Assembly: GCA_036338595.1 (NCBI GenBank)
Contig: JAYZBV010000015.1
Span: forward strand, 14,103 to 78,102
Direction of reading: 5' to 3'
DNA: 64,000 nucleotides
Origin: Planctomycetota bacterium
GTDB taxonomy: Bacteria > Planctomycetota > UBA8108 > UBA1146
Numbering within the stretch: the stretch's first letter is position 1; every line of letters begins with the position of its first letter. Shown one piece after another: positions 1 to 64,000 of the stretch. Both the position numbers and the translations under genes were made by a program. The notes under the pieces are model-generated. The model searched no databases, was not told the origin of the DNA, and saw only the letters and a program-made list of their open reading frames with translations.

Positions 1-45
1 CGCGAGCAAATCGAGAAACTTGGCGGCGAAGCGAAGACCGTCTAG
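1..45 (+). CDS. rplO: 50S ribosomal protein L15, C-terminal fragment (partial)
   Basis: Frame 1 reads REQIEKLGGEAKTV-stop, like the L15 C-terminus; lies directly upstream of secY as in the spc operon. Confidence 0.8.
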   Translation, partial: REQIEKLGGEAKTV

Positions 46-53
46 GGGAGTTC

Positions 54-1418
54 ATGTTCAAGGCAATTGCGAACATCATTGCGATTCCAGACCTGAGGCG
101 CAGGGTCGGATTCACTCTCATGGCGTTGGCGATCTACAGGATCGGCTTCTTCATCTACCTTCCAGGAGTCCGGCTGGATGTTCTGGAGGATGCTCTTGAT
201 AATGTGCCCGATGGTGGCGGTGGCTTGCTCAGCTTTCTCGGAATGACGAGTTTGCTGACGGGGGGAAACCTCAGAAACGCGACGATCTTCTCGCTCGGAA
301 TCATGCCGTATATCAGTGCGTCCATCATCTTCTCCTTGATGACCAAGGTATTCCCACGACTCGAGGAGTTACAGAAAGAAGGGGAATCAGGGCGCAAGGT
401 CATCGCGAGGTGGACGCGCTATTCGACGGTTCTCTTCTGTCTGCTCCAGTCGATCATCGTCGTGCAGGCGATCACCAGCCCCAACTTCCTGGGCAACGGA
501 GTCGCTGTGTCGGATAGCGGCTACGCCCTCGGCTTGCTTCAGGTGATGGTTCTGACCTGTGGAACCCTGTTTCTGATGTGGCTCGGAGAGAAGATCACCG
601 AGAATGGAATCGGCAATGGCATCTCCTTGATGATCATGGCCGGAATCGTCGCCAGCATTCCGACGATGTTCCTGAGCTTTTCAACTGAATGGGCTTCGAT
701 GGCCCAGACTCCCGACGATCGTCCATTTTTTGTCGTGAAGATTCTCGTCCTGTTGCTGTTGTTCTTTGCCATCGTTGCTGGCGTGGTGTTCATCACCAAG
801 GGCCAGCGGCGGATCCCCATCCAGAATGCTCGTACCGTCAGAGGGCAAGGGGGCCAGAGACACTACATGCCGATCCGGGTCAACAGTGCCGGAGTGCTGC
901 CCATCATCTTCGCACAGTCGCTCCTGATGGTGCCTGGAGTTGTCCTGACCTTCATACCCGGCGCTCAGGGAATCGGAGCACTGCTGGCACCAGGAGCATT
1001 CTGGTACCTGGCGCTGTATGTCGGGATGATCGGGTTCTTCACATATTTCTGGACCTCTCTCTACTACAACCCGGTAGAGATCGCCGACAACATGAAGGAG
1101 CACGGTTCCTTCATTCCCGGAATCCGCCCGGGGCGAAGGACTGCAGAGTACCTTCAACAGGTATTTGCACGCATCACGCTGGCGGGAGCGGTCTTCCTCG
1201 CAGTGATTGCGTTGATTCCCCAGCTGATCTCCAAGGTGCAGCCCGGTTTTGGAGGTGGCTCCCTGGCGCAGATGATGGGTGGAACAGCGATCCTCATCGT
1301 GGTCGGTGTCGCGCTCGACCTTGTCGATAAGATCGAGGCTCAACTCCTGGCACGTCAGTACGAGGGCTTTGTTGCACCTCGACGAGGGCGATCGGGAGCG
1401 ACCTCGAGGGACCGCTAA
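54..1418 (+). CDS. secY: Preprotein translocase subunit SecY
   Basis: About 10 hydrophobic segments; motifs SLGIMPYISASII, WLGEKITENGIGNGISL, FIPGIRPG, GGTAILIVVGVALD. Confidence 0.98.
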   Translation: MFKAIANIIAIPDLRRRVGFTLMALAIYRIGFFIYLPGVRLDVLEDALDNVPDGGGGLLSFLGMTSLLTGGNLRNATIFSLGIMPYISASIIFSLMTKVFPRLEELQKEGESGRKVIARWTRYSTVLFCLLQSIIVVQAITSPNFLGNGVAVSDSGYALGLLQVMVLTCGTLFLMWLGEKITENGIGNGISLMIMAGIVASIPTMFLSFSTEWASMAQTPDDRPFFVVKILVLLLLFFAIVAGVVFITKGQRRIPIQNARTVRGQGGQRHYMPIRVNSAGVLPIIFAQSLLMVPGVVLTFIPGAQGIGALLAPGAFWYLALYVGMIGFFTYFWTSLYYNPVEIADNMKEHGSFIPGIRPGRRTAEYLQQVFARITLAGAVFLAVIALIPQLISKVQPGFGGGSLAQMMGGTAILIVVGVALDLVDKIEAQLLARQYEGFVAPRRGRSGATSRDR

Positions 1419-1421
1419 CCG

Positions 1422-2075
1422 GTGCGGCTCGTATTCCTTGGCCCTCCAGGGGTTGGCAAGGGCACCCAGGCTGCGGGCCTCGCCGCAGAACTGGCGATAC
1501 CACACATCTCTACCGGAGCGATCCTTCGCGAGGCGCTGGAGCGCCAGACAGCGACAGGGCTCGAGGCCAAGAAATACATGGACGCGGGGGACCTGGTACC
1601 GGATGCAGTGGTGCTGCAACTGGTTCGAGATCGATTCTCCGAGCCGGATGCTGCCGCGGGTTGGTTACTCGATGGCTATCCACGCAATCTTGATCAAGCC
1701 TCAGCACTGGACCAACTCATCCAGGAACTGCAGTTGACCCTCGATCACGTGGTCTTCTTTGATTGCGCAGAAGCCGAACTGGTGCGTCGCCTCGGTGGCC
1801 GCAGAGTTTGCCGCAACTGCGGAGAGACCTTTCACATCGAATTTGCACCTCCTCCCGCATCGGGGCACTGCAGTGGTTCGGGAGACTGTGAAATCTACCA
1901 GCGAAGTGACGATGCCGAGGATGCGATCCTCAAACGGCTCGAGGTTTACCAGCGAGAGACCGGTCCTCTGGTAGAACACTATCGTGGACTGGATCAACTC
2001 ATCGTTGTCGATGGCGCCAGTGCCATCGAAGATGTGGCGCTCTCGTTGCGCGGAGCTCTGGGTCTGACATCGTGA
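1422..2075 (+). CDS. adk: Adenylate kinase with Cys-containing lid
   Basis: GPPGVGKGTQ P-loop, HISTG, LDGYPR, CRNC lid; GTG start; follows secY. Confidence 0.97.
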   Translation: MRLVFLGPPGVGKGTQAAGLAAELAIPHISTGAILREALERQTATGLEAKKYMDAGDLVPDAVVLQLVRDRFSEPDAAAGWLLDGYPRNLDQASALDQLIQELQLTLDHVVFFDCAEAELVRRLGGRRVCRNCGETFHIEFAPPPASGHCSGSGDCEIYQRSDDAEDAILKRLEVYQRETGPLVEHYRGLDQLIVVDGASAIEDVALSLRGALGLTS

Positions 2076-2869
2076 TACAGATCAAATCACCACGAGAGAT
2101 CGACAGGATGGCAATCCCCGGCGAGATGGTGGCTCGTACCTTCCAGGCCATCGCAGCGCTGATCAGACCCGGAGTCCGTACCCTCGAGATCGATGAGGCG
2201 GTGCGGGATTCCGTCAAGGATCTCGGCGGCAAGCCGCTCTTTCTCGGATACCACGGATTTCCGGCCCATTCCTGCATCTCCGTCAATGAGGAGGTGGTCC
2301 ATGGGATCCCCGGTGCCCGCGAACTGGCCGATGGGGACCTGGTCTCGATCGACATCGGCATCGAGGCGGAGGGCTTCTGCGGCGACTCGGCACGATCCTT
2401 CATCATCGGGGAGGGGAGTGAGGAGACGCGCTCGACGCTGCGAGTCTGTCGCGAGGCACTCGCTGCAGGGATCGCCCAGGCGCAGCCCGGAAACTCCCTG
2501 GTCGGGCTGGTAGAGGCCATCGAAGCTCGAATTCGAGCCGCGGATCTCGGTCTCGTCGAGAAGTTCGTCGGCCACGGCATCGGCAGAAACATGCACGAGG
2601 AGCCTCAGGTACCGAATTTCGTCTCCAGGAGCCTCAAGCATAACGATATCGAACTTCGCCCCGGCCTGGTTCTGGCCCTGGAGCCGATGGTCAATGCCGG
2701 CACCGGAGATGTCGTCACCCTCGAGGACGGTTGGACGGTCGTGACCGCAGACGCGAGAGTATCGGCCCATTGTGAACATACGGTCGCCGTCACCGAGGAG
2801 GGTCCCAGGGTCCTCACGCTCGGTCCGGGAGAGTGCTGGCCGCCGATTCCAGGAACGCCAGGCCAGTAG
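2072..2869 (+). CDS. map: Type I methionyl aminopeptidase
   Basis: CISVNEEVVHGIP, GDSA, GHGIG..HEEP, EPM, SAHCEHT motifs; overlaps the adk stop by 4 nt. Confidence 0.97.
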   Translation: MIQIKSPREIDRMAIPGEMVARTFQAIAALIRPGVRTLEIDEAVRDSVKDLGGKPLFLGYHGFPAHSCISVNEEVVHGIPGARELADGDLVSIDIGIEAEGFCGDSARSFIIGEGSEETRSTLRVCREALAAGIAQAQPGNSLVGLVEAIEARIRAADLGLVEKFVGHGIGRNMHEEPQVPNFVSRSLKHNDIELRPGLVLALEPMVNAGTGDVVTLEDGWTVVTADARVSAHCEHTVAVTEEGPRVLTLGPGECWPPIPGTPGQ

Positions 2870-2932
2870 CGCTGCTGGAACTCTGCGGGCCACGAATTTG
2901 CCGGAATTATCATGGAATTACAGGGATGCGCC

Positions 2933-2962
2933 TTGACGCTCGATGCCCCCTCTAAGTATAGT
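2933..2962 (+). promoter_or_regulatory. Putative sigma70 promoter for rpmJ-rpsM-rpsK-rpsD-rpoA-rplQ
   Basis: TTGACG-N18-TATAGT in the ~315 bp gap between map and rpmJ. Confidence 0.5.
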
Positions 2963-3184
2963 CTCCGCTTCCCCTTGTCCATGGTGGGCGAGTTGTGTCG
3001 TTCCGATTCTGGGCGGAATCGGTTCCGTTGCTCGTTGCATCGCTGAGTTGGCGAATTGGCAGTGCGGACGAGTTCTGCGGTGCCGGTGGGGAAAGTTGTT
3101 TCGAGGAGAAGGGTCTGGCGATAGATCCCCCTCCAGCGACAGACTGCCGGGCTGTTCTCCCGGGTACGGGAGTGAGGGGACACC

Positions 3185-3301
3185 ATGAAGGTACGAGCTT
3201 CCGTGAAGCGGATTTGCGAAAACTGCAAATTGATCCGTCGCAAGGGAGTACTGCGTGTCTTGTGTACCAATCCTCGTCACAAACAGCGACAAGGCAAGTA
3301 A
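3185..3301 (+). CDS. rpmJ: 50S ribosomal protein L36 (zinc-ribbon form); absent from the ORF track
   Basis: Read directly: [42 protein letters not shown], with GAGGGG just upstream. Confidence 0.97.
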
Positions 3302-3368
3302 AGAAATCACAAGGCGGATACGGGAGTGATTCCGTGGCGCTGGAGTTGAAGTAGGGTCGGAAGATAGT

Positions 3369-3737
3369 ATGCCGAGAATCCAGGGTGTTGACATCCCACC
3401 GAACAAGCGCGTCCATGTGGCGTTGACTTATATCTATGGGATCGGAAACAAGGTCGCGATGGACATCTGCGAAGCGGCGGGTATTGCGCCGGAGATCAAA
3501 TCGCGGGATCTGAGCGAAGATGAAGTGAGCAGGATCTCCACGGAGATCCAGAACTCTCATGTTGTCGAGGGGCAACTTCGCCGACAGGTGCAGCAGAACA
3601 TCACTCGTCTCAAGGACATCGCTTGTTACCGAGGAATTCGACACCGTCGTGGATTGCCAGTACGTGGGCAGAACACCCGGACCAATGCTCGGACCCGTAA
3701 GGGTCCAACTCGAACCATGGCGAAGAAGAAAAAGTGA
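3369..3737 (+). CDS. rpsM: 30S ribosomal protein S13
   Basis: [44 protein letters not shown]. Confidence 0.98.
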
Positions 3738-3760
3738 CCTTTTGAATCGGAGATCTTGAA

Positions 3761-4141
3761 TTGGCGAAGGCAGCAAAAAAGAAGATTCGGCGCAACATTT
3801 CGCGTGGAATCGTTCATATCAAATCGACCTTCAACAATACCGTCATATCCCTCACCGATTCGGAGGGAAATGCTCTGATGAGTCAGAGCGGCGGTACTGT
3901 GGGGTACAAGGGTAGTCGTAAATCGACCCCCTTTGCTGCCCAGAGGGCGGCTGAGAACTGTGCAGCGGCCGCCAAGAAGATGGGGATCACCCAGGTGGAC
4001 CTCAGGGTCAAGGGCCCCGGGTCCGGCCGTGAGTCGGCGATACGGGCCATCCAGTCGAGTGGGCTGGAAATCCTCGCCATCGAGGATGTGACCCCGCTTC
4101 CCCACAATGGATGTCGACCGCGCAAGAAGCGTAGAGTCTGA
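3761..4141 (+). CDS. rpsK: 30S ribosomal protein S11
   Basis: [41 protein letters not shown] start. Confidence 0.98.
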
Positions 4142-4155
4142 GGAGAAGAAACAGC

Positions 4156-4782
4156 ATGGCAAGAATCCTCGGACCTAAATGCAGACTTTGTCGTCGTGAC
4201 GGCGATCGCCTCTACCTGAAGGGTGCCCGCTGTCATACTGCGAAATGCGCCATCGCCAAGCGGGGATATCCGCCTGGAATGCATGGCTTCCGTCGTGGCC
4301 GACCGTCTGAGTACGGAATCCGTTTGCGTGAGAAACAAAAAGCAAAGCGGATCTACGGAGTGCTCGAGAGGCAATTCAGGAAGTACTTTGCTGAAGCCGA
4401 TCGACTTCGAGGAAATACGGGAGCGAACCTTTTGATCTTGCTGGAGAGGAGACTCGATAATGTCGTCTTCCAGCTGGGGTTTGCCGACAGCCGCAGTCAG
4501 GCTCGTCAATTTGTTGCGCATGGTCATGTGACCGTGAATGGAAGAAAACTCGATGTCTCATCCCATCTCGTGAAGGTGGGGGATGTCATCGCTCCAAAAG
4601 CGCACAAGAAGAGCGAGTCTCTGGCGAGAGAGAGGGTAGAGGGGCAGCAAGGCCGATCCGTTCCGGAATGGTTGAACCTCGATGCCAAGGAGTTGAAGGG
4701 ATCGGTCACCCGATTCCCTGCCCGCGAGGATGTGGCGATTCCGATCCAGGAGGCGTACATCGTCGAGTTCAGCTCCCGCTAG
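4156..4782 (+). CDS. rpsD: 30S ribosomal protein S4
   Basis: CRLCRR, PPGMHG, LREKQK, LERRLDNVV, ARQFVAHGH. Confidence 0.98.
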   Translation: MARILGPKCRLCRRDGDRLYLKGARCHTAKCAIAKRGYPPGMHGFRRGRPSEYGIRLREKQKAKRIYGVLERQFRKYFAEADRLRGNTGANLLILLERRLDNVVFQLGFADSRSQARQFVAHGHVTVNGRKLDVSSHLVKVGDVIAPKAHKKSESLARERVEGQQGRSVPEWLNLDAKELKGSVTRFPAREDVAIPIQEAYIVEFSSR

Positions 4783-4858
4783 GGGAGTTGTTTGGTTGAT
4801 TTTAGATTCCTTGTAGCGACGGGGAAGATTCCAACGCTGCGAGAAGGGAGCCCAATCC

Positions 4859-5848
4859 ATGTCGATGCGTGTTCGTTGGCGTGAATTCGAACTGCCGAAC
4901 CGAGTCGAGTGCGAAGCTGATTCCAGCAGTTCAAACTTCGGGAAGTTCATCATCGAGCCCTTCGAGAAGGGGTTTGGCCACACCGTGGGAAACAGCCTGC
5001 GCAGGGTGCTGCTCTCCTCCATCGAGGGTGCGGCGCTGGTTCAAGCCCGGATCGACGGCGTTGATCATGAATATGCGACCAAGGAAGGTGTCCTCGAGGA
5101 CATCGCCCATGTCGTACTCAATCTCAAGCAGGTGCTGGTTGAACTGCGCGGAGTCAATGAAGCCGAGTTGACGATTCAGAAGTCCGGAGTCGGTGAGATC
5201 ACCGCAGGTGATATCGATCATGGTGAGGATGTCATCATCCATAATCCAGATCTGGTGATCGCCACCCTGACGAAGGATGTTGAATTCAAGGCGGAATTGA
5301 CGGCGCGAATAGGAAGAGGCTACTACACCGCAGCAGAGAACTCGGGAGACCAGAAGGACATCGGGCTGATCTGGCTCGACTCCACATTCTCTCCCGTCCA
5401 CAGGGTCCGGTATCGTGTGGAATCGACCCGTGTTGGACAATTGACCAACTACGATAAGTTGATCCTCGAAATCTGGACCAATGGGACTGTCGAGCCAGAC
5501 AGCGTGCTGGTCGAGTCGGGCAAGATCCTGCGAAAACACCTGACGCCGGTGGTCAAGTACTTCGAACTGGGCTCAGAGGTTCTGCAGCCACGCATCCCCG
5601 ATATCGAGATGCCAGATACCGAGGATGAGGAGACGAGGCAACTGCTCGATATGCCCCTCTCCCAGCTGGAATTGTCGGTGAGGGCGTCGAATTGTCTCGA
5701 ATCGATGAATATCTCGACTCTCAGAGAATTGATCCGCCTTCGGGAGGATGATCTGCTGAGAATCCGGAACTTTGGTCAGACCTCACTGGAGGAACTGAAA
5801 GTGAAATTGACTGATCTCAACCTCGAACTGGGACAAGTCCCGGGCTAG
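4859..5848 (+). CDS. rpoA: DNA-directed RNA polymerase subunit alpha
   Basis: EPFEKGFGHTVGNSLRRVLLSS, TRVGQ..YDKL, LELSVRASNCL, RNFGQTSLEE. Confidence 0.98.
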   Translation: MSMRVRWREFELPNRVECEADSSSSNFGKFIIEPFEKGFGHTVGNSLRRVLLSSIEGAALVQARIDGVDHEYATKEGVLEDIAHVVLNLKQVLVELRGVNEAELTIQKSGVGEITAGDIDHGEDVIIHNPDLVIATLTKDVEFKAELTARIGRGYYTAAENSGDQKDIGLIWLDSTFSPVHRVRYRVESTRVGQLTNYDKLILEIWTNGTVEPDSVLVESGKILRKHLTPVVKYFELGSEVLQPRIPDIEMPDTEDEETRQLLDMPLSQLELSVRASNCLESMNISTLRELIRLREDDLLRIRNFGQTSLEELKVKLTDLNLELGQVPG

Positions 5849-5867
5849 GTCTTCAGGAGTACCTTCG

Positions 5868-6614
5868 ATGCGCCACCGCGTTGCCGGAAAAAAGCTGAAC
5901 CGTACGAGTAGCCACCGCAAGGCGCTCGCAAAGAACCTGATGCGTGCCTTTCTCATCGAATGGCAGGGCAAGGGCCACATCGTCACGACTCGGTCCAAGG
6001 CGAAGTTCATCCAGCCGAAGATCGAGAAGTTGATCTCACTTTCGCGCAACAAGACGGTTCACAATGTTCGACGAGCCATGTCTCTCATCGGTGATAGAGA
6101 TGCCGTTCGAGTGCTGTTCGATGAAATCGGTCCTTACTACAACGAACGGCCAGGGGGCTATACCCGGGTGCTGAGGCTGGTCAAGCCTCGTCTAGGGGAT
6201 GCTTCGATACGGGCCTATCTTGGCTATGTCCGCGCGGATGATGATTATCCTGAGGGCGACTGTCGAGCGAAGGATACCGTCGAGAGTGCTGCTACCGGGG
6301 AAGCAGTTGTCAGCGAAGAGACCCCCAGCGAGGAAATCGTCAGCGAAGAGGTCGTCAGCGAAGAGGTCGCCAGTGAAACTGCCGATCCGGTTGCCAGTGA
6401 AGATGGCGATGCCCAGGGGGCCACAGCAGCGGATTCAGCCGCCGCAGAAGAGCCCGAATCTGGAGAGGTAGTGCCAGAGGCGCAAGACGAATCCGAATCC
6501 GCTGACGAGATCGCTGCAGAGAGTGACGATGCGTCGGAGTCCGCTGAATCGGAGGTCGAGGACTCCAGTTCCTCGGAGGAGGAGAAAGAATCTCCTTCAG
6601 ATAAAGACCAGTAA
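5868..6614 (+). CDS. rplQ: 50S ribosomal protein L17 with long acidic C-terminal extension
   Basis: MRHRVAGKKLNRTSSHRKAL and RPGGYTRV; the last ~125 aa are E/D/S/A-rich low complexity. Confidence 0.96.
   Translation: MRHRVAGKKLNRTSSHRKALAKNLMRAFLIEWQGKGHIVTTRSKAKFIQPKIEKLISLSRNKTVHNVRRAMSLIGDRDAVRVLFDEIGPYYNERPGGYTRVLRLVKPRLGDASIRAYLGYVRADDDYPEGDCRAKDTVESAATGEAVVSEETPSEEIVSEEVVSEEVASETADPVASEDGDAQGATAADSAAAEEPESGEVVPEAQDESESADEIAAESDDASESAESEVEDSSSSEEEKESPSDKDQ
6306..6380 (+). repeat. Five imperfect 15-bp in-frame repeats in the rplQ tail
   Basis: gttgtcagcgaagag / acccccagcgaggaa / atcgtcagcgaagag / gtcgtcagcgaagag / gtcgccagtgaaact encode VVSEE-TPSEE-IVSEE-VVSEE-VASET. Confidence 0.85.
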
Positions 6615-6978
6615 CCGCTGCTGAACCGCCTCCAGCCTTCCCTCGCTGATTTCCTCTTGCGGTCCGTGTGAGCCGATACGCTCATGATGATCGACTCCGG
6701 TCGCGGCAGGAGCCCGCCCCAAAGGGTTCCAGCGCTCTCCACATCCACGAATAGCGCACTGATCCGAGCAAATCCCTGCTCAATACCGTCCGAGGCACCC
6801 TCGATGGCACTGGTCAATCGTGCCTTACCGATGCTCGAGTCACGGCACCCTGGCGTGATATGTAGCGAACTTCCCGAGGGTCCTGGAGGCTTTCAGGGAG
6901 GGTAAACCTTGAGGATCATGGAGCAGTTGAAAGATACTCAACGGATTCACCGGTTGAATATGATTGAGTAGCCAATCT

Positions 6979-7090
6979 TTGACATTCGAACAGTTGTGAC
7001 TATTTTGAATTCGGCCTGATAACCATTACTTTGAGCGAACAAACACGACATTACATAGTTGACACGGCAACGCGCGTGTAGTCATATTGT
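6979..7090 (+). promoter_or_regulatory. AT-rich region with candidate sigma70 promoters for the first array pair
   Basis: TTGACA at 6979 (N16-TATTTT) and TTGACA at 7059 (N18-CATATT) in a markedly AT-rich intergenic stretch. Confidence 0.4.
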
Positions 7091-7267
7091 GTTGTGCTCA
7101 ATGGGAGGTGTTCTGAGTCAGATCCCCAATAAGCACCGGAATAGTATTTTCGAGAACCCGTCAGGTTTCTCGCGCTCTCGGAAAGGGGAGCCATGAGAAA
7201 CGAATCCGAATGTTGAATTATTTTGGTTGGGCTTTGTTACACATTTTATTGACCAAGGGAGGAGATC

Positions 7268-9166
7268 ATGGATCTCTCAAATGCAGCGCCCAGGGCGCTC
7301 AAAATGCAGTGGATTACCGTTGCGCTCTTGTTCGTTTCCTCTTCGGTATTCGCAGGAGGTGGACAGTCGCTGAGCATCAGTAGTACCAGTACTCAGGGAC
7401 TCGCACCGGCGAGCATGACCATCAGCCTGGATTCGACAGATGCAACCGAGGGATATGTTCTCGCGGTTGCCTACGACGATTCGCAGGCGAGCGTTTCTGA
7501 TCTCTCCACGGCAGGCACTGCCACCGAGAGTTCCAACTCCGAGTTGGTCGTTCCGGAGATCCTCTCCGGCGGATTTACTCTTGGAGTGGTCGTGGACGCA
7601 GAACCTCCATTCGACGGGCATTCGATACCTGCTGGATCGGGTCAGACTCTGGCTACGGTCACGGTGACCCCGATGGCGGTTGTGTCTGTTGAGACCGATA
7701 TCGATTTCTCCTTCTCTGACAACACGCTCAACAATCCACCTCTGGCCAATATCATCGTCCAGGGTGGAATGTCGGTCGGTGCTGCAGATGGCCTGGGACT
7801 CAATGGGGGCACATTGACTCTCAATGTTCCTCCTCCGGCCACGATGAGCATCGAAGACGGTTCTGCAACTGCAGACGGAGAGGGCAGCACAGGCGATGCT
7901 CGAGTCATGCTCGATAACAGCCTCGGTGGCGTCCAGGGCTTCGTCACCGCCATTTCGCATGATCCTGCCGTGATCACCCTCGAGTCGATCTCCACCGGTG
8001 CGGATACAGATGCAGCTGGCGCCGAGTTCCAGATCTCGAACACCTATGCCAATGGTGGAACCTTTGGAGTCGTGCTCGATTTCTCGAGTCCCTTCGAAGG
8101 TCAGACGATTCCCGAGGGTAATGGCGTTCACCTGGCGAGTTACACCTACTCCTGCAACAACGAAAATATCTATGTTGAGGGAGAGCCTACACCCACCAGT
8201 GAGACCAGTGCCTTGACCCTCACAGATGGGACTCTCGGATCTCCGACGCTCGACAATGTGATCGTCGTGGGTGGTCTGTCGATTTCTCCGCTGCAGGAGA
8301 ATGGCACCTTCACCTGTGATCCGATCGCCTTCCCTGCGGAGGACACGATTCTCTGGATGGAGACCGAGTTCGACGAGGGCTCCGGTAACTACGCCTACCA
8401 CGGTCAGACCGGAGACCTGTGCTTCTTCTATGCCGACGAAGACGATTACATCCAGGGCTTCACCTTCACCGTCTGCTACGACTGCAATCTGACAATTCAT
8501 GAGGACTCCTGGGAGTTCAACGGATCGATCCTGGATCAGGTCGGTGTCGAGTACACCGCGGTACAGGTTGATGACGACCCCGATGACGGAGACGGCTGCG
8601 AACTGGTTGTCGCGCTGCTTCTCGACGCGCTACCGCCTTTCGACGGCCAGACACTTCCGCAGACGATGTCCACCAGCGGCAACTCCGCAGATGGTCGTCT
8701 GTTGGTCGGCAAGATGCGAATCACCGTCGATATGGATGCTGAGTGTAACGAGGATCAGTTGATCGAATGGTGCAACGACATCAACGGCACCGGGGATGTG
8801 AATCTCTACAACAACGTGGTCATCGACTTCGAATCGCTCCAGATCTACGAGCGCAACGACACTCTGGTGCACGTCGTGCCGGAAGAGATCTTCCAGCGTG
8901 GCGACTGCAACAGCGACGACAAGGTCGACCTGGCTGACACCGCAACAATGCTTGCGAACCAGTTCAATGGACTCGATATCCTGTGTCCTGATGCCTGTGA
9001 CTCGAATGATGATGGTCATCTGAACATGGCGGACGCTGTCCACCTGCTCAACTGGCTCTTCAAGTTCGGAGATACACCGCCGGCGCCAGGCCCCCTCGAA
9101 GACGGGCCGGATGCTACTCAAGATGACACGCTGCCAGTATGTGACAGCGACGATACGAACTGTTAG
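7268..9166 (+). CDS. Secreted array protein A1: signal peptide, 3 cohesin-like modules, dockerin-like module
   Basis: Hydrophobic leader ending VFA; repeated ~150 aa beta-rich units (GYVLAVAYD / GFVTAISHD / GFTFTVCYD ... PFDG/PFEG); twin Ca-loops FQRGDCNSDDKVDLAD and DSNDDGHLNMAD; GGAGG RBS. Confidence 0.75.
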   Translation: MDLSNAAPRALKMQWITVALLFVSSSVFAGGGQSLSISSTSTQGLAPASMTISLDSTDATEGYVLAVAYDDSQASVSDLSTAGTATESSNSELVVPEILSGGFTLGVVVDAEPPFDGHSIPAGSGQTLATVTVTPMAVVSVETDIDFSFSDNTLNNPPLANIIVQGGMSVGAADGLGLNGGTLTLNVPPPATMSIEDGSATADGEGSTGDARVMLDNSLGGVQGFVTAISHDPAVITLESISTGADTDAAGAEFQISNTYANGGTFGVVLDFSSPFEGQTIPEGNGVHLASYTYSCNNENIYVEGEPTPTSETSALTLTDGTLGSPTLDNVIVVGGLSISPLQENGTFTCDPIAFPAEDTILWMETEFDEGSGNYAYHGQTGDLCFFYADEDDYIQGFTFTVCYDCNLTIHEDSWEFNGSILDQVGVEYTAVQVDDDPDDGDGCELVVALLLDALPPFDGQTLPQTMSTSGNSADGRLLVGKMRITVDMDAECNEDQLIEWCNDINGTGDVNLYNNVVIDFESLQIYERNDTLVHVVPEEIFQRGDCNSDDKVDLADTATMLANQFNGLDILCPDACDSNDDGHLNMADAVHLLNWLFKFGDTPPAPGPLEDGPDATQDDTLPVCDSDDTNC

Positions 9167-9215
9167 TGGAATTATTATCAGGAACTGGATGTTGGAATAC
9201 CTGGAGGGATTCGGC

Positions 9216-10505
9216 ATGAGACTTATCAATACTGTGCTGGCGCTGCTATTCGTGGTTTCGACTGCGACTATTGCTGCAGGGCAAGATTATTCGTTGAGCA
9301 TTTCTAGCGGGTCCATTCCTGACGGTGGTGGCGGAAGCCTCTCCTTTACGATGGACAACAATGGAGGTGAAATCGCAGGTTGGTCCTTTGGAGCCTGCAA
9401 CGACACTGCTTTTCTCACCTGTACCGGAGCACAGGACGGCTCCACTACCGCTACGGCGAAGAATGGTGGTCCTCCGGACTTCGATCAGATCGGAGTTTTT
9501 GACGAGGGCTTCACCGTCGGAGTGGTGATCTGTTTCACCGGCTGCGCAACACTGGCGCCGGGAACCGGTTATGAGTTGAATACTGCCGACTACACCTGCA
9601 ATCAGGAGGGAAGTACCACCGTATCGTATTGCGATACCATCGGGTCTCCGCCTGTGGCGACCGTGGTCGTGGTGGATGGCGCTTCGATCGTCCCGGCCCA
9701 GAGCTCGGGCGATGTCGCCTGCATCGGAGTCCCCGATCCAGAGTACACCTACTCTGCGGGGAGCACCTCTGCTGGTTACAACCCCGCTGACGGAAACGCC
9801 AGTGCATCGGTTGACATCAGTATTGCAGAGACAGACAACAGCGGCCTGGGAGCTCCATTTCCCAACGATACGCAGGGCTTCTCGATGGGCCTGGGTCATA
9901 GTTCCGAAGTGACGGCCACTGCGGTGAACCTGTCCTTGCCATTCGAAGCTGACTTTGGAGAGGTCTCCATCTACTCAGAAGGTTGGACCATCGGAGTGGT
10001 GTACAGCTTCACTGGCGACAATGTGCTGGCATTCGATAATGAAACGACCGTGATCACCGCAGATTACGAGACTGGCGGTAGCATGGCCGGGAATGAAACC
10101 GGGGCTACAGCTTCGTTGAGCTGGAATGGTGGTCTCGGATCACCTGCTGTGGCCAATGTGGTCGTGGTGGGTGGAGCTTCCCTAGATGCGGTCCTTTCCG
10201 ATGGAAGTATCACGCTCAACCCGGTCGTGACGATCGATTGGATTCGCGGTGACGCCAACAGCGATGACCGTGTCAATATCGGTGATGGAATCTGGATCAT
10301 CAGCGAGTTGTTCCTGAATGGACCGGCGAGTACTTGCCCGATCTCCCGTGATGCGAACGATGACGGGGGTGTGGACGCTGCGGATGCAGTCTACGTCTTC
10401 ACCTACCGCTTCCTCGATGGGCCGATGCCAGGGGCACCGTTCCCCGATTGTGGTCAGACTTCGGGCCAGACGCCTGAGGACTGCTCCGATTCTGGCTGCA
10501 GCTAG
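9216..10505 (+). CDS. Secreted array protein B1: signal peptide, 2 cohesin-like modules, dockerin-like module
   Basis: Start moved to MRLINT after GGAGG; modules GWSFGACND..VICFTGC and TQGFSMGL..WTIGVVYSF; tail WIRGDANSDDRVNIGD / DANDDGGVDAAD. Confidence 0.75.
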   Translation: MRLINTVLALLFVVSTATIAAGQDYSLSISSGSIPDGGGGSLSFTMDNNGGEIAGWSFGACNDTAFLTCTGAQDGSTTATAKNGGPPDFDQIGVFDEGFTVGVVICFTGCATLAPGTGYELNTADYTCNQEGSTTVSYCDTIGSPPVATVVVVDGASIVPAQSSGDVACIGVPDPEYTYSAGSTSAGYNPADGNASASVDISIAETDNSGLGAPFPNDTQGFSMGLGHSSEVTATAVNLSLPFEADFGEVSIYSEGWTIGVVYSFTGDNVLAFDNETTVITADYETGGSMAGNETGATASLSWNGGLGSPAVANVVVVGGASLDAVLSDGSITLNPVVTIDWIRGDANSDDRVNIGDGIWIISELFLNGPASTCPISRDANDDGGVDAADAVYVFTYRFLDGPMPGAPFPDCGQTSGQTPEDCSDSGCS

Positions 10506-10537
10506 GTCGAAGAAACTACCGTCGATCGGTAAATTCG

Positions 10538-10577
10538 AAGTCACCTCGCCAATCTGATTGGCGAGGTGACTTTTTTT
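10538..10577 (+). terminator. Intrinsic terminator after the A1-B1 pair
   Basis: AAGTCACCTCGCCAAT-ctg-ATTGGCGAGGTGACTT stem running into a T7 tract. Confidence 0.9.
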
Positions 10578-11158
10578 GCTTTCCTCCAGAGGGCATCTCC
10601 CAGGATCTGGCCGCATCTACCCTCCCCTCGGATTCTGGCCAGGAGTCATAAACACCCCTTTTTCAACGTGTTGTGGTTTCGCCAGGGCGATCCGTTCTCT
10701 CCACCTGGACTCCGATAACCTCGCCAGCCGTACTCTGGACGCCTCTGAACTAGTTATTTGAGATCACCCGAACAGGCATTACTGTATGTGAAGAGTTTCA
10801 TGACTATCAGGACTATCCGGTAGTCGTGACGAGGTCCGATGAGTTGTCGATGGACCGATAACCCCCAGAGGTGGGTCTACGACTGGGTGTGTAGAGGCTG
10901 TGTTGGGATACCGATGCAGTCGACAGTGCAGAGTGCGAAATATGTTTTCGAGAGTCGAGGAGGGTCTGGAGGAGTTGTGCCGTCGTTGCATTCCGCAACG
11001 CGCAGGGCACTGTCACCGTAGATCTCCTGAGTTTACCGGTCCTGGGCACTGAGCAGGGACCAGCGTCACTGGGCTGCTAATGAAGAGTAAGAATCTTGTG
11101 AGTTGCCACCGCCTGGAACAGCGAGGCGGGATCACATTCCTTGAGGAGGGGTATATTG

Positions 11159-13015
11159 ATGCGTAGTTTCATAACGCTGTCGGTCACCGGAGTGCTCATT
11201 CTATTCAGCACCATCGTGGCGGGACAGAATTCCATCACCATCACCGGCGGAGGTCAATCGGTCCAGGGACTCGGCTCTTCGAGTTTCGGAGTCGACATGA
11301 CCAATGACGCAGAGGTGGAGGGGTTCGTCGTGGCCGTGAGCTACGACAACTCAGCGGTGGCGATCACCGATCTATCCACTGCAGGGACCGTGACCGAGGC
11401 AGCCGGGGCAGAACTGGTCGTCCCAGAAATCCTTGGCGCAGGTTTCACGCTCGGTGTTGTGCTGGATGCCACGGCACCCTTCGATGGCCAGACCATCGCG
11501 GTGGGTGCCGATCAGAACATCTGCAATTTCACTGCCCAGTCCGTGATCGTCCTGGAGTCCTCCGATCCGGATGTCGTGACCGGGTTTGATTTTGTCGATG
11601 GATCCTTCAATTCACCTGTGCTGGACAACATCCTGGTACAGGGTGGGCAGGCGATCGGTGTCGCAGCAGGGTTGATCCTCAATGGCGATACCGCGGCGAT
11701 GTCCATCGGAGCTCCCCCTCCGGCAACCCTGACCATCGAGGACACGACTGCAGATTCGAGCGGTATCGGAAGTGTCAGGATCTTGCTCGAAAATTCAGGG
11801 GAATCTCAGGGCTTCGTGCTTGCCATCGCACATGACGGTTCCGAGTTGACCCTCGAGGCCATCGATCTGGCTGGAACGGAAACCGAGGCAGTCGGTGCCG
11901 AGTTTTCATCGATCAACACCTACACTGATGGGGGCACGATCGGAGTCGTACTCGATTTTGGCGCTCCATTTGACGGCCAGACCATCGGTGCCGGGGTCGA
12001 CGTGCATATTGCGAACTACAATTACTCGGACACCGTCGACATCTATTTCGAGGGGGACCCGATTCCGGCTGACCAGGTCGCAGCACTCGGTTTTTCTGAC
12101 GGGACCTTCGGAAACCCAGCCCTCAACAATGTCGTGGTGACTGGCGGTCTCTCCATCGCCCCCGACCTGAATGACGGCACCTTCACGACGCCACCCAACG
12201 CGATCCCTGCCGAGGATACGGTGTTGTGGATGGAAGCTGAGTTCACCGGCGGCGATGCGACGGTCGGTGAGACGGGTGCACTATGCTTCTACTATGCGGA
12301 TGAAGATGACAACATTCAGGGAATGACGATGACGGGTTGCTACGATTGCGACCTGACAGTCGGATCCACCTGGGATTGGGGCGGATCGATCGTTGAAGAG
12401 GTCGGGGTCGAATACCTCGCCGTTCAGATCGATGATGATGGTGCCGATGGGGACGGCTGCGAACTGATGGTCGCCATCCTCCTCGATGCCTTACCTCCCT
12501 TCGAGGGTCAGACCTTGCCTCAGACGGGTGATCTCAGCGAAGGACGCCTGCTGATCGGATGCCTGTCCGTGACGGTTGATGACACCGCCGAATGCGACAC
12601 CACCCTGGAAATCAACTGGTGTAACGGGATCAACGGCAATGGAACAGTGAGCCTCTACAACAACGTGGTCATCGATTTCGAGTCGATTCAGATCTACGAG
12701 CGCAACGACACATCGGTAAATGTCGTTCCCGAGGAGGTCTTCCAGCGAGGAGACTGCAACAGTGATAACAAGGTCGACCTTGCGGATGCCGCTGCGATCC
12801 TGGCCAATCAGTTCGGAACCTTTGATATCAACTGTTCCGATGCCTGCGACGTCAATGACGATGGATTGCTCAACATGGCGGACTCTGTCGCGGCGCTCAA
12901 CTACCTCTTCAAGGATGGTGCGGCACCCCCAGCCCCTGGACCCGACGAAGTTGGTCCAGACGAAACTGAGGATTCACTGCCAGGCTGCGACAGTGACGAT
13001 ACGAGTTGCGCGTAA
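11159..13015 (+). CDS. Secreted array protein A2: 3 cohesin-like modules and dockerin-like module
   Basis: Start at MRSFIT after GAGGAGG; colinear paralog of A1; FQRGDCNSDNKVDLAD / DVNDDGLLNMAD. Confidence 0.75.
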   Translation: MRSFITLSVTGVLILFSTIVAGQNSITITGGGQSVQGLGSSSFGVDMTNDAEVEGFVVAVSYDNSAVAITDLSTAGTVTEAAGAELVVPEILGAGFTLGVVLDATAPFDGQTIAVGADQNICNFTAQSVIVLESSDPDVVTGFDFVDGSFNSPVLDNILVQGGQAIGVAAGLILNGDTAAMSIGAPPPATLTIEDTTADSSGIGSVRILLENSGESQGFVLAIAHDGSELTLEAIDLAGTETEAVGAEFSSINTYTDGGTIGVVLDFGAPFDGQTIGAGVDVHIANYNYSDTVDIYFEGDPIPADQVAALGFSDGTFGNPALNNVVVTGGLSIAPDLNDGTFTTPPNAIPAEDTVLWMEAEFTGGDATVGETGALCFYYADEDDNIQGMTMTGCYDCDLTVGSTWDWGGSIVEEVGVEYLAVQIDDDGADGDGCELMVAILLDALPPFEGQTLPQTGDLSEGRLLIGCLSVTVDDTAECDTTLEINWCNGINGNGTVSLYNNVVIDFESIQIYERNDTSVNVVPEEVFQRGDCNSDNKVDLADAAAILANQFGTFDINCSDACDVNDDGLLNMADSVAALNYLFKDGAAPPAPGPDEVGPDETEDSLPGCDSDDTSCA

Positions 13016-13132
13016 CAAGGGATCTGGAAATTGCCCGGGAGCAGCGGTGCCCTGGCAGTGCGAACAGGTGAGTAAGAAATAACGGAGTCGATGGCAGTGC
13101 CCATCGCGAACAAAAGGGAAAGTGACTGAATT

Positions 13133-14488
13133 ATGAGGAAGAACAGTAGTCTCTGGATGGCCATCGCTGTCCTGGGCATCTCCATCGCCTCGACCGCCGA
13201 TTATGTGGTGGCTGGCGGGGGAGCCACATACAGCATGAGTAGTGGCTCCACGGCTGCGGGCGGCACGATCACGCTGTCGGCAACCCTGGATAACGGTGGA
13301 GGAGATATCAGTGGTTGGTCCTATGGAGTTTGCCATCCTGAGGCGATAGCAACAGCCTCCAATATTGGCGATGGTGATGGAGCTGCCAACAGCACATCGA
13401 CGGTCAATAACGGTGCTCCAGCGAGTTTCGACGAAACCTCCATCTATGCCGGCGGCTGGACTCAAGGTGTGGTCATCGACTTTGTCGGTTGCTGCGTGGT
13501 CGCCTCGGGAACGACTGGATTCCTGATGGCCACTGCCGATTACACGGTGGACACCGCAGCCGCACCGGGAGATTTTTCGGTCGATTATTGTGGCGGAACA
13601 CTGGGATCTCCCGTGGTGGCGAATGTCGTCGTCGTGAATGGAGCTTCCATAGCGCCGATGGTGGAGAACTCTGGCACCATCACCGTGATCGAGGTCCCTG
13701 ATCCCGAGTGGAACTACATCGGTGGGACCTCTGCCGGTAACAACTATCCGGCATCGGCTGGCATCGGCGGAATGTCGGTTGCTGCAGGCTTTTCAATCCA
13801 GGAAAAAGACAACAGTTCCCAGGGCGCAAATTTCCCCAACGAAACACAGGGGTTCTCGATGGATTGCGGGAACGATGGAGCCCTCGTGACTCCCACTGGC
13901 GTCACGATGAGCCTCGGTTTCGATGCGGATTTTGCGGAATCCAACCTGTACGCAGACGCATGGACCCTCGGAGTCGTCTACGACTTTGCCGGTGGAGTCA
14001 CCGTTACCTACGAAACTGCTTCAGAGGTGGTGAGTGTTGCCTATGAGGGCGTTTCTGGCGCACTCGCTGGAGTAGAAGGGGCGACCACGACACCCCTGGC
14101 CTGGAATAACGACACCGGATCGCCACCTGTGGTCAATGTGGTGGTGTTCGGAGGAGGAAGTTACCCGGCGAATTTCAACAATGGATCGATCGAGTTTGTT
14201 GGAACCGTGACCAATGACTTCCAGCGTGCGGACTCGAACGATGATGGAACAGTCAACATTTCAGACATCATCTGGTTGCTCGCGGAACTCTTCAATGGCG
14301 GACCCGTGACCGATTGCGCCAAGGCAGATGATTCAAACAACGACGGCTCGGTGGATGCGGCTGATGCCGTCTTTATCGCAACCTACATCTTTCTCGGCGG
14401 TGCTACACCGGCAGCTCCGTTCGGGACCTGTGGATCGGACCCGGGACAAACTCCCGCAGATTGTGTGAGTTACAACAGTTGCCCTTAG
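13133..14488 (+). CDS. Secreted array protein B2 (divergent B type)
   Basis: Signal peptide; GWSYGVCH, ETQGFSMD, WTLGVVYDF; tail FQRADSNDDGTVNISD / DSNNDGSVDAAD. Confidence 0.75.
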   Translation: MRKNSSLWMAIAVLGISIASTADYVVAGGGATYSMSSGSTAAGGTITLSATLDNGGGDISGWSYGVCHPEAIATASNIGDGDGAANSTSTVNNGAPASFDETSIYAGGWTQGVVIDFVGCCVVASGTTGFLMATADYTVDTAAAPGDFSVDYCGGTLGSPVVANVVVVNGASIAPMVENSGTITVIEVPDPEWNYIGGTSAGNNYPASAGIGGMSVAAGFSIQEKDNSSQGANFPNETQGFSMDCGNDGALVTPTGVTMSLGFDADFAESNLYADAWTLGVVYDFAGGVTVTYETASEVVSVAYEGVSGALAGVEGATTTPLAWNNDTGSPPVVNVVVFGGGSYPANFNNGSIEFVGTVTNDFQRADSNDDGTVNISDIIWLLAELFNGGPVTDCAKADDSNNDGSVDAADAVFIATYIFLGGATPAAPFGTCGSDPGQTPADCVSYNSCP

Positions 14489-14504
14489 ACGTGCTGTGAG
14501 TCCT

Positions 14505-14526
14505 CGAGCCGACAGGGGTCGGCTCG
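14505..14526 (+). terminator. GC-rich hairpin after B2 (no U-tract; weak terminator or stabiliser)
   Basis: CGAGCCGAC-aggg-GTCGGCTCG, a perfect 9-bp stem. Confidence 0.45.
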
Positions 14527-14684
14527 GAAGACGGATCAGTGCACTGTGTGAATCGAAACTGTGTGAAGCGAAGTAGTGGACCAGGTATTTTTGAAATTGG
14601 AGAAACGGCCAGTTGGAAATAGGTAGCACAGGAATGGATTCCTTGCTCTTGTTTCCGGGCTCGAATGAAAACAGTTGAGGAGAG

Positions 14685-16106
14685 GTGGGTGTGATGTTGA
14701 GTATTGTATCTAGGGGAGGAACCGTTATTTCGGCATGGTGCATCGTTATTCTGTGCATGACGGTGATCAGTGGTTCCCTCGTATTTGGAAATGGTGATCC
14801 CAGTACCTTCACTGCAGAGAGCACCTCTGTGGCTTCTACGGGTGGTGGAACCGTAAGAATCATGATGGATAGCGGTTTGGATGTTCAGGGGTTCGTGGTC
14901 TCGATGTCGCATGATCCGGCGATGGTCACTCTCACTGGCATCGACATCTCAGGTTCAGATACCGAGGCTGCCAATGCAGAGTTCGTGGTCCCCACTGTTT
15001 ACTCAGATGGCGGCACCCTGGGTGTGGTCCTCGATTTCAATGCTCCATACGATGGTCAGGTGATCCCGCAAGGTGCTGGAATCCATGGTGCGAACTACAA
15101 CTACAGTTGTAATAATGCGGTGTTGTACTTCGAAGGTGATCCGGTTCCACCGTCTGAAACTTCCGCTCTCACATTTGTAGATAACGTCTACGGAAGTCCA
15201 ACCCTGGAAAATGTCTCGGTCAGTGCAGGCATGTCGGTATGGCCGTCCCTCATCGATGGAACCTTCACCTGTGAGCCGGTGGCGATTCCTTCCGAAGATA
15301 CAGTGCTCTCGATGGAGACAGAATTCGACGGTTCTCAGGGCAACTACGCCTATCATGGACAGACCGGGTCGCTCTGCTTCTACTACGCAGATTCAGATGA
15401 CAACATTCAAGGAATGACGATGACCGTCTGTACCGACTGCGATCTGACCATCGGGTCCGAGTGGGACTGGGCCGGGTCGATCGTCGAGGAGATTGGCGTC
15501 GAGTACCTGGCAGTCCAGGTCGATGGTTCTGATACCGATGGAGATGGGTGTGAGCTGGTCGTTGCGATCCTGCTCGACGCCTTGCCGCCTTTCGAGGGCC
15601 AGACCCTCCCGCAAACAGCTGACCTCAATGAGGGAAGACTGCTGATCGGTTGCTTGTCTGTGACCGTGGATGACACGGCAGAGTGTGACACGGCTCAGGA
15701 GATCAACTGGTGCAACAACATCAACGGCACTGGTAGCGTGAATCTCTATAACAACGTGGTCATTGATTTCCAGTCGATTCAGATTTACGAGCGAATCGAC
15801 ACGTCCGTGTTTGTCGTTCCGGAAGAGGTCTTCCAGCGCGGTGACTGCAACAGTGATGACACTGTCGATCTTGCTGACGCAGCGTCGATTCTTGCCAATC
15901 AGTTCGGATCCTACGATATCGAATGTGCAGACGCTTGCGATGCCAATGATGATGGGCTACTGAACATGGCAGATTCGGTGTACCTTCTGAATTACCTGTT
16001 CAAATTTGGCGATGTACCGCCAGCTCCGGGCCCGACCCACGATGGTGCGGACCCGACAGGCGATACACTTCCAGTCTGTGACAGTGACGATACGAATTGT
16101 GGATAG
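14685..16106 (+). CDS. Secreted array protein A3: short A type, 2 cohesin-like modules and dockerin-like module
   Basis: Paralog of A1/A2 lacking the first module; start could be 14685, 14691 or 14694; FQRGDCNSDDTVDLAD tail. Confidence 0.75.
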   Translation: MGVMLSIVSRGGTVISAWCIVILCMTVISGSLVFGNGDPSTFTAESTSVASTGGGTVRIMMDSGLDVQGFVVSMSHDPAMVTLTGIDISGSDTEAANAEFVVPTVYSDGGTLGVVLDFNAPYDGQVIPQGAGIHGANYNYSCNNAVLYFEGDPVPPSETSALTFVDNVYGSPTLENVSVSAGMSVWPSLIDGTFTCEPVAIPSEDTVLSMETEFDGSQGNYAYHGQTGSLCFYYADSDDNIQGMTMTVCTDCDLTIGSEWDWAGSIVEEIGVEYLAVQVDGSDTDGDGCELVVAILLDALPPFEGQTLPQTADLNEGRLLIGCLSVTVDDTAECDTAQEINWCNNINGTGSVNLYNNVVIDFQSIQIYERIDTSVFVVPEEVFQRGDCNSDDTVDLADAASILANQFGSYDIECADACDANDDGLLNMADSVYLLNYLFKFGDVPPAPGPTHDGADPTGDTLPVCDSDDTNCG

Positions 16107-16128
16107 AGCATTTTATTGGTAAAGGAAA

Positions 16129-16164
16129 CCGGGTCGTTTTCAGCAATTAGCTGGAACGACCCGG
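16129..16164 (+). promoter_or_regulatory. Long intercistronic hairpin between A3 and B3
   Basis: CCGGGTCGTTTTCAGC-aatta-GCTGGAACGACCCGG followed only by CTTTC. Confidence 0.55.
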
Positions 16165-16237
16165 CTTTCAAGTAACGGTCTTGCGCTTTTCTGTTTCGAA
16201 AAACAGGCGGCGAGTCCAGGAAGAGGGTGACGTGACC

Positions 16238-17518
16238 ATGAGAGTTTTATTTGTACCGGTATTCTTGCTGATGACCGTATGTGTCACAGGGCAAGATTAC
16301 TCACTCTCTGTTTCCAGTGGGTCCATCCCTGACGGTGGCAGTGGTAGCCTCTCTATAACCCTGGACAACAATGGCAGTGATGTCGCAGGTTGGTCTTTCG
16401 GGGTCTGCAATGACACGGGGTTTCTCACCTGCACGGGAGCTGTGGATGGCTCCACGACGGCTGTTGTGAAAAATGGTGGTCCGCCCGACTTCAACCAGAT
16501 CGGTGTCTTCGATGAGGGCTTTACTGTTGGTGTCGTGATCTGTTTCACAGGTTGCGCAGTCCTCGCTCCAGGGACCGGCTATGAAATCAACGTAGCTGAC
16601 TACACCTGCAATCAGGAGGGAAGTACAACAGTTGCGTTCTGCGACACGTTGGGTGCACCTCCGGTGGCCACGGTAGTTGTCGTCGATGGTGCTTCGATTG
16701 TTCCAGCCCAGAACTCGGGGGATGTCGAATGTATCGGAGTTCCCGATCCAGAGTACACCTACTCCGCAGGTAGTGCCTCGGCCGGGTACAATCCCGAAGA
16801 TGGGAATGCCAGCGCCTCTGTCGATATCAGTATCGCAGAGACAGACAACAGCGGACTGGGAGCTCCATTTCCCAACGACACACAGGGCTTCTCGATGGGC
16901 CTGGGTAATGGTTCAGAGGTGACGGCAACTGCGGTGAATCTGACGTTGCCATTCGAAGCTGATTTTGGAGAGAGCAACATCTACCCCGAAGGTTGGACCA
17001 TCGGAGTGGTGTACAGTTTCACCGGTGGAAATGTGCTGGCATTCCCTTCTGACACAACCGTGATCACCGCAGATTACGAGACCGGCGGAAGCATGGCCGG
17101 GAATGATACGGGGGCTACAGTTTCATTGGCCTGGGATGGTGGTCTCGGATCACCGGCAGTGGCCAATGTTGTGGTGGTGGGAGGAGCTTCGATCGATGGA
17201 CTCCTTTCCGATGGCAGCATCACCTTCAATCCGGTGGTGACGATCGACTGGACCCGCGGTGACGCCAATAACGACGGCATTGTCAATCTGGCTGACGGGA
17301 TCTGGATCATCAGTGAGTTGTTCGTCAATGGCGCTGCGAGCACATGCTCCATCTCGAGGGATGCGAACTCGGATGGCATGTTTGATATCGCAGATCCGAC
17401 CTACATCATCATGTACCGCTTTGCAGGGGGACCAGCGCCAGCCGCTCCCTTCACCGATTGCGGTCAGGTCGATGGCCAGACTCCAGCGGATTGCGACGCT
17501 TCTGCCTGCGCTGGTTGA
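16238..17518 (+). CDS. Secreted array protein B3 (close paralog of B1)
   Basis: Start at MRVLFV; long peptide stretches identical to B1 (GVPDPEYTYSAGS, ETDNSGLGAPFPNDTQGFSMGLG). Confidence 0.75.
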   Translation: MRVLFVPVFLLMTVCVTGQDYSLSVSSGSIPDGGSGSLSITLDNNGSDVAGWSFGVCNDTGFLTCTGAVDGSTTAVVKNGGPPDFNQIGVFDEGFTVGVVICFTGCAVLAPGTGYEINVADYTCNQEGSTTVAFCDTLGAPPVATVVVVDGASIVPAQNSGDVECIGVPDPEYTYSAGSASAGYNPEDGNASASVDISIAETDNSGLGAPFPNDTQGFSMGLGNGSEVTATAVNLTLPFEADFGESNIYPEGWTIGVVYSFTGGNVLAFPSDTTVITADYETGGSMAGNDTGATVSLAWDGGLGSPAVANVVVVGGASIDGLLSDGSITFNPVVTIDWTRGDANNDGIVNLADGIWIISELFVNGAASTCSISRDANSDGMFDIADPTYIIMYRFAGGPAPAAPFTDCGQVDGQTPADCDASACAG

Positions 17519-17561
17519 TCAGCAATAGTGGATTCCGGCGACCCGATGGAGGTCGTCAGAG

Positions 17562-17607
17562 ACGAGATCACTCGGCACCTTCGGTGCCGATGTGATCTCG
17601 TTTTTTT
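17562..17607 (+). terminator. Intrinsic terminator after the A3-B3 pair
   Basis: ACGAGATCACTCGGCACC-ttc-GGTGCCGA(t)GTGATCTCGT followed by a T-run. Confidence 0.9.
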
Positions 17608-18017
17608 GAATTGTGCGCCAACCGGTGGCAGCGAGCCAGCTGGCGTCACTGGTCGCCCTCTTCTCGCCCCGGTGGGCAGGGTGGGAACAGGCGGTGTCGG
17701 ATCGGGGTTTTGAGGCGATCCAGGCGGGGGTTGTCGCCCATCGCTGGTGATCAATACAAACAAGATGTATATGCAGGTCCGGCGACGCAATAACCGGCCA
17801 AATTCGGGCTGCATACAGGCTCTCTGGGCCTTAGGATGCCGCATTGGGACCACGGAGGCCTCAATACTGGCTGACGAGACCGGTCTTCCTTAGACGGGGA
17901 CTGTGATCGGGAGCTGATAGACATATTCATCCTATCGGCCGTCACTACTTGGCGGTGGAGATGACCAATCGATGTGGGTCAGCCAGATCTGACCATTGAG
18001 AGAGAAGGAACCCGCTC

Positions 18018-19313
18018 ATGAACAAGTTGAACGCCCTGTTGGTGCTGCTGCTCTTTTCCAGCACACCCGTGCTTGCCCAGGAATACGTGCTATCGATCAG
18101 TGGTCCTGCGACCGCAGCGTTGGGTGGCGACCTGGACCAGTCCGCGAACTTTGATAACAATGGAAGCGCGGTTGCGGGTTGGTCCTATGGTGTCTGCCAC
18201 GATTCTGCGTTGATGACCATCAACAGCGCCGTGGATGGAGCGACGACCCTGATCGTCAAGAATGGCAGTCCGCCAGACTTCAACCAGATCCAGGTTTCGA
18301 CCCAGGGTTATGCAGTCGGCGTTGTCATCTGCTTCACAGGTTGTGCGGTGCTGGATCCTGGCACCGGATACGAACTCAATGTCGCCAACTACACCGCGGA
18401 TGTCGAGGGTATCGCCGCTTCAGGCTACTGCGACACGATCGGATCACCTCCGGTGGAGACGATTATCGTGGTCGGTGGAGCATCCGTGGTTCCAGATCAG
18501 TCGGGTACTACGGTCGAGATTCTCGGGGTTCCACCGGTTCCAGACCCGGAGTTCGTTTACTCCGTTCCGGATGTGGCGGTCAACTATGACGGCAACACAG
18601 AAGAAGCCTCCTTCAGTGCCGGCATCGAGATCTCGGAGGTGGATCACAGCGCCAGTGGAGCGGTCTTCCCCAACGAGACGCAGGGCTTCTCGATGGGACT
18701 CGGCCACGACAACTCCCTACTCGAATCTACAAATGTCGAGGTCACATTGCCCTTTGACGCCGATTTCGCCGAGAGTCAGATCTATTCAGGAGGCTGGACG
18801 CTCGGATGTGTCTACAGCTTCACGGGAGGGCAAACGCTGGCATTTGATAGCGCTGTCGAGGTCGTGGTCGCGGATTATTCGTCAGTGGCTGGTGCACTCT
18901 CGGGTGCTACAGGGCCGACCGCTACAGACCTGACCTGGGATAACACGCTCGGGTCTCCTCCGGTCGAGGGTGTTGTCGTGGTCAATGGAGCGTCCCTGAC
19001 TCCGACCTTTGACGATGGAACCATCACGATGCAGCCAGTCTTCGACACGCCTTTCATGCGGGGCAACTGTAACGGTAACAGTGGCGTCGATATCTCCGAC
19101 GGCATCTGGATGCTTCAGGAACTGTACCTTGCGGGACCCAGTGGCACCTGTGCAGAAGCCTGTGATGCCAATGCAGACGGCTCCTACGATATGGCAGATC
19201 CGATGCATGTGATCTACTGGCGCCTGCTGGATGGACCTCCTCCGGCAGCTCCTTTCCCCGATTGTGGTGCGGTCGCCGGTGCCGATTGTGATGCGGCCCG
19301 TTACTGCCCCTAG
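18018..19313 (+). CDS. Secreted array protein B4 (unpaired B type)
   Basis: Leader ending VLA-Q; GWSYGVCHD, VICFTGC, ETQGFSMGLGHD; FMRGNCNGNSGVDISD tail. Confidence 0.75.
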   Translation: MNKLNALLVLLLFSSTPVLAQEYVLSISGPATAALGGDLDQSANFDNNGSAVAGWSYGVCHDSALMTINSAVDGATTLIVKNGSPPDFNQIQVSTQGYAVGVVICFTGCAVLDPGTGYELNVANYTADVEGIAASGYCDTIGSPPVETIIVVGGASVVPDQSGTTVEILGVPPVPDPEFVYSVPDVAVNYDGNTEEASFSAGIEISEVDHSASGAVFPNETQGFSMGLGHDNSLLESTNVEVTLPFDADFAESQIYSGGWTLGCVYSFTGGQTLAFDSAVEVVVADYSSVAGALSGATGPTATDLTWDNTLGSPPVEGVVVVNGASLTPTFDDGTITMQPVFDTPFMRGNCNGNSGVDISDGIWMLQELYLAGPSGTCAEACDANADGSYDMADPMHVIYWRLLDGPPPAAPFPDCGAVAGADCDAARYCP

Positions 19314-19364
19314 CAGCAGAGGAAGGTCCTGAAGTCCACGGACTTCCCGGGCTTCGCTCGATGC

Positions 19365-19406
19365 AAGCGAGCCCGAAGCCAGCCGGCTTCGAGCTCGCTT
19401 TTTTTT
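19365..19406 (+). terminator. Intrinsic terminator after B4
   Basis: AAGCGAGCCCGAAGCC-agcc-GGCTTCGAGCTCGCTT (one mismatch) ending in a T8 tract. Confidence 0.85.
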
Positions 19407-19922
19407 GATCTGCATCGCCTTGCCCTGCTACTTCCTCTGATCTGTCCCTGCTGACCCGCATCGAGGCAGAGACTCCCATCTGGACCTCATCATCGGTAAC
19501 AAATACCGAGGTCCGGCAGCAATTGCCGCAAATCCTCGATCGATACGACGGAATCCTTCGGCATGAGGGGCGAGCTAGCCACGCGGGTAAGTTTGTAAAC
19601 GCTGTTGTCTATAGACAGGATTGACAATGAGTGATACGGTCGAGGTTCGAGGACAGGAGTCCCGACACGACTCCCCAGCACCACCGGATTCAAACCCGGC
19701 ATGTCCTACCTCTTCCTGCGCCACATAACCGGCAATTGTTGTCGGGCTGATCGGTGGATCTGCTCTCCCCTGGAGCGATTCCTGTGCCGCCTGACTTGTT
19801 TACATACATTTTGTTAATTCCCCCCCTTTATCGGAGTTGTTCCGTGAGGACAGGACCAGGGAAGAAAGGCCCCCCTGACCGACTGGCAACTTCGAAGTGT
19901 CCCCAGGAGACGAGGAGAGATA

Positions 19923-21758
19923 GTGATGAACCGCAGTCTCAAGCGCCTTCGCAGCGCACTGCTCGCGGTACTTTTCACCGTGATCGGTACCCATGCCTTC
20001 GCACAGAATTCACTGACCATCACAGATGGACAGTCGGCAGGACTCGCTTCCGAGACATTGAGCGTCCTCATGGATGCCGATGATTCGGTCGAGGGTTTCG
20101 TTCTAGCCATCACCTTTGACAGTGCCTTGCTGTCGGTGAGCGACATTGTCGCAGGATCTGCTACTCTTGCAGCTTCTGCAGAGTTGATCGTTCCGGAAAC
20201 TCTTCCGGGCGGTTTCACGCTTGGAGTCGTTGTGGATGCGACTGCACCATTTGACGGCCAGGAAATATCTGCCGGTACGGATCTGCAGATTGCGGCCTTC
20301 ACGCTCACACCCCAGACCATCGTGACAACGGATACTCAGAGCGCCGTTGAGTTTTCAGACGGTGTTTTGAACAATCCGCCGCTGTCCAATCTGCTGGTGC
20401 AGAATGGTCAGAGTATCGATGCCTCCAGTGGCCTCGGACTCAACAACGGAACGATGACTCTGCTTCCTCCTCCTCCTGACAGCATGCGCATCGAGTCGAT
20501 TTCGTTCGATTCCGATTCCTCGGGTGCGGCTCGCGTTCTGCTCTCCAACTCCAGTGGAGCAGTTCAGGGATTCGTTCTCGCTGTTGCACATGATTCGGCA
20601 GTGGTGACACTCCAGGGGATCACCCTTGGTGCAGAGACCCTCGCTGCCGGCGCTGAACTGGTCGTTCCTGAGTTGTACTCCAACGGTGGAACTCTTGGAG
20701 TGGTGCTCGATTTCGAGAGCCCGTTCGATGGCCAGAGCATTCCGACAGGAGATGACAACCACATCGCCAGTTTCAGCTACTCGTCCAACTCGGTCATCGA
20801 GAATCCGGACCCATCGGTATTCACTTCTGTCGACCTCGTCGACAACCAGCTCGGAAGCCCCTTGCTGGACAATGTGATCGTGGTTTCGGGCCTTTCCATC
20901 AGCCCCTCTCTTGAGGGCGGAACCCTGGAGTTGCTGGGAATCACGATCCCGGTCAACGACACGGCGTTCTACATCGGTCAGCGGGACTTCCCGGAGACCG
21001 GTACCAATGGTGGACTGGGTTTCCCCGGCCAGGAGATCGAGTTCTGTTTCTTCTACAGCGATCCGAACGACAACATTCAGGGTGTCCAGATGGCCGTCTG
21101 CTACGACGACCTGATTCTGATCGACGGTACCTTCACCATTGAAGGTTCCATCGCTGACGAACTGGGTGCTGAATTTGTCAACTACCAGATCGATAACGAT
21201 GACAACGACGGTGACGGCCGCGAGCTGGTCGCCGGTATTCTCATGGACGCTCTTCCACCCTTCGAGAACCAGCAGCTCCCTTCCACGGTCGAGCCGCTGA
21301 TGATCGCCTGCGTGCAGGCTGAAGTTGACAGTGGAGCGGCTTGTGGTGATACGTTCAGCATCGATTTCTGCGACGGAATCAATGGAAACGGCATGGTCCC
21401 GATCAACAACCTCGTTGTTATCGAGTACCAGTCGGTTCAGTCCTTCGAGCGCTACGGTGCCACCTACGAGATCATTCCAGTTCCCGCTTTCCAGCGTGGC
21501 GACTGCAACACCGATACGAAGGTCGACCTCGCCGACGCAGCCACTGTGATCGCCAGCCAGTTCCAGGGATACGAGGTCGGATGCCTCGACGCCTGTGACG
21601 CCAATGACGATTCAGTAATAAACCTTGCAGATTCTGTTTACCTGCTCAACTTCCTGTTCAAGTTCGGTCCCACGCCTCCGGCGCCGGGTCCTTACACGCC
21701 GGGTGCTGACCCGACAGAGGATGACCTCGATTGCACTCTTCCGGCGTCTTGTAACTAA
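19923..21758 (+). CDS. Secreted array protein A4: 3 cohesin-like modules and dockerin-like module
   Basis: Leader ending AFA-Q; colinear with A1/A2; FQRGDCNTDTKVDLAD / DANDDSVINLAD; start 19923 or 19926. Confidence 0.75.
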   Translation: MMNRSLKRLRSALLAVLFTVIGTHAFAQNSLTITDGQSAGLASETLSVLMDADDSVEGFVLAITFDSALLSVSDIVAGSATLAASAELIVPETLPGGFTLGVVVDATAPFDGQEISAGTDLQIAAFTLTPQTIVTTDTQSAVEFSDGVLNNPPLSNLLVQNGQSIDASSGLGLNNGTMTLLPPPPDSMRIESISFDSDSSGAARVLLSNSSGAVQGFVLAVAHDSAVVTLQGITLGAETLAAGAELVVPELYSNGGTLGVVLDFESPFDGQSIPTGDDNHIASFSYSSNSVIENPDPSVFTSVDLVDNQLGSPLLDNVIVVSGLSISPSLEGGTLELLGITIPVNDTAFYIGQRDFPETGTNGGLGFPGQEIEFCFFYSDPNDNIQGVQMAVCYDDLILIDGTFTIEGSIADELGAEFVNYQIDNDDNDGDGRELVAGILMDALPPFENQQLPSTVEPLMIACVQAEVDSGAACGDTFSIDFCDGINGNGMVPINNLVVIEYQSVQSFERYGATYEIIPVPAFQRGDCNTDTKVDLADAATVIASQFQGYEVGCLDACDANDDSVINLADSVYLLNFLFKFGPTPPAPGPYTPGADPTEDDLDCTLPASCN

Positions 21759-21813
21759 CAACCGAACTAGGAACCCATAGAAAAGGACTTCCACACGGAA
21801 GTGGAGTAAGACA

Positions 21814-23118
21814 ATGAAAACAACCAAAGTTGCTCTCACCCTTGCCTTCGCGCTCCTGTTCGGAGCCCCGGCAATCGCACAGTACGACCTGACGCTCTCG
21901 AGCGCCTCCGGTGCCCCCGGATCCAGCGCAGACATTCAGGTCCTGCTGGACAACAACGGCGACGACATTCAGGGCTGGTCCTTCGGGGTCTGCCATGATG
22001 GCCTCGCTCTCAGCCTGACGGCTGTTGTCGACGGAGCCACCACCTCGACCGTGAAGAACGGTGGACCGCCTGACTTCAACCAGGTCAATGTGTTGGCTGC
22101 TGAGGGATTCACAGTCGGAGTTGTGATCTGTTTCACAGGCTGCGCTGTACTGCCTACTGCCACCACCGGCAACGAGTTGAATGTCGCCACCTACGATTTG
22201 ATCGGCGCCGCCGGAACCACCACGGATGTGGAATACTGTTCCACCATCGGTAGTCCTGCGGTCGAGATCCTGGTCGTGGTCGGTGGACAATCGATTCTTC
22301 CCTCGACATCCTCCGGCACCATCGAGTTGGTCTCCGGACCGCCACCCTTCGACTTCAGTACTGGGGATTACTCGCAAGATTATGACGGACTCACTGGTGA
22401 AGCTACTGTTTCGATCAGCCCGATGATTACCGAGAATCCGGATAACCCCGGTTTCCCCAACGATACCCAGGGATTTTCCATGGGTCTGTCGCACGATAGT
22501 GCAGTGCTGTCCCTTGACTCGGTGGTATGGAACAGCGCACTCGGATTTGACCCGGACTTCGCGAATGGGGACATGGGACTGGCCGGCGGCTGGACCATCG
22601 GAGTGGTGTACAGTTTCACAGGTCAGAATACTCTCGCCTTCGAGACTGCCACCGCGGTACTACTCGTTGACTACAGCACCGTTGCTTCTGGCCTCATTGA
22701 CCTCGAGACTCCGACGACCACGCCACTGGCCTGGTCCAACGACCTCGGATCCCCCCCGGTTGTGAACATCGTCGTGGTAGGCGGCAACAGTCTTGATCCG
22801 TCTCTCACGGATGGAACTGTGACCCTGAACCCGACTTACGCTCCGCCTGACACTCCGTTCGTCCGTGGCAACTGCAACGGCGACGATCGTGTAGACATCG
22901 CCGACGGTATCTGGATCCTCAACGAGATGTTCCAGAGCGGACCCGCTGGCACCTGCGCAGAGGCGTGCGATGCCAACTCTGACGACATGACCGATACCGC
23001 GGATGCAATCTTCGTGATCAGCTACCGGCTGCTCAGCGGCCCGATGCCCACTGCTCCGTTCCCGGAGTGTGGAATCGAAGAGGGAGCAGACTGCGAATCT
23101 GCTTCCAACTGCCCCTAA
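21814..23118 (+). CDS. Secreted array protein B5
   Basis: Leader ending AIA-Q; GWSFGVCHD, VICFTGC, DTQGFSMGLSHD; FVRGNCNGDDRVDIADGIW tail. Confidence 0.75.
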   Translation: MKTTKVALTLAFALLFGAPAIAQYDLTLSSASGAPGSSADIQVLLDNNGDDIQGWSFGVCHDGLALSLTAVVDGATTSTVKNGGPPDFNQVNVLAAEGFTVGVVICFTGCAVLPTATTGNELNVATYDLIGAAGTTTDVEYCSTIGSPAVEILVVVGGQSILPSTSSGTIELVSGPPPFDFSTGDYSQDYDGLTGEATVSISPMITENPDNPGFPNDTQGFSMGLSHDSAVLSLDSVVWNSALGFDPDFANGDMGLAGGWTIGVVYSFTGQNTLAFETATAVLLVDYSTVASGLIDLETPTTTPLAWSNDLGSPPVVNIVVVGGNSLDPSLTDGTVTLNPTYAPPDTPFVRGNCNGDDRVDIADGIWILNEMFQSGPAGTCAEACDANSDDMTDTADAIFVISYRLLSGPMPTAPFPECGIEEGADCESASNCP

Positions 23119-23153
23119 GCGAGAGAATCCAGGCTCTCCTGGACACACGGGAA

Positions 23154-23188
23154 GGTCCGATGCGGTTCGCCGCATCGGACCGTTTTTT
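23154..23188 (+). terminator. Intrinsic terminator after the A4-B5 pair
   Basis: GGTCCGATGCGG-ttcg-CCGCATCGGACC then G and T6; perfect 12-bp stem with UUCG loop. Confidence 0.92.
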
Positions 23189-23221
23189 GTGTGCGGGTTG
23201 GCCGGATAACCTGGACCTGTA

Positions 23222-23249
23222 TTGACGCTGGAATGGATCTGGATACGAT
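23222..23249 (+). promoter_or_regulatory. Candidate sigma70 promoter for the large lipoprotein
   Basis: TTGACG-N16-TACGAT just after the terminator. Confidence 0.35.
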
Positions 23250-23441
23250 GGAGGTAGCCTCGGGGATCACGCAACCGCCGGGTCTTGCCTGACATTCCTT
23301 CCGGAAGCTCCATCGTCGACGACCAGTCGAGACGGCCTGTGGTGCCGTGTCTCCAGGTTGTCAGAACCCGGTTTCATTTCAACCGGGAGAACCACAGGGT
23401 TTGGTATATCCGAGCCCGAGAACGACGACGGAGGCCGATCG

Positions 23442-26400
23442 ATGAAGATCGCCCTGATGAAAACACTCATGCTGCCGATGCTGGCGATGTTGCTGGTCAC
23501 GATCGGCTGCACCAATGCTCCCTCTGTGCCCTTCACCACTCCTTCCGATGGAGCCTTCAATGTGCCGGTAGGCACTGCCATCGAGGTGGCATTTTCCACT
23601 GCGATGGACTCTGCTTCGGCAACAGATCCTGCCAACTGGAGTATCCAGGCATCTCTTTCAGGAGTTCACTCTGCGGTGGGGGCACTGGATGCCGACCTGA
23701 GGGTTCTGACTCTGACTCCTGACGCACCCTTCCTCCAGGGAGAAACGGTCACCGTCAGCATCTCCGATGGAGTCAAGACTTCGGTGAACATTCCCATCGA
23801 TCCGATCTCAATCCAGTTCACCATCGAGGGAGCCGGGGCATCATCCGACGACTTCGAGCCATCGGATGACGAGTTCAGTCTGTTTCAACTGAACCCGACA
23901 ACCGGATCCGCCTCGATTCCGCTTCGTCCTTCGGTGACTGCTACATTTGATCTTCCATATCAGACAACGAGTGCCTCTTCTGCGGTGACCGTTCATGGCA
24001 CGAGGACCGGATGGAGGGATGTCCAGCTCGCCTTCCCCGGGCAGGTCGGTGGACTCACTGATTCGCTGCAGGTGCTGATCCCCGGAAATTCTCCGGAGCT
24101 CCATCCAGGAGAGTGGATGCAGGTGGTGTTCAATTCCAAATTGCTTTCCGAGATCCAGCACGATGAAGATGAACCCCGCTTCCTGAACCCTTATGTGGCA
24201 CGTCTCCGTGCTCGCCTGGGCCATGCGACCGGAGGCCTCGGGCCTCGTGAAGCGGTGTCTGCAGTGGGTACCGATCCGGTACTACTCGCGGAACTGGGTG
24301 AGTTCCTGCCCTACAGCGGGCTCGAGATGGTGGTCCTGCACAATTCTGGCTCGATTAAACTGCTGCGCAGTGGCGCGAGCGGCGAGGCATCTGCATGGAC
24401 ACTCCAGTCCGAGATGCAACTCGATTCCGCTCCGATTGCTGGAATGATCGTCGATATCGATGCCGATTCCCGTACAGAAGCTTTGATTTCCTGCGCCGAC
24501 GGAACGATTCGGATTGTAGGAGTACAAGGACAGGATCTGATCGAGGAGCAGGATCCGATCGACCTTCAGGGTGCGCTGATCGAGGTTCTTGCCTGGGCGG
24601 AACTCAACGGCGATGGTGTACCCGATCTCCTCGCTGGAGCGGCCGACGGATTGCGAATCATCCGCATGATCAGGAGCATCGACCCCGATACTTTTGAACT
24701 CATCGAGGAATTCACCGTGACCGGTTTATTGCCGCTCGGGGGACCTGTCGAATCGATCGCGGTCGCAGACTTCGATCGTGACGGTCGTATCGATGCTCTT
24801 GTCTCTGCAGGTGATGGATACTTGCTGCGCGGAGCGGGCACCGGGGCATTTCTCGAGGCGGCTCTCCTTTCGCCTGCACCTCAGGGAGAAGTTTGCATCG
24901 GTGATGTAGATGGCGATGGATGGATCGATGCAGTGGCCATTGCGGCCAGTGGCCTGACGATTCACCTGCATCCAGGGACTCTTCCAGAGCAATCCTGGGA
25001 GGGCATCCCGTATCTCACCGGTGGGCTGGTTCAGGACCTCGCTGTCGGTGAGGTCGACGGAGATCCTGTAGCCATCGATGACATCGTGGTGCTCCAGAGC
25101 GGCACGCTCGATCCTCTGACACTGATTCGACGACTCTCTGCCGACCTGGGCGATTCGGAACTGGTTTCGCTCGATTACAGCCAGGACCCCGGTGCAGGAT
25201 CGATCCTGCTGGCAGACAGCGATGGCGATCATGGCACCGATATTCTGCTTCAACTGTCTCAATCCGAGCCCTCTGGCGCACTTGCGTTGTGGAGGTCCGC
25301 AGCGGTGGTCAGTGCCGATGATTCGCAGTTGATCTTCAGTCTTCCTGCGCAGGTGACGGTGGGCCCTGGAGTGCCAGAGGTTGAAATCCCGCTCACCGCA
25401 GATTTCGAGCAGGATGTGACCCAGTTCATCGTTGCCATCGAGTTTGATCAGGAACTGCTGCAGATCGTCAGAATCGAGGCGGATCCAGCGACCTTCCCCT
25501 ACGGGGCGGTAAATATTGTCGAACACTTCGACCAGGAAAATGGAATCGCGGCTGCAGAACTCGACATCAACGGATACTTGCCCGCAGGCAATGGCACTCC
25601 ACTGGCGCGAATCGTTTTCCAACCGCAACCGAGCATGCTCGGTGAGGCGGTATACCAGCTGGCGGACGGGCTCGACATCGATGGCACTCCCTGGTCCAAT
25701 CAGGCAATTCTGAATACAGATGGCGCCCTCATTGCGGCAGAAATCTCAGGCGCCCAAGGCATCGTTTCCATCGAATCGACGACCCCTTCTCCAGAGGACC
25801 TGAGTTGCCTTGCTGTCTCGGTCGGAGGAATCGACGAGGTGATTCTCGAGTGGGCAAACCCGATCTCATACGATTCTCAGAGCGGCATCGAGATCCACAA
25901 GAATGGTTCCTTGCTGGCGACGCTCACCGGAGCGACGACCAGTTTCATCGATGAGGGTCCCGGCATCGGCACCATCGATTACTCCGTTGTCGGCGTTTCT
26001 GCAGGAATCGATTCCGTACCTGTCAGTTGCGAGGTCGTGCTGATTCCTGCACCGGTACTCCAGTGCCAGCGGCTCGTGAGTCTCCCGGAGCGAGTGTTTC
26101 TTTCCTGGGCATTTGTCGGAGGAACCTTCAGCTGGGAACTTCGCAGGGACGGAAACCTGATTGCCCAGTTGAACTCATCGATACTCACCTTCAATGACGA
26201 CATCGATCTGAATGCCCACGATTACGAACTGCGCTCCATCCAGGCTGGCCAGCAGAGTTCAGTAGGTGCTCCCTGCAGCGTCACCGATGCCGGGGGAGCA
26301 GGAACAGTGGCTCCATCGGATGTTACGGCGGTGCTGATCGGGGCTGACGATGTGAGGATCACCTGGTTCAACGGAGAATCGTACGACCAGATCGACCTGA

Positions 26401-28460
26401 TGGCCGATGGTATCCTCATCACCAGCCTCCCTGGAAGCTCGACCGAATACGAGGCGAGCGATCAGTTCCCCGGTCCTGTGGTCTACTCCGTACAGGCTCT
26501 CGGTGATGGTGGTGCCAGTACCGTTGCAAACGCCGCTGAAGTGAATGTACCCCTGGCCCCTCCAACTTCCGTTCAGTGCGAATCGTCGGGTGCCATCGTG
26601 GACCTGTCGTGGCAGAACGGCCCGGAGTCCTTCGACTACGACGAGATCGTGGTGGAGCGAACCGGAGGAGGATTCACCGATTTCTTCAATCTTGGCGGCA
26701 CCGAAACGAGTTTTTCTGATGATGCTGGAGCCGGTGAGTGGAACTACACGGTCGTCGGTTACTACTTCCATCAAGGCGCCAATCACCCTGCCCCCGGTGC
26801 CGCTTGTAGCATCTCCATCAGCGAGCGAGTCTTTTACGATCCGACCATCACTGTTGTCGGTAGGCCCTTCAGCATTGATCTCATGGGGCAATTGCTGGAA
26901 CAGACATCTGGCTGGATGATCGAACTCGATTACGACTCGACCCGCTTGGAGGACATTTCCGTGCTTGTACCGGGAGTGGCTCCTACGGGCGTCTCGACCA
27001 CCGACGAGCCGCTCGGCACCTTTGCGGGATTGCGTAGACTCACGATCCAGGTCGAGGGTGCGTCTGCTTCTGCGTCGAGTTCTGCGATTCTGGCGACTCT
27101 TTCCGGTACCGTGCCCGGTGACTTCACGCTACTCGGGTCGGCTCTTTGTCACCTCGTCAGTGCAACGCTGGAGCCTTCATCCGGAGCCCCGGCGACATCT
27201 CCTGCGCTGTTCGACGGAGGCGTCAACGTCTCGGGAAATGCTCTGTTTGTCGAACCTGCGATTCTCAACCCCGGTGAAGAGGTTGTGGTGTGGGCGCGCG
27301 GTGTCTGGCAGCAAGATCTGACCGGATACAGCGTGGTTCTGCAGTGGGATCCTTCGATCCTGACCTGTCTCGAGGTCAGTAACATCGGCACGGTGGGTGA
27401 GGACCTGAGTGGGCCCTTCTCTGCCTTCTTCTCGGGGATCGATGCTTCCGCAGGGACAGCATTTGGTTCCGTCATCTCTGCCTTCGACAGTATCCCGTCG
27501 TCGCTCTCGGCTGAACTGGGGTACTTCAGGTTCCTCGTCTCTCCCTCGGCCCCTCAAGGCCTGAGAACCGAGGTATTCTTTGGCGAGCACCAGACAGCCA
27601 ATTCCACTGTGACCAATCTTTTCGTCGATGATCAGGCAACCTCGATCACTCCGACAACCATGGGAGCCGAGTTCGAGGTGTTGTCCGATCCCCAGCCTCC
27701 AACGCTGCTCTCTATCGATCCAACTTCCGGTTCGACCGCAGGTGGAACCGAGGTGCTTTTCAATGGAACCGGATTCACGTCGGATACGACGGTCTTCTTC
27801 GGCGATCAGTCCGCGAGCGCTGTGATCTTCATCGATGCGGGTACGATACTCGCAACCACTCCCGCCGGGGCAGTCGGCAGCGTGGATGTTTCGGTGTTCA
27901 CTACCTACGGCTCCGCAACCTTGCCTCAGGGGTTCAGTTACTTCGAGACCAGCATCGATGGCTTTGATCCGGCCGAGTCTCCGCTGTGTGGAATGATCGA
28001 GATGTCGGTCACGGGATCGGGCCTCCCCGCAGGTCTTGGAGTGCTCTTCGGAACAGAGCCCGCGACTTCCGTGGTGGTCAGTCCAGACGGAACCAGCGCA
28101 ACGGTGGTGGTTCCCTCGTCCTATGATGCAGGACCAGTGGACCTGGTCTTCATCGACGGATTTGGTTCAGTGATGGAGACCTTCAGCGGCGGATTTACCT
28201 ACATCGATGACGGCATCTTCTTGCGCGGGGATGTCACCTGTGACGGCTCGGTGAACATCGCTGATGTCTCATCGATTGCCGCATATGTCGCAGGTGCAGG
28301 GGTCACTCCGGTGATCCTCGATGCAGCAGACATCGACGACAATGGTGTGGTTCATATCGGCGACGCCGTGTTGTTGGCGAGTTTCCTCTTCTCTGGAGGA
28401 GCACCACCGGCGGCTCCGTTCCCCGATGCGGGAACCGATCCGACCCCCGACGGCCTCTAG
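23442..28460 (+). CDS. Large modular lipoprotein: Ig-like (Big_5-like), FG-GAP/VCBS repeats, ~3 cohesin-like, Fn3-like repeats, 2 IPT/TIG, dockerin-like tail
   Basis: Start at MKIALMK after GGAGG; lipobox-like VTIG-C; TPSDGAFNVPVGTAIEVAFS; DFDRDGRIDA / GDVDGDGWIDA; IDPTSGSTAGGTEVLFNGTGF; FLRGDVTCDGSVNIAD. Confidence 0.75.
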   Translation: MKIALMKTLMLPMLAMLLVTIGCTNAPSVPFTTPSDGAFNVPVGTAIEVAFSTAMDSASATDPANWSIQASLSGVHSAVGALDADLRVLTLTPDAPFLQGETVTVSISDGVKTSVNIPIDPISIQFTIEGAGASSDDFEPSDDEFSLFQLNPTTGSASIPLRPSVTATFDLPYQTTSASSAVTVHGTRTGWRDVQLAFPGQVGGLTDSLQVLIPGNSPELHPGEWMQVVFNSKLLSEIQHDEDEPRFLNPYVARLRARLGHATGGLGPREAVSAVGTDPVLLAELGEFLPYSGLEMVVLHNSGSIKLLRSGASGEASAWTLQSEMQLDSAPIAGMIVDIDADSRTEALISCADGTIRIVGVQGQDLIEEQDPIDLQGALIEVLAWAELNGDGVPDLLAGAADGLRIIRMIRSIDPDTFELIEEFTVTGLLPLGGPVESIAVADFDRDGRIDALVSAGDGYLLRGAGTGAFLEAALLSPAPQGEVCIGDVDGDGWIDAVAIAASGLTIHLHPGTLPEQSWEGIPYLTGGLVQDLAVGEVDGDPVAIDDIVVLQSGTLDPLTLIRRLSADLGDSELVSLDYSQDPGAGSILLADSDGDHGTDILLQLSQSEPSGALALWRSAAVVSADDSQLIFSLPAQVTVGPGVPEVEIPLTADFEQDVTQFIVAIEFDQELLQIVRIEADPATFPYGAVNIVEHFDQENGIAAAELDINGYLPAGNGTPLARIVFQPQPSMLGEAVYQLADGLDIDGTPWSNQAILNTDGALIAAEISGAQGIVSIESTTPSPEDLSCLAVSVGGIDEVILEWANPISYDSQSGIEIHKNGSLLATLTGATTSFIDEGPGIGTIDYSVVGVSAGIDSVPVSCEVVLIPAPVLQCQRLVSLPERVFLSWAFVGGTFSWELRRDGNLIAQLNSSILTFNDDIDLNAHDYELRSIQAGQQSSVGAPCSVTDAGGAGTVAPSDVTAVLIGADDVRITWFNGESYDQIDLMADGILITSLPGSSTEYEASDQFPGPVVYSVQALGDGGASTVANAAEVNVPLAPPTSVQCESSGAIVDLSWQNGPESFDYDEIVVERTGGGFTDFFNLGGTETSFSDDAGAGEWNYTVVGYYFHQGANHPAPGAACSISISERVFYDPTITVVGRPFSIDLMGQLLEQTSGWMIELDYDSTRLEDISVLVPGVAPTGVSTTDEPLGTFAGLRRLTIQVEGASASASSSAILATLSGTVPGDFTLLGSALCHLVSATLEPSSGAPATSPALFDGGVNVSGNALFVEPAILNPGEEVVVWARGVWQQDLTGYSVVLQWDPSILTCLEVSNIGTVGEDLSGPFSAFFSGIDASAGTAFGSVISAFDSIPSSLSAELGYFRFLVSPSAPQGLRTEVFFGEHQTANSTVTNLFVDDQATSITPTTMGAEFEVLSDPQPPTLLSIDPTSGSTAGGTEVLFNGTGFTSDTTVFFGDQSASAVIFIDAGTILATTPAGAVGSVDVSVFTTYGSATLPQGFSYFETSIDGFDPAESPLCGMIEMSVTGSGLPAGLGVLFGTEPATSVVVSPDGTSATVVVPSSYDAGPVDLVFIDGFGSVMETFSGGFTYIDDGIFLRGDVTCDGSVNIADVSSIAAYVAGAGVTPVILDAADIDDNGVVHIGDAVLLASFLFSGGAPPAAPFPDAGTDPTPDGL

Positions 28461-28590
28461 CTTCGATCCCGGTCCAGATCCGGTCCTTGCAGGGCCCGGC
28501 CACCCTTTACCGGGTTGTCGGGCTCTTCATCATCGAGGATCTCTGTGATGCAGGTCAGTGGCAGTCAGTTCGAACCAGCAAGGCGTTTTC

Positions 28591-29352
28591 ATGCGCGAAA
28601 AAAAACACAAATCCGTGGTTTGTGACCTCGAAGATGGAGAGTTGCTGCAACTACTCGGTATTCATGGGTCGAGTGGATGTGGATCGAGTGGATCGAGTGG
28701 AGCCAGTGGCACCAGTGGCTTCATCGATTCCAGGGAAAGAACGGGAAGGTCCGAGCGACCCATCGATTCAATTCAACTCTGCCTCGATCGTCTTGGAAAT
28801 GCAGATCCCTGCGATTTCCTTTCGATTCAAGGAGTGGGTCTCACACGGGCGAAGCAACTGGCTGCTGCCGTCGAGGTGGGGCGAAGAGCGGCTCTTCCTC
28901 GCTGGCGAAATGGCACACGTTTCGAGGATCCAAAGCAGGTCTATCAGCATTGTGCCAGGAGGTTGGCCACTCAGAAGCGGGAGTGCTTCCTGGTGCTGAT
29001 GCTCGATGCGAGGAATCGGCTCTGTGGTGAATGGACCGTCTCCATCGGATCACTCCAGAGCAGTATCGTGCATCCGAGGGAGGTTTTCAGCGAGGCGATC
29101 CGAGATTCGGCATCCTCGATCATCGCCGTCCATAATCATCCGTCTGGTGATCCGGGACACAGCGAAGAAGATCTCGCAGTGACGCGGAGGTTACACCGCT
29201 GTGGTCGACTGCTGGGGATCGAACTGATCGACCATGTGATCGTCGGTCGTGGCGAATGGCGTTCGCTCAGAGACGAGGGGCTGGGTCCCTGGTCCAGCGG
29301 ATCGGGAGCGGGTCGAGCCGCTACGATCGGGGCCTCACGAAGGGTGAATTGA
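28591..29352 (+). CDS. radC: RadC family JAB-domain protein
   Basis: GVGLTRAKQL, SIGSLQSSIVHPREVF, HNHPSGDP..SEED, LIDHVIV; start at MREKK (the track starts at GTG 28558). Confidence 0.9.
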   Translation: MREKKHKSVVCDLEDGELLQLLGIHGSSGCGSSGSSGASGTSGFIDSRERTGRSERPIDSIQLCLDRLGNADPCDFLSIQGVGLTRAKQLAAAVEVGRRAALPRWRNGTRFEDPKQVYQHCARRLATQKRECFLVLMLDARNRLCGEWTVSIGSLQSSIVHPREVFSEAIRDSASSIIAVHNHPSGDPGHSEEDLAVTRRLHRCGRLLGIELIDHVIVGRGEWRSLRDEGLGPWSSGSGAGRAATIGASRRVN

Positions 29353-29549
29353 GCCGATGCCTTGAACTCCGGGGAAAATGCGGGCCTCTCTCGCTTCTGA
29401 TCCGTGGCCGGGCTTCGCTGGAAACATCCTGTACAGCGGGTACCATCCGGTCTGCCCTCCGGGGCGCGTTCGCAGGGTCACGGTTCTTGCCAGGATTTGC
29501 CGTCCTGTCAGAGCCTCGGTGGAGAAGAGTTGGAGAGAGCAAGGGGACG

Positions 29550-30302
29550 ATGCGTATTGCCATCATCAGCGATATTCATGCCAACCTTCCCGCCCTCGAG
29601 GCGGTTCTCGCAGATATCGATCAGGTAGGAATCGACCGGATCTACTGCCTCGGAGATGTCATCGGTTACGGACCAGAACCGAGGGAATGTCTTGAGGCCA
29701 GTATCAAATTCGACGTGAATCTTCTCGGAAATCACGAGGAAGCAGTGCTGTATGACCCCATCGGATTCAATCCCAGGGCAAAGGCAGCGGTCGAATGGAC
29801 CAAGCAGCAATTGATGAGTACCAGTCTCCCTCGCGAGGAAAACGCGGCTCTGTGGAAGCATCTCTCTTCGATGAAGCAGACACATGAAGAAGGGGACATC
29901 TTTCTTGCTCATGGCACGCCGCGGGATCCGACCAGGGAGTACCTATTTGTTCAGGACTGTTCCGATGACCCGGCGAAGGTCGAGGAATTGTTCGAGAGTT
30001 TTGGTCCATCGACGGCATTCGTAGGTCACACGCATGTTGCTGGACTCTTTTCCCCGGGTCCTTGTTTCCGGACTCCTGAGGAGCTGGGTGGCAAGGTCAC
30101 CCTGGGGCTAGAAAATTTGATCGTCAATGTCGGATCCGTCGGTCAGCCTCGCGATGGCGATCCGCGGAGCAGCTATGTGATCGTGGATCGGAATGAACTC
30201 GAGTTCAGACGGGTCGCCTATCCCGTTGAGGAAACGCAGAGACGCTTCAAGAGAACCCCATTGCCTGAAAATCTGGCGCTTCGGTTGATCGAAGGACGCT
30301 GA
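29550..30302 (+). CDS. Metallophosphoesterase (calcineurin-like family)
   Basis: SDIHAN, GDVIGYG, GNHE, AHG, GHTH, NVGSVGQPRDGDPR; true start MRIAII. Confidence 0.9.
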   Translation: MRIAIISDIHANLPALEAVLADIDQVGIDRIYCLGDVIGYGPEPRECLEASIKFDVNLLGNHEEAVLYDPIGFNPRAKAAVEWTKQQLMSTSLPREENAALWKHLSSMKQTHEEGDIFLAHGTPRDPTREYLFVQDCSDDPAKVEELFESFGPSTAFVGHTHVAGLFSPGPCFRTPEELGGKVTLGLENLIVNVGSVGQPRDGDPRSSYVIVDRNELEFRRVAYPVEETQRRFKRTPLPENLALRLIEGR

Positions 30303-30316
30303 GGAGAGTTGACCTG

Positions 30317-32185
30317 ATGGATAAGAGATTTCTTCAGACGATGGTGATCTGCTTTGCGATCTCCATCATCTACATGGACTGGATTACTCCCGAGAGAACG
30401 GTGACGAATGTTCCGCCGTCGGGTGTCCAGCAGCCAGCTCCCGTGCCGACTCCGGGGGATGCCGTATCTGATCTCGTAGTGGACGCTGATCCTGGTGACC
30501 AGGGAGTCGTCCCCGAGGTGGTGATCGAGGAACAGATGGTCCTGCTGGCAAACCCTCTGCTCGAGGTGCAGATCACCAACCGAGGAGCCGCGCTCCTCAG
30601 TGCCGTGCTGCCAGGGTACGGCGAAGATATTGCCGATGACGCTCCTCTTGAGCTGATCTCCCCCGATGTGCATTCGGGGCGAGCGTTGGAAGTCCAGGTC
30701 CAGACTACCGATGAAGATCTGGCGCAAAAGTTGTGGGAAGTGATCGATTCTTCCCCGGCTGGAGTCACCTTTCGTACGCAACTGACGGATGGCAGAGCCG
30801 TGGTGCGCAGCTACCAGTTGCCAACAGATGGCTACGAACTGTTCACCTCCATCTCATTCGAAGGGCAATGGCCAGTCGCGACTGATGTGAGATACGAGAT
30901 CCTTGGAGCAGAACGGATCCGTTACGATGTTTCGGGCCGTATGGCCGCATATCCAAATCAGTGGGTGACAGCCAGCCGAAATCGAGATGGAAGCATAGGA
31001 GATGTAGATCACCGCGCTGTCGAGGCGGTCGAAACGGGTGAAGTTCGAAGAGACGGAATCGCGTGGGTTGGACTCGAGAGTAACTACTTCGCCCAGGTGA
31101 TCCGTCCCCTGTCGACAGAAGCCACTCCGGCGCCTTCGCTCGCAATGCTCGCCTATGGAGCACGTCCCGGGGAAAATACAGAGCATTTTCAGCGACTTGC
31201 AGACGGGGATGGGATTCAAGCACCTCTTCAGGGGTGGCCGATGCGAGTCGGTTTTCGACGCAAGGTGGAGACGGGAACTCCACACCAATATGCCGTCTTC
31301 CTCGGACCAAAATCTCCCATGGTTCTCGAGGGCCATGCCTCCTGGGATGCGATGAGATTGATCGACTACGGCTTTTTTGGCTGGTTGGTACGTCCCTTTC
31401 TGTGGCTACTGAGAACCTTTGATGGATTTGTAGGATCCTGGGGGCTGTCGATCATTCTTCTGACCTTTTGTATCCGTGGAGTGCTACACCCGGTCAACAA
31501 GAGAAACCAAAGGCAGATGCAAATCCAGCAGCAAGGGATGGCGCGTCTGAAGCCGCAGATGGAGGAGATCAAGGAGCGTTACAAGAATGATGCCCCGCAG
31601 CAACAACGCAAGATCCAGGAACTCTTCAAGAGCGAGGGAGTGAATCCCGCTGCGATGTTTGGCGGCTGCCTTTTCATCTTCCTGCAGTTGCCGATCTGGC
31701 TCGCACTGATCAATACTTTTACCATTGCCATCGAATTGAGACAGGCCAGTTTCCTCTGGGTGGATGACCTGACCAGCCCCGACATGCTGGCACAGATGCC
31801 TTTCAGCCTGCCGATCCTCGGGGACTGGTTCAACTTGCTTCCGATCTTGTATGTGATCGTCACCCTTGTGAACCAGAAGATGATGCCCCAATCCGATGAC
31901 CCTCAGGTCCAGATGCAGCAGAAGATGATGGCGTTCATGATGGTTGCATTTGGATTCATCTTTTACTCCTTTGCAGCGGGCCTGATGGTGTATTTCATCA
32001 CGTCAGCACTGGTAGGAATCATCGAGCAGAAGATGATCCGGCGGGATCTTCGCGCCGCTGGCATCCTCCCAACTCCTGGAGTCTCGACCGACTCAGGACC
32101 CGCTCCAGGGCCCGGAACTGGCAAGAGCGCTGCTCCTCCTCGAGGCCCCGCTCGCCCCGGTTCGGGCAAGGTCAAGAACCGCTGA
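30317..32185 (+). CDS. yidC: Membrane protein insertase YidC
   Basis: N-terminal TM, large periplasmic domain, WGLSIILLT, GCL..FLQLPIW, IELRQASFLWVDDLTSPD. Confidence 0.95.
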   Translation: MDKRFLQTMVICFAISIIYMDWITPERTVTNVPPSGVQQPAPVPTPGDAVSDLVVDADPGDQGVVPEVVIEEQMVLLANPLLEVQITNRGAALLSAVLPGYGEDIADDAPLELISPDVHSGRALEVQVQTTDEDLAQKLWEVIDSSPAGVTFRTQLTDGRAVVRSYQLPTDGYELFTSISFEGQWPVATDVRYEILGAERIRYDVSGRMAAYPNQWVTASRNRDGSIGDVDHRAVEAVETGEVRRDGIAWVGLESNYFAQVIRPLSTEATPAPSLAMLAYGARPGENTEHFQRLADGDGIQAPLQGWPMRVGFRRKVETGTPHQYAVFLGPKSPMVLEGHASWDAMRLIDYGFFGWLVRPFLWLLRTFDGFVGSWGLSIILLTFCIRGVLHPVNKRNQRQMQIQQQGMARLKPQMEEIKERYKNDAPQQQRKIQELFKSEGVNPAAMFGGCLFIFLQLPIWLALINTFTIAIELRQASFLWVDDLTSPDMLAQMPFSLPILGDWFNLLPILYVIVTLVNQKMMPQSDDPQVQMQQKMMAFMMVAFGFIFYSFAAGLMVYFITSALVGIIEQKMIRRDLRAAGILPTPGVSTDSGPAPGPGTGKSAAPPRGPARPGSGKVKNR

Positions 32186-32196
32186 GAGGTGCGGTC

Positions 32197-33555
32197 ATGG
32201 AAGAAGTGATTTTTGCACTCTCCAGCCCCCCTCCACCCTCATCACTGGCGATGATCAGACTCGATGGGGAGGCAACTGCTGCGCATCTCCAGTGCCTTGT
32301 CGAGGATTCGGACAGTGGTCCGTCACCAATTCTCGAGGCCAGGATTCCTCGCATACTACAACTGAGGTGGCACGAAGATGCACCTTCGACTCCGGCGCTG
32401 GCGGTGCTGTGGAGGCGAGGAGCATCCTGGACCGGCAACGAGGGTGTCGAACTGGTTCTTCCTGGAGCGTCTCCCATCATCGACGGTGTATTGGCTCGAC
32501 TGGAGAGAGCGGGAGCACGTCCTGCAACTCCAGGAGAGTTCACTCGCAGGGCGTTTGTCAACGGTCGCATCGACTTGAGCCGTGCCGAATCAGTGGCGGC
32601 GCTGATCGAGGCAGAAGATCGAGCAGCGATGGCTGCCGCTCGACGGGTGCTGGACGGGGAACTGGCACGGGGTATCCGGTCGGTGGCCACTTCACTGCTC
32701 GATGTGCTCGCCATCACCGAGGCTGGACTCGATTTTTCTGAACAGGAGGTGGAGTCGCCCGGGAGCGAAGGAGCCAGGAGGCTACTTCAGCCGATTCTGG
32801 CAGAGTTCGATCAACTGCTGGAACGAAGACAATCTCCCGAGGTGGCTTCCGGATTGCCGAGGATTCTGTTGTGGGGCCAGCCCAATGCGGGCAAATCGTC
32901 GCTCTTGAATGCGCTCGTCCGGCAGCCACTTGCCATCGTGGATTCTGCTCCTGGAACCACGACCGATGCGGTGAGAGGAGTCCTGGAGGGCTCGGGCAGA
33001 AGCCTCGAGATTCTCGATCTGCCCGGAGAGAGAGCGGCCAGCGGCCAGATCGAGAGGCTGGCTCTGGAGAGAGCGAGGGCGCTCATCGGTGGAGATGACC
33101 CGGTGCTGTGGGTCATCGATGCCTCGAGAGACGTGATCGATATCGAGAGGGAGCGGGGTCAGTTGCCACCCGAACTGGAACACCGGATTCGGCCGGTACT
33201 GTGCCAGTGCGACCGCACGCCGCTGGTCCCCGACGATTATCTCAAGGAGGCGTACCGGGTCAGTTCTTTGACCGGAGAAGGCATCGAGATGTTGCGTCAA
33301 GAACTGATGACCTGGGGTATCCGTACGCCTGGCCAGCAGCGCTCCGATGCGCTCCGATTCACAGCACGACAGTGGCAGCTGGTGACCGGATGCCGTGGTC
33401 TGCTGGCCTCGGCCATCGCCACGGCCGATGCGGGCCCGGAGTTACTGGTCGAGGACCTCAAGGGAGCACTGCGACAGCTCGAAGAGGTGACGGGGGAATC
33501 GACACCGGAGGATGTGCTCGATCTGATCTTTTCTCGCTTCTGCCTGGGAAAGTGA
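32197..33555 (+). CDS. mnmE: tRNA modification GTPase MnmE (divergent G motifs)
   Basis: PGEFTRRAFVNGRIDL..AE, GQPNAGKSSLLN, PGTT, IFSRFCLGK C-terminus; follows yidC. Confidence 0.9.
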   Translation: MEEVIFALSSPPPPSSLAMIRLDGEATAAHLQCLVEDSDSGPSPILEARIPRILQLRWHEDAPSTPALAVLWRRGASWTGNEGVELVLPGASPIIDGVLARLERAGARPATPGEFTRRAFVNGRIDLSRAESVAALIEAEDRAAMAAARRVLDGELARGIRSVATSLLDVLAITEAGLDFSEQEVESPGSEGARRLLQPILAEFDQLLERRQSPEVASGLPRILLWGQPNAGKSSLLNALVRQPLAIVDSAPGTTTDAVRGVLEGSGRSLEILDLPGERAASGQIERLALERARALIGGDDPVLWVIDASRDVIDIERERGQLPPELEHRIRPVLCQCDRTPLVPDDYLKEAYRVSSLTGEGIEMLRQELMTWGIRTPGQQRSDALRFTARQWQLVTGCRGLLASAIATADAGPELLVEDLKGALRQLEEVTGESTPEDVLDLIFSRFCLGK

Positions 33556-33748
33556 CCCCGTGAAGCCGATCTCTGGCCTCTGCGCTCGTTGAGTGCCTCC
33601 CTCCTGTGGGATATCATGGCATCGATGCCGATCGAGGGGATGCGATCGGCTGCGAGGCCTCCCAGAGGAGCCTTGCGAGGGGCCCCGGCCAGTGGCCCCA
33701 CTTCAGGTAGCCCAGAACAGTCCTTTCGAGGCGGGAGGAGACCACCCG

Positions 33749-34222
33749 GTGCGGTGTCCATTTTGCGGTGCAGACGATGACAGGGTTGTGGATTCCAGGA
33801 CCATCTCCGAGGGGAGAGCGGTCAGGAGACGCAGGGAGTGTCTCGGTTGCAACAAGCGTCTCACCACCTATGAACGGATCGAGGAAGTCCCCCGACTGGT
33901 CGTCAAGAAGAGCCAGAGCCGGCAAGCATTCAGCCGCACAAAGGTCCTCGATGGGCTGATTGCGGCGTGTCAGAAGCGGCCCGTCTCGGTCGAGCAGATG
34001 GAAACGATCGTGGATCAGGTCGAGAAGCAGATCCGCGAGAAGTTTGACCACGAGGTGCCATCGGTGTTCATCGGGGAAGTCGTGAGCGCTCAATTGAAAG
34101 AGCTGGACCCCGTTGCGTATGTCCGCTTTGCCTCGGTGTACCAGGAGTTTGCCGACATCTCAGAGTTTTTTCAGGAGCTGACAGCCCTGATGGAGAAGAG
34201 AGAAATAGAAGATGTGCGCTGA
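33749..34222 (+). CDS. nrdR: Transcriptional repressor NrdR
   Basis: GTG start after GGAGGAG; RCPFCG..VVDSR..RRRREC..C..R.TTYE; ATP cone; VAYVRFASVY. Confidence 0.96.
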   Translation: MRCPFCGADDDRVVDSRTISEGRAVRRRRECLGCNKRLTTYERIEEVPRLVVKKSQSRQAFSRTKVLDGLIAACQKRPVSVEQMETIVDQVEKQIREKFDHEVPSVFIGEVVSAQLKELDPVAYVRFASVYQEFADISEFFQELTALMEKREIEDVR

Positions 34223-35498
34223 ATCCCATCGAGGAACGCTAGCTCTCGAGCTGCGTATCCGTTCGATGCTGGACACGATTTTCAACGGATCTACAGGGAC
34301 GGGTGTCGCTGAGGAATCAGGTCTCGTGCTTCATGATACCGAATCGATCCTTCATGATGTGATGGAGGGACTGGGGAGTTCAGAGGTTCACTGGCAGAGC
34401 CATGAGCTGATCGAGCGGATTCACACTGCTTGCGAGAATCGAGGTGAAGCTGGCTTGATGGATGCCATCGATCAGTTGGTCTCCTGGCCTGAAGTTGAAC
34501 GAGTCAGTGATAGCGCAATGAAACTGGTCACGGATCGAATCGCACACTTCAGTGGCACACAGGTGTTCGAGTCTGCGATTGCAAACTCTTTCCTGAGTGA
34601 TCTATGGCCGGTGCATGGCGGACTCGCGCCGATGCAGCCGTTCAGATTTCTTGAGCGTAGAATAGAAGTGGAGAGTCTCGCCGAGAGCCAGGATTCACTT
34701 CATCATATTGGTGACCAGGTGATCAGCGAGATCGAGTGGGTGGCTGGCTCGTTGGTGGTGTCGGGAGCGCTTGAGGACCTGTGTCGCCTTCCCGAACCAT
34801 CTGTCCGTCAGCGCTGGGAACTGCTACAGGCGCGCATTCGTGGCTACCTCGAAGCTCAGCAGCAGTCGCCGCAGGTGATCTGGGAGGTGTCCGCGCTGGC
34901 ACGGACCCCGAGAGGGCAACTCTTCGCCGATCCTATCGACCAGGAGCGGCACGAGAATGGAATTCGGTACCTCTGCGAGAGTGCCCAGTTACTGGTCAGG
35001 GTTCCGCTGCCGATACCTGCCTCGTCACGGCTGATGCTCGCAGATTGCCTCAGGGGATCGATTCCGGTTCGAATTTGCAGTGACCAACATCCTCGTCCGA
35101 CGCTGATTGCTGGTCGCCTCGAAGGAGATCCACTGGGGGTGAATGCCATCTGCCAGCGTGTGATGGCGTTTGACCATGTTGCAGATCATGGGGTGTCGAT
35201 TCCCTGGCGAGATGACTGGAATCAGGCGAAGTGTCTCTCGACGCCACTCTGGATCGCCTCGGAGAACTCAAACCCACTCGATTACATCCACTATTTGCTT
35301 CGAAATTCTCTCAACGCCGAGCAGATTCCGGCGATCGGAATAGAGTCGAGAGAGGTGGCGCTCGCCTTCCGGGCTGCACGGAAACTGATCAGCAAGATCA
35401 CACGTCGCAGAGGAGGGGGCTGGAACCGATTCGAGGAGCTGCTGGCAGCAGTAGCGATCTCTCCAAGACTGCTGGCTTCCACAGCCGAACGCACCTAG
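34212..35498 (+). CDS. Hypothetical protein overlapping the end of nrdR
   Basis: 428 aa ORF filling the nrdR-smc gap and overlapping nrdR by 11 nt; no firm motif. Confidence 0.7.
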   Translation: MCAESHRGTLALELRIRSMLDTIFNGSTGTGVAEESGLVLHDTESILHDVMEGLGSSEVHWQSHELIERIHTACENRGEAGLMDAIDQLVSWPEVERVSDSAMKLVTDRIAHFSGTQVFESAIANSFLSDLWPVHGGLAPMQPFRFLERRIEVESLAESQDSLHHIGDQVISEIEWVAGSLVVSGALEDLCRLPEPSVRQRWELLQARIRGYLEAQQQSPQVIWEVSALARTPRGQLFADPIDQERHENGIRYLCESAQLLVRVPLPIPASSRLMLADCLRGSIPVRICSDQHPRPTLIAGRLEGDPLGVNAICQRVMAFDHVADHGVSIPWRDDWNQAKCLSTPLWIASENSNPLDYIHYLLRNSLNAEQIPAIGIESREVALAFRAARKLISKITRRRGGGWNRFEELLAAVAISPRLLASTAERT

Positions 35499-35540
35499 GG
35501 TCTGAGAATCGAAAGAAAATTACAGGGTCGAAAGGAAACC

Positions 35541-38500
35541 TTGCACCTCAAAAGAATCTACCTCTCAGGATTCAAGTCCTTCGCGGACCCCGTCGAATTC
35601 GAATTCGACCCGGGGATCAGTGCCGTCGTGGGGCCAAACGGGTGCGGTAAGTCCAACATCGTGGATGCATTTCGATGGGTTCTCGGAGAGAGATCCGCGA
35701 AGGGGCTACGCGGTACAGAGATGCTCGATGTCATCTTCACGGGCACCAGGACCCGGGCAGCACTCTCGAGGGCAGAGGTTCGGCTGCTGTTCGATAACCA
35801 GCACCGAACCCTTCCGGTCGATGCAACTGAGGTAGAGATCGGCCGAATTCTCCTTCGAGATGGCACCAGCGAGTACCAGATCAATGGCAAGCGATGCCGC
35901 CTGAAAGATGTTCTGGCGGTCTTCGCAGACACCGGCATCGGAGCGGACGGATATTCCGTCCTGGGCCAGGGCAAGGTGGATTCGTTCCTCAACTCCAATT
36001 CTCTCGAACGACGCAAGATCTTCGAGGAAGCAGCGGGGATCTCCAGTTTTCGCAAGAAACGCTCCGAGGCAGAGAAGAGGCTCGAAAGGGGCGAACTGGA
36101 ACTGACTCGTGTCACTGACCAGTTGTCAGAGATCGAGCGCAGGATCCGCAGCCTCAAGATGCAGGCTGGAAGGGCGCGGCGATACATCGAGGATCGAGAC
36201 CGGTTCAAGATGGTCAGTTCTGTGATGTCGGCCCTGCAGATCGAGGAGTACCGTGAAGAAAGTGAGCGAGTTGCATTCCGGATGCAGTGGAGGAACACGC
36301 TGAGGGAAATGCTCTCCGATCTGTCGGGATCACTTGAGACTGCTCTGGATGAAATCAAAGGCCGTCTCGATGGTTCGCATCGCGCTCTCGATGACACCAG
36401 GCAAAAGGAAACCAAGAAGAAAGTTGCGCTGGAAGGGATCGATGCACGTAGGGGACAGCTGGAAGAACAGGCTCGACACGCTTCCCAGCGCAACGATGAA
36501 CGTGCTCGACAACAACAGGAGTTGATCAGGCTCGAAGAGGAGTATCGTGTCAGTCGCGAGAAAGTTCGCAATCGTTTGAAGTCTACAATTTCGAACCTGC
36601 GTGAATGTCGACGAGATCTCAAACTGCAAATTGCAAGGTACTCGACCATCTTCGCAGAGAGAGAGCAGCTCGATTCGAAAGTACTGGCCAGCAAGGATAG
36701 TGATCTGCGCCTGGTGTTCGAGGAAACCCGTCTCAAGAACACGGTTGCAGCCCTGACCGGTGATCTACGTGGACAGGATACGATTCGTGATGGTCGTGCC
36801 GCAGAAAACCGAAAATTCCGCATACAGCAGCTCGAAATGGAGGAGCAGGCCCGTCTGCGTGACGACTACATCATCGAACTGATCGAACTGGAGCGCCGTT
36901 GTCTCCACGATGCAGATCGAGTCCGCGAAGAGGTCAAGAACCGACTAGGGGTGCTCGATAAAGCGAGAGGGAACCTGTCCAAGCTTCGGTCCGAGAGCGA
37001 GTCCAGTGAGGGTCGGCTGCGTTTCCTCATGGAACTGGAAGAGACTCTGGAAGGCCTGGGCAAGGGCACGCAGAGATTGCTCAACTCCGAGCAGCCGGCG
37101 GCGCGGGATATCAGAGGGCTTCTGGCCCGCTTGATCGAGGCCGATCCAGATTCCGCAGGCATGGTCGATGCGGTACTCGGGCGTGTGCTGGAGACCGTGG
37201 TTCTTCAGGGAAGAACACCGATCGAAAGCAGGATACGCGCCCTCGAGAAGATACTGGATGGTGAATCGGTCTCGATCGTGTCGCTCGAAAACGAAATTGA
37301 AGGACAGACGAGGCAACTTGGCCCGCCCCCTGGAGTCGAGACTCTCGCATCGCGAATCGAATGCGAATCCATCTGTCGCCCCATCGTCGATGCTTTGCTG
37401 GGAAATGTGCTGATCGCCTCGGATCTGAACGATGCCATCATGTTGCACAGGAGATCGCCTGGATTCCGCGTGGTTATCCAGGACGGCACGGTCATCGAAC
37501 CGTGGGGAGCGGTCAGGATTCCAGGCAGTAGCAAGGCAGGACTCGTCTCGCGTCGTGTGGAGATGATGCACCTGAGGAGTGCAATGGATGAGATCCACTC
37601 CCAGGTCGCAAAGGCATCCGAGCAGGAAGAAACGCTGGAGGATTCCATCTCGGCTCGACGAGGAGAAATCCAGCGCCTCGACCAGGAGGCAGGTAGAGCC
37701 CGAAACGAGGCTGACCATGCCCGGCGAGAGAAGGAAAAGGCAAGGGAGTCTCTTCGCATCATCAAGGAGAGAAGGGTTCTTCTCGACAGGGATATGGAAC
37801 AGGCTCTGAAGCACTACGAAGAACTCTCTGCATTGAGAGATGCCGCAAGCAGTGACCTCGAAAAGGTGGCCAGCGACAGGCTAGCCCTCAACAGAACTCT
37901 GGAAGCGGATTCCAGACGGATCTCACCTCTTGACCAGCAACTCGGAGACCTGGATTCCGAGCAGCAACGTATGCGATTGGTCGAGACCAGGGAGCAGGAG
38001 CGGATCTCATCCGACTGGCGAGAACAGCGTCTCCTTGCGGATGAGGCCGAGCAGCGCAAGCAGTTGAGATTGAGAATGACCGGCGATATCGAGCAAGAGG
38101 AGCAGCGTCACCAGGGGTACTGCCAGCAAATTGAGGATCTGGGGCAGGAGGAGGTGGAACTTCGCCAGCAGCTGGAGCAGATCAGTGCGTTGCGGCACGA
38201 GCAGGATCGGCAACTGGATACCTGTCGCCATGAGATATCCGCAGTGGAAAAGCGCCAGAAGGAGTGCCGAGGTCAATCAGAAAAGTTCAGGGAAGGGCGC
38301 GAGGCGGATCTGATCAGTGCCAGCGAGTGCAAGCTTCGCATAGAAGGTATCGAGGATCGGGTTCGGGATGAGCTCGAAGTGTCGCTGAGCGAGGCACCAC
38401 TGGAGCAGTGGCGAGCGACTCTCCTCGAAGGCATCGATGACGATGGAGCCGTACTTGAACATCTGCAAGGGGAGTACCAGCAGATCCAGGCCAGGATGCG

Positions 38501-39272
38501 GCGAAATGCCAATGTGAATCTGGAAGCAGTGGAAGAACTTGAAACTGAAGAGGCGAGGCATGCAGATATTTCTGCAGAAGTCGCAGACCTGACTCGATCC
38601 AGTGAGCTCATTCGCCAGGCGATCGTTACGCTGGATGACCAGTGTCGTACCCGCTTCCTCAAGACATTCGAAGAGGTGCGATCGAACTTCCAGGACATCT
38701 TTAGCCTGATGTTTGGTGGTGGAGTCGCCGACCTGGAACTCGACCCCGATGAAGATGCTCTTGAAGCTGGAATCTCGGTCAAGGCGCGCCCACCCGGCAA
38801 GCGGATTTCAAGTCTCGAGTTGCTCTCGGGGGGAGAGAGAGCGCTGGCTGCCATCTCCGTGATATTTGCCCTTTTCAAGGCACGACCCAGCCCCTTCTGC
38901 ATCCTCGATGAGGTGGATGCTCCACTGGATGAGCAAAACACTCACCGATTCGTGAAGGTTCTCCAGGAGTTCGCACTGACCTCCCAGTTCCTCATCATCA
39001 CCCACAGTCGCACCACCATGACGGAAGCCCAGCGTCTCTATGGAGTCACGATGGAGGAAGAGGGCGTATCTTGCCGTGCAGTGGTCAAGGTCGCCGATGC
39101 CGACCGCTGGGTGGACGAGAAGATCCCCCAGCAGGATCGCTCGCTACCGATCGATCATCCGCCTGGGGCTCGGGAACTTTATTCCGACCGCGGTTCTGTC
39201 AGTAGCAGAATTGCCGTCGAGGGCGAGGAACGCCACCCAGAGGCTCAGGACCATGGAATGCAGCAAGCTTGA
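35541..39272 (+). CDS. smc: Chromosome segregation protein SMC
   Basis: GFKSFA, GPNGCGKSN Walker A, long coiled coils with hinge, LSGGE signature, ILDEVDAPLD Walker B/D-loop; TTG start. Confidence 0.97.
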   Translation: MHLKRIYLSGFKSFADPVEFEFDPGISAVVGPNGCGKSNIVDAFRWVLGERSAKGLRGTEMLDVIFTGTRTRAALSRAEVRLLFDNQHRTLPVDATEVEIGRILLRDGTSEYQINGKRCRLKDVLAVFADTGIGADGYSVLGQGKVDSFLNSNSLERRKIFEEAAGISSFRKKRSEAEKRLERGELELTRVTDQLSEIERRIRSLKMQAGRARRYIEDRDRFKMVSSVMSALQIEEYREESERVAFRMQWRNTLREMLSDLSGSLETALDEIKGRLDGSHRALDDTRQKETKKKVALEGIDARRGQLEEQARHASQRNDERARQQQELIRLEEEYRVSREKVRNRLKSTISNLRECRRDLKLQIARYSTIFAEREQLDSKVLASKDSDLRLVFEETRLKNTVAALTGDLRGQDTIRDGRAAENRKFRIQQLEMEEQARLRDDYIIELIELERRCLHDADRVREEVKNRLGVLDKARGNLSKLRSESESSEGRLRFLMELEETLEGLGKGTQRLLNSEQPAARDIRGLLARLIEADPDSAGMVDAVLGRVLETVVLQGRTPIESRIRALEKILDGESVSIVSLENEIEGQTRQLGPPPGVETLASRIECESICRPIVDALLGNVLIASDLNDAIMLHRRSPGFRVVIQDGTVIEPWGAVRIPGSSKAGLVSRRVEMMHLRSAMDEIHSQVAKASEQEETLEDSISARRGEIQRLDQEAGRARNEADHARREKEKARESLRIIKERRVLLDRDMEQALKHYEELSALRDAASSDLEKVASDRLALNRTLEADSRRISPLDQQLGDLDSEQQRMRLVETREQERISSDWREQRLLADEAEQRKQLRLRMTGDIEQEEQRHQGYCQQIEDLGQEEVELRQQLEQISALRHEQDRQLDTCRHEISAVEKRQKECRGQSEKFREGREADLISASECKLRIEGIEDRVRDELEVSLSEAPLEQWRATLLEGIDDDGAVLEHLQGEYQQIQARMRRNANVNLEAVEELETEEARHADISAEVADLTRSSELIRQAIVTLDDQCRTRFLKTFEEVRSNFQDIFSLMFGGGVADLELDPDEDALEAGISVKARPPGKRISSLELLSGGERALAAISVIFALFKARPSPFCILDEVDAPLDEQNTHRFVKVLQEFALTSQFLIITHSRTTMTEAQRLYGVTMEEEGVSCRAVVKVADADRWVDEKIPQQDRSLPIDHPPGARELYSDRGSVSSRIAVEGEERHPEAQDHGMQQA

Positions 39273-39439
39273 CCCCTCTCTCATCTTGCCTCGTTTGACG
39301 ATTTCCGCATCCGCGGGATAGTCTTCGGAGACAACGACCTTTTCCCCCTCTTCGGAGGGTTTGACCTCTCTCCAGCACAAACGGCCTCAGGCCGATACGG
39401 GAGTTCCGCAGCCATCGGCTGCCGGATTGGGAGAGTACG

Positions 39440-40261
39440 ATGCAATCGACCGATCGCTTTGATCCGATCGTGGGAGATAGCGAGGCCATTCGTGAGCTTC
39501 GCACCTTCGTGCTCGAGATGAGCGTCGAAACTGGCTCGATACTCCTTGCAGGATCTTCAGGTGTTGGCAAGAGGCTTGCGGCACGAAAGATACACGCTGC
39601 CGGCAGCTTTCCTGGATCTCGACTGAAGTTCGTTCATGGTCCAGAGTTTTCCATCGACGATCTTCACGCTTCTTCCGATGAGATCCCCGCCCTTGTGCAA
39701 CTTGGCACCGTCTACATCGGATCCGCACAACTGATGAGCGTTGAACTGGCGAGAGAACTGGTCCACTTGATCCAGGCGGATTCAGCTGAAATCCCGAGGA
39801 TCATTCTTGGGATCGATCTGGTCAGCGATGATGCCGCAGTTCACTTCTCGGCGTCCAGTCCCCTCGCTGAACTGGAATTATGCGGGAGCTTCTCGATTCC
39901 AGACCTGAGAGATCGGACCGAGGACATCTCGGCCATCTCCCGCTACCAGATATGGGCAACCTCCCGGCCGGAGGACTTCGAGGATCGGTGGAAGCAATTC
40001 ACACTCACGATGCTCGGTGAGGTGCTGTCGAAACCGTGGCATGGAAATGTCCCGGAACTACTTGAGGCTGTCGCGGCGTTCTGTTCGAGAGAATCGAAGA
40101 GATCGGGGACAGCGTTGCTGGGAAATCTCACCGAATCCGTATCTGCACACTGGTTGCAGGAACAGATCGAGCGGATGCATGAAAACTTGTTGGAGCGATG
40201 GGGGTTTGAAGATTCGCTTCAGAGTGGGGATGCATGGGATGCTTCGAGGTCACTCCGATGA
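39440..40261 (+). CDS. Degenerate sigma54-activator-like AAA+ protein
   Basis: IVGDS..I..L, GSSGVGK Walker A, IPDLRDRTEDI, PWHGNVPEL; no GAFTGA, no acidic Walker B, no clear HTH. Confidence 0.7.
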   Translation: MQSTDRFDPIVGDSEAIRELRTFVLEMSVETGSILLAGSSGVGKRLAARKIHAAGSFPGSRLKFVHGPEFSIDDLHASSDEIPALVQLGTVYIGSAQLMSVELARELVHLIQADSAEIPRIILGIDLVSDDAAVHFSASSPLAELELCGSFSIPDLRDRTEDISAISRYQIWATSRPEDFEDRWKQFTLTMLGEVLSKPWHGNVPELLEAVAAFCSRESKRSGTALLGNLTESVSAHWLQEQIERMHENLLERWGFEDSLQSGDAWDASRSLR

Positions 40262-41229
40262 GCAAATCAGATCTCCGCATCCTGGTAGCAGACGACGACG
40301 CCGGCGCGAGGGAACTGATTGCAGCCATCCTCGATGCAGAAGGATGGCCATCTCCGACCACTGTCGAGGACGGTGAGGCGGCTCTCCAGCAGATAGGACA
40401 AGAGCACTGGGACATCCTGGTGACAGATCTCGACATGCCCCGCATGCGAGGTGACGAACTGGTCGTGCATGCACTCGAGGAAGATCCCGATCTGAGCATC
40501 GTCGTGACGACAGGTGACGGGACCGTGGGAAATGCCGTGGACCTGATCAAGAAGGGTGCCACTGATTTCATTCCCAAACCATACGACGTCGATGACTTTC
40601 TGGCTTCGATGGAACGAGCCAAGACTCGTGCGCTCGGAATTCACGAGGTGAAAGGGATGAGGCAGACGGTGGAAGCCCTGCTGGTCGCCCTGGAAAGCAA
40701 GGATCGTTATCTCAATGGGCACTCTGCAAGAGTGAGAGACATGGCGGTCAAACTCGGAGAGATCTCGGGCCTCGATCGTGGCCAGTTGCGCTCGCTGTCT
40801 CACGCTGCACTGCTTCATGACATCGGGAAGATCGGTGTTCACGAGGATATCCTCAACAAGGCAGGGGTGCTGACAGACAACGAGTATGAGATCATCAAGA
40901 AACACCCTCAGATGTCTGCTGACATCATTGCGCCGGTTCCATTTTTGAACCCGAGCCTCAAGGGTGTTCTTCATCATCATGAAAATTGGGATGGGACTGG
41001 CTATCCGGAAGGTCTGTCGGGGGAGCAGATACCTCTGATGGCACGGATCATCGCAGTGGTCGATGCTTTCGATGCCATGACGAGTGATCGCTCCTATCGA
41101 GGCGCTCTCTCGGAAGTGGAAGCTATCGATCGCATCCGTGCTGGCAGCGGCAGCCAATTTGATCCCCGTATTGCGCAACTTTTTCAACAACACAAGGACA
41201 AGATCCTCGAGGGAGAGGAAGTGATCTGA
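40258..41229 (+). CDS. Response regulator with HD-GYP phosphodiesterase domain
   Basis: REC (ILVADDD, TDLDMP, KP) plus HSARV, LLHDIGK, HHENWDGTGYP, VVDAFDAMTSDR; ATGA overlap with the upstream gene. Confidence 0.93.
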   Translation: MSKSDLRILVADDDAGARELIAAILDAEGWPSPTTVEDGEAALQQIGQEHWDILVTDLDMPRMRGDELVVHALEEDPDLSIVVTTGDGTVGNAVDLIKKGATDFIPKPYDVDDFLASMERAKTRALGIHEVKGMRQTVEALLVALESKDRYLNGHSARVRDMAVKLGEISGLDRGQLRSLSHAALLHDIGKIGVHEDILNKAGVLTDNEYEIIKKHPQMSADIIAPVPFLNPSLKGVLHHHENWDGTGYPEGLSGEQIPLMARIIAVVDAFDAMTSDRSYRGALSEVEAIDRIRAGSGSQFDPRIAQLFQQHKDKILEGEEVI

Positions 41230-42287
41230 TGAGTACTCCATTGGCAGAATCGGGCATGTCCCACAAGAAGTCAGTTTTGCACCTGCCGGTCTTCAATGAG
41301 TCCGGAGGCAAGGATATCTACGTTGCCGGTAACGATCCGAGAACACTACGGGTGCTACGGACACTATCGGCGGTAGCTCCCACCGATTCGACGATCCTGG
41401 TGGGTGGTGAAAGTGGCACGGGAAAGGATCTCATCGCGCGTCTGGTACACCAGACCAGTCCTCGCCGAGATGGTCCGTGGGTTGCCGTCGATTGCAGCTC
41501 GATTCCTGGATCATTGATCGAGAGCGAACTGTTTGGAGCGCTGAAGGGGTCCTACACCGGGATCGATCGAGACAAGAAGGGCCTGATCGAGCATGCTTCG
41601 GGAGGCACGCTGTTCCTCGATGAGATTGGCGAACTACCGATTGAATCGCAGGCGAAGTTGCTGAGAGTCCTCCAGACGGGGCGAATCCGCGCCGTAGGAT
41701 CGACCGATGACCGGGCGGTAGATGTACGCATCATCGCTGCCACGAATCGAGATCTGCGTGAAGAAGTATCTGCCGGAAGATTCCGTCTCGATCTCTTTTA
41801 CCGGGTTCATGTGGTTCATGTCGAACTGGCTCCTCTCAGAGATCGCCACTCGGAATTGCCTCACATAGTGGAATCGATCCTGGATCGACTCCGCGCACGC
41901 GATATCAGCGTTCCATCGCTGACCTCGAGTGCTGTCGATGTTCTCACTCAGCACAACTGGCCCGGTAACATTCGCGAACTCGAGAATGTGCTGGAGAGGG
42001 CGGTCCTTCTCAGTGGTGGTGAAGAGGTAAACGGGGAGATGATTCGTGAGCAAATTGCCACGACTCCGATGGACCTCCCTGTTGAGACTCGCAGTGGCAG
42101 CACGAACTCGGCAGGATATTCCGTGGAGATGTCGCTGAAGGAAGTGGAAGACGCCCACATCGCCAAGGTGCTCTCTCACCATGGAGGCAACAAGACACGT
42201 GCGGCCAGGGATCTAGGTGTGAATGTGAAGACCATCTACAACCGCACTGTAGCCAACAAGAAGGTCGACGGGTCCAGCGACCAGTGA
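41229..42287 (+). CDS. AAA+/Fis-HTH enhancer-binding-type regulator without sensor domain
   Basis: [65 protein letters not shown]; the GAFTGA position reads GSYTGI. Confidence 0.92.
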
Positions 42288-42310
42288 ACGAGGCAAACCT
42301 AACTTGATGA

Positions 42311-42889
42311 TCAAAGTCCAGGGGGGTCGATGGTGAGTGCAATCGGGGCCCCCCTGCGCTCGATCAGGACCACGACTGGATTTCCCGCCCTCAGTTTTTC
42401 CAGGCTGTCGCCGTGTGCGTCGAGGCAGTCTCCGAGCGAGCCGAAATCAAGCGGGACACCATTCACCGAGCGCAGAACGTCATTTTCTCTCAGGCCCACC
42501 TTCGCCAGAAAACTCTCCGGAAGGATGCCGAATATCTTGAGCGAACCGTCTTCCTGAACCTCACTGGAGGCGTTCATCAGCTCTCTGCGGCATTCGTTCA
42601 GGTTTCCCATCCGCTCGAGCAGTGGCTTGTTGATGCGATAGATTTCTGATTGGGGTCGTCGAGTCGATCCCCCTGTAGAGGCATCGGATCCGCCCGAGAC
42701 CAGCATCTGATCCAGTTCCGTACGCTGTTCGATGGTGAGTTGCGACCGCCACTGCTGCTCTGGAATCTTCTCGGATTGCATGGCGCTGGCCGGGTAGGTG
42801 CTCGGCAGACCGATCAAGCCCCCCCAGCCCAGTGCTCCCAGGGTCATCAGGATGAACAAACCCCAGAGTATTTTTTCGATGGGATTCAT
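42311..42889 (-). CDS. Membrane-anchored PDZ-domain protein (GspC C-terminal-like)
   Basis: N-terminal TM helix; SFLAKVGLRENDVLRSVNG and VLIERRG PDZ pattern; start at MNPIEK. Confidence 0.7.
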   Translation of the reverse strand: MNPIEKILWGLFILMTLGALGWGGLIGLPSTYPASAMQSEKIPEQQWRSQLTIEQRTELDQMLVSGGSDASTGGSTRRPQSEIYRINKPLLERMGNLNECRRELMNASSEVQEDGSLKIFGILPESFLAKVGLRENDVLRSVNGVPLDFGSLGDCLDAHGDSLEKLRAGNPVVVLIERRGAPIALTIDPPGL

Positions 42890-43033
42890 CCCATCTCCCT
42901 CCAGATCGATGGCTCGACCGCAGTTCAACTTTCAGGCATGACCATCGCCCCTGAGTTTCTGGTCACTGAGTTTCGGGTCCCTGGGGCGCACCTGGTGTTT
43001 CTATCATACCGGATCGAATCGATTTCTTCATCG

Positions 43034-43768
43034 TCACTGCAGATGTGAGATGGAATTGGACGGCAGTCGTTGCGGCTCTGGTGGAAAGATGGGGGCTCCT
43101 TGCGGCAGCAATGTCCTGGGTGCGCCGATGGGGCAGATCCACACCTCACCTGCGCGGGCTGGTCCTTCGCCCAGCAGCAACCCCATGTGGGGTATACAGA
43201 GGGCGACCGTCGAACTTGCCGTGACTACCGCCCCGGGAGACTCACCCGAGTCTGCCACCAGCCCGGAAGGCAGGTCCACCGACAGCACCATCGCCTCTTG
43301 TTGCTCGATCCAGTCGATGCAGTCCGATAGTGGCTCGCGAGGCGCGCGGTTGGTTCCGCTGCCGAGTACGGCATCGATGATGAGGTCGATGGAGGCCGCT
43401 CCTGTACCCCCGGGTGGATGGTTGTCCATCTGGATACCGAGCCGGATACAGATTTCCCGATTCGTTTGACGGTCCGGGTGTGCCGAAGTGGGGGTGAGGT
43501 CGATCAGCTGGATCGAGTGACCGAGTGACGCCAGGTGGCGGGCGGCAGCAAATCCATCGCCTCCATTGCCGCCGGGCCCACAGCAGATGGTGATCCGACC
43601 CTTTCCACTGGCGACCTCTGATTCTGCAAGCATTCGCACGGCTCGGCGTGCGATTCCGATCGATGCGTGTTCCATCAGGATCAGACCTGGAATCCCGAAG
43701 CCTTCCGTAGCCCTCTGATCGATCTCCTCGATCGCTTTCCTGGTGCAGTGTTCTCGATGGAACATCAT
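43034..43768 (-). CDS. nnrE: NAD(P)H-hydrate epimerase (stand-alone YjeF N domain)
   Basis: LMEHA, CGPGGNGGDGFAAARHL, IDAVLGSG, SVDLPSGL..DSG. Confidence 0.88.
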   Translation of the reverse strand: MMFHREHCTRKAIEEIDQRATEGFGIPGLILMEHASIGIARRAVRMLAESEVASGKGRITICCGPGGNGGDGFAAARHLASLGHSIQLIDLTPTSAHPDRQTNREICIRLGIQMDNHPPGGTGAASIDLIIDAVLGSGTNRAPREPLSDCIDWIEQQEAMVLSVDLPSGLVADSGESPGAVVTASSTVALCIPHMGLLLGEGPARAGEVWICPIGAPRTLLPQGAPIFPPEPQRLPSNSISHLQ

Positions 43769-43774
43769 ATCCCT

Positions 43775-45535
43775 TCAGCGATCTCGCGGCGTGCGTGAGA
43801 TGCCTAATCGCATGTGCATCGGGGTGTATCGAAAATAGGTTTCAAAGGTGAGCACTCCGAGTGCTGTCTGTGCGACACGGCCACCGGCAGCCCCGATCCA
43901 GTTTGGATCTGGATCCCAGGAGCCCGATGCATCCCCGGAAGTGATTTGCAAGGGCAGGACCTTCTCCTGAAGCTGACGATTCCATCGACTCCAGGGTTCC
44001 CCTCCGATGTGAAACAGGGCGAGCGTACCCGTGTACCAGTAGTACATCGATTGGGGGTGTTGATCCCAATCTCGACGGTCTTCCGGTCGTGGCCCGTGTT
44101 CTGCGATACGGCGTGCGCAGATGAGATTGCGCTCTGCGACCGGGGAGTGCCCGAGTGCCAGCAGCGTGATCAACCCGACCGCATCGATGCCGAACCCTCC
44201 TCGCCCGCGTCCTCTACCTCGGTCGGAGTAGGTGGAATGTCCACCATCACCGATGGCCCGGTCCAGGTATCTCCCGATGGCAGTCAAGGTCTGTTGCTGA
44301 GGGAAGATTCCTGCCTCGATTCCGGCATGAATCGCGAGCACCTGCCAGCCGGTGATGGAGAGATCGTTACGGAGCGAAAGGGATGGGGTGTAGTCCCAGC
44401 CTCCCCCGGCTTGCTGGCTCGATTCCAGGAACAGGATCGCCTTGCGAGCCGCTTCTTCGATCTTCGGATCTGCAGTCAATTGCGCAGTTTCGCACAGTGC
44501 AAAGGCGGCGATGCCGTGATCGTACATGTTACGGGATCCGGTTTCCAAATCGGTGCGGATGCAGCCCTGCGAATCCTGGTGTTCGAGAAGCCACTGCAGA
44601 GATCTTGTCGTCGCCGAGTCGAGTGGGTCGTCTGAAGAGTCGGGAAGATGTCCGTCGCCGAGCAAGGCCAGCAATGCCAAAGCAGTGATCCCTGCACGAT
44701 GTTCAGGATAGCCCGGGCCCTGGCAGGTCTGCTCGACGCCGAGGCAGCGAGCATCGAAATGATCTGGCGACCAGCTTCCATCCGGATCTTGATGGCGGGC
44801 GAGCCAATCGAGTCCTGCCCTGACTGCGCTCTCGGTTGCGGGATTGCCGCCATGGTTTGCGAGAGCTTCGCTTCGCAGTTGCCCTTTTCTACGGCTTCCC
44901 TCTGAACCCTGAGCGGCTCCAATCCCGGTCACCTCGACCTCGACTTCCACTCCTGGAGCCAGGGTCGACTCTGCTTCGTCCTGTGAAACTGGCTCCGGGT
45001 CCGGTTGCGGTTGAGATTCTGGTTCAGGGTCGACCACCTGCGGCGGGTCTGGTTCCTCGACCGCCTTGATCTTCCTGGGTTCGAGCCGAATCACGACGTT
45101 CCATGATCGGGGATCCGGTTCAGGTTCGGGAATCAGCAGCGGAATCAGTATCAATAGCAGGGTGCCGTGCAGGACCATCGAAGCGACCACCGACGAGAAG
45201 GGGTCGGATGGGGTGGGAGCGATTTCCCTCGGCAAGGGTCCAGCCCTGTCGGTGGGGATGGAGGGTCGATTTGGCGTCGGCGGACGAGGGGTACGCGGTT
45301 CGAGGGCAGCGCCCCTCTTTCGACGCGCGATCGATCTGCGCTGGCTGCTGGTTTTCCGTCGACTCGGGCCTTCAGCGGGTGGGTGTTCGGTCGAGGGCAG
45401 GTCGCTGCGGGAACCCTTGCGAGGTACAGAACGAGCGGAAGGTGCGGAAATACGCCGTTTTCCGAAGATGGACCGGAGCCGCAGTCGGAGCCACTGCAGT
45501 TCCTTTTGAAAGATCTGGCGCAGGAATCGAGCCAC
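43775..45535 (-). CDS. Membrane-anchored prenyltransferase/squalene-oxidase-repeat (alpha/alpha barrel) protein
   Basis: SMVLHGTLLLIL TM, Pro/Glu linker, GLDWLARHQDPDGSW, SQQAGGGWDY, YYWYTGT, GGRVAQTA..L; likely GTG start at 45535 after AAGGAG. Confidence 0.8.
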   Translation of the reverse strand: MARFLRQIFQKELQWLRLRLRSIFGKRRISAPSARSVPRKGSRSDLPSTEHPPAEGPSRRKTSSQRRSIARRKRGAALEPRTPRPPTPNRPSIPTDRAGPLPREIAPTPSDPFSSVVASMVLHGTLLLILIPLLIPEPEPDPRSWNVVIRLEPRKIKAVEEPDPPQVVDPEPESQPQPDPEPVSQDEAESTLAPGVEVEVEVTGIGAAQGSEGSRRKGQLRSEALANHGGNPATESAVRAGLDWLARHQDPDGSWSPDHFDARCLGVEQTCQGPGYPEHRAGITALALLALLGDGHLPDSSDDPLDSATTRSLQWLLEHQDSQGCIRTDLETGSRNMYDHGIAAFALCETAQLTADPKIEEAARKAILFLESSQQAGGGWDYTPSLSLRNDLSITGWQVLAIHAGIEAGIFPQQQTLTAIGRYLDRAIGDGGHSTYSDRGRGRGRGGFGIDAVGLITLLALGHSPVAERNLICARRIAEHGPRPEDRRDWDQHPQSMYYWYTGTLALFHIGGEPWSRWNRQLQEKVLPLQITSGDASGSWDPDPNWIGAAGGRVAQTALGVLTFETYFRYTPMHMRLGISRTPRDR

Positions 45536-46103
45536 AGAGGGCTCCTTTCGCTCTCCTGGGGGCCTGCAGGACGGCGTCTCTGTCCCCATCCTGGAGGCGA
45601 GAAGAGTGGGATGCCACCCTCGCGAATATTGACTCTTCTCGGCGGGGGGAATACGATGTCTCGCTGTCCCCTCACGGGGATCTTCGGCGGGAACGATGGC
45701 TCCTCCGGTCGCCAGGTTTCCACGGTGATTTGCACTCTTTCCGGGTGATCCGGAGGGGATAGATCGCCAGCCGGGGAGTGTCACTTGTGGCACAGTGAGG
45801 GGGTGAAGCGTCAACTTCCCTTGACGGTAATTGGTTCCATGTGATCTCTCAGAGCACAGTGGAAGCCCGTTTCCTCACCTGCAGAGGTGTTGCTATTGTT
45901 ATGGCCGGTGATTTGCGTGTCTTTTTTAGGAAATGGAACGAGTTGAAACCGGCACCCCGCCCGAGGTGGGAATGTCCCGTTTGTCATGGGATCCGAAGAG
46001 TTTCGCTCGTCTTGAAATGAAGCAGCCATACCCCGGCTCCGGAGTGCCCACCCGGAGGTGCATGGGGGAAAGGAGAGCCAGCGTGCTCCACTCGGAGATG
46101 TCG

Positions 46104-49100
46104 ATGCGTTCGACCAGCCTCTTGCTCCTGTTCACCCTCGTGTTTGCGGTCGCCGCCGGAGGCTGCAACTCGGGTCACCGTTTTGGTGGCCAGTTCGGGG
46201 ATCCGCCGGTCACGGAGCCACCTCCGCCACCCCCGGAACCCGATTGCATTTCGCCTGTGCTGAATAATGTTGCCCCGGTTCCCGTTCAAGGGGCTGCAGG
46301 ATCGACATTGACTCTCGATGGGGTCAACTTCAGTCCAGTACTCGAAGAGAACCGGGTGCTGTTCCGGAGCTTCAGCAATCAGACGATCCTCGAGGGCTAT
46401 ATCAGCAACATCAATGTCGACACCACACCACCCACCGGATCCTGCGGAAACCCCTCGTTTCTGTCCGTGGTGGTACCGAGCGGGGTTCGCAGTGGAACCG
46501 TTGAATTGTTCGTATCCGGGGTTTTTGCCGGTGCAGATGTGTTCACCGCAGCTCCCGAGATTGTCGGATTTGCCGTGGGCGAAGATGGGGACAGTGTGCT
46601 GGTCAGTGACGGAGCAGTTTTCTTGCCAACGGACGTGATCGTCGTGTATGGCTACAACCTGAGTACCGTGACCAGTGCCAACATCGATGATGGCAGTACG
46701 GTTACGCCTTCACCGAGTGTCCAGAGTGGCACAGGAAATGTGAATTATGACCTGCCCGGTGACATGGAGGCAGTTCGAGTCGAGTTGACTCCGTTTGCTC
46801 TCTCGGGAGACACCTCACCGCTCGGGATCACATTGACTGCGGCAACAGCGGCACTGCCGCTGGTGAGTTCCGAGATCCAGCTTCCTGCGGCGACCCCTCA
46901 GGGCCCCGGAGAGTGGTCTGCGATTCCTCCTTACACGGTAGCGGGGCTGATGCCGGGAGGTATTCGTGCGGGAAACATCCCACTCCAGTTCGTGATCGTC
47001 GGTGATCCGGTTCGCGGCCGCTTTGATGCGATTCCCGAGTTTGAGAATCCGATCGGGTCCGACAACTGGGATCCTTGCACCGCTGTCGAGGAGACATTCG
47101 ATGGGCAAGGGATGGTGCCCACGGGGTTTGGGTTTGTCGGAGCAGCCCCCTTCGCAGTGGCTCCTGGTCAGAAGATGACCTACCAGTGGGATAGTGCTGC
47201 AGATCTTCCCGATGGCATGACCATCACGAAGGTTCGACTGCAACTGGGAGATCCGGTGCCTGCGACTGCGGCCACCAGTGCGACGGGAATCTGGACCTCC
47301 GGGCCGATGGTCATCAACAATACCCTTGGCGGAAGTGCAGCGGGTTCCGTTGCCGAGAATTTTGAATCCCTCACCAATTACGATCCTACCGCAGGGGGTG
47401 CTGTCTGGGGCGGTGGGCTGCTCGAGTTCAATGCCGTGGCGCCCGAGGTGAGTGGCGCGCTTTCGGTGGGTTCTTGCTCGGATCCTTTCTTTTGCGATGT
47501 GATCCTCCAGGCCGATCGAACCTACGACATGAATTCCCTCAATGGCTCGATCTACGATGTGACCGATGATCCACCCATCGAGATCCTTTCAGCGGGTCCG
47601 GTCCCGGGTGAGTTTCAGATGAGGACCTTTGCCATGGAGGCCGGGGCGATCGTGCAACTTTCGGGACCTGACGATCTTCCGGTCATCCTGCGCTGCTCCG
47701 GAACGGGCAATCCGGATGATATTGTGTGCCTGCTGGCGGGTACTCTCGATCTATCCGGATCGGATGGATCCGAGGGAGTTTCTGCCATTGGCGGGGATGG
47801 CGGTGCCGCCGGACCTGGCGGAGGCGCCGGAGGAACCGGCGCCACGATGGAAGTCGATGCTGCCACCCAGACCATCAATTCCGTCACGCCGTCGACAGCG
47901 GGTGAGTTCGGTGGCGGTGGCGGTGGTTCACTGGATCTGGTCATCCCTGCTGCGATCTACACGACCCGTGCTGGCAATGCCGGTGGCGGTGGCGGTGGCG
48001 TCAGAGGTGGCGACGGGATCAACACCTTCTCCTTCAACCTCTCGAACCGGGCCGAGAACGGCTCGGGCGGCTTCCCGACCATGGATTCGCTCGGGATCCA
48101 GCTCAACGGCGGTGGCGGCGGTGGAGGTGGCGGTGCCGGTACGCGGCGCCCGACCACGACCGCCTCTCCTGTCGTCAACAACGGTGGTGGTGGCGGTGGT
48201 GGCGGTGGTGCCCTCGGCATCGTCGTCGATGGATCGGTTCGTATCACCGGAACGATCCTGCTCAATGGTGGAAATGGCCAGCGCGGTGTTCAGGGGACCA
48301 CGGCAGGTGCCGGAGGTGGCGGCGGCGGTGGAAGCATCGTTGTCAGAGCCAGCGGCGACCTGGAAGTGGGAGCCACGGCTTCCGTCATTGCGATGGGTGG
48401 TTTCGGTGGAATCCAGCTCGAATCTCCCAATGGATCGCAGATCCAGAAGGGTGGCACCGGTGGCGACGGATTGGTCCGCTTTGAAGCCAATGGCTCGATG
48501 GTGTTTCCTGGCACCCTGGATGAATCTGCACTACTGCCTCCGGTCGGAGTCGGTATGGGAACATCGTACGGCATCTCATCCGGAACCATCGAAGTTGGAA
48601 CCGGAGTCATTGCGATGCTGCTGACCGCAGCGGACAGTCCGTATCTTGCGGACACGGACGCTGGAATCATCACAAACGGCAGCGGAAGCCTGATCTACGA
48701 CAATGGTGTGGATGGTGTGTTCGAGTTCGGATCGATCCAGATCGACGAACTGGCGCTGTTGATTGGTGTGGGAAGCAACTCAATGTTTCTTCGCTCCTCG
48801 GGTGGTGTCGAGATTTCAGGAGTCATCGATGTCAGTGGCATCTCGGGTGGAATTCCTGATCTTTCCGATCCAGCCAACCCCGTGCCAGGCGCCGGAGGTG
48901 GCGCAGGTGCCGGAGGAGGTGCCGGAGGAGCTGCGGGTCTGGCTCAGTTGGGCGCTCTCACCGATGGCGAGGACGGCGGTATCCCCGCCGGTGTTCCTCC
49001 CGAGTTGATCTACACGGGAGTACCACCCGGTGGTGACCCCGGCGGGACCATTCCTCCTGACATGATTGCTGCAGCAACCGGCGGAGATGCTGCGGAAGGC

Positions 49101-50078
49101 CCCACCAGTTGTACTGTTGGGGGCGGCGGAGGCGGCGGCTACGCCGATGAGGGAGTCGATGGAAGCGGAGCAGGAGCCTGCACCGATCCGGAGTTCCCGG
49201 CAGCGGGTCAGGGAGGCAGCGCCTACGGTGCGGCTTCCTTCATCGTTCCGGATCCAACCACCCCCGGAGCCAGCCTTCCATTGCATGTTGGCGGCCTCGG
49301 TGGAGGTGGCGGCGGTGCGCTCTTCGACACTGATATCGCAACCTCGATTCCGGGTACCGGAGGAGGAGGTGGTGGTGGGTACATCGAAATCACTGCCAAT
49401 GGACCGATGAACATCAATCCCACAGCAGGCATCTTCGCAGTGGGAGGCAGTGCTTACCGCGCTCCCATCGGAGCTGCGGCTGGTGGTGCCGGTGCAGGAG
49501 GTGCGATCCGGGTGCGAGGGCGAAGTGTCGTCAATGTTGCTTCCGGGGCGCAACTCGATGCGAGCGGTGGGTTTGCCAATCAGCCGGTTCCAGGGAGCCC
49601 TTACCCGACGGATGGATCCAACACAGGAGGCAGTGGTGCCGAAGGCTGGGTGAGAGTGGAAACTCCACTCGGCTTCTCTGACACGGGAATCGATGTGATC
49701 CCTGCTCCTAGCATCGGTACCTTCTCGTTGTTCGGAAATGCACTGAGTTCGGCAGCTTCCACGCCTTACAATCTGGTCAGTGACGATGGAAGTTCCTACT
49801 CCAATCTGGTGTTGCAAACAGCCACCACGACGCTCCTGTCTGACAGCCCTGCAAACATTCAAATTCTCTATGAGGGCTATGGAGTCAGCGATGTTGCATC
49901 GGGGCAGACAGGTCCATTGCTGGGTATCGTGGCGGATCCTGACCAGCTCCTGGATCCGCAGTCGATCGTGGTGAGATTCTTCCTCTACCAGGATCCGGTG
50001 AACATCGGATTCACGCCACAACTGGATCTGGTATCGATAGGGTTCGATGAGGCACCCCCTCCTCCACCTGCTCCTTGA
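46104..50078 (+). CDS. Large glycine-rich surface lipoprotein
   Basis: Lipobox-like AAGG-C, Pro linker, IPT/TIG-like TLTLDGVNFS, two Gly-rich modules, poly-Pro end; start 46098 or 46104. Confidence 0.8.
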   Translation: MRSTSLLLLFTLVFAVAAGGCNSGHRFGGQFGDPPVTEPPPPPPEPDCISPVLNNVAPVPVQGAAGSTLTLDGVNFSPVLEENRVLFRSFSNQTILEGYISNINVDTTPPTGSCGNPSFLSVVVPSGVRSGTVELFVSGVFAGADVFTAAPEIVGFAVGEDGDSVLVSDGAVFLPTDVIVVYGYNLSTVTSANIDDGSTVTPSPSVQSGTGNVNYDLPGDMEAVRVELTPFALSGDTSPLGITLTAATAALPLVSSEIQLPAATPQGPGEWSAIPPYTVAGLMPGGIRAGNIPLQFVIVGDPVRGRFDAIPEFENPIGSDNWDPCTAVEETFDGQGMVPTGFGFVGAAPFAVAPGQKMTYQWDSAADLPDGMTITKVRLQLGDPVPATAATSATGIWTSGPMVINNTLGGSAAGSVAENFESLTNYDPTAGGAVWGGGLLEFNAVAPEVSGALSVGSCSDPFFCDVILQADRTYDMNSLNGSIYDVTDDPPIEILSAGPVPGEFQMRTFAMEAGAIVQLSGPDDLPVILRCSGTGNPDDIVCLLAGTLDLSGSDGSEGVSAIGGDGGAAGPGGGAGGTGATMEVDAATQTINSVTPSTAGEFGGGGGGSLDLVIPAAIYTTRAGNAGGGGGGVRGGDGINTFSFNLSNRAENGSGGFPTMDSLGIQLNGGGGGGGGGAGTRRPTTTASPVVNNGGGGGGGGGALGIVVDGSVRITGTILLNGGNGQRGVQGTTAGAGGGGGGGSIVVRASGDLEVGATASVIAMGGFGGIQLESPNGSQIQKGGTGGDGLVRFEANGSMVFPGTLDESALLPPVGVGMGTSYGISSGTIEVGTGVIAMLLTAADSPYLADTDAGIITNGSGSLIYDNGVDGVFEFGSIQIDELALLIGVGSNSMFLRSSGGVEISGVIDVSGISGGIPDLSDPANPVPGAGGGAGAGGGAGGAAGLAQLGALTDGEDGGIPAGVPPELIYTGVPPGGDPGGTIPPDMIAAATGGDAAEGPTSCTVGGGGGGGYADEGVDGSGAGACTDPEFPAAGQGGSAYGAASFIVPDPTTPGASLPLHVGGLGGGGGGALFDTDIATSIPGTGGGGGGGYIEITANGPMNINPTAGIFAVGGSAYRAPIGAAAGGAGAGGAIRVRGRSVVNVASGAQLDASGGFANQPVPGSPYPTDGSNTGGSGAEGWVRVETPLGFSDTGIDVIPAPSIGTFSLFGNALSSAASTPYNLVSDDGSSYSNLVLQTATTTLLSDSPANIQILYEGYGVSDVASGQTGPLLGIVADPDQLLDPQSIVVRFFLYQDPVNIGFTPQLDLVSIGFDEAPPPPPAP

Positions 50079-50109
50079 TGTTGTAGCAGACAATTCTGAG
50101 TGAATATTG

Positions 50110-50139
50110 GCCCTCCCGGGACATCGGGAGGGCTTTTTT
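50110..50139 (+). terminator. Intrinsic terminator after the Gly-rich lipoprotein
   Basis: GCCCTCCCG-ggacat-CGGGAGGGC followed by T6. Confidence 0.9.
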
Positions 50140-50291
50140 GTCGGGACAATTCTCGGCTCAATTGCGACAGGGATCGGTCGCACAGGCGTCGATTTTCCCC
50201 TAATCTTGAGGGTGGTAAGCCTGTTTTCTTCCCCGGTGCCATGTTGGCCCAGCGGTTGAGATGGGAGACCGGATATCGCGGGGGACCCATC

Positions 50292-51362
50292 ATGCCAAGA
50301 ATTGTTCATGTCATTGGAACCGGGACGATAGGCGAGCCGCTGATCGGCCTGCTCTGTCACCTCAAGGATCAACTAGGCATCGACGAGGTGACCTTCAACA
50401 AGCGCACTCCCCTCTATACCGATCGCTCCAAGGTTCGGACGCTACTCGAAAGAGGAGCATTACTATCCACTGCTCAGGAAACGATACCTGGTTTCGAGAA
50501 ACTCGGAATGCGTGCTTCGTTCACGACCAGAGATGCGATCGAGCGTTCTTCAGTTGTGATCGACTGTACGCCATCCGGTTCAGGTCTTACCAACAAGGAA
50601 GAATATTACAGCAGTGCCAACGACGTGAAGGGCTTTGTTGCACAGGGATCCGAGTTCGGTTTCGGGAAGATGTATGCGCGCGGCATCAATGACGATGCCC
50701 TGATTCCCGGGACCGATCGATATCTTCATGTGGTCTCCTGTAACACACACAATCTGGCGGCCATCATCAAGACGATGGCGCTCGGAAATGGAGAGATGCC
50801 CAACAATCTGGTGTCTGCCGACTTCGTTTGCATGAGACGGGCAAATGATGTCAGTCAGGATGCTGGATTTGCCCCCTCGCCTCAGGTTGGAAAGCACAAG
50901 GACCCGCAATTCGGCACCCATCACGCAAGAGATGCGTATCACCTGTTCCAGACCCAGAATCTGGAATACCCGCGCTTGTTCTCCAGTGCAGTGAAGATGA
51001 ATTCTCAGTACATGCACACACTCAGGTTCCGGCTCGAAGTGGAGGAACCGACATCCACCGAGCAAATCCTTGAACGGGTGCGGGCAAATGACCGCCTGGC
51101 TCTGACATTTAAGAAATCGGCGAACCAGGTCTTCAGCTTCGGAAGAGATCATGGCTTCTTCGGCAGGATCCTCAATCAGACCGTGATTCCGCACGAGACA
51201 CTGTCCGTGGTTGGCGGTACCCAGATCACGGGATTCTGTTTCACTCCTCAGGACGGCAACAGTCTTCTGTCATCGGTGGCGAGTTCCTGCTGGCTACTGG
51301 ATCCAGATGGATACGAAGATAACTTGCAGGCACTCAAGCCCTGGTTCTTCGAGGAAGTCTAG
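50292..51362 (+). CDS. Archaeal-type (class II) GAPDH-like dehydrogenase
   Basis: GTGTIG Rossmann motif, VIDCTP, AQG, catalytic VVSCNT, RRAND, THH..D, MH; start at MPRIVH. Confidence 0.75.
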   Translation: MPRIVHVIGTGTIGEPLIGLLCHLKDQLGIDEVTFNKRTPLYTDRSKVRTLLERGALLSTAQETIPGFEKLGMRASFTTRDAIERSSVVIDCTPSGSGLTNKEEYYSSANDVKGFVAQGSEFGFGKMYARGINDDALIPGTDRYLHVVSCNTHNLAAIIKTMALGNGEMPNNLVSADFVCMRRANDVSQDAGFAPSPQVGKHKDPQFGTHHARDAYHLFQTQNLEYPRLFSSAVKMNSQYMHTLRFRLEVEEPTSTEQILERVRANDRLALTFKKSANQVFSFGRDHGFFGRILNQTVIPHETLSVVGGTQITGFCFTPQDGNSLLSSVASSCWLLDPDGYEDNLQALKPWFFEEV

Positions 51363-51395
51363 GAGCATGACCGCGGCCTTCGGCGATCACGGAGA

Positions 51396-52157
51396 TCAGG
51401 AGTCGGAGTCCTCTTCCTGATCCATCCGGATGGCCTGTTCAAGTTCGACATCTGGAAGAAGGTCATCGCTGAGCCAGCTCAGCACATTTTCAATGGGGTC
51501 CGCTGCACATCCGGGTAGCCCCTGAGGGTGGTCCCTGAGCAGTTCCAGTGCGTCGGTGATGAATGCGTTCCCGTCCGGGAAATCCCGATTCAGTACACGT
51601 TCGATGAGTTCTACAGCCTCGTCAACTCCCAGATGAGCCAGTGCCAGGGCGGTCGCTTCTGTTCTCTGCACCGGCATCCGAGGTCGAACCAGATCAGCCC
51701 TCAGGCGATCCACGATGGCCTCTCTGCTCTGTGGTAGGTCATGCAGTGAGACTCCTACGAGACACTCGATGGCGAGCGCTGCGAGTTCACCGTCGAGTTC
51801 GAAATCGCCGAGAAGTTCGATGACAGCATCGAAAGCGGGAGAGCCGATTCGTTGCATCGCCCGGATGGAGGCTCTCTGCAACACCTCATCATCCGTCTGG
51901 AGGCATCGTAAGATCACCGAGGTGGCAGGAGCACTCCGGACCTCGCCGAGAAGTAGTACCGAGCAGATCACTCCAGAGGAGAATCCCTCACCCTTGTCGA
52001 GGGTGGTTTCGAGAAGTGCGATCAACTGCTGCTCCAGGTCCGGGTCGTCAAAGACTACCTTCACCAGATCGAGGCACGCCTCCACCACGGTGTGGCTGTC
52101 GTCATCGAAGAGCGGCTCGAGACGAGGGTCTCGCTGTGGTCTTGTGGAATCCAACAT
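51396..52157 (-). CDS. HEAT-repeat-like acidic helical protein
   Basis: The C-terminal ~253 aa of the track ORF have HEAT-like patterns (LLGEVRS..A, RAMQRIG, ALALAHLG); the upstream part is antisense to the SSS gene. Confidence 0.65.
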   Translation of the reverse strand: MLDSTRPQRDPRLEPLFDDDSHTVVEACLDLVKVVFDDPDLEQQLIALLETTLDKGEGFSSGVICSVLLLGEVRSAPATSVILRCLQTDDEVLQRASIRAMQRIGSPAFDAVIELLGDFELDGELAALAIECLVGVSLHDLPQSREAIVDRLRADLVRPRMPVQRTEATALALAHLGVDEAVELIERVLNRDFPDGNAFITDALELLRDHPQGLPGCAADPIENVLSWLSDDLLPDVELEQAIRMDQEEDSDS

Positions 52158-52238
52158 TCCCTGATTGTCCCGTCTGGGAGTCAGAATTCCAGCCGATCCT
52201 GGGCTGTAGAGGAAGGTAGTTGGAGATATCCTCCTGCC

Positions 52239-53729
52239 ATGTCCTCGCTCGATTGGCTCGTCATCGGCGGCTACCTGGCTCTGGTATTGACCATCGGACT
52301 TCGTGTGTCTCGTCGTAACGACAGCGCCGATGATCTGCTGCTGGCGGGCCGTGGTCTCGGCCCGACTGCGGTGATGCTCTCGCTGATCGCCACCGAACTG
52401 TCGGCCGCCACCTTCATCGGTGTTCCCCAGAATTCCTTCGGTCAACTGAGCTGGTATTACCTGCAGTTCGCCTTCGGCGCACTGATCGCCAAACTGGTAC
52501 TCTCTCGGACGCTGGTTCCGCTCTACCATCGACTCGGCGTCAAGACGGTCTACGGGTTGATCGAACACAGCTTTGGCCCGATCGCCTGGAGGGGTACCGC
52601 TCTGGCGTTCGTGGTCGGGCGGATTCTCGCCAGTGGCGTTCGGCTCTATCTCGCAGCCATCGCATTCTCTGCGCTGACCCAGTTCTCGATGGAGTTCTCT
52701 GTTCTGATCTGCGCATCGATCGCGGGAACCTACGCAGGAATCGGTGGGATCCGCTCGGTGATTGCGACCGATGTGATCCAGGGTGGCGTGTTCATCGTCT
52801 CTGCGCTGGCGCTGCTGTCGGTGGCAGTGGCGTCGATTCCCGGAGGAGTGGAGACCTTTCTCGACTGGATGAGTCAGACCGATTCCACGCAGATCATCTT
52901 CTGGCCCTCGGAGGTGGCCCACCAGGGCGGTGGCGGCTTCCTTGGCTGGCTGTCCGACGGTAAGTCGTTGCCGGTGGCGCTGATCGGAGGTTTCTTTCTC
53001 ACCATGGCGACTCATGGGACCGACCACGACATGGTTCAGCGGCTGCTGACCTGCAAGGATGGCCGCTCAGCAGGACGGGCTCTGGTGTTCTCCGGGATCC
53101 TCAACATTCCCCTGACGGTGCTGTTCCTTTTGCTGGGAACGGCGCTAGCGTGCTCCAGTTCCTTCACTCCATCGGCGACCCTCATCGATTCGCAGGATGT
53201 GGTGCCGCTCTTTGCCAGGGACCACTTGCCGTCAGGTTTGCTGGGACTCTTTCTCGCCGGGCTACTGGCGGCTGCGATGTCGAGTCTCGATTCTGCCATC
53301 TGTGCCATCTCCGCGACCTGGAGCGTCGATGTGCTGCAGAAGAAGACCAATAATCAGCCGCGGTCGATGCGTATCATCGCACTGGTCATCACTGTATTGC
53401 TGGCGCTGACGGCGATGGGGTTTTCCTGGCTTCAACAACGGGGATGGTCTGCCACCGAGGACCTGGTCACGCTGGCACTCTCCTCGATGACCATCATCTA
53501 CGGTGCGCTGCTCGGTGTGTTTCTGTGTGCTGCTTTTCTTCCACGACGGGGCAGCGGGCGCAGCGCAGTGGCGGGTCTGTTGGTGGGAACCGTGGTTGGT
53601 TTTGCCCTGTTTTTTCAGAAACCTTTACTGGGAATCGAAGATGTGTGGATCGCCTGGCCGTGGTGGATCGTCATCAGTGCGCCATTGACCGCGGGGATCT
53701 GCGCCATCGAATCGAGGGAGAAGCGATGA
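52239..53729 (+). CDS. Sodium:solute symporter family transporter
   Basis: DWLVIGGYL, LAGR, SLIATELSAATFIGVP, TDVIQ, DHDMVQRLL, AAAMSSLDS; about 13 TM segments. Confidence 0.92.
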   Translation: MSSLDWLVIGGYLALVLTIGLRVSRRNDSADDLLLAGRGLGPTAVMLSLIATELSAATFIGVPQNSFGQLSWYYLQFAFGALIAKLVLSRTLVPLYHRLGVKTVYGLIEHSFGPIAWRGTALAFVVGRILASGVRLYLAAIAFSALTQFSMEFSVLICASIAGTYAGIGGIRSVIATDVIQGGVFIVSALALLSVAVASIPGGVETFLDWMSQTDSTQIIFWPSEVAHQGGGGFLGWLSDGKSLPVALIGGFFLTMATHGTDHDMVQRLLTCKDGRSAGRALVFSGILNIPLTVLFLLLGTALACSSSFTPSATLIDSQDVVPLFARDHLPSGLLGLFLAGLLAAAMSSLDSAICAISATWSVDVLQKKTNNQPRSMRIIALVITVLLALTAMGFSWLQQRGWSATEDLVTLALSSMTIIYGALLGVFLCAAFLPRRGSGRSAVAGLLVGTVVGFALFFQKPLLGIEDVWIAWPWWIVISAPLTAGICAIESREKR

Positions 53730-55225
53730 TCGGCAGACGATTATGGATCGGCATCCCCGATCCTGAAATCTCACCGGAGACCTCCCGTCACCTGCTGCAG
53801 ATCGATCCGGGTGGCGTGATCCTGTTCGGAAGAAACGTCACATCTCGTGCACGGTTGACCGACCTGGTGACTGAACTGAGGGCATTGCTGGGATCCCATC
53901 TGCGCATCTGCATCGATCAGGAAGGGGGCAGAGTGGTGCGAATCCCCGAGGGGGTCACCATCTTTCCCGGCAATCTGTCGCTGGGAGCGGCGGCCTGCAA
54001 TGATCGGAGCCGTGCGCTCGCACTGGCCCGGCTTCAAGGCCAGATCTCCGGCCAGGAACTGCACCAGATCGGCATCGATGTGAATCTCGCGCCCTGTGTC
54101 GATCTGATCGAGCGCAGTGAAGCGCGTGGCATCGGATCTCGCTCCTTTGGATCGGACGCTGCACTGGCGCTGGTACTGGCGACCGAGATCGGTAGCGGGC
54201 ACCGGCAGTACGGGGTGCACGATTGCTGGAAGCACTATCCAGGGATCGGGTCGGTGAAGGTGGATCCTCATCATGGTCTGCCACGGCTGGAGAGTCAGGT
54301 CAGCGAGACTCATCTGCTTCCCTTCGCGGGAGCGAGCGCTGCCGGAGCTTCGATGGTGATGACGACTCACGTGGTCGCAGAACGTCTCGACCCGATCCAT
54401 CCGGTCACGACATCCGCTGCTGCGGTGAGCTACCTGCGAGAGGATCTTGGTTATCGAGGAGTGGTCATCACCGATTGTCTGGAGATGGGTGGTGTCGCTG
54501 GAATTGATTTCGAGCAGGTGATCCGAGGGGCGGCGGCTGCGGGCCACGATGCTCTGCTGGTCAGCCACACTCCGGCTCGGCAGTTGGAAGCTCTGCGGGT
54601 ACTCGAACGCCTCATCGATGCGGAGCAGGACAGTCAGGAACAGCATCAGCAGAGTCTCACTCGACTCGACTCGCTGTCGAGGATTGTGGTGGAGCATCCG
54701 ATCGCGCCTCTCCACGGCGAGTCGGTGGCGCTGGAGATCGCCCGCTGCGGAACGACGCTGCTGGCGGGGCCAGCGGCGACACTATCAGGATCCACAAGAG
54801 GGTTACTGGTGTTGCCGCAGTTGCACACCACCAGCCCCGTCGAGGATCCTCTTCAGGGGTTGCAGTTGAACCTGCTGGAAGAAGAGCTGGGCGACGGAGT
54901 GGAGACCCTTTCGATCGATGCAGAACCGAGTCGAGAACAGATCGAGCGGGTACTCACCACAGCACGAGGGGTTGCGGAGACGATCCTGGTGCTGAAGGGA
55001 TTTCGTCACAGTACAGCGGCCCGATCGCTGGTCGAGGAGCTGGCGACGCAGCAGCATCGACTGATCATCGTGTTACTGGAAGATCCGCGAGACCTGGTGG
55101 CGATTCCCGCAGCAGCGGGAATCTCGGTGATCACTGCCCATGGCTGCAGAGCGGTGCATCAGCAGGCGATCGCCGATGTCCTGCTGGGGCGAATTACACC
55201 CTCCGACCACTCTCCGATGAAGTGA
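53726..55225 (+). CDS. nagZ: GH3 beta-N-acetylhexosaminidase (NagZ type)
   Basis: GGVILFGRN, IDQEGGRV.R, RSFG, KHYPGIG....DPH, ITDCLEM; ATGA overlap with the SSS gene. Confidence 0.85.
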   Translation: MIGRRLWIGIPDPEISPETSRHLLQIDPGGVILFGRNVTSRARLTDLVTELRALLGSHLRICIDQEGGRVVRIPEGVTIFPGNLSLGAAACNDRSRALALARLQGQISGQELHQIGIDVNLAPCVDLIERSEARGIGSRSFGSDAALALVLATEIGSGHRQYGVHDCWKHYPGIGSVKVDPHHGLPRLESQVSETHLLPFAGASAAGASMVMTTHVVAERLDPIHPVTTSAAAVSYLREDLGYRGVVITDCLEMGGVAGIDFEQVIRGAAAAGHDALLVSHTPARQLEALRVLERLIDAEQDSQEQHQQSLTRLDSLSRIVVEHPIAPLHGESVALEIARCGTTLLAGPAATLSGSTRGLLVLPQLHTTSPVEDPLQGLQLNLLEEELGDGVETLSIDAEPSREQIERVLTTARGVAETILVLKGFRHSTAARSLVEELATQQHRLIIVLLEDPRDLVAIPAAAGISVITAHGCRAVHQQAIADVLLGRITPSDHSPMK

Positions 55226-55265
55226 CCTTCCACCGCTGGGCGCTTGCCACTGAGGAGCCTCTCGA

Positions 55266-56678
55266 TCAGAGGCGGACGTACTCGAATTCCAGCGGTTGGC
55301 CATTGATCCCGCGAGAAGGCGCAGCGATCCAGTTGGCCATCTTCCCCGGTTCAATCACCTGGTTCATGATGGAGACCAGGTAATCATTGTCCTCGGTGTT
55401 GAGTAGCCAGCGGCCTGAATTTGCGTCGTAGTGGTCCTTGGTGATGACATTGCCTTCGGGATCGAAAGAGTGCTCGGAGTAGAGCCCCTGATGGCGGTGA
55501 AAGCGTCGACTCGGCAGCGTGAGCCTTGTCTCTAGCCCCGCCTTTTCGAGGGTCCTGTTCCACTTCCTGAGAGCGCGTTGACAGTCATCGATGTATTCGT
55601 CGCGGAGAACCTCGTTGATGGCGTTGCGGTAAGGGACCTCGTCTTCGACCACAGCGCCATCGACGACCTGGGGAATGATCTTGATGCCATCTTTCATGAC
55701 ATGGTCCTCGTAGCGAGAATGTTCCTTGTATCGGCCCTTCAGGCCCTCGCCGAAGAAGTTGGCGGCGTTGGAGGAGATTTCTCCTCCGAACAGGTCGAGA
55801 CTGTAGGTGAACCAGTAGTTGATCGACCGCTGGATCATCTCGAGCGAGATCCCGCCTGCGCTCATCGGGTCTCCATCGGTCTCCCGCGTCAACTCCGCAC
55901 TGCGCTTGATGATTCGATCGAGGCCAGATTCTCCCACGAACAGGTGATGGGCTTCCTCGGTGAGCATGAAATTGCAGGTCCTGGCGAGCGGCTCGAAGCC
56001 ACTTTCTGCCAGCGATGCGAGCTGGAACTTGCCATCGCGGTCGGTGAAGTGAGTGAAGCAGAAGAAGGAGAGCCAGTGGTCACAGGCCTCGTTGAAGGCG
56101 TTGAGGATTCGAGGCTTGTCCTCGTCTCCACTGCGCCTGCAAAGGAGTTCCTCCGCCTCGTCACGACCATCTTTGCCGAAGAAGCGAAACAGCAGGTAGA
56201 CCATCGCCCACAGGTGTCTGCCCTCCTCCACATTGACCTGGAAGAGATTCCTCATGTCATAAAGCGACGGAGCGATGGTTCCGAGAAATCGTTGTTGCTC
56301 GACCGATGCAGGCTCTGTATCCGCCTGGGTGACGATGATGCGGCGTAAATTTCCCCGGTACTCGCCAGGGATATCTTGCCAGACAGGTTTCCCGAAATGA
56401 TCACCGAATCCGATGCTGTTTTCCGACTCGGTGGGCGTCAGGAAGATGCCCCAGCGATACTCGGGCATCTTGACATAGTCGAAGTTGGCCCAGCCGCCCG
56501 ATTCGACCGACACCGCGGTTCGCAGGTAGATGTCGTTGGTCTGGAACCCCGCAGGCCCCATGTCATTCCACCACTCCATGTAGAGGGGCAGCCAGTGCTC
56601 AAGAGCTCTCTGGAGTCGTTTGTCTCCGGCGAGATCGACGTTATTGGGAATTTTTCCGCTCTGATCAACGTTGCCCAT
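55266..56678 (-). CDS. boxB: Benzoyl-CoA 2,3-epoxidase subunit B
   Basis: KIPNNVDL, YVKMPEYRWGI, DTEPASVEQQR, EEGRHLWAM, TDRDGKFQL, EEAHH di-iron motifs, FEYVRL end. Confidence 0.95.
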   Translation of the reverse strand: MGNVDQSGKIPNNVDLAGDKRLQRALEHWLPLYMEWWNDMGPAGFQTNDIYLRTAVSVESGGWANFDYVKMPEYRWGIFLTPTESENSIGFGDHFGKPVWQDIPGEYRGNLRRIIVTQADTEPASVEQQRFLGTIAPSLYDMRNLFQVNVEEGRHLWAMVYLLFRFFGKDGRDEAEELLCRRSGDEDKPRILNAFNEACDHWLSFFCFTHFTDRDGKFQLASLAESGFEPLARTCNFMLTEEAHHLFVGESGLDRIIKRSAELTRETDGDPMSAGGISLEMIQRSINYWFTYSLDLFGGEISSNAANFFGEGLKGRYKEHSRYEDHVMKDGIKIIPQVVDGAVVEDEVPYRNAINEVLRDEYIDDCQRALRKWNRTLEKAGLETRLTLPSRRFHRHQGLYSEHSFDPEGNVITKDHYDANSGRWLLNTEDNDYLVSIMNQVIEPGKMANWIAAPSRGINGQPLEFEYVRL

Positions 56679-56699
56679 CGAGTTCCCCTTTCCCCGCTC

Positions 56700-58334
56700 T
56701 CAAACCCGATCCCATGCAAAGTCTGGTCGTTCCGGTCGCCCGTATAGAGTCAAGGCTCCACTGGGACCGGTGGCGTTGGGCCGGATGAAAATCCAGTTCT
56801 GCCAGGCACTGAGTCGCCCGAATATCTTGCTCTCCAGGTTCTCTGGACCGGCGAAGCGGAGATTCGCCTCCATTCCGGTCAATGAATCCGGAGAGAGGCT
56901 CACTCGTTCCTCGATGGCTACCGGCACCATGTCCTCGTAATCAAACTCATCCAGCGCTTCGGTAACCAGGCCCAACTTCTCGGCAGAGCTGGCATCCAGA
57001 CGCTCGTAGTTCCCCATCGTCTGTTCCAGCAGGTTCGGTTCCCCGAGCAGGCGGCACTGACAGCGAGTGATGTCAGTGGTCATCGGTAGCAACCCTTCGT
57101 TCATCTTCGATCGTTGCACCTCGACACCCTTCTCGTCCAGCATGTAGATCCGGTCGCAGGCAAGGGCGATTTCCAGCATCGATCCGCCAAAACAGGAGCC
57201 CTGTTCTATCAGTGCGAAGAAGCTGCAAGAGGTGCGTTCGAGCCGCTGAATTACATGGCTCATCAGGTACAGGATCTGATCGACAAACCAGTCCCCTTTA
57301 TTTTCGACGAGGATCTGGTCCCAGCCCTGGATGTCATCGAGATTTCCTTTGGTTCTGACCAGTGCCAACCCGATACCGTTTCGATTGACTCGTAGATCGA
57401 GAAGGGCGTCTTCCAGTTCACGAGTAAACCGCAGTGGCCAGAAGGAATCCCCTGCTTCATGAATCTGCTCCGGAGTCGTGGGGGCATCCGCTACTGGTGG
57501 TACCTCGATGGTGATCTCTGCGGTGCGTTGCTCCGGCTTGTAGGCTACCGACAGGGTCGAACTGCGCCGCACACCATCGACCTCGGAGACCTCGATGGGG
57601 CCGAGCGGGATGCCCTTGCGCTCGAGGCGACCGGGACGATCGGCTTCGATCTGGTCGAGGTGCTGTTTCAACTGGTCGTCGAATCGAGATCGAGGCGCGA
57701 CGGTATCGACGAGGCCCCAATCCAGAGCTCGTTTGCCCTTGAATCCCTCCGCCAGGGTGCAGAAGACATCGGCACGGTCGCGACGAACCATGCGCTTGTC
57801 GACGAGACGGGTCAGTCCTCCGGTGCCAGGAAGTACGCCCAGTAGCGGCGTCTCGGGCAGACTGACAGCACTATTACCATCATCGATCAACCAGATCTCG
57901 TCACAGGCGAGAGCCAGTTCGTATCCTCCTCCTGCGCAGGGACCGGTCACTGCGCAGATGGATCGAACATCTGCCTGGGCGGCCCAATCCTCCAGCTCGC
58001 ATCGAGTCTCGTTGGTGAATTTACAGAAGTTCACCTTCCAGGAATGGCTGGAGATGCCGAGCATATGAATGTTGGCGCCGGAGCAGAAAACCTGCTCATG
58101 ACTGCTGCTGACCACAAGGGAGGTGATTTCCGGGTGTTCGAATCGGAGCCGTCTGACGATGTCGGCCAGCTCGATATCCACTCCCATATCGTAGGAGTTC
58201 AACTTCAAGTCGTAGCCTTCCCGAAGCGGGAAGGCGGGGTCCACACTCATGAGGATCCGCATCACCTGGCCGTCCTTGTTCACTTCCCAGTGACGGTATC
58301 GAGAGGGATCTACCTGGAAGGAGATCGGTTCCAT
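56700..58334 (-). CDS. boxC: 2,3-epoxybenzoyl-CoA dihydrolase
   Basis: [63 protein letters not shown]. Confidence 0.95.
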
Positions 58335-58575
58335 CAGTTGCTCCCTTCGACTGGCAGTGCACCGGGATGCAAGAATCTGGCATGGGCGCGTTCAACGGCC
58401 CGGCATCTCGATCATCCTGCCGTATCGAGGCGGGTGGGGCAACCGATCCGGAACCCTGGAAGCCGCTCGGGGCGCAGGATCGAGACGATTCACTGGTCCC
58501 AAGAGGATTCGATCGGATATGATCTCCGGTTCGTGGGAGGATCCCTTTCCAGGTCAGGAAGGTCGGTGCCCGGTC

Positions 58576-58989
58576 ATGCGGCGGACGATGCTGCACTCAA
58601 AAATACACAGAGCGACCGTCACAGGTGCGGACCTCGATTACGAGGGCAGCGTGACGATCGACACCGATCTCCTCGAAGCTGCCGACATCTTGCCGGGGCA
58701 ACAGGTTCACATCTGGAATGTCACCCGTGGCAGCCGCATCGTCACTTACGCCCTGCCCGGGCCCGCTGCATCGGGAACGGTCTGTATCAATGGTGCGGCG
58801 GCACATCAGAACTCACCGGGAGATCTCGTGATCATCGCCAGTTGGGTCGAACTGGAAGAAGCGAGGATCTCCGAGCACGAGCCGAAGGTGGTCCGGGTCG
58901 ATTCCAGTAACCGAATCACCGGCACCTGGCAGGAGATCCCAGGACCTGCGAACCACGCAGACTCCGGGGTGGCCACCTTCGAGGAGTAA
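58576..58989 (+). CDS. panD: Aspartate 1-decarboxylase
   Basis: [20 protein letters not shown] autocleavage site, TYA, NGAAAH, GDLVII. Confidence 0.96.
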
Positions 58990-59006
58990 CCGTCGAGCGG
59001 GGGGAA

Positions 59007-59558
59007 ATGTCTCAGGAACGAACCACCCGGGCCTTTCAGGTCAACGGTGAAGATCATCACGTGTCATTCTCGGTCCACCACAGTCTTCTCGAAGTATTGC
59101 GTGAGGAACTGGGGCTGACCGGCACCAAACACGGATGTGAACTGGGAGAGTGCGGCACCTGTACCGTGCTGATCGATGGCAAGCCGATTCTCAGTTGCCT
59201 GGAACTGGCGGCAGAATGCGAGGGGCGGCAGATCGAGACGGTCGAGGGGATGATGCGGGGCAACGAGTTGCATCCGTTACAGGATTGTTTCGCCGACCTC
59301 GGAGCCGCTCAGTGCGGATACTGCACCCCGGGGATACTCTTGGCCGCTCAGGCGCTGCTGGCAGAGAATCCCTCTCCGACTCGTGATCAAATCGTTTCTG
59401 CCCTGTCAGGAAATCTGTGCCGGTGCACCGGATACCACAAGATCCTCGAGGCGATCGAGTGGGCTGCTGCCCGCATGAGAGGCGACGAGAAGTATCGTCC
59501 TCCCGAGAGTGCCATCTACGGTGATCCTGTCGAGGTGGAAAAGGCCTCCGATGGCTAA
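59007..59558 (+). CDS. hcrC: 2x[2Fe-2S] subunit, 4-hydroxybenzoyl-CoA reductase gamma-like
   Basis: TGTKHGCELGECGTCTV, QCGYCTPG, GNLCRCTGY; first gene of a C-A-B order. Confidence 0.8.
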   Translation: MSQERTTRAFQVNGEDHHVSFSVHHSLLEVLREELGLTGTKHGCELGECGTCTVLIDGKPILSCLELAAECEGRQIETVEGMMRGNELHPLQDCFADLGAAQCGYCTPGILLAAQALLAENPSPTRDQIVSALSGNLCRCTGYHKILEAIEWAAARMRGDEKYRPPESAIYGDPVEVEKASDG

Positions 59559-62076
59559 CGCCGAGCATCCCGAGGAGCAAGAGGGGCCTGTCACCAGCGA
59601 CCAGTTGCGGCTGATCGGGACACCGTTTCGGCGAGTCGACGGTCGTGCCAAGGTGACGGGACAGACGCGCTTTGCTGATGATCTGTCATTTCCTCGAATG
59701 GTCCACATGAAACTGGTGCGCTCCACGGTGCCGCACGCAAGGATCGTCGGCATCGATACCAAGAAGGCGAGTGAGATGCCCGGTGTCGTCGGTTTCTTGA
59801 CCGGTGAGTCGATGCCGGATCCCTTCGGGATCCTGCCGGTGAGTCAGGACGAGCACGCGCTCTGCATCGACAAGGTGCGATTTGTCGGGGATCCGGTGGT
59901 GGCGGTGGCAGCACTCACCGAGGACCAGGCACACGAGGCCGCCCTCGCCGTGGAAGTCGAGTACGAACCACTCGAGACGATCGCCACCGTCGAGGAGGCG
60001 ATTTCCACTCCCGAGCCACGAATCCACGACTACGGCGATGAAGGCAACCTTCACAAGAAACTGTCGATGGAGTTCGGGGATGTCGACGGCGGTTTCGACG
60101 AAGCGGATCAGATCTTCGAGGACATCCTGTACTTCGAGGGCAATACTCACCTGCCGATGGAACAACACGCAACCGTGGCGCTGACGGAGGAGATCGATCG
60201 GGTCACCGTGTACTCGTCGACCCAGACACCTCACTACCTGCACCGCTCGCTGGCCAAGGTACTGGGACTGCCCGCCGCGAGGATTCGCGTCATCGCCTGT
60301 CCCAACGGCGGTGGATTCGGTGGCAAGAGCGATCCCTTCAATCACGAGATCTGTGCCGCAAAGATGGCCCTGACCCTGGGGCGACCGGTCAAGATCTGTC
60401 TCACCCGAGAAGAGGTCTTCTACTGTCACCGGGGCAGACACCCGGTGTTGATGAAGATCCGAACCGGAGTCAAGAAGGACGGCACCCTCACTGCCCAGCA
60501 CCTTCAGACCGCTCTCGATGGCGGCGCCTACGGAAGTTATGGCGTCGCGAGCACCTATTACACCGGTGCTCTGCAAACGGTCACCTACGAGCTTCCGAAG
60601 TATCGCTTCGAGAGTATTCGTGCCTTCACCAACAAGCCCCCCTGTGGACCCAAGCGCGGCCACGGAACCCCCCAGCCAAGATTTGCCTTCGAGGTCCACC
60701 TCGACAAGATCGCCCACGAACTGGCGATCGATCCTGCACAACTTCGTCTGCAACAACTCGTCGCTGCCGACAGTGTCACATCCAACTGGTTGAAGGTCGG
60801 TTCGATGGGACTTGGAAAATGCATCGAAGCGGTGGTGGAAGGCAGCGGCTGGAACCAGCGTCATGGAAAGTTGCCAGAGGGCAGGGGGCTCGGCCTCGCC
60901 TGTGGCTCCTACCTCAGTGGCGCAGGCCTTCCCATCTACTGGAATCACATGCCGCAATCGGGGGTGCAGTTGCAACTCGATCGTTCCGGAGGAGTGGCGC
61001 TCTTCTGCGGCGAGACGGAGATCGGCCAGGGCTCTGATTCGGTGATTGCGGCCATCACTGCGGAAATCCTCGGTATCGATCTGCACGATATTCGACTCTG
61101 CGTCGCCGATACTGACCTGACCCCGGTCGATCTCGGCAGTTACTCATCGCGAGTCACCTTGATGGCTGGAAATGCCGCGATCCAGGCCGCCGAGCGAGCG
61201 CGAACCCTGGTCGCCAGGGGAGCTGCGGAAAAACTGGATGTTCCGGCAAGGGAACTGGTGTTTGCCGAGGGGCGCGTCTTCCATGGCGAGAATCCTGACC
61301 ATGGAATGACCTTCCAGGAAGCGGTGGTCGAGGCGGAATCGCGTTTCGGTACCCTCGGAACCACCGGAAGTTACACCCCTCCACGCTCTCCTGGACGCTA
61401 TCGCGGTGCCGGAGTGGGACCTTCTCCAGCCTACAGTTACAGCGCCGCCGTGGTGGAAGCAGAAGTCGATCCGGCGACCGGCATCTACCGCATCGAACAT
61501 GTCTGGATGGCGCACGATGTCGGCAAGTGCATCAATCCGGCGCTGGTGATGGGGCAGATCGAGGGATCGGTCTACATGGGACTGGGCGAGGCGATGATGG
61601 AGGAACAGGTGTTTCGCCGCTTGCCGAAGAAACGCTCGGGTGCGCTGGTGCACAAGCATCCGTCGATGCTGGAGTACAAGTCGCCGACCTTTGCCGATAT
61701 GCCGCCAGTGACCAGTTACATCATCGAGGATCCTGATCCCAACGGTCCCTTCGGGGCCAAGGAGGTGGGGCAGGGTCCGTTGCTCCCGATGATGCCAGCG
61801 GTCGCCAACGCCATCTTCGATGCGGTGGGGGTGAGGGTTGATCAGGTGCCGATTGCACCGCACATGGTCATGCAGGCGATGGAGGCGAGAGAGAAGGGCA
61901 AGCCCGGCCGCTTCGGGCCCAAGTCCTTCCCCGAGATCGAGTTCGGCGTGCCGCTCAAGGTCCCCACTCCTGCGGAGGGCGGCGACGGCAAGGCCACCAA
62001 CAAAGATGATGCTGGCGTGCGGGCCGGAACCGGAACCATGACCGATCGCAAGGATGCGGTGAAGGGGGAGAACTGA
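59551..62076 (+). CDS. hcrA: Molybdopterin subunit, 4-hydroxybenzoyl-CoA reductase alpha-like
   Basis: Xanthine oxidase family motifs (GGGFGGK, IGQGS, FGAKEVG) plus HcrA-like PFGILP, PPCG..RGHGT, GKLP.GRGLG, GSYSSRVT. Confidence 0.8.
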   Translation: MANAEHPEEQEGPVTSDQLRLIGTPFRRVDGRAKVTGQTRFADDLSFPRMVHMKLVRSTVPHARIVGIDTKKASEMPGVVGFLTGESMPDPFGILPVSQDEHALCIDKVRFVGDPVVAVAALTEDQAHEAALAVEVEYEPLETIATVEEAISTPEPRIHDYGDEGNLHKKLSMEFGDVDGGFDEADQIFEDILYFEGNTHLPMEQHATVALTEEIDRVTVYSSTQTPHYLHRSLAKVLGLPAARIRVIACPNGGGFGGKSDPFNHEICAAKMALTLGRPVKICLTREEVFYCHRGRHPVLMKIRTGVKKDGTLTAQHLQTALDGGAYGSYGVASTYYTGALQTVTYELPKYRFESIRAFTNKPPCGPKRGHGTPQPRFAFEVHLDKIAHELAIDPAQLRLQQLVAADSVTSNWLKVGSMGLGKCIEAVVEGSGWNQRHGKLPEGRGLGLACGSYLSGAGLPIYWNHMPQSGVQLQLDRSGGVALFCGETEIGQGSDSVIAAITAEILGIDLHDIRLCVADTDLTPVDLGSYSSRVTLMAGNAAIQAAERARTLVARGAAEKLDVPARELVFAEGRVFHGENPDHGMTFQEAVVEAESRFGTLGTTGSYTPPRSPGRYRGAGVGPSPAYSYSAAVVEAEVDPATGIYRIEHVWMAHDVGKCINPALVMGQIEGSVYMGLGEAMMEEQVFRRLPKKRSGALVHKHPSMLEYKSPTFADMPPVTSYIIEDPDPNGPFGAKEVGQGPLLPMMPAVANAIFDAVGVRVDQVPIAPHMVMQAMEAREKGKPGRFGPKSFPEIEFGVPLKVPTPAEGGDGKATNKDDAGVRAGTGTMTDRKDAVKGEN

Positions 62077-63098
62077 TGCTGAGACTGCCCGCGTTCACCT
62101 TCCATCAGCCCTCTACCATCGAGGAGGCGGTCGCCTTGCTCGCAGCCGATCCCGCCAACACGAGAGTGGTTGCCGGGGGCACCGATCTGTTTCCCAACAT
62201 GAAGCGTCGTCACCAGGGTGCCGGGTCGGTGGTGTCCTTGAGAGGGATCGATGCTCTGCGTGGCATCAGCGAAGCCGATGATGGCGGGTTGATCATCGGG
62301 GCGACCACCACTCTCGATACCATCACCCGTGATGAGAGGGTGCAGAAGTGTTACCCGGGCCTGACCACTGCCGTGGCCAGCATCTCCAGCCCGGTGCTCA
62401 GAAATGCCGGCACCATCGGCGGCAACCTGTGCCTCGACACGCGCTGTACCTACTACAACCAGAATGAGGAATGGCGTCGCAGTATCGATTACTGCATGAA
62501 GGAGGAGGGCGAGATCTGCTGGGTCGCTCCCAGTAGCCCCCGCTGCTGGGCGGTCTCCAGCGGCGATTCGGTACCGATGCTGTGTGCACTCGGAGCCGAG
62601 ATCACGCTCGTCTCCAGCGATGGGGAGCGAACCCTGCCTCTGGCGGGTCTGTTCCGTGACGATGGCATCGAGTTTCTCTCCAAGAAACCGGAAGAGATCC
62701 TCACCACCATTCGCATCCCTGCGCCTTCCGGCGAAAGAACCGCCTTCTGGAAACTACGCCGCCGCGGATCGATCGATTACGGCGTGTTGAGTGTCGCCAT
62801 AGCCGGCTGGTGCAACGGCGAGACTACTGATCGCATCGAGATCTGGCTCGGCTCGGTGGGCAGCACCCCGGTACGATGCAACGACAGCATCGCAGCGCTG
62901 ATCGGAAAGCCCATCGACGATGAGACCATCGCCGAGGCCTCCGCCCTGGCGCGCAAGGGCGCCGGCGCCAACCCCCTCGGCAACACCGACTTCTTACCGC
63001 AATGGCGCGGCAAGATGATCGAGAAGTATGTCGACGCAGTGCTGCGCGAAGTGGCGGGACTGCCGAGACAGAGGATGGCGCCGCAGCACCCGCTGTAA
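62076..63098 (+). CDS. hcrB: FAD subunit with [4Fe-4S] insertion, 4-hydroxybenzoyl-CoA reductase beta-like
   Basis: AGGTDL, RNAGTIGGNL followed by the Cys-rich insert CLDTRCTYYNQ..WR...YCMK..G.IC......RCWA typical of HcrB. Confidence 0.85.
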   Translation: MLRLPAFTFHQPSTIEEAVALLAADPANTRVVAGGTDLFPNMKRRHQGAGSVVSLRGIDALRGISEADDGGLIIGATTTLDTITRDERVQKCYPGLTTAVASISSPVLRNAGTIGGNLCLDTRCTYYNQNEEWRRSIDYCMKEEGEICWVAPSSPRCWAVSSGDSVPMLCALGAEITLVSSDGERTLPLAGLFRDDGIEFLSKKPEEILTTIRIPAPSGERTAFWKLRRRGSIDYGVLSVAIAGWCNGETTDRIEIWLGSVGSTPVRCNDSIAALIGKPIDDETIAEASALARKGAGANPLGNTDFLPQWRGKMIEKYVDAVLREVAGLPRQRMAPQHPL

Positions 63099-63235
63099 TT
63101 AGCCTGATGGGGTCCAGTTGCCACTATCAGGGCGTCTTAATCCATCCAGCGGCTACATACCGCCCTGTTCCATGCAATACTAAGGGCTGACTTTATTGTC
63201 GGGACGGACAGAAGTATTCAGTTCAGGTTGGAGGG

Positions 63236-64000
63236 ATGGCAGTGACACCTACCAGTGGTCGGCGTGGTCTGCCCATCGCCCTGCTCCTTTTACTGCTTCC
63301 TGCCTTCTTGCAGGTTGACCTGGCGAGGTCGCAGGACCCGCTGCCAGATGGCTTCCTCGAATCGAATCACGTCTGGTCGGGGAGTTTCGACTCGGCGATG
63401 TTCGGTAGCAGCGTTGCCGATGCGGGGGATGTCAATGGCGATGGATTCAGCGACATCGTCGTCGGAGCCTACGGTTGGGACATCCCCGGAGGACTCTTCG
63501 ATGAGGGCGCCGCCTTCGTCTTCCTCGGCGGGCCCGACGGTATCGTCGGCACCGACCCCACGACCGCCAATGCGGTGCTGCTGGGGGACCAAGCGGGCAC
63601 CGAATTCGGCTGGAGCGTCGCCGGAGCTGGCGATGTCAACGGTGATGGCTTCGACGATATCATCGTCGGCGCTCACCATTACGACAGCACCATCGCGGGG
63701 GGGACTCTCGCTGTCGATGGCGCGGCTTTCGTGTTTCTCGGGAGTCCGACAGGGATCGACGCCACCGGCCCTTCCACCGCTCACGCCAGCATCTTCGGCA
63801 CGGTGCTAGATTCGCGTCTCGGCCACGCGGTCTCGGCAGCTGGCGATGTCAATAACGACGGCTTCGGAGACATCATCGTGGGCATGCCGCGCATGGGGAT
63901 CCCCTTTGCCTGTACGCAGACGAACCCGCCGACCTGCAGCATCCCGGAAAACGACTATCAAGGTAACGGCGGTGCGGCACTGATCTTCCTGGGGAGCGCA
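63236..64000 (+). CDS. Secreted FG-GAP repeat (integrin alpha-like) protein, 5' part; absent from the ORF track
   Basis: ATG after GGAGG; leader LPIALLLLLLPA; repeats FGSSVADAGDVNGDGFSDIVVGA, FGWSVAGAGDVNGDGFDDIIVGA, LGHAVSAAGDVNNDGFGDIIVG; open to the window end. Confidence 0.9.
   Translation, partial: MAVTPTSGRRGLPIALLLLLLPAFLQVDLARSQDPLPDGFLESNHVWSGSFDSAMFGSSVADAGDVNGDGFSDIVVGAYGWDIPGGLFDEGAAFVFLGGPDGIVGTDPTTANAVLLGDQAGTEFGWSVAGAGDVNGDGFDDIIVGAHHYDSTIAGGTLAVDGAAFVFLGSPTGIDATGPSTAHASIFGTVLDSRLGHAVSAAGDVNNDGFGDIIVGMPRMGIPFACTQTNPPTCSIPENDYQGNGGAALIFLGSA

Follow-up and report, generated by a model that had tools for sequence, protein, structure and literature searches.

Why should genes of the O2-dependent Box pathway lie back to back with genes resembling those of 4-hydroxybenzoyl-CoA reductase (Hcr), and do both gene sets serve a single route? 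The locus lies in a stretch of 64,000 nt (here called the window), which belongs to contig C15 of the host genome G000 (2.91 Mb, 88.3% complete, 7.2% contaminated). The original prediction had read it as a hybrid pathway, in which boxC-boxB on the minus strand and panD-hcrC-hcrA-hcrB on the plus strand diverge over about 240 bp and Hcr feeds Box directly. As far as the layout is concerned, this reading was confirmed: all six open reading frames were found at the predicted positions and the intergenic region between boxC and panD measures 241 bp (58335-58575).

Profile searches and structure alignments support a genuine Box module in the host, with BoxB and BoxC encoded side by side and BoxD at a distance. 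BoxB (55266-56678, minus strand), the diiron epoxidase of the pathway, exceeds the cut-off of its family (TIGR03225, 719.7 vs 499.1 bits) and matches PDB 3per with 598.8 bits and identical E/H motifs in the alignment. The 544-aa product of the gene directly upstream of boxB (56700-58334, minus strand) scores slightly under the cut-off (TIGR03222, 686.1 vs 712.3), with a match that spans the whole model, and the next family reaches 101 bits; we treat it as BoxC, the putative 2,3-epoxybenzoyl-CoA dihydrolase that opens the ring. A BoxD semialdehyde dehydrogenase is encoded elsewhere in the genome (C77:4592-6151; NF008868, 629.4 bits vs a cut-off of 444). The likeness to the BoxABCD pathway of Aromatoleum (Azoarcus) evansii (PDB 3PER; TIGR03222, TIGR03224, TIGR03225) hence comprises BoxB and BoxD over the cut-off and a full-length BoxC just under it, whereas BoxA, BoxR and a benzoate-CoA ligase are missing from the host. 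For BoxA, the NADPH-dependent reductase, the best match in G000 has only 24.7 bits, and none passed the cut-off in any of 43 genomes (33 members of the host order and ten other boxB carriers of the clade). Box clusters without BoxA are already in print, as the accessible part of PMC10803450 describes. In an even sample of 400 Gammaproteobacteria, boxB is present in 19 genomes, the centre genome not counted; BoxA accompanies it in 11 of these and is missing from eight. One BoxA-less cluster, L249, has a small ferredoxin-like gene of its own.

The plus-strand genes are less canonical than the predicted name hcrCAB implies. They do encode an Hcr-related molybdenum (Mo) enzyme of three subunits: an hcrC-like small subunit (59007-59558, 183 aa) with Fer2 and Fer2_2 domains for two [2Fe-2S] clusters, an hcrA-like molybdopterin subunit (59551-62076, 841 aa) and an hcrB-like FAD subunit (62076-63098, 340 aa). 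The ATG start of the hcrA-like gene overlaps the hcrC-like gene by 8 nt, and the hcrA-like and hcrB-like genes overlap by 1 nt. All three products stay under the cut-offs of the Hcr-type profiles (HcrC, TIGR03193, 177.8 vs 257.8; HcrA, TIGR03194, 801.3 vs 994.55; HcrB, TIGR03195, 275.7 vs 404.55). Canonical HcrA members reach 1274-1302 bits, and the A subunit shares 42% identity with one of them. Hcr models score best for the A and B subunits; for the C subunit, XdhC scores 180.2. Among solved structures, HcrCAB of Thauera aromatica (PDB 1RM6/1SB3; TIGR03193-5) comes closest to the A and B subunits, with 597.8 bits to 1rm6_A (next structure, 270) and 194.9 bits to 1rm6_B (next structure, 99). 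Both enzymes consist of three xanthine oxidase family subunits and share an extra four-cysteine loop: C124, C140, C148 and C157 of the window's B subunit align to the [4Fe-4S]-loop cysteines of 1rm6_B, a predicted cluster site at which all four residues are kept in each of the 86 relatives that cover them.

Where the Thauera enzyme has its catalytic glutamate, however, the window enzyme has glutamine. Gln741 of the A subunit sits opposite Glu726 of 1rm6_A (number counted from the alignment), a position which, judging from its motif, we take to be that of bovine Glu1261, and it faces Glu in all five structure alignments printed. Among 220 aligned rows, binned by identity, Gln occupies this position in all 85 rows of at least 65% identity with a residue there (two more have gaps), whereas Glu is found in 8/11 rows at 45-65%, 42/43 at 38-45% and 70/79 below 38% identity. 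The family glutamate is called essential, including for reductive dehydroxylation, in the accessible parts of PMC11760930, PMC10420851 and PMC13753352. Pocket motifs differ as well (GGKSDP vs GARTE), while in the alignments canonical HcrA shares several pocket positions: the Tyr of GAYxxYG, the His of RGHG and the Trp of the PxxW loop. Motifs of the Mo site are near-invariant, which fits a working catalytic site. In a 49-row tree of the A subunit, whose outgroup did not fall cleanly on one side of a branch, the Gln-bearing relatives form a clade (SH-aLRT 99) that lies together with canonical HcrA inside a 34-row clade (SH-aLRT 99). The sister of canonical HcrA in the best tree is another, Glu-bearing group, and a tree that forces the Gln clade together with canonical HcrA was not rejected by the AU test (p = 0.064). 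By its sequence, the Mo enzyme is a distinct Hcr-related clade and not canonical HcrCAB, so that the label needs the qualifier 'Hcr-like'; given the scores under all cut-offs and the Gln that replaces the catalytic Glu, activity on 4-hydroxybenzoyl-CoA is something we can only infer.

Among the closest named sequences to the Mo subunit are three from planctomycete records, 89-95% identical, two of which are labelled UBA1146. AlphaFold, run on the A subunit's sequence alone, gave no usable model (pLDDT 32.8). Another xanthine-oxidase-family enzyme, urolithin C dehydroxylase (Ucd) of Enterocloster bolteae, takes off a phenolic hydroxyl group para to an ester according to the accessible parts of PMC12771579 and PMC11760930; in contrast to the window enzyme, Ucd has kept the glutamate (E741), is devoid of the [4Fe-4S] loop and runs on NADH. 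Canonical 4-hydroxybenzoyl-CoA reductase is described as O2-sensitive in the part of PMC12771579 that was accessible.

But, does the host live without oxygen, as the name '4-hydroxybenzoyl-CoA reductase', which automatic annotation gives to the Gln clade, would suggest? This label points to anaerobic aromatic degradation, whereas its carrier is predicted to be an aerobe by gene content and its enzyme is devoid of the catalytic Glu. The only heme-copper oxidase found in G000 comes nearest to the CtaD model of the aa3 type (655 vs 671). Taken with alternative complex III and with the O2-dependent tryptophan enzymes of a kynurenine/3-hydroxyanthranilate cluster, it marks the host, on genomic grounds, as an aerobe. 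The proposed low-oxygen character of the route is thus not supported. Two other parts of the original prediction stood in this 88.3% complete genome, which has no match to the HGD-D-family subunits of class I benzoyl-CoA reductase (BcrB/C, BzdN/O) and no intradiol dioxygenase that could act as a ring-cleavage dioxygenase. An aerobe without benzoyl-CoA reductase genes is also a setting different from that of T. aromatica HcrCAB.

On the entry side, none of the six AMP-binding matches in G000 (88.3% complete) is a CoA ligase of the benzoate or 4-hydroxybenzoate type, and seven further order members (G001-G005, G007, G039) have no benzoate-family ligase; with BoxA absent as well, the route appears incomplete by annotation. 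The only candidate for an entry ligase would be a distant PaaK-like protein on C99 (98.9 bits), which is conserved in five of five order members at 58-78%. Searches of G000 found no second xanthine-oxidase-family Mo subunit and neither PaaA, HPPD nor CoA-transferase III. Tyrosine or phenylalanine could enter by way of HPPD, of Paa or of an aromatic ammonia-lyase; we rejected this, as the first two are missing and the sole lyase is HutH. Also rejected, as a PadBCD-like source of benzoyl-CoA, was the product of C77:62289-66664, a Mo-bisPGD enzyme that bears an NrfC/NrfD-like fusion and for which only generic names were obtained; it occurs in 15 of 43 other carriers, and no aromatic genes were seen by eye in 17 neighbourhoods. 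A local PobA-type search with two flavin monooxygenase queries returned four relatives in G000, with C95:48950-50041 unclassified. The genome further encodes XdhC and a MocA-like protein, beta-oxidation homologues (thiolase, hydratase, 3-hydroxyacyl-CoA dehydrogenase), one 2-oxoacid:ferredoxin oxidoreductase on C102 with a KorA-type subunit over the cut-off, and a 77-aa ferredoxin-like protein on C71 (motif read by eye).

Conservation within the host order argues for a connection between the modules. Across the class (59 genomes), the 34 members of the order (three families, 13 genera) all have an HcrA-like match, 29 of them full length (773-826 bits), four partial and one at 534 bits. Apart from a single member, all of them have boxB, which was found in none of the 25 genomes outside the order; both the Hcr-like and the Box module are core to the order. 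Among the 33 boxB-bearing members, 21 carry the two modules on one contig within 8 kb, two have them at the ends of separate contigs but in register, six are ambiguous and four, all from family f2, are clearly unlinked. The linkage exceeds chance. Since the unrelated Mo-bisPGD enzyme of C77 shares this distribution across the order (32/34 vs 0/25), little can be concluded from the profile by itself. One larger order member, G003, whose boxB coordinates are the same as those of G060, has a bcrBC-type pair.

Beyond the order, the linkage recurs in Gammaproteobacteria, so that the suspected synteny proved conserved as well as recurrent. Among the 80 loci nearest to the Mo subunit, many of them on short contigs, there are nine in which boxB and boxC lie no more than 10 kb away: three in the arrangement of the window, five co-directional and one convergent, the latter six in Gammaproteobacteria. 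A further arrangement with two ligases occurs in G442, and altogether four gene orders from two phyla, three of them in Gammaproteobacteria, join the Gln enzyme to boxBC. At L051 (genome G032), both are joined to korAB and to verified genes of anaerobic benzoyl-CoA metabolism (dch, had, oah) in a genome that also has a bcrBC pair, and at L035 the Gln enzyme adjoins verified bcrC and bcrB; the Mo enzymes of these two loci are 69-71% identical to that of the window. In the even sample, the Gln clade was present in 2/19 boxB genomes, both without BoxA, and in 0/380 others, the centre genome being left out (Fisher p = 0.002, with kin that are not independent and only two candidates scored per genome). 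Canonical HcrA was found in one genome of this sample, alongside BoxA and BoxB.

Carriers of the Gln enzyme are not uniform. Among 50 genomes picked from the 80 loci, most of them incomplete assemblies and some with long contigs, boxB is present in 17, a bcrBC-type pair in eight, and a distant HGD-D pair in seven others. As paaA exceeds the cut-off in just four, we discarded Paa as a general sink for those carriers that have neither Box nor Bcr. In 20 of the 50 genomes neither boxB, HGD-D nor paaA over the cut-off was found, hence the Gln enzyme often occurs where no sink for benzoyl-CoA is known. In Thermoanaerobaculia, benzoate-family ligases are found not beside the Mo enzyme but in apparent tryptophan/anthranilate clusters.

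We propose that the Gln enzyme strips the hydroxyl group from 4-hydroxybenzoyl-CoA with electrons from ferredoxin and that the Box enzymes take over the resulting benzoyl-CoA with O2, a reading that in our judgement has an even chance of being right. A phenolic acid would first be converted to its CoA ester, for which the distant PaaK-like ligase is the only candidate. Electrons would then leave the 2-oxoacid:ferredoxin oxidoreductase (C102), be carried by the ferredoxin (C71) and reach Mo by way of, in this order, the [4Fe-4S] loop, FAD and the two [2Fe-2S] clusters, a path that is modelled on canonical Hcr for genes present in the host. Reductive dehydroxylation by the Gln form would yield benzoyl-CoA, to be epoxidised with O2 by BoxB and opened by BoxC, as the family membership of both suggests. 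As BoxA is absent, BoxB would have to draw on a different reductant, in the simplest case the C71 ferredoxin again. BoxD (C77), placed by its family, and the beta-oxidation enzymes would complete the route. Substrate, direction, electron donors and entry ligase are thus all our inferences. What stands of the predicted Hcr-to-Box transfer is a supported Box module, a conserved and recurrent linkage and relatives in bcr clusters, against which the missing ligase and BoxA have to be set.

The substrate could be a different one. The Gln enzyme might supply Box from another substituted aroyl-CoA, e.g. dihydroxy-, amino- or halo-benzoyl-CoA, with the Glu-to-Gln exchange and the changed pocket as adaptations. 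The invariance of Gln and the clade-specific pocket motifs would suit such a role, as would the ties of the enzyme to both Box and Bcr clusters and its neighbouring ligases, which are PaaK-like or of other non-benzoate types and include none for 4-hydroxybenzoate. Nevertheless, the Tyr, His and Trp positions of the pocket equal those of canonical HcrA and the 80 neighbourhoods show no recurring gene that would point to a particular other substrate, so that we consider this reading unlikely. The complex might also not serve as a source of benzoyl-CoA at all and instead replace BoxA, either oxidising some substrate or merely relaying electrons to BoxB via its [4Fe-4S] loop and ferredoxin. The lack of BoxA throughout the 43 genomes and in both Gln-clade genomes of the even sample fits this idea, and with the catalytic Glu lost, the Mo site could have stopped transferring oxygen. 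We regard it as very unlikely, for six of the eight BoxA-less boxB genomes of the even sample have no Gln-clade match (2/8 vs 0/11, p = 0.16), BoxA-less L249 carries its own ferredoxin-like gene, 33 of the 50 carriers have no boxB, and the near-invariant Mo-site motifs speak for catalysis.

Could the adjacency to boxBC instead be inherited gene order, with the Mo enzyme acting outside benzoyl-CoA metabolism? The small share of nearest loci with boxBC (nine of 80, though many contigs are short) would agree with this, and so would most Thermoanaerobaculia carriers, in which the enzyme is preceded by a gene labelled TetR-like by similarity and is without any aromatic partner. The locus also tolerates passengers such as panD, nagZ and a sodium symporter, and the unrelated Mo-bisPGD enzyme has a like profile in the order. 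Inheritance would not, however, readily account for four boxBC-joined gene orders in two phyla plus bcr clusters, nor for the enrichment of the Gln clade in boxB genomes of an independent sample; we hold it distinctly unlikely.

For the dehydroxylation of 4-hydroxybenzoyl-CoA as a supply for Box there is a published precedent, and the pathway logic as such is not new. In Aromatoleum aromaticum EbN1, the accessible part of PMC9765128 describes a presumptive reductive dehydroxylation that turns 4-hydroxybenzoyl-CoA into benzoyl-CoA in oxic and anoxic growth, followed by Box. According to its Table S1, hcrABC transcripts are highest under oxic growth on 3-(4-hydroxyphenyl)propanoate, and HcrB and HcrC proteins were detected under this condition only, alongside BoxB; HcrA has in addition a single low score with acetate under oxic conditions. 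As EbN1 forms Hcr together with BoxB in oxic growth, cells that respire O2 can accommodate this chemistry. Unlike the host, EbN1 possesses Bcr as well as aryl-CoA ligases, and judging from the locus tags a long distance separates its hcr genes from its box genes. For SAR324 bins, the accessible part of PMC4782131 reports boxBC and 4-hydroxybenzoyl-CoA reductase and states no joint pathway; further related literature includes PMC3958847, PMC4453571 and bioRxiv 10.1101/2025.11.25.690425. In the literature searched, also for the host lineage, which reached few subscription papers, we found no description of an hcr-box gene cluster or of the Gln clade. New here is a real variant of known parts: it is order-wide and BoxA-less, and the planctomycetes that carry it have small genomes and no known aryl-CoA ligase.

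What would follow if the Gln form were active? Glu would be dispensable for reductive dehydroxylation, which bears on the mechanism of Mo hydroxylases, and the findings likewise bear on the source of electrons in BoxA-less Box clusters; an uncultured planctomycete order would gain a role in aromatic turnover. In its widest form, the hypothesis would be that a widespread Mo-enzyme clade dehydroxylates aromatic CoA esters without the essential Glu in O2-respiring cells, that one ferredoxin circuit is shared with BoxA-less BoxB, and that Hcr-Box is a core trait of the order and, because HPPD, Paa and intradiol dioxygenase are absent from G000, perhaps its sole route for phenolic or tyrosine-derived carbon. 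We think it unlikely that this extension holds as a whole.

In two RNA runs, X1 and X2, contigs that are mostly 85-95% alike span parts of boxB, boxC, panD, hcrC and hcrA; being relatives and contigs only, they provide no evidence for transcription or habitat. The remaining gene of the locus, panD (58576-58989, plus strand), encodes an aspartate 1-decarboxylase (TIGR00223, 144.5 bits vs a cut-off of 106). A tie to the pathway through CoA supply was considered and set aside, since panD is not conserved across related loci: it adjoins the hcrC-like gene in 4/80 of them and is missing from the linked clusters of G056, G057 and G061. It is probably a passenger gene. The 241-bp divergent region in front of it contains short blocks that are conserved among six aligned family members.

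Convergent with boxB in the window lie a sodium:solute symporter gene and a GH3 NagZ-like gene (52209-55225, plus strand), and this pair adjoins boxB in several genomes of family f1 of the host order, including those that carry the hcr-like genes on a separate contig. A distant relative of the archaeal type II glyceraldehyde-3-phosphate dehydrogenase (50292-51362, plus strand; 84 bits, below the cut-off) is retained close to the cluster in f1 genomes with 80-87% identity. On the minus strand, the protein encoded at 43775-45814 carries weak squalene-cyclase-type repeats in its C-terminal part.

Outside the host order, a gammaproteobacterium (G032:C29, approximately 88,000-121,000; loci L051 and L200) combines paa, bcr, dch/had/oah and korAB genes, a Mo enzyme of the Gln clade (Gln at the catalytic Glu position) and boxR-boxC-boxB in a single supercluster. 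HcrA-like enzymes of four planctomycetes without boxB (L196-L199 in G088, G090, G092 and G093; 925-937 bits) carry Glu, and in our tree they are sister to canonical HcrA. In genome G386, a cluster that lacks a gene for BoxA, the NADPH-dependent reductase of the Box pathway, has a small ferredoxin-like gene (L249:8614-8925) flanked by boxB and a benzoate-family ligase gene, and the product of this small gene is a candidate reductant for BoxB. Benzoate-ligase-family matches in two related genomes (L138 in G046, L139 in G045) each contain a single internal TAG stop.

Elsewhere in the host genome, an unnamed Mo-bisPGD enzyme that is fused to an NrfC/NrfD-like partner (L153, G000:C77:62289-66664) was found in 32 of the 34 genomes of the host order versus none of the 25 others in the class; it has at least 8000 relatives, with generic names only among the matches listed. 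The genome also encodes a kynurenine/3-hydroxyanthranilate tryptophan cluster (L209, G000:C104:29,800-35,800) comprising TDO, a flavin monooxygenase, kynureninase, 3-HAO, an amidohydrolase and a cyclase. Gene sets are nearly duplicated between contigs C31/C69, C46/C85 and C53/C29/C11, in agreement with the estimated contamination of 7.2%.
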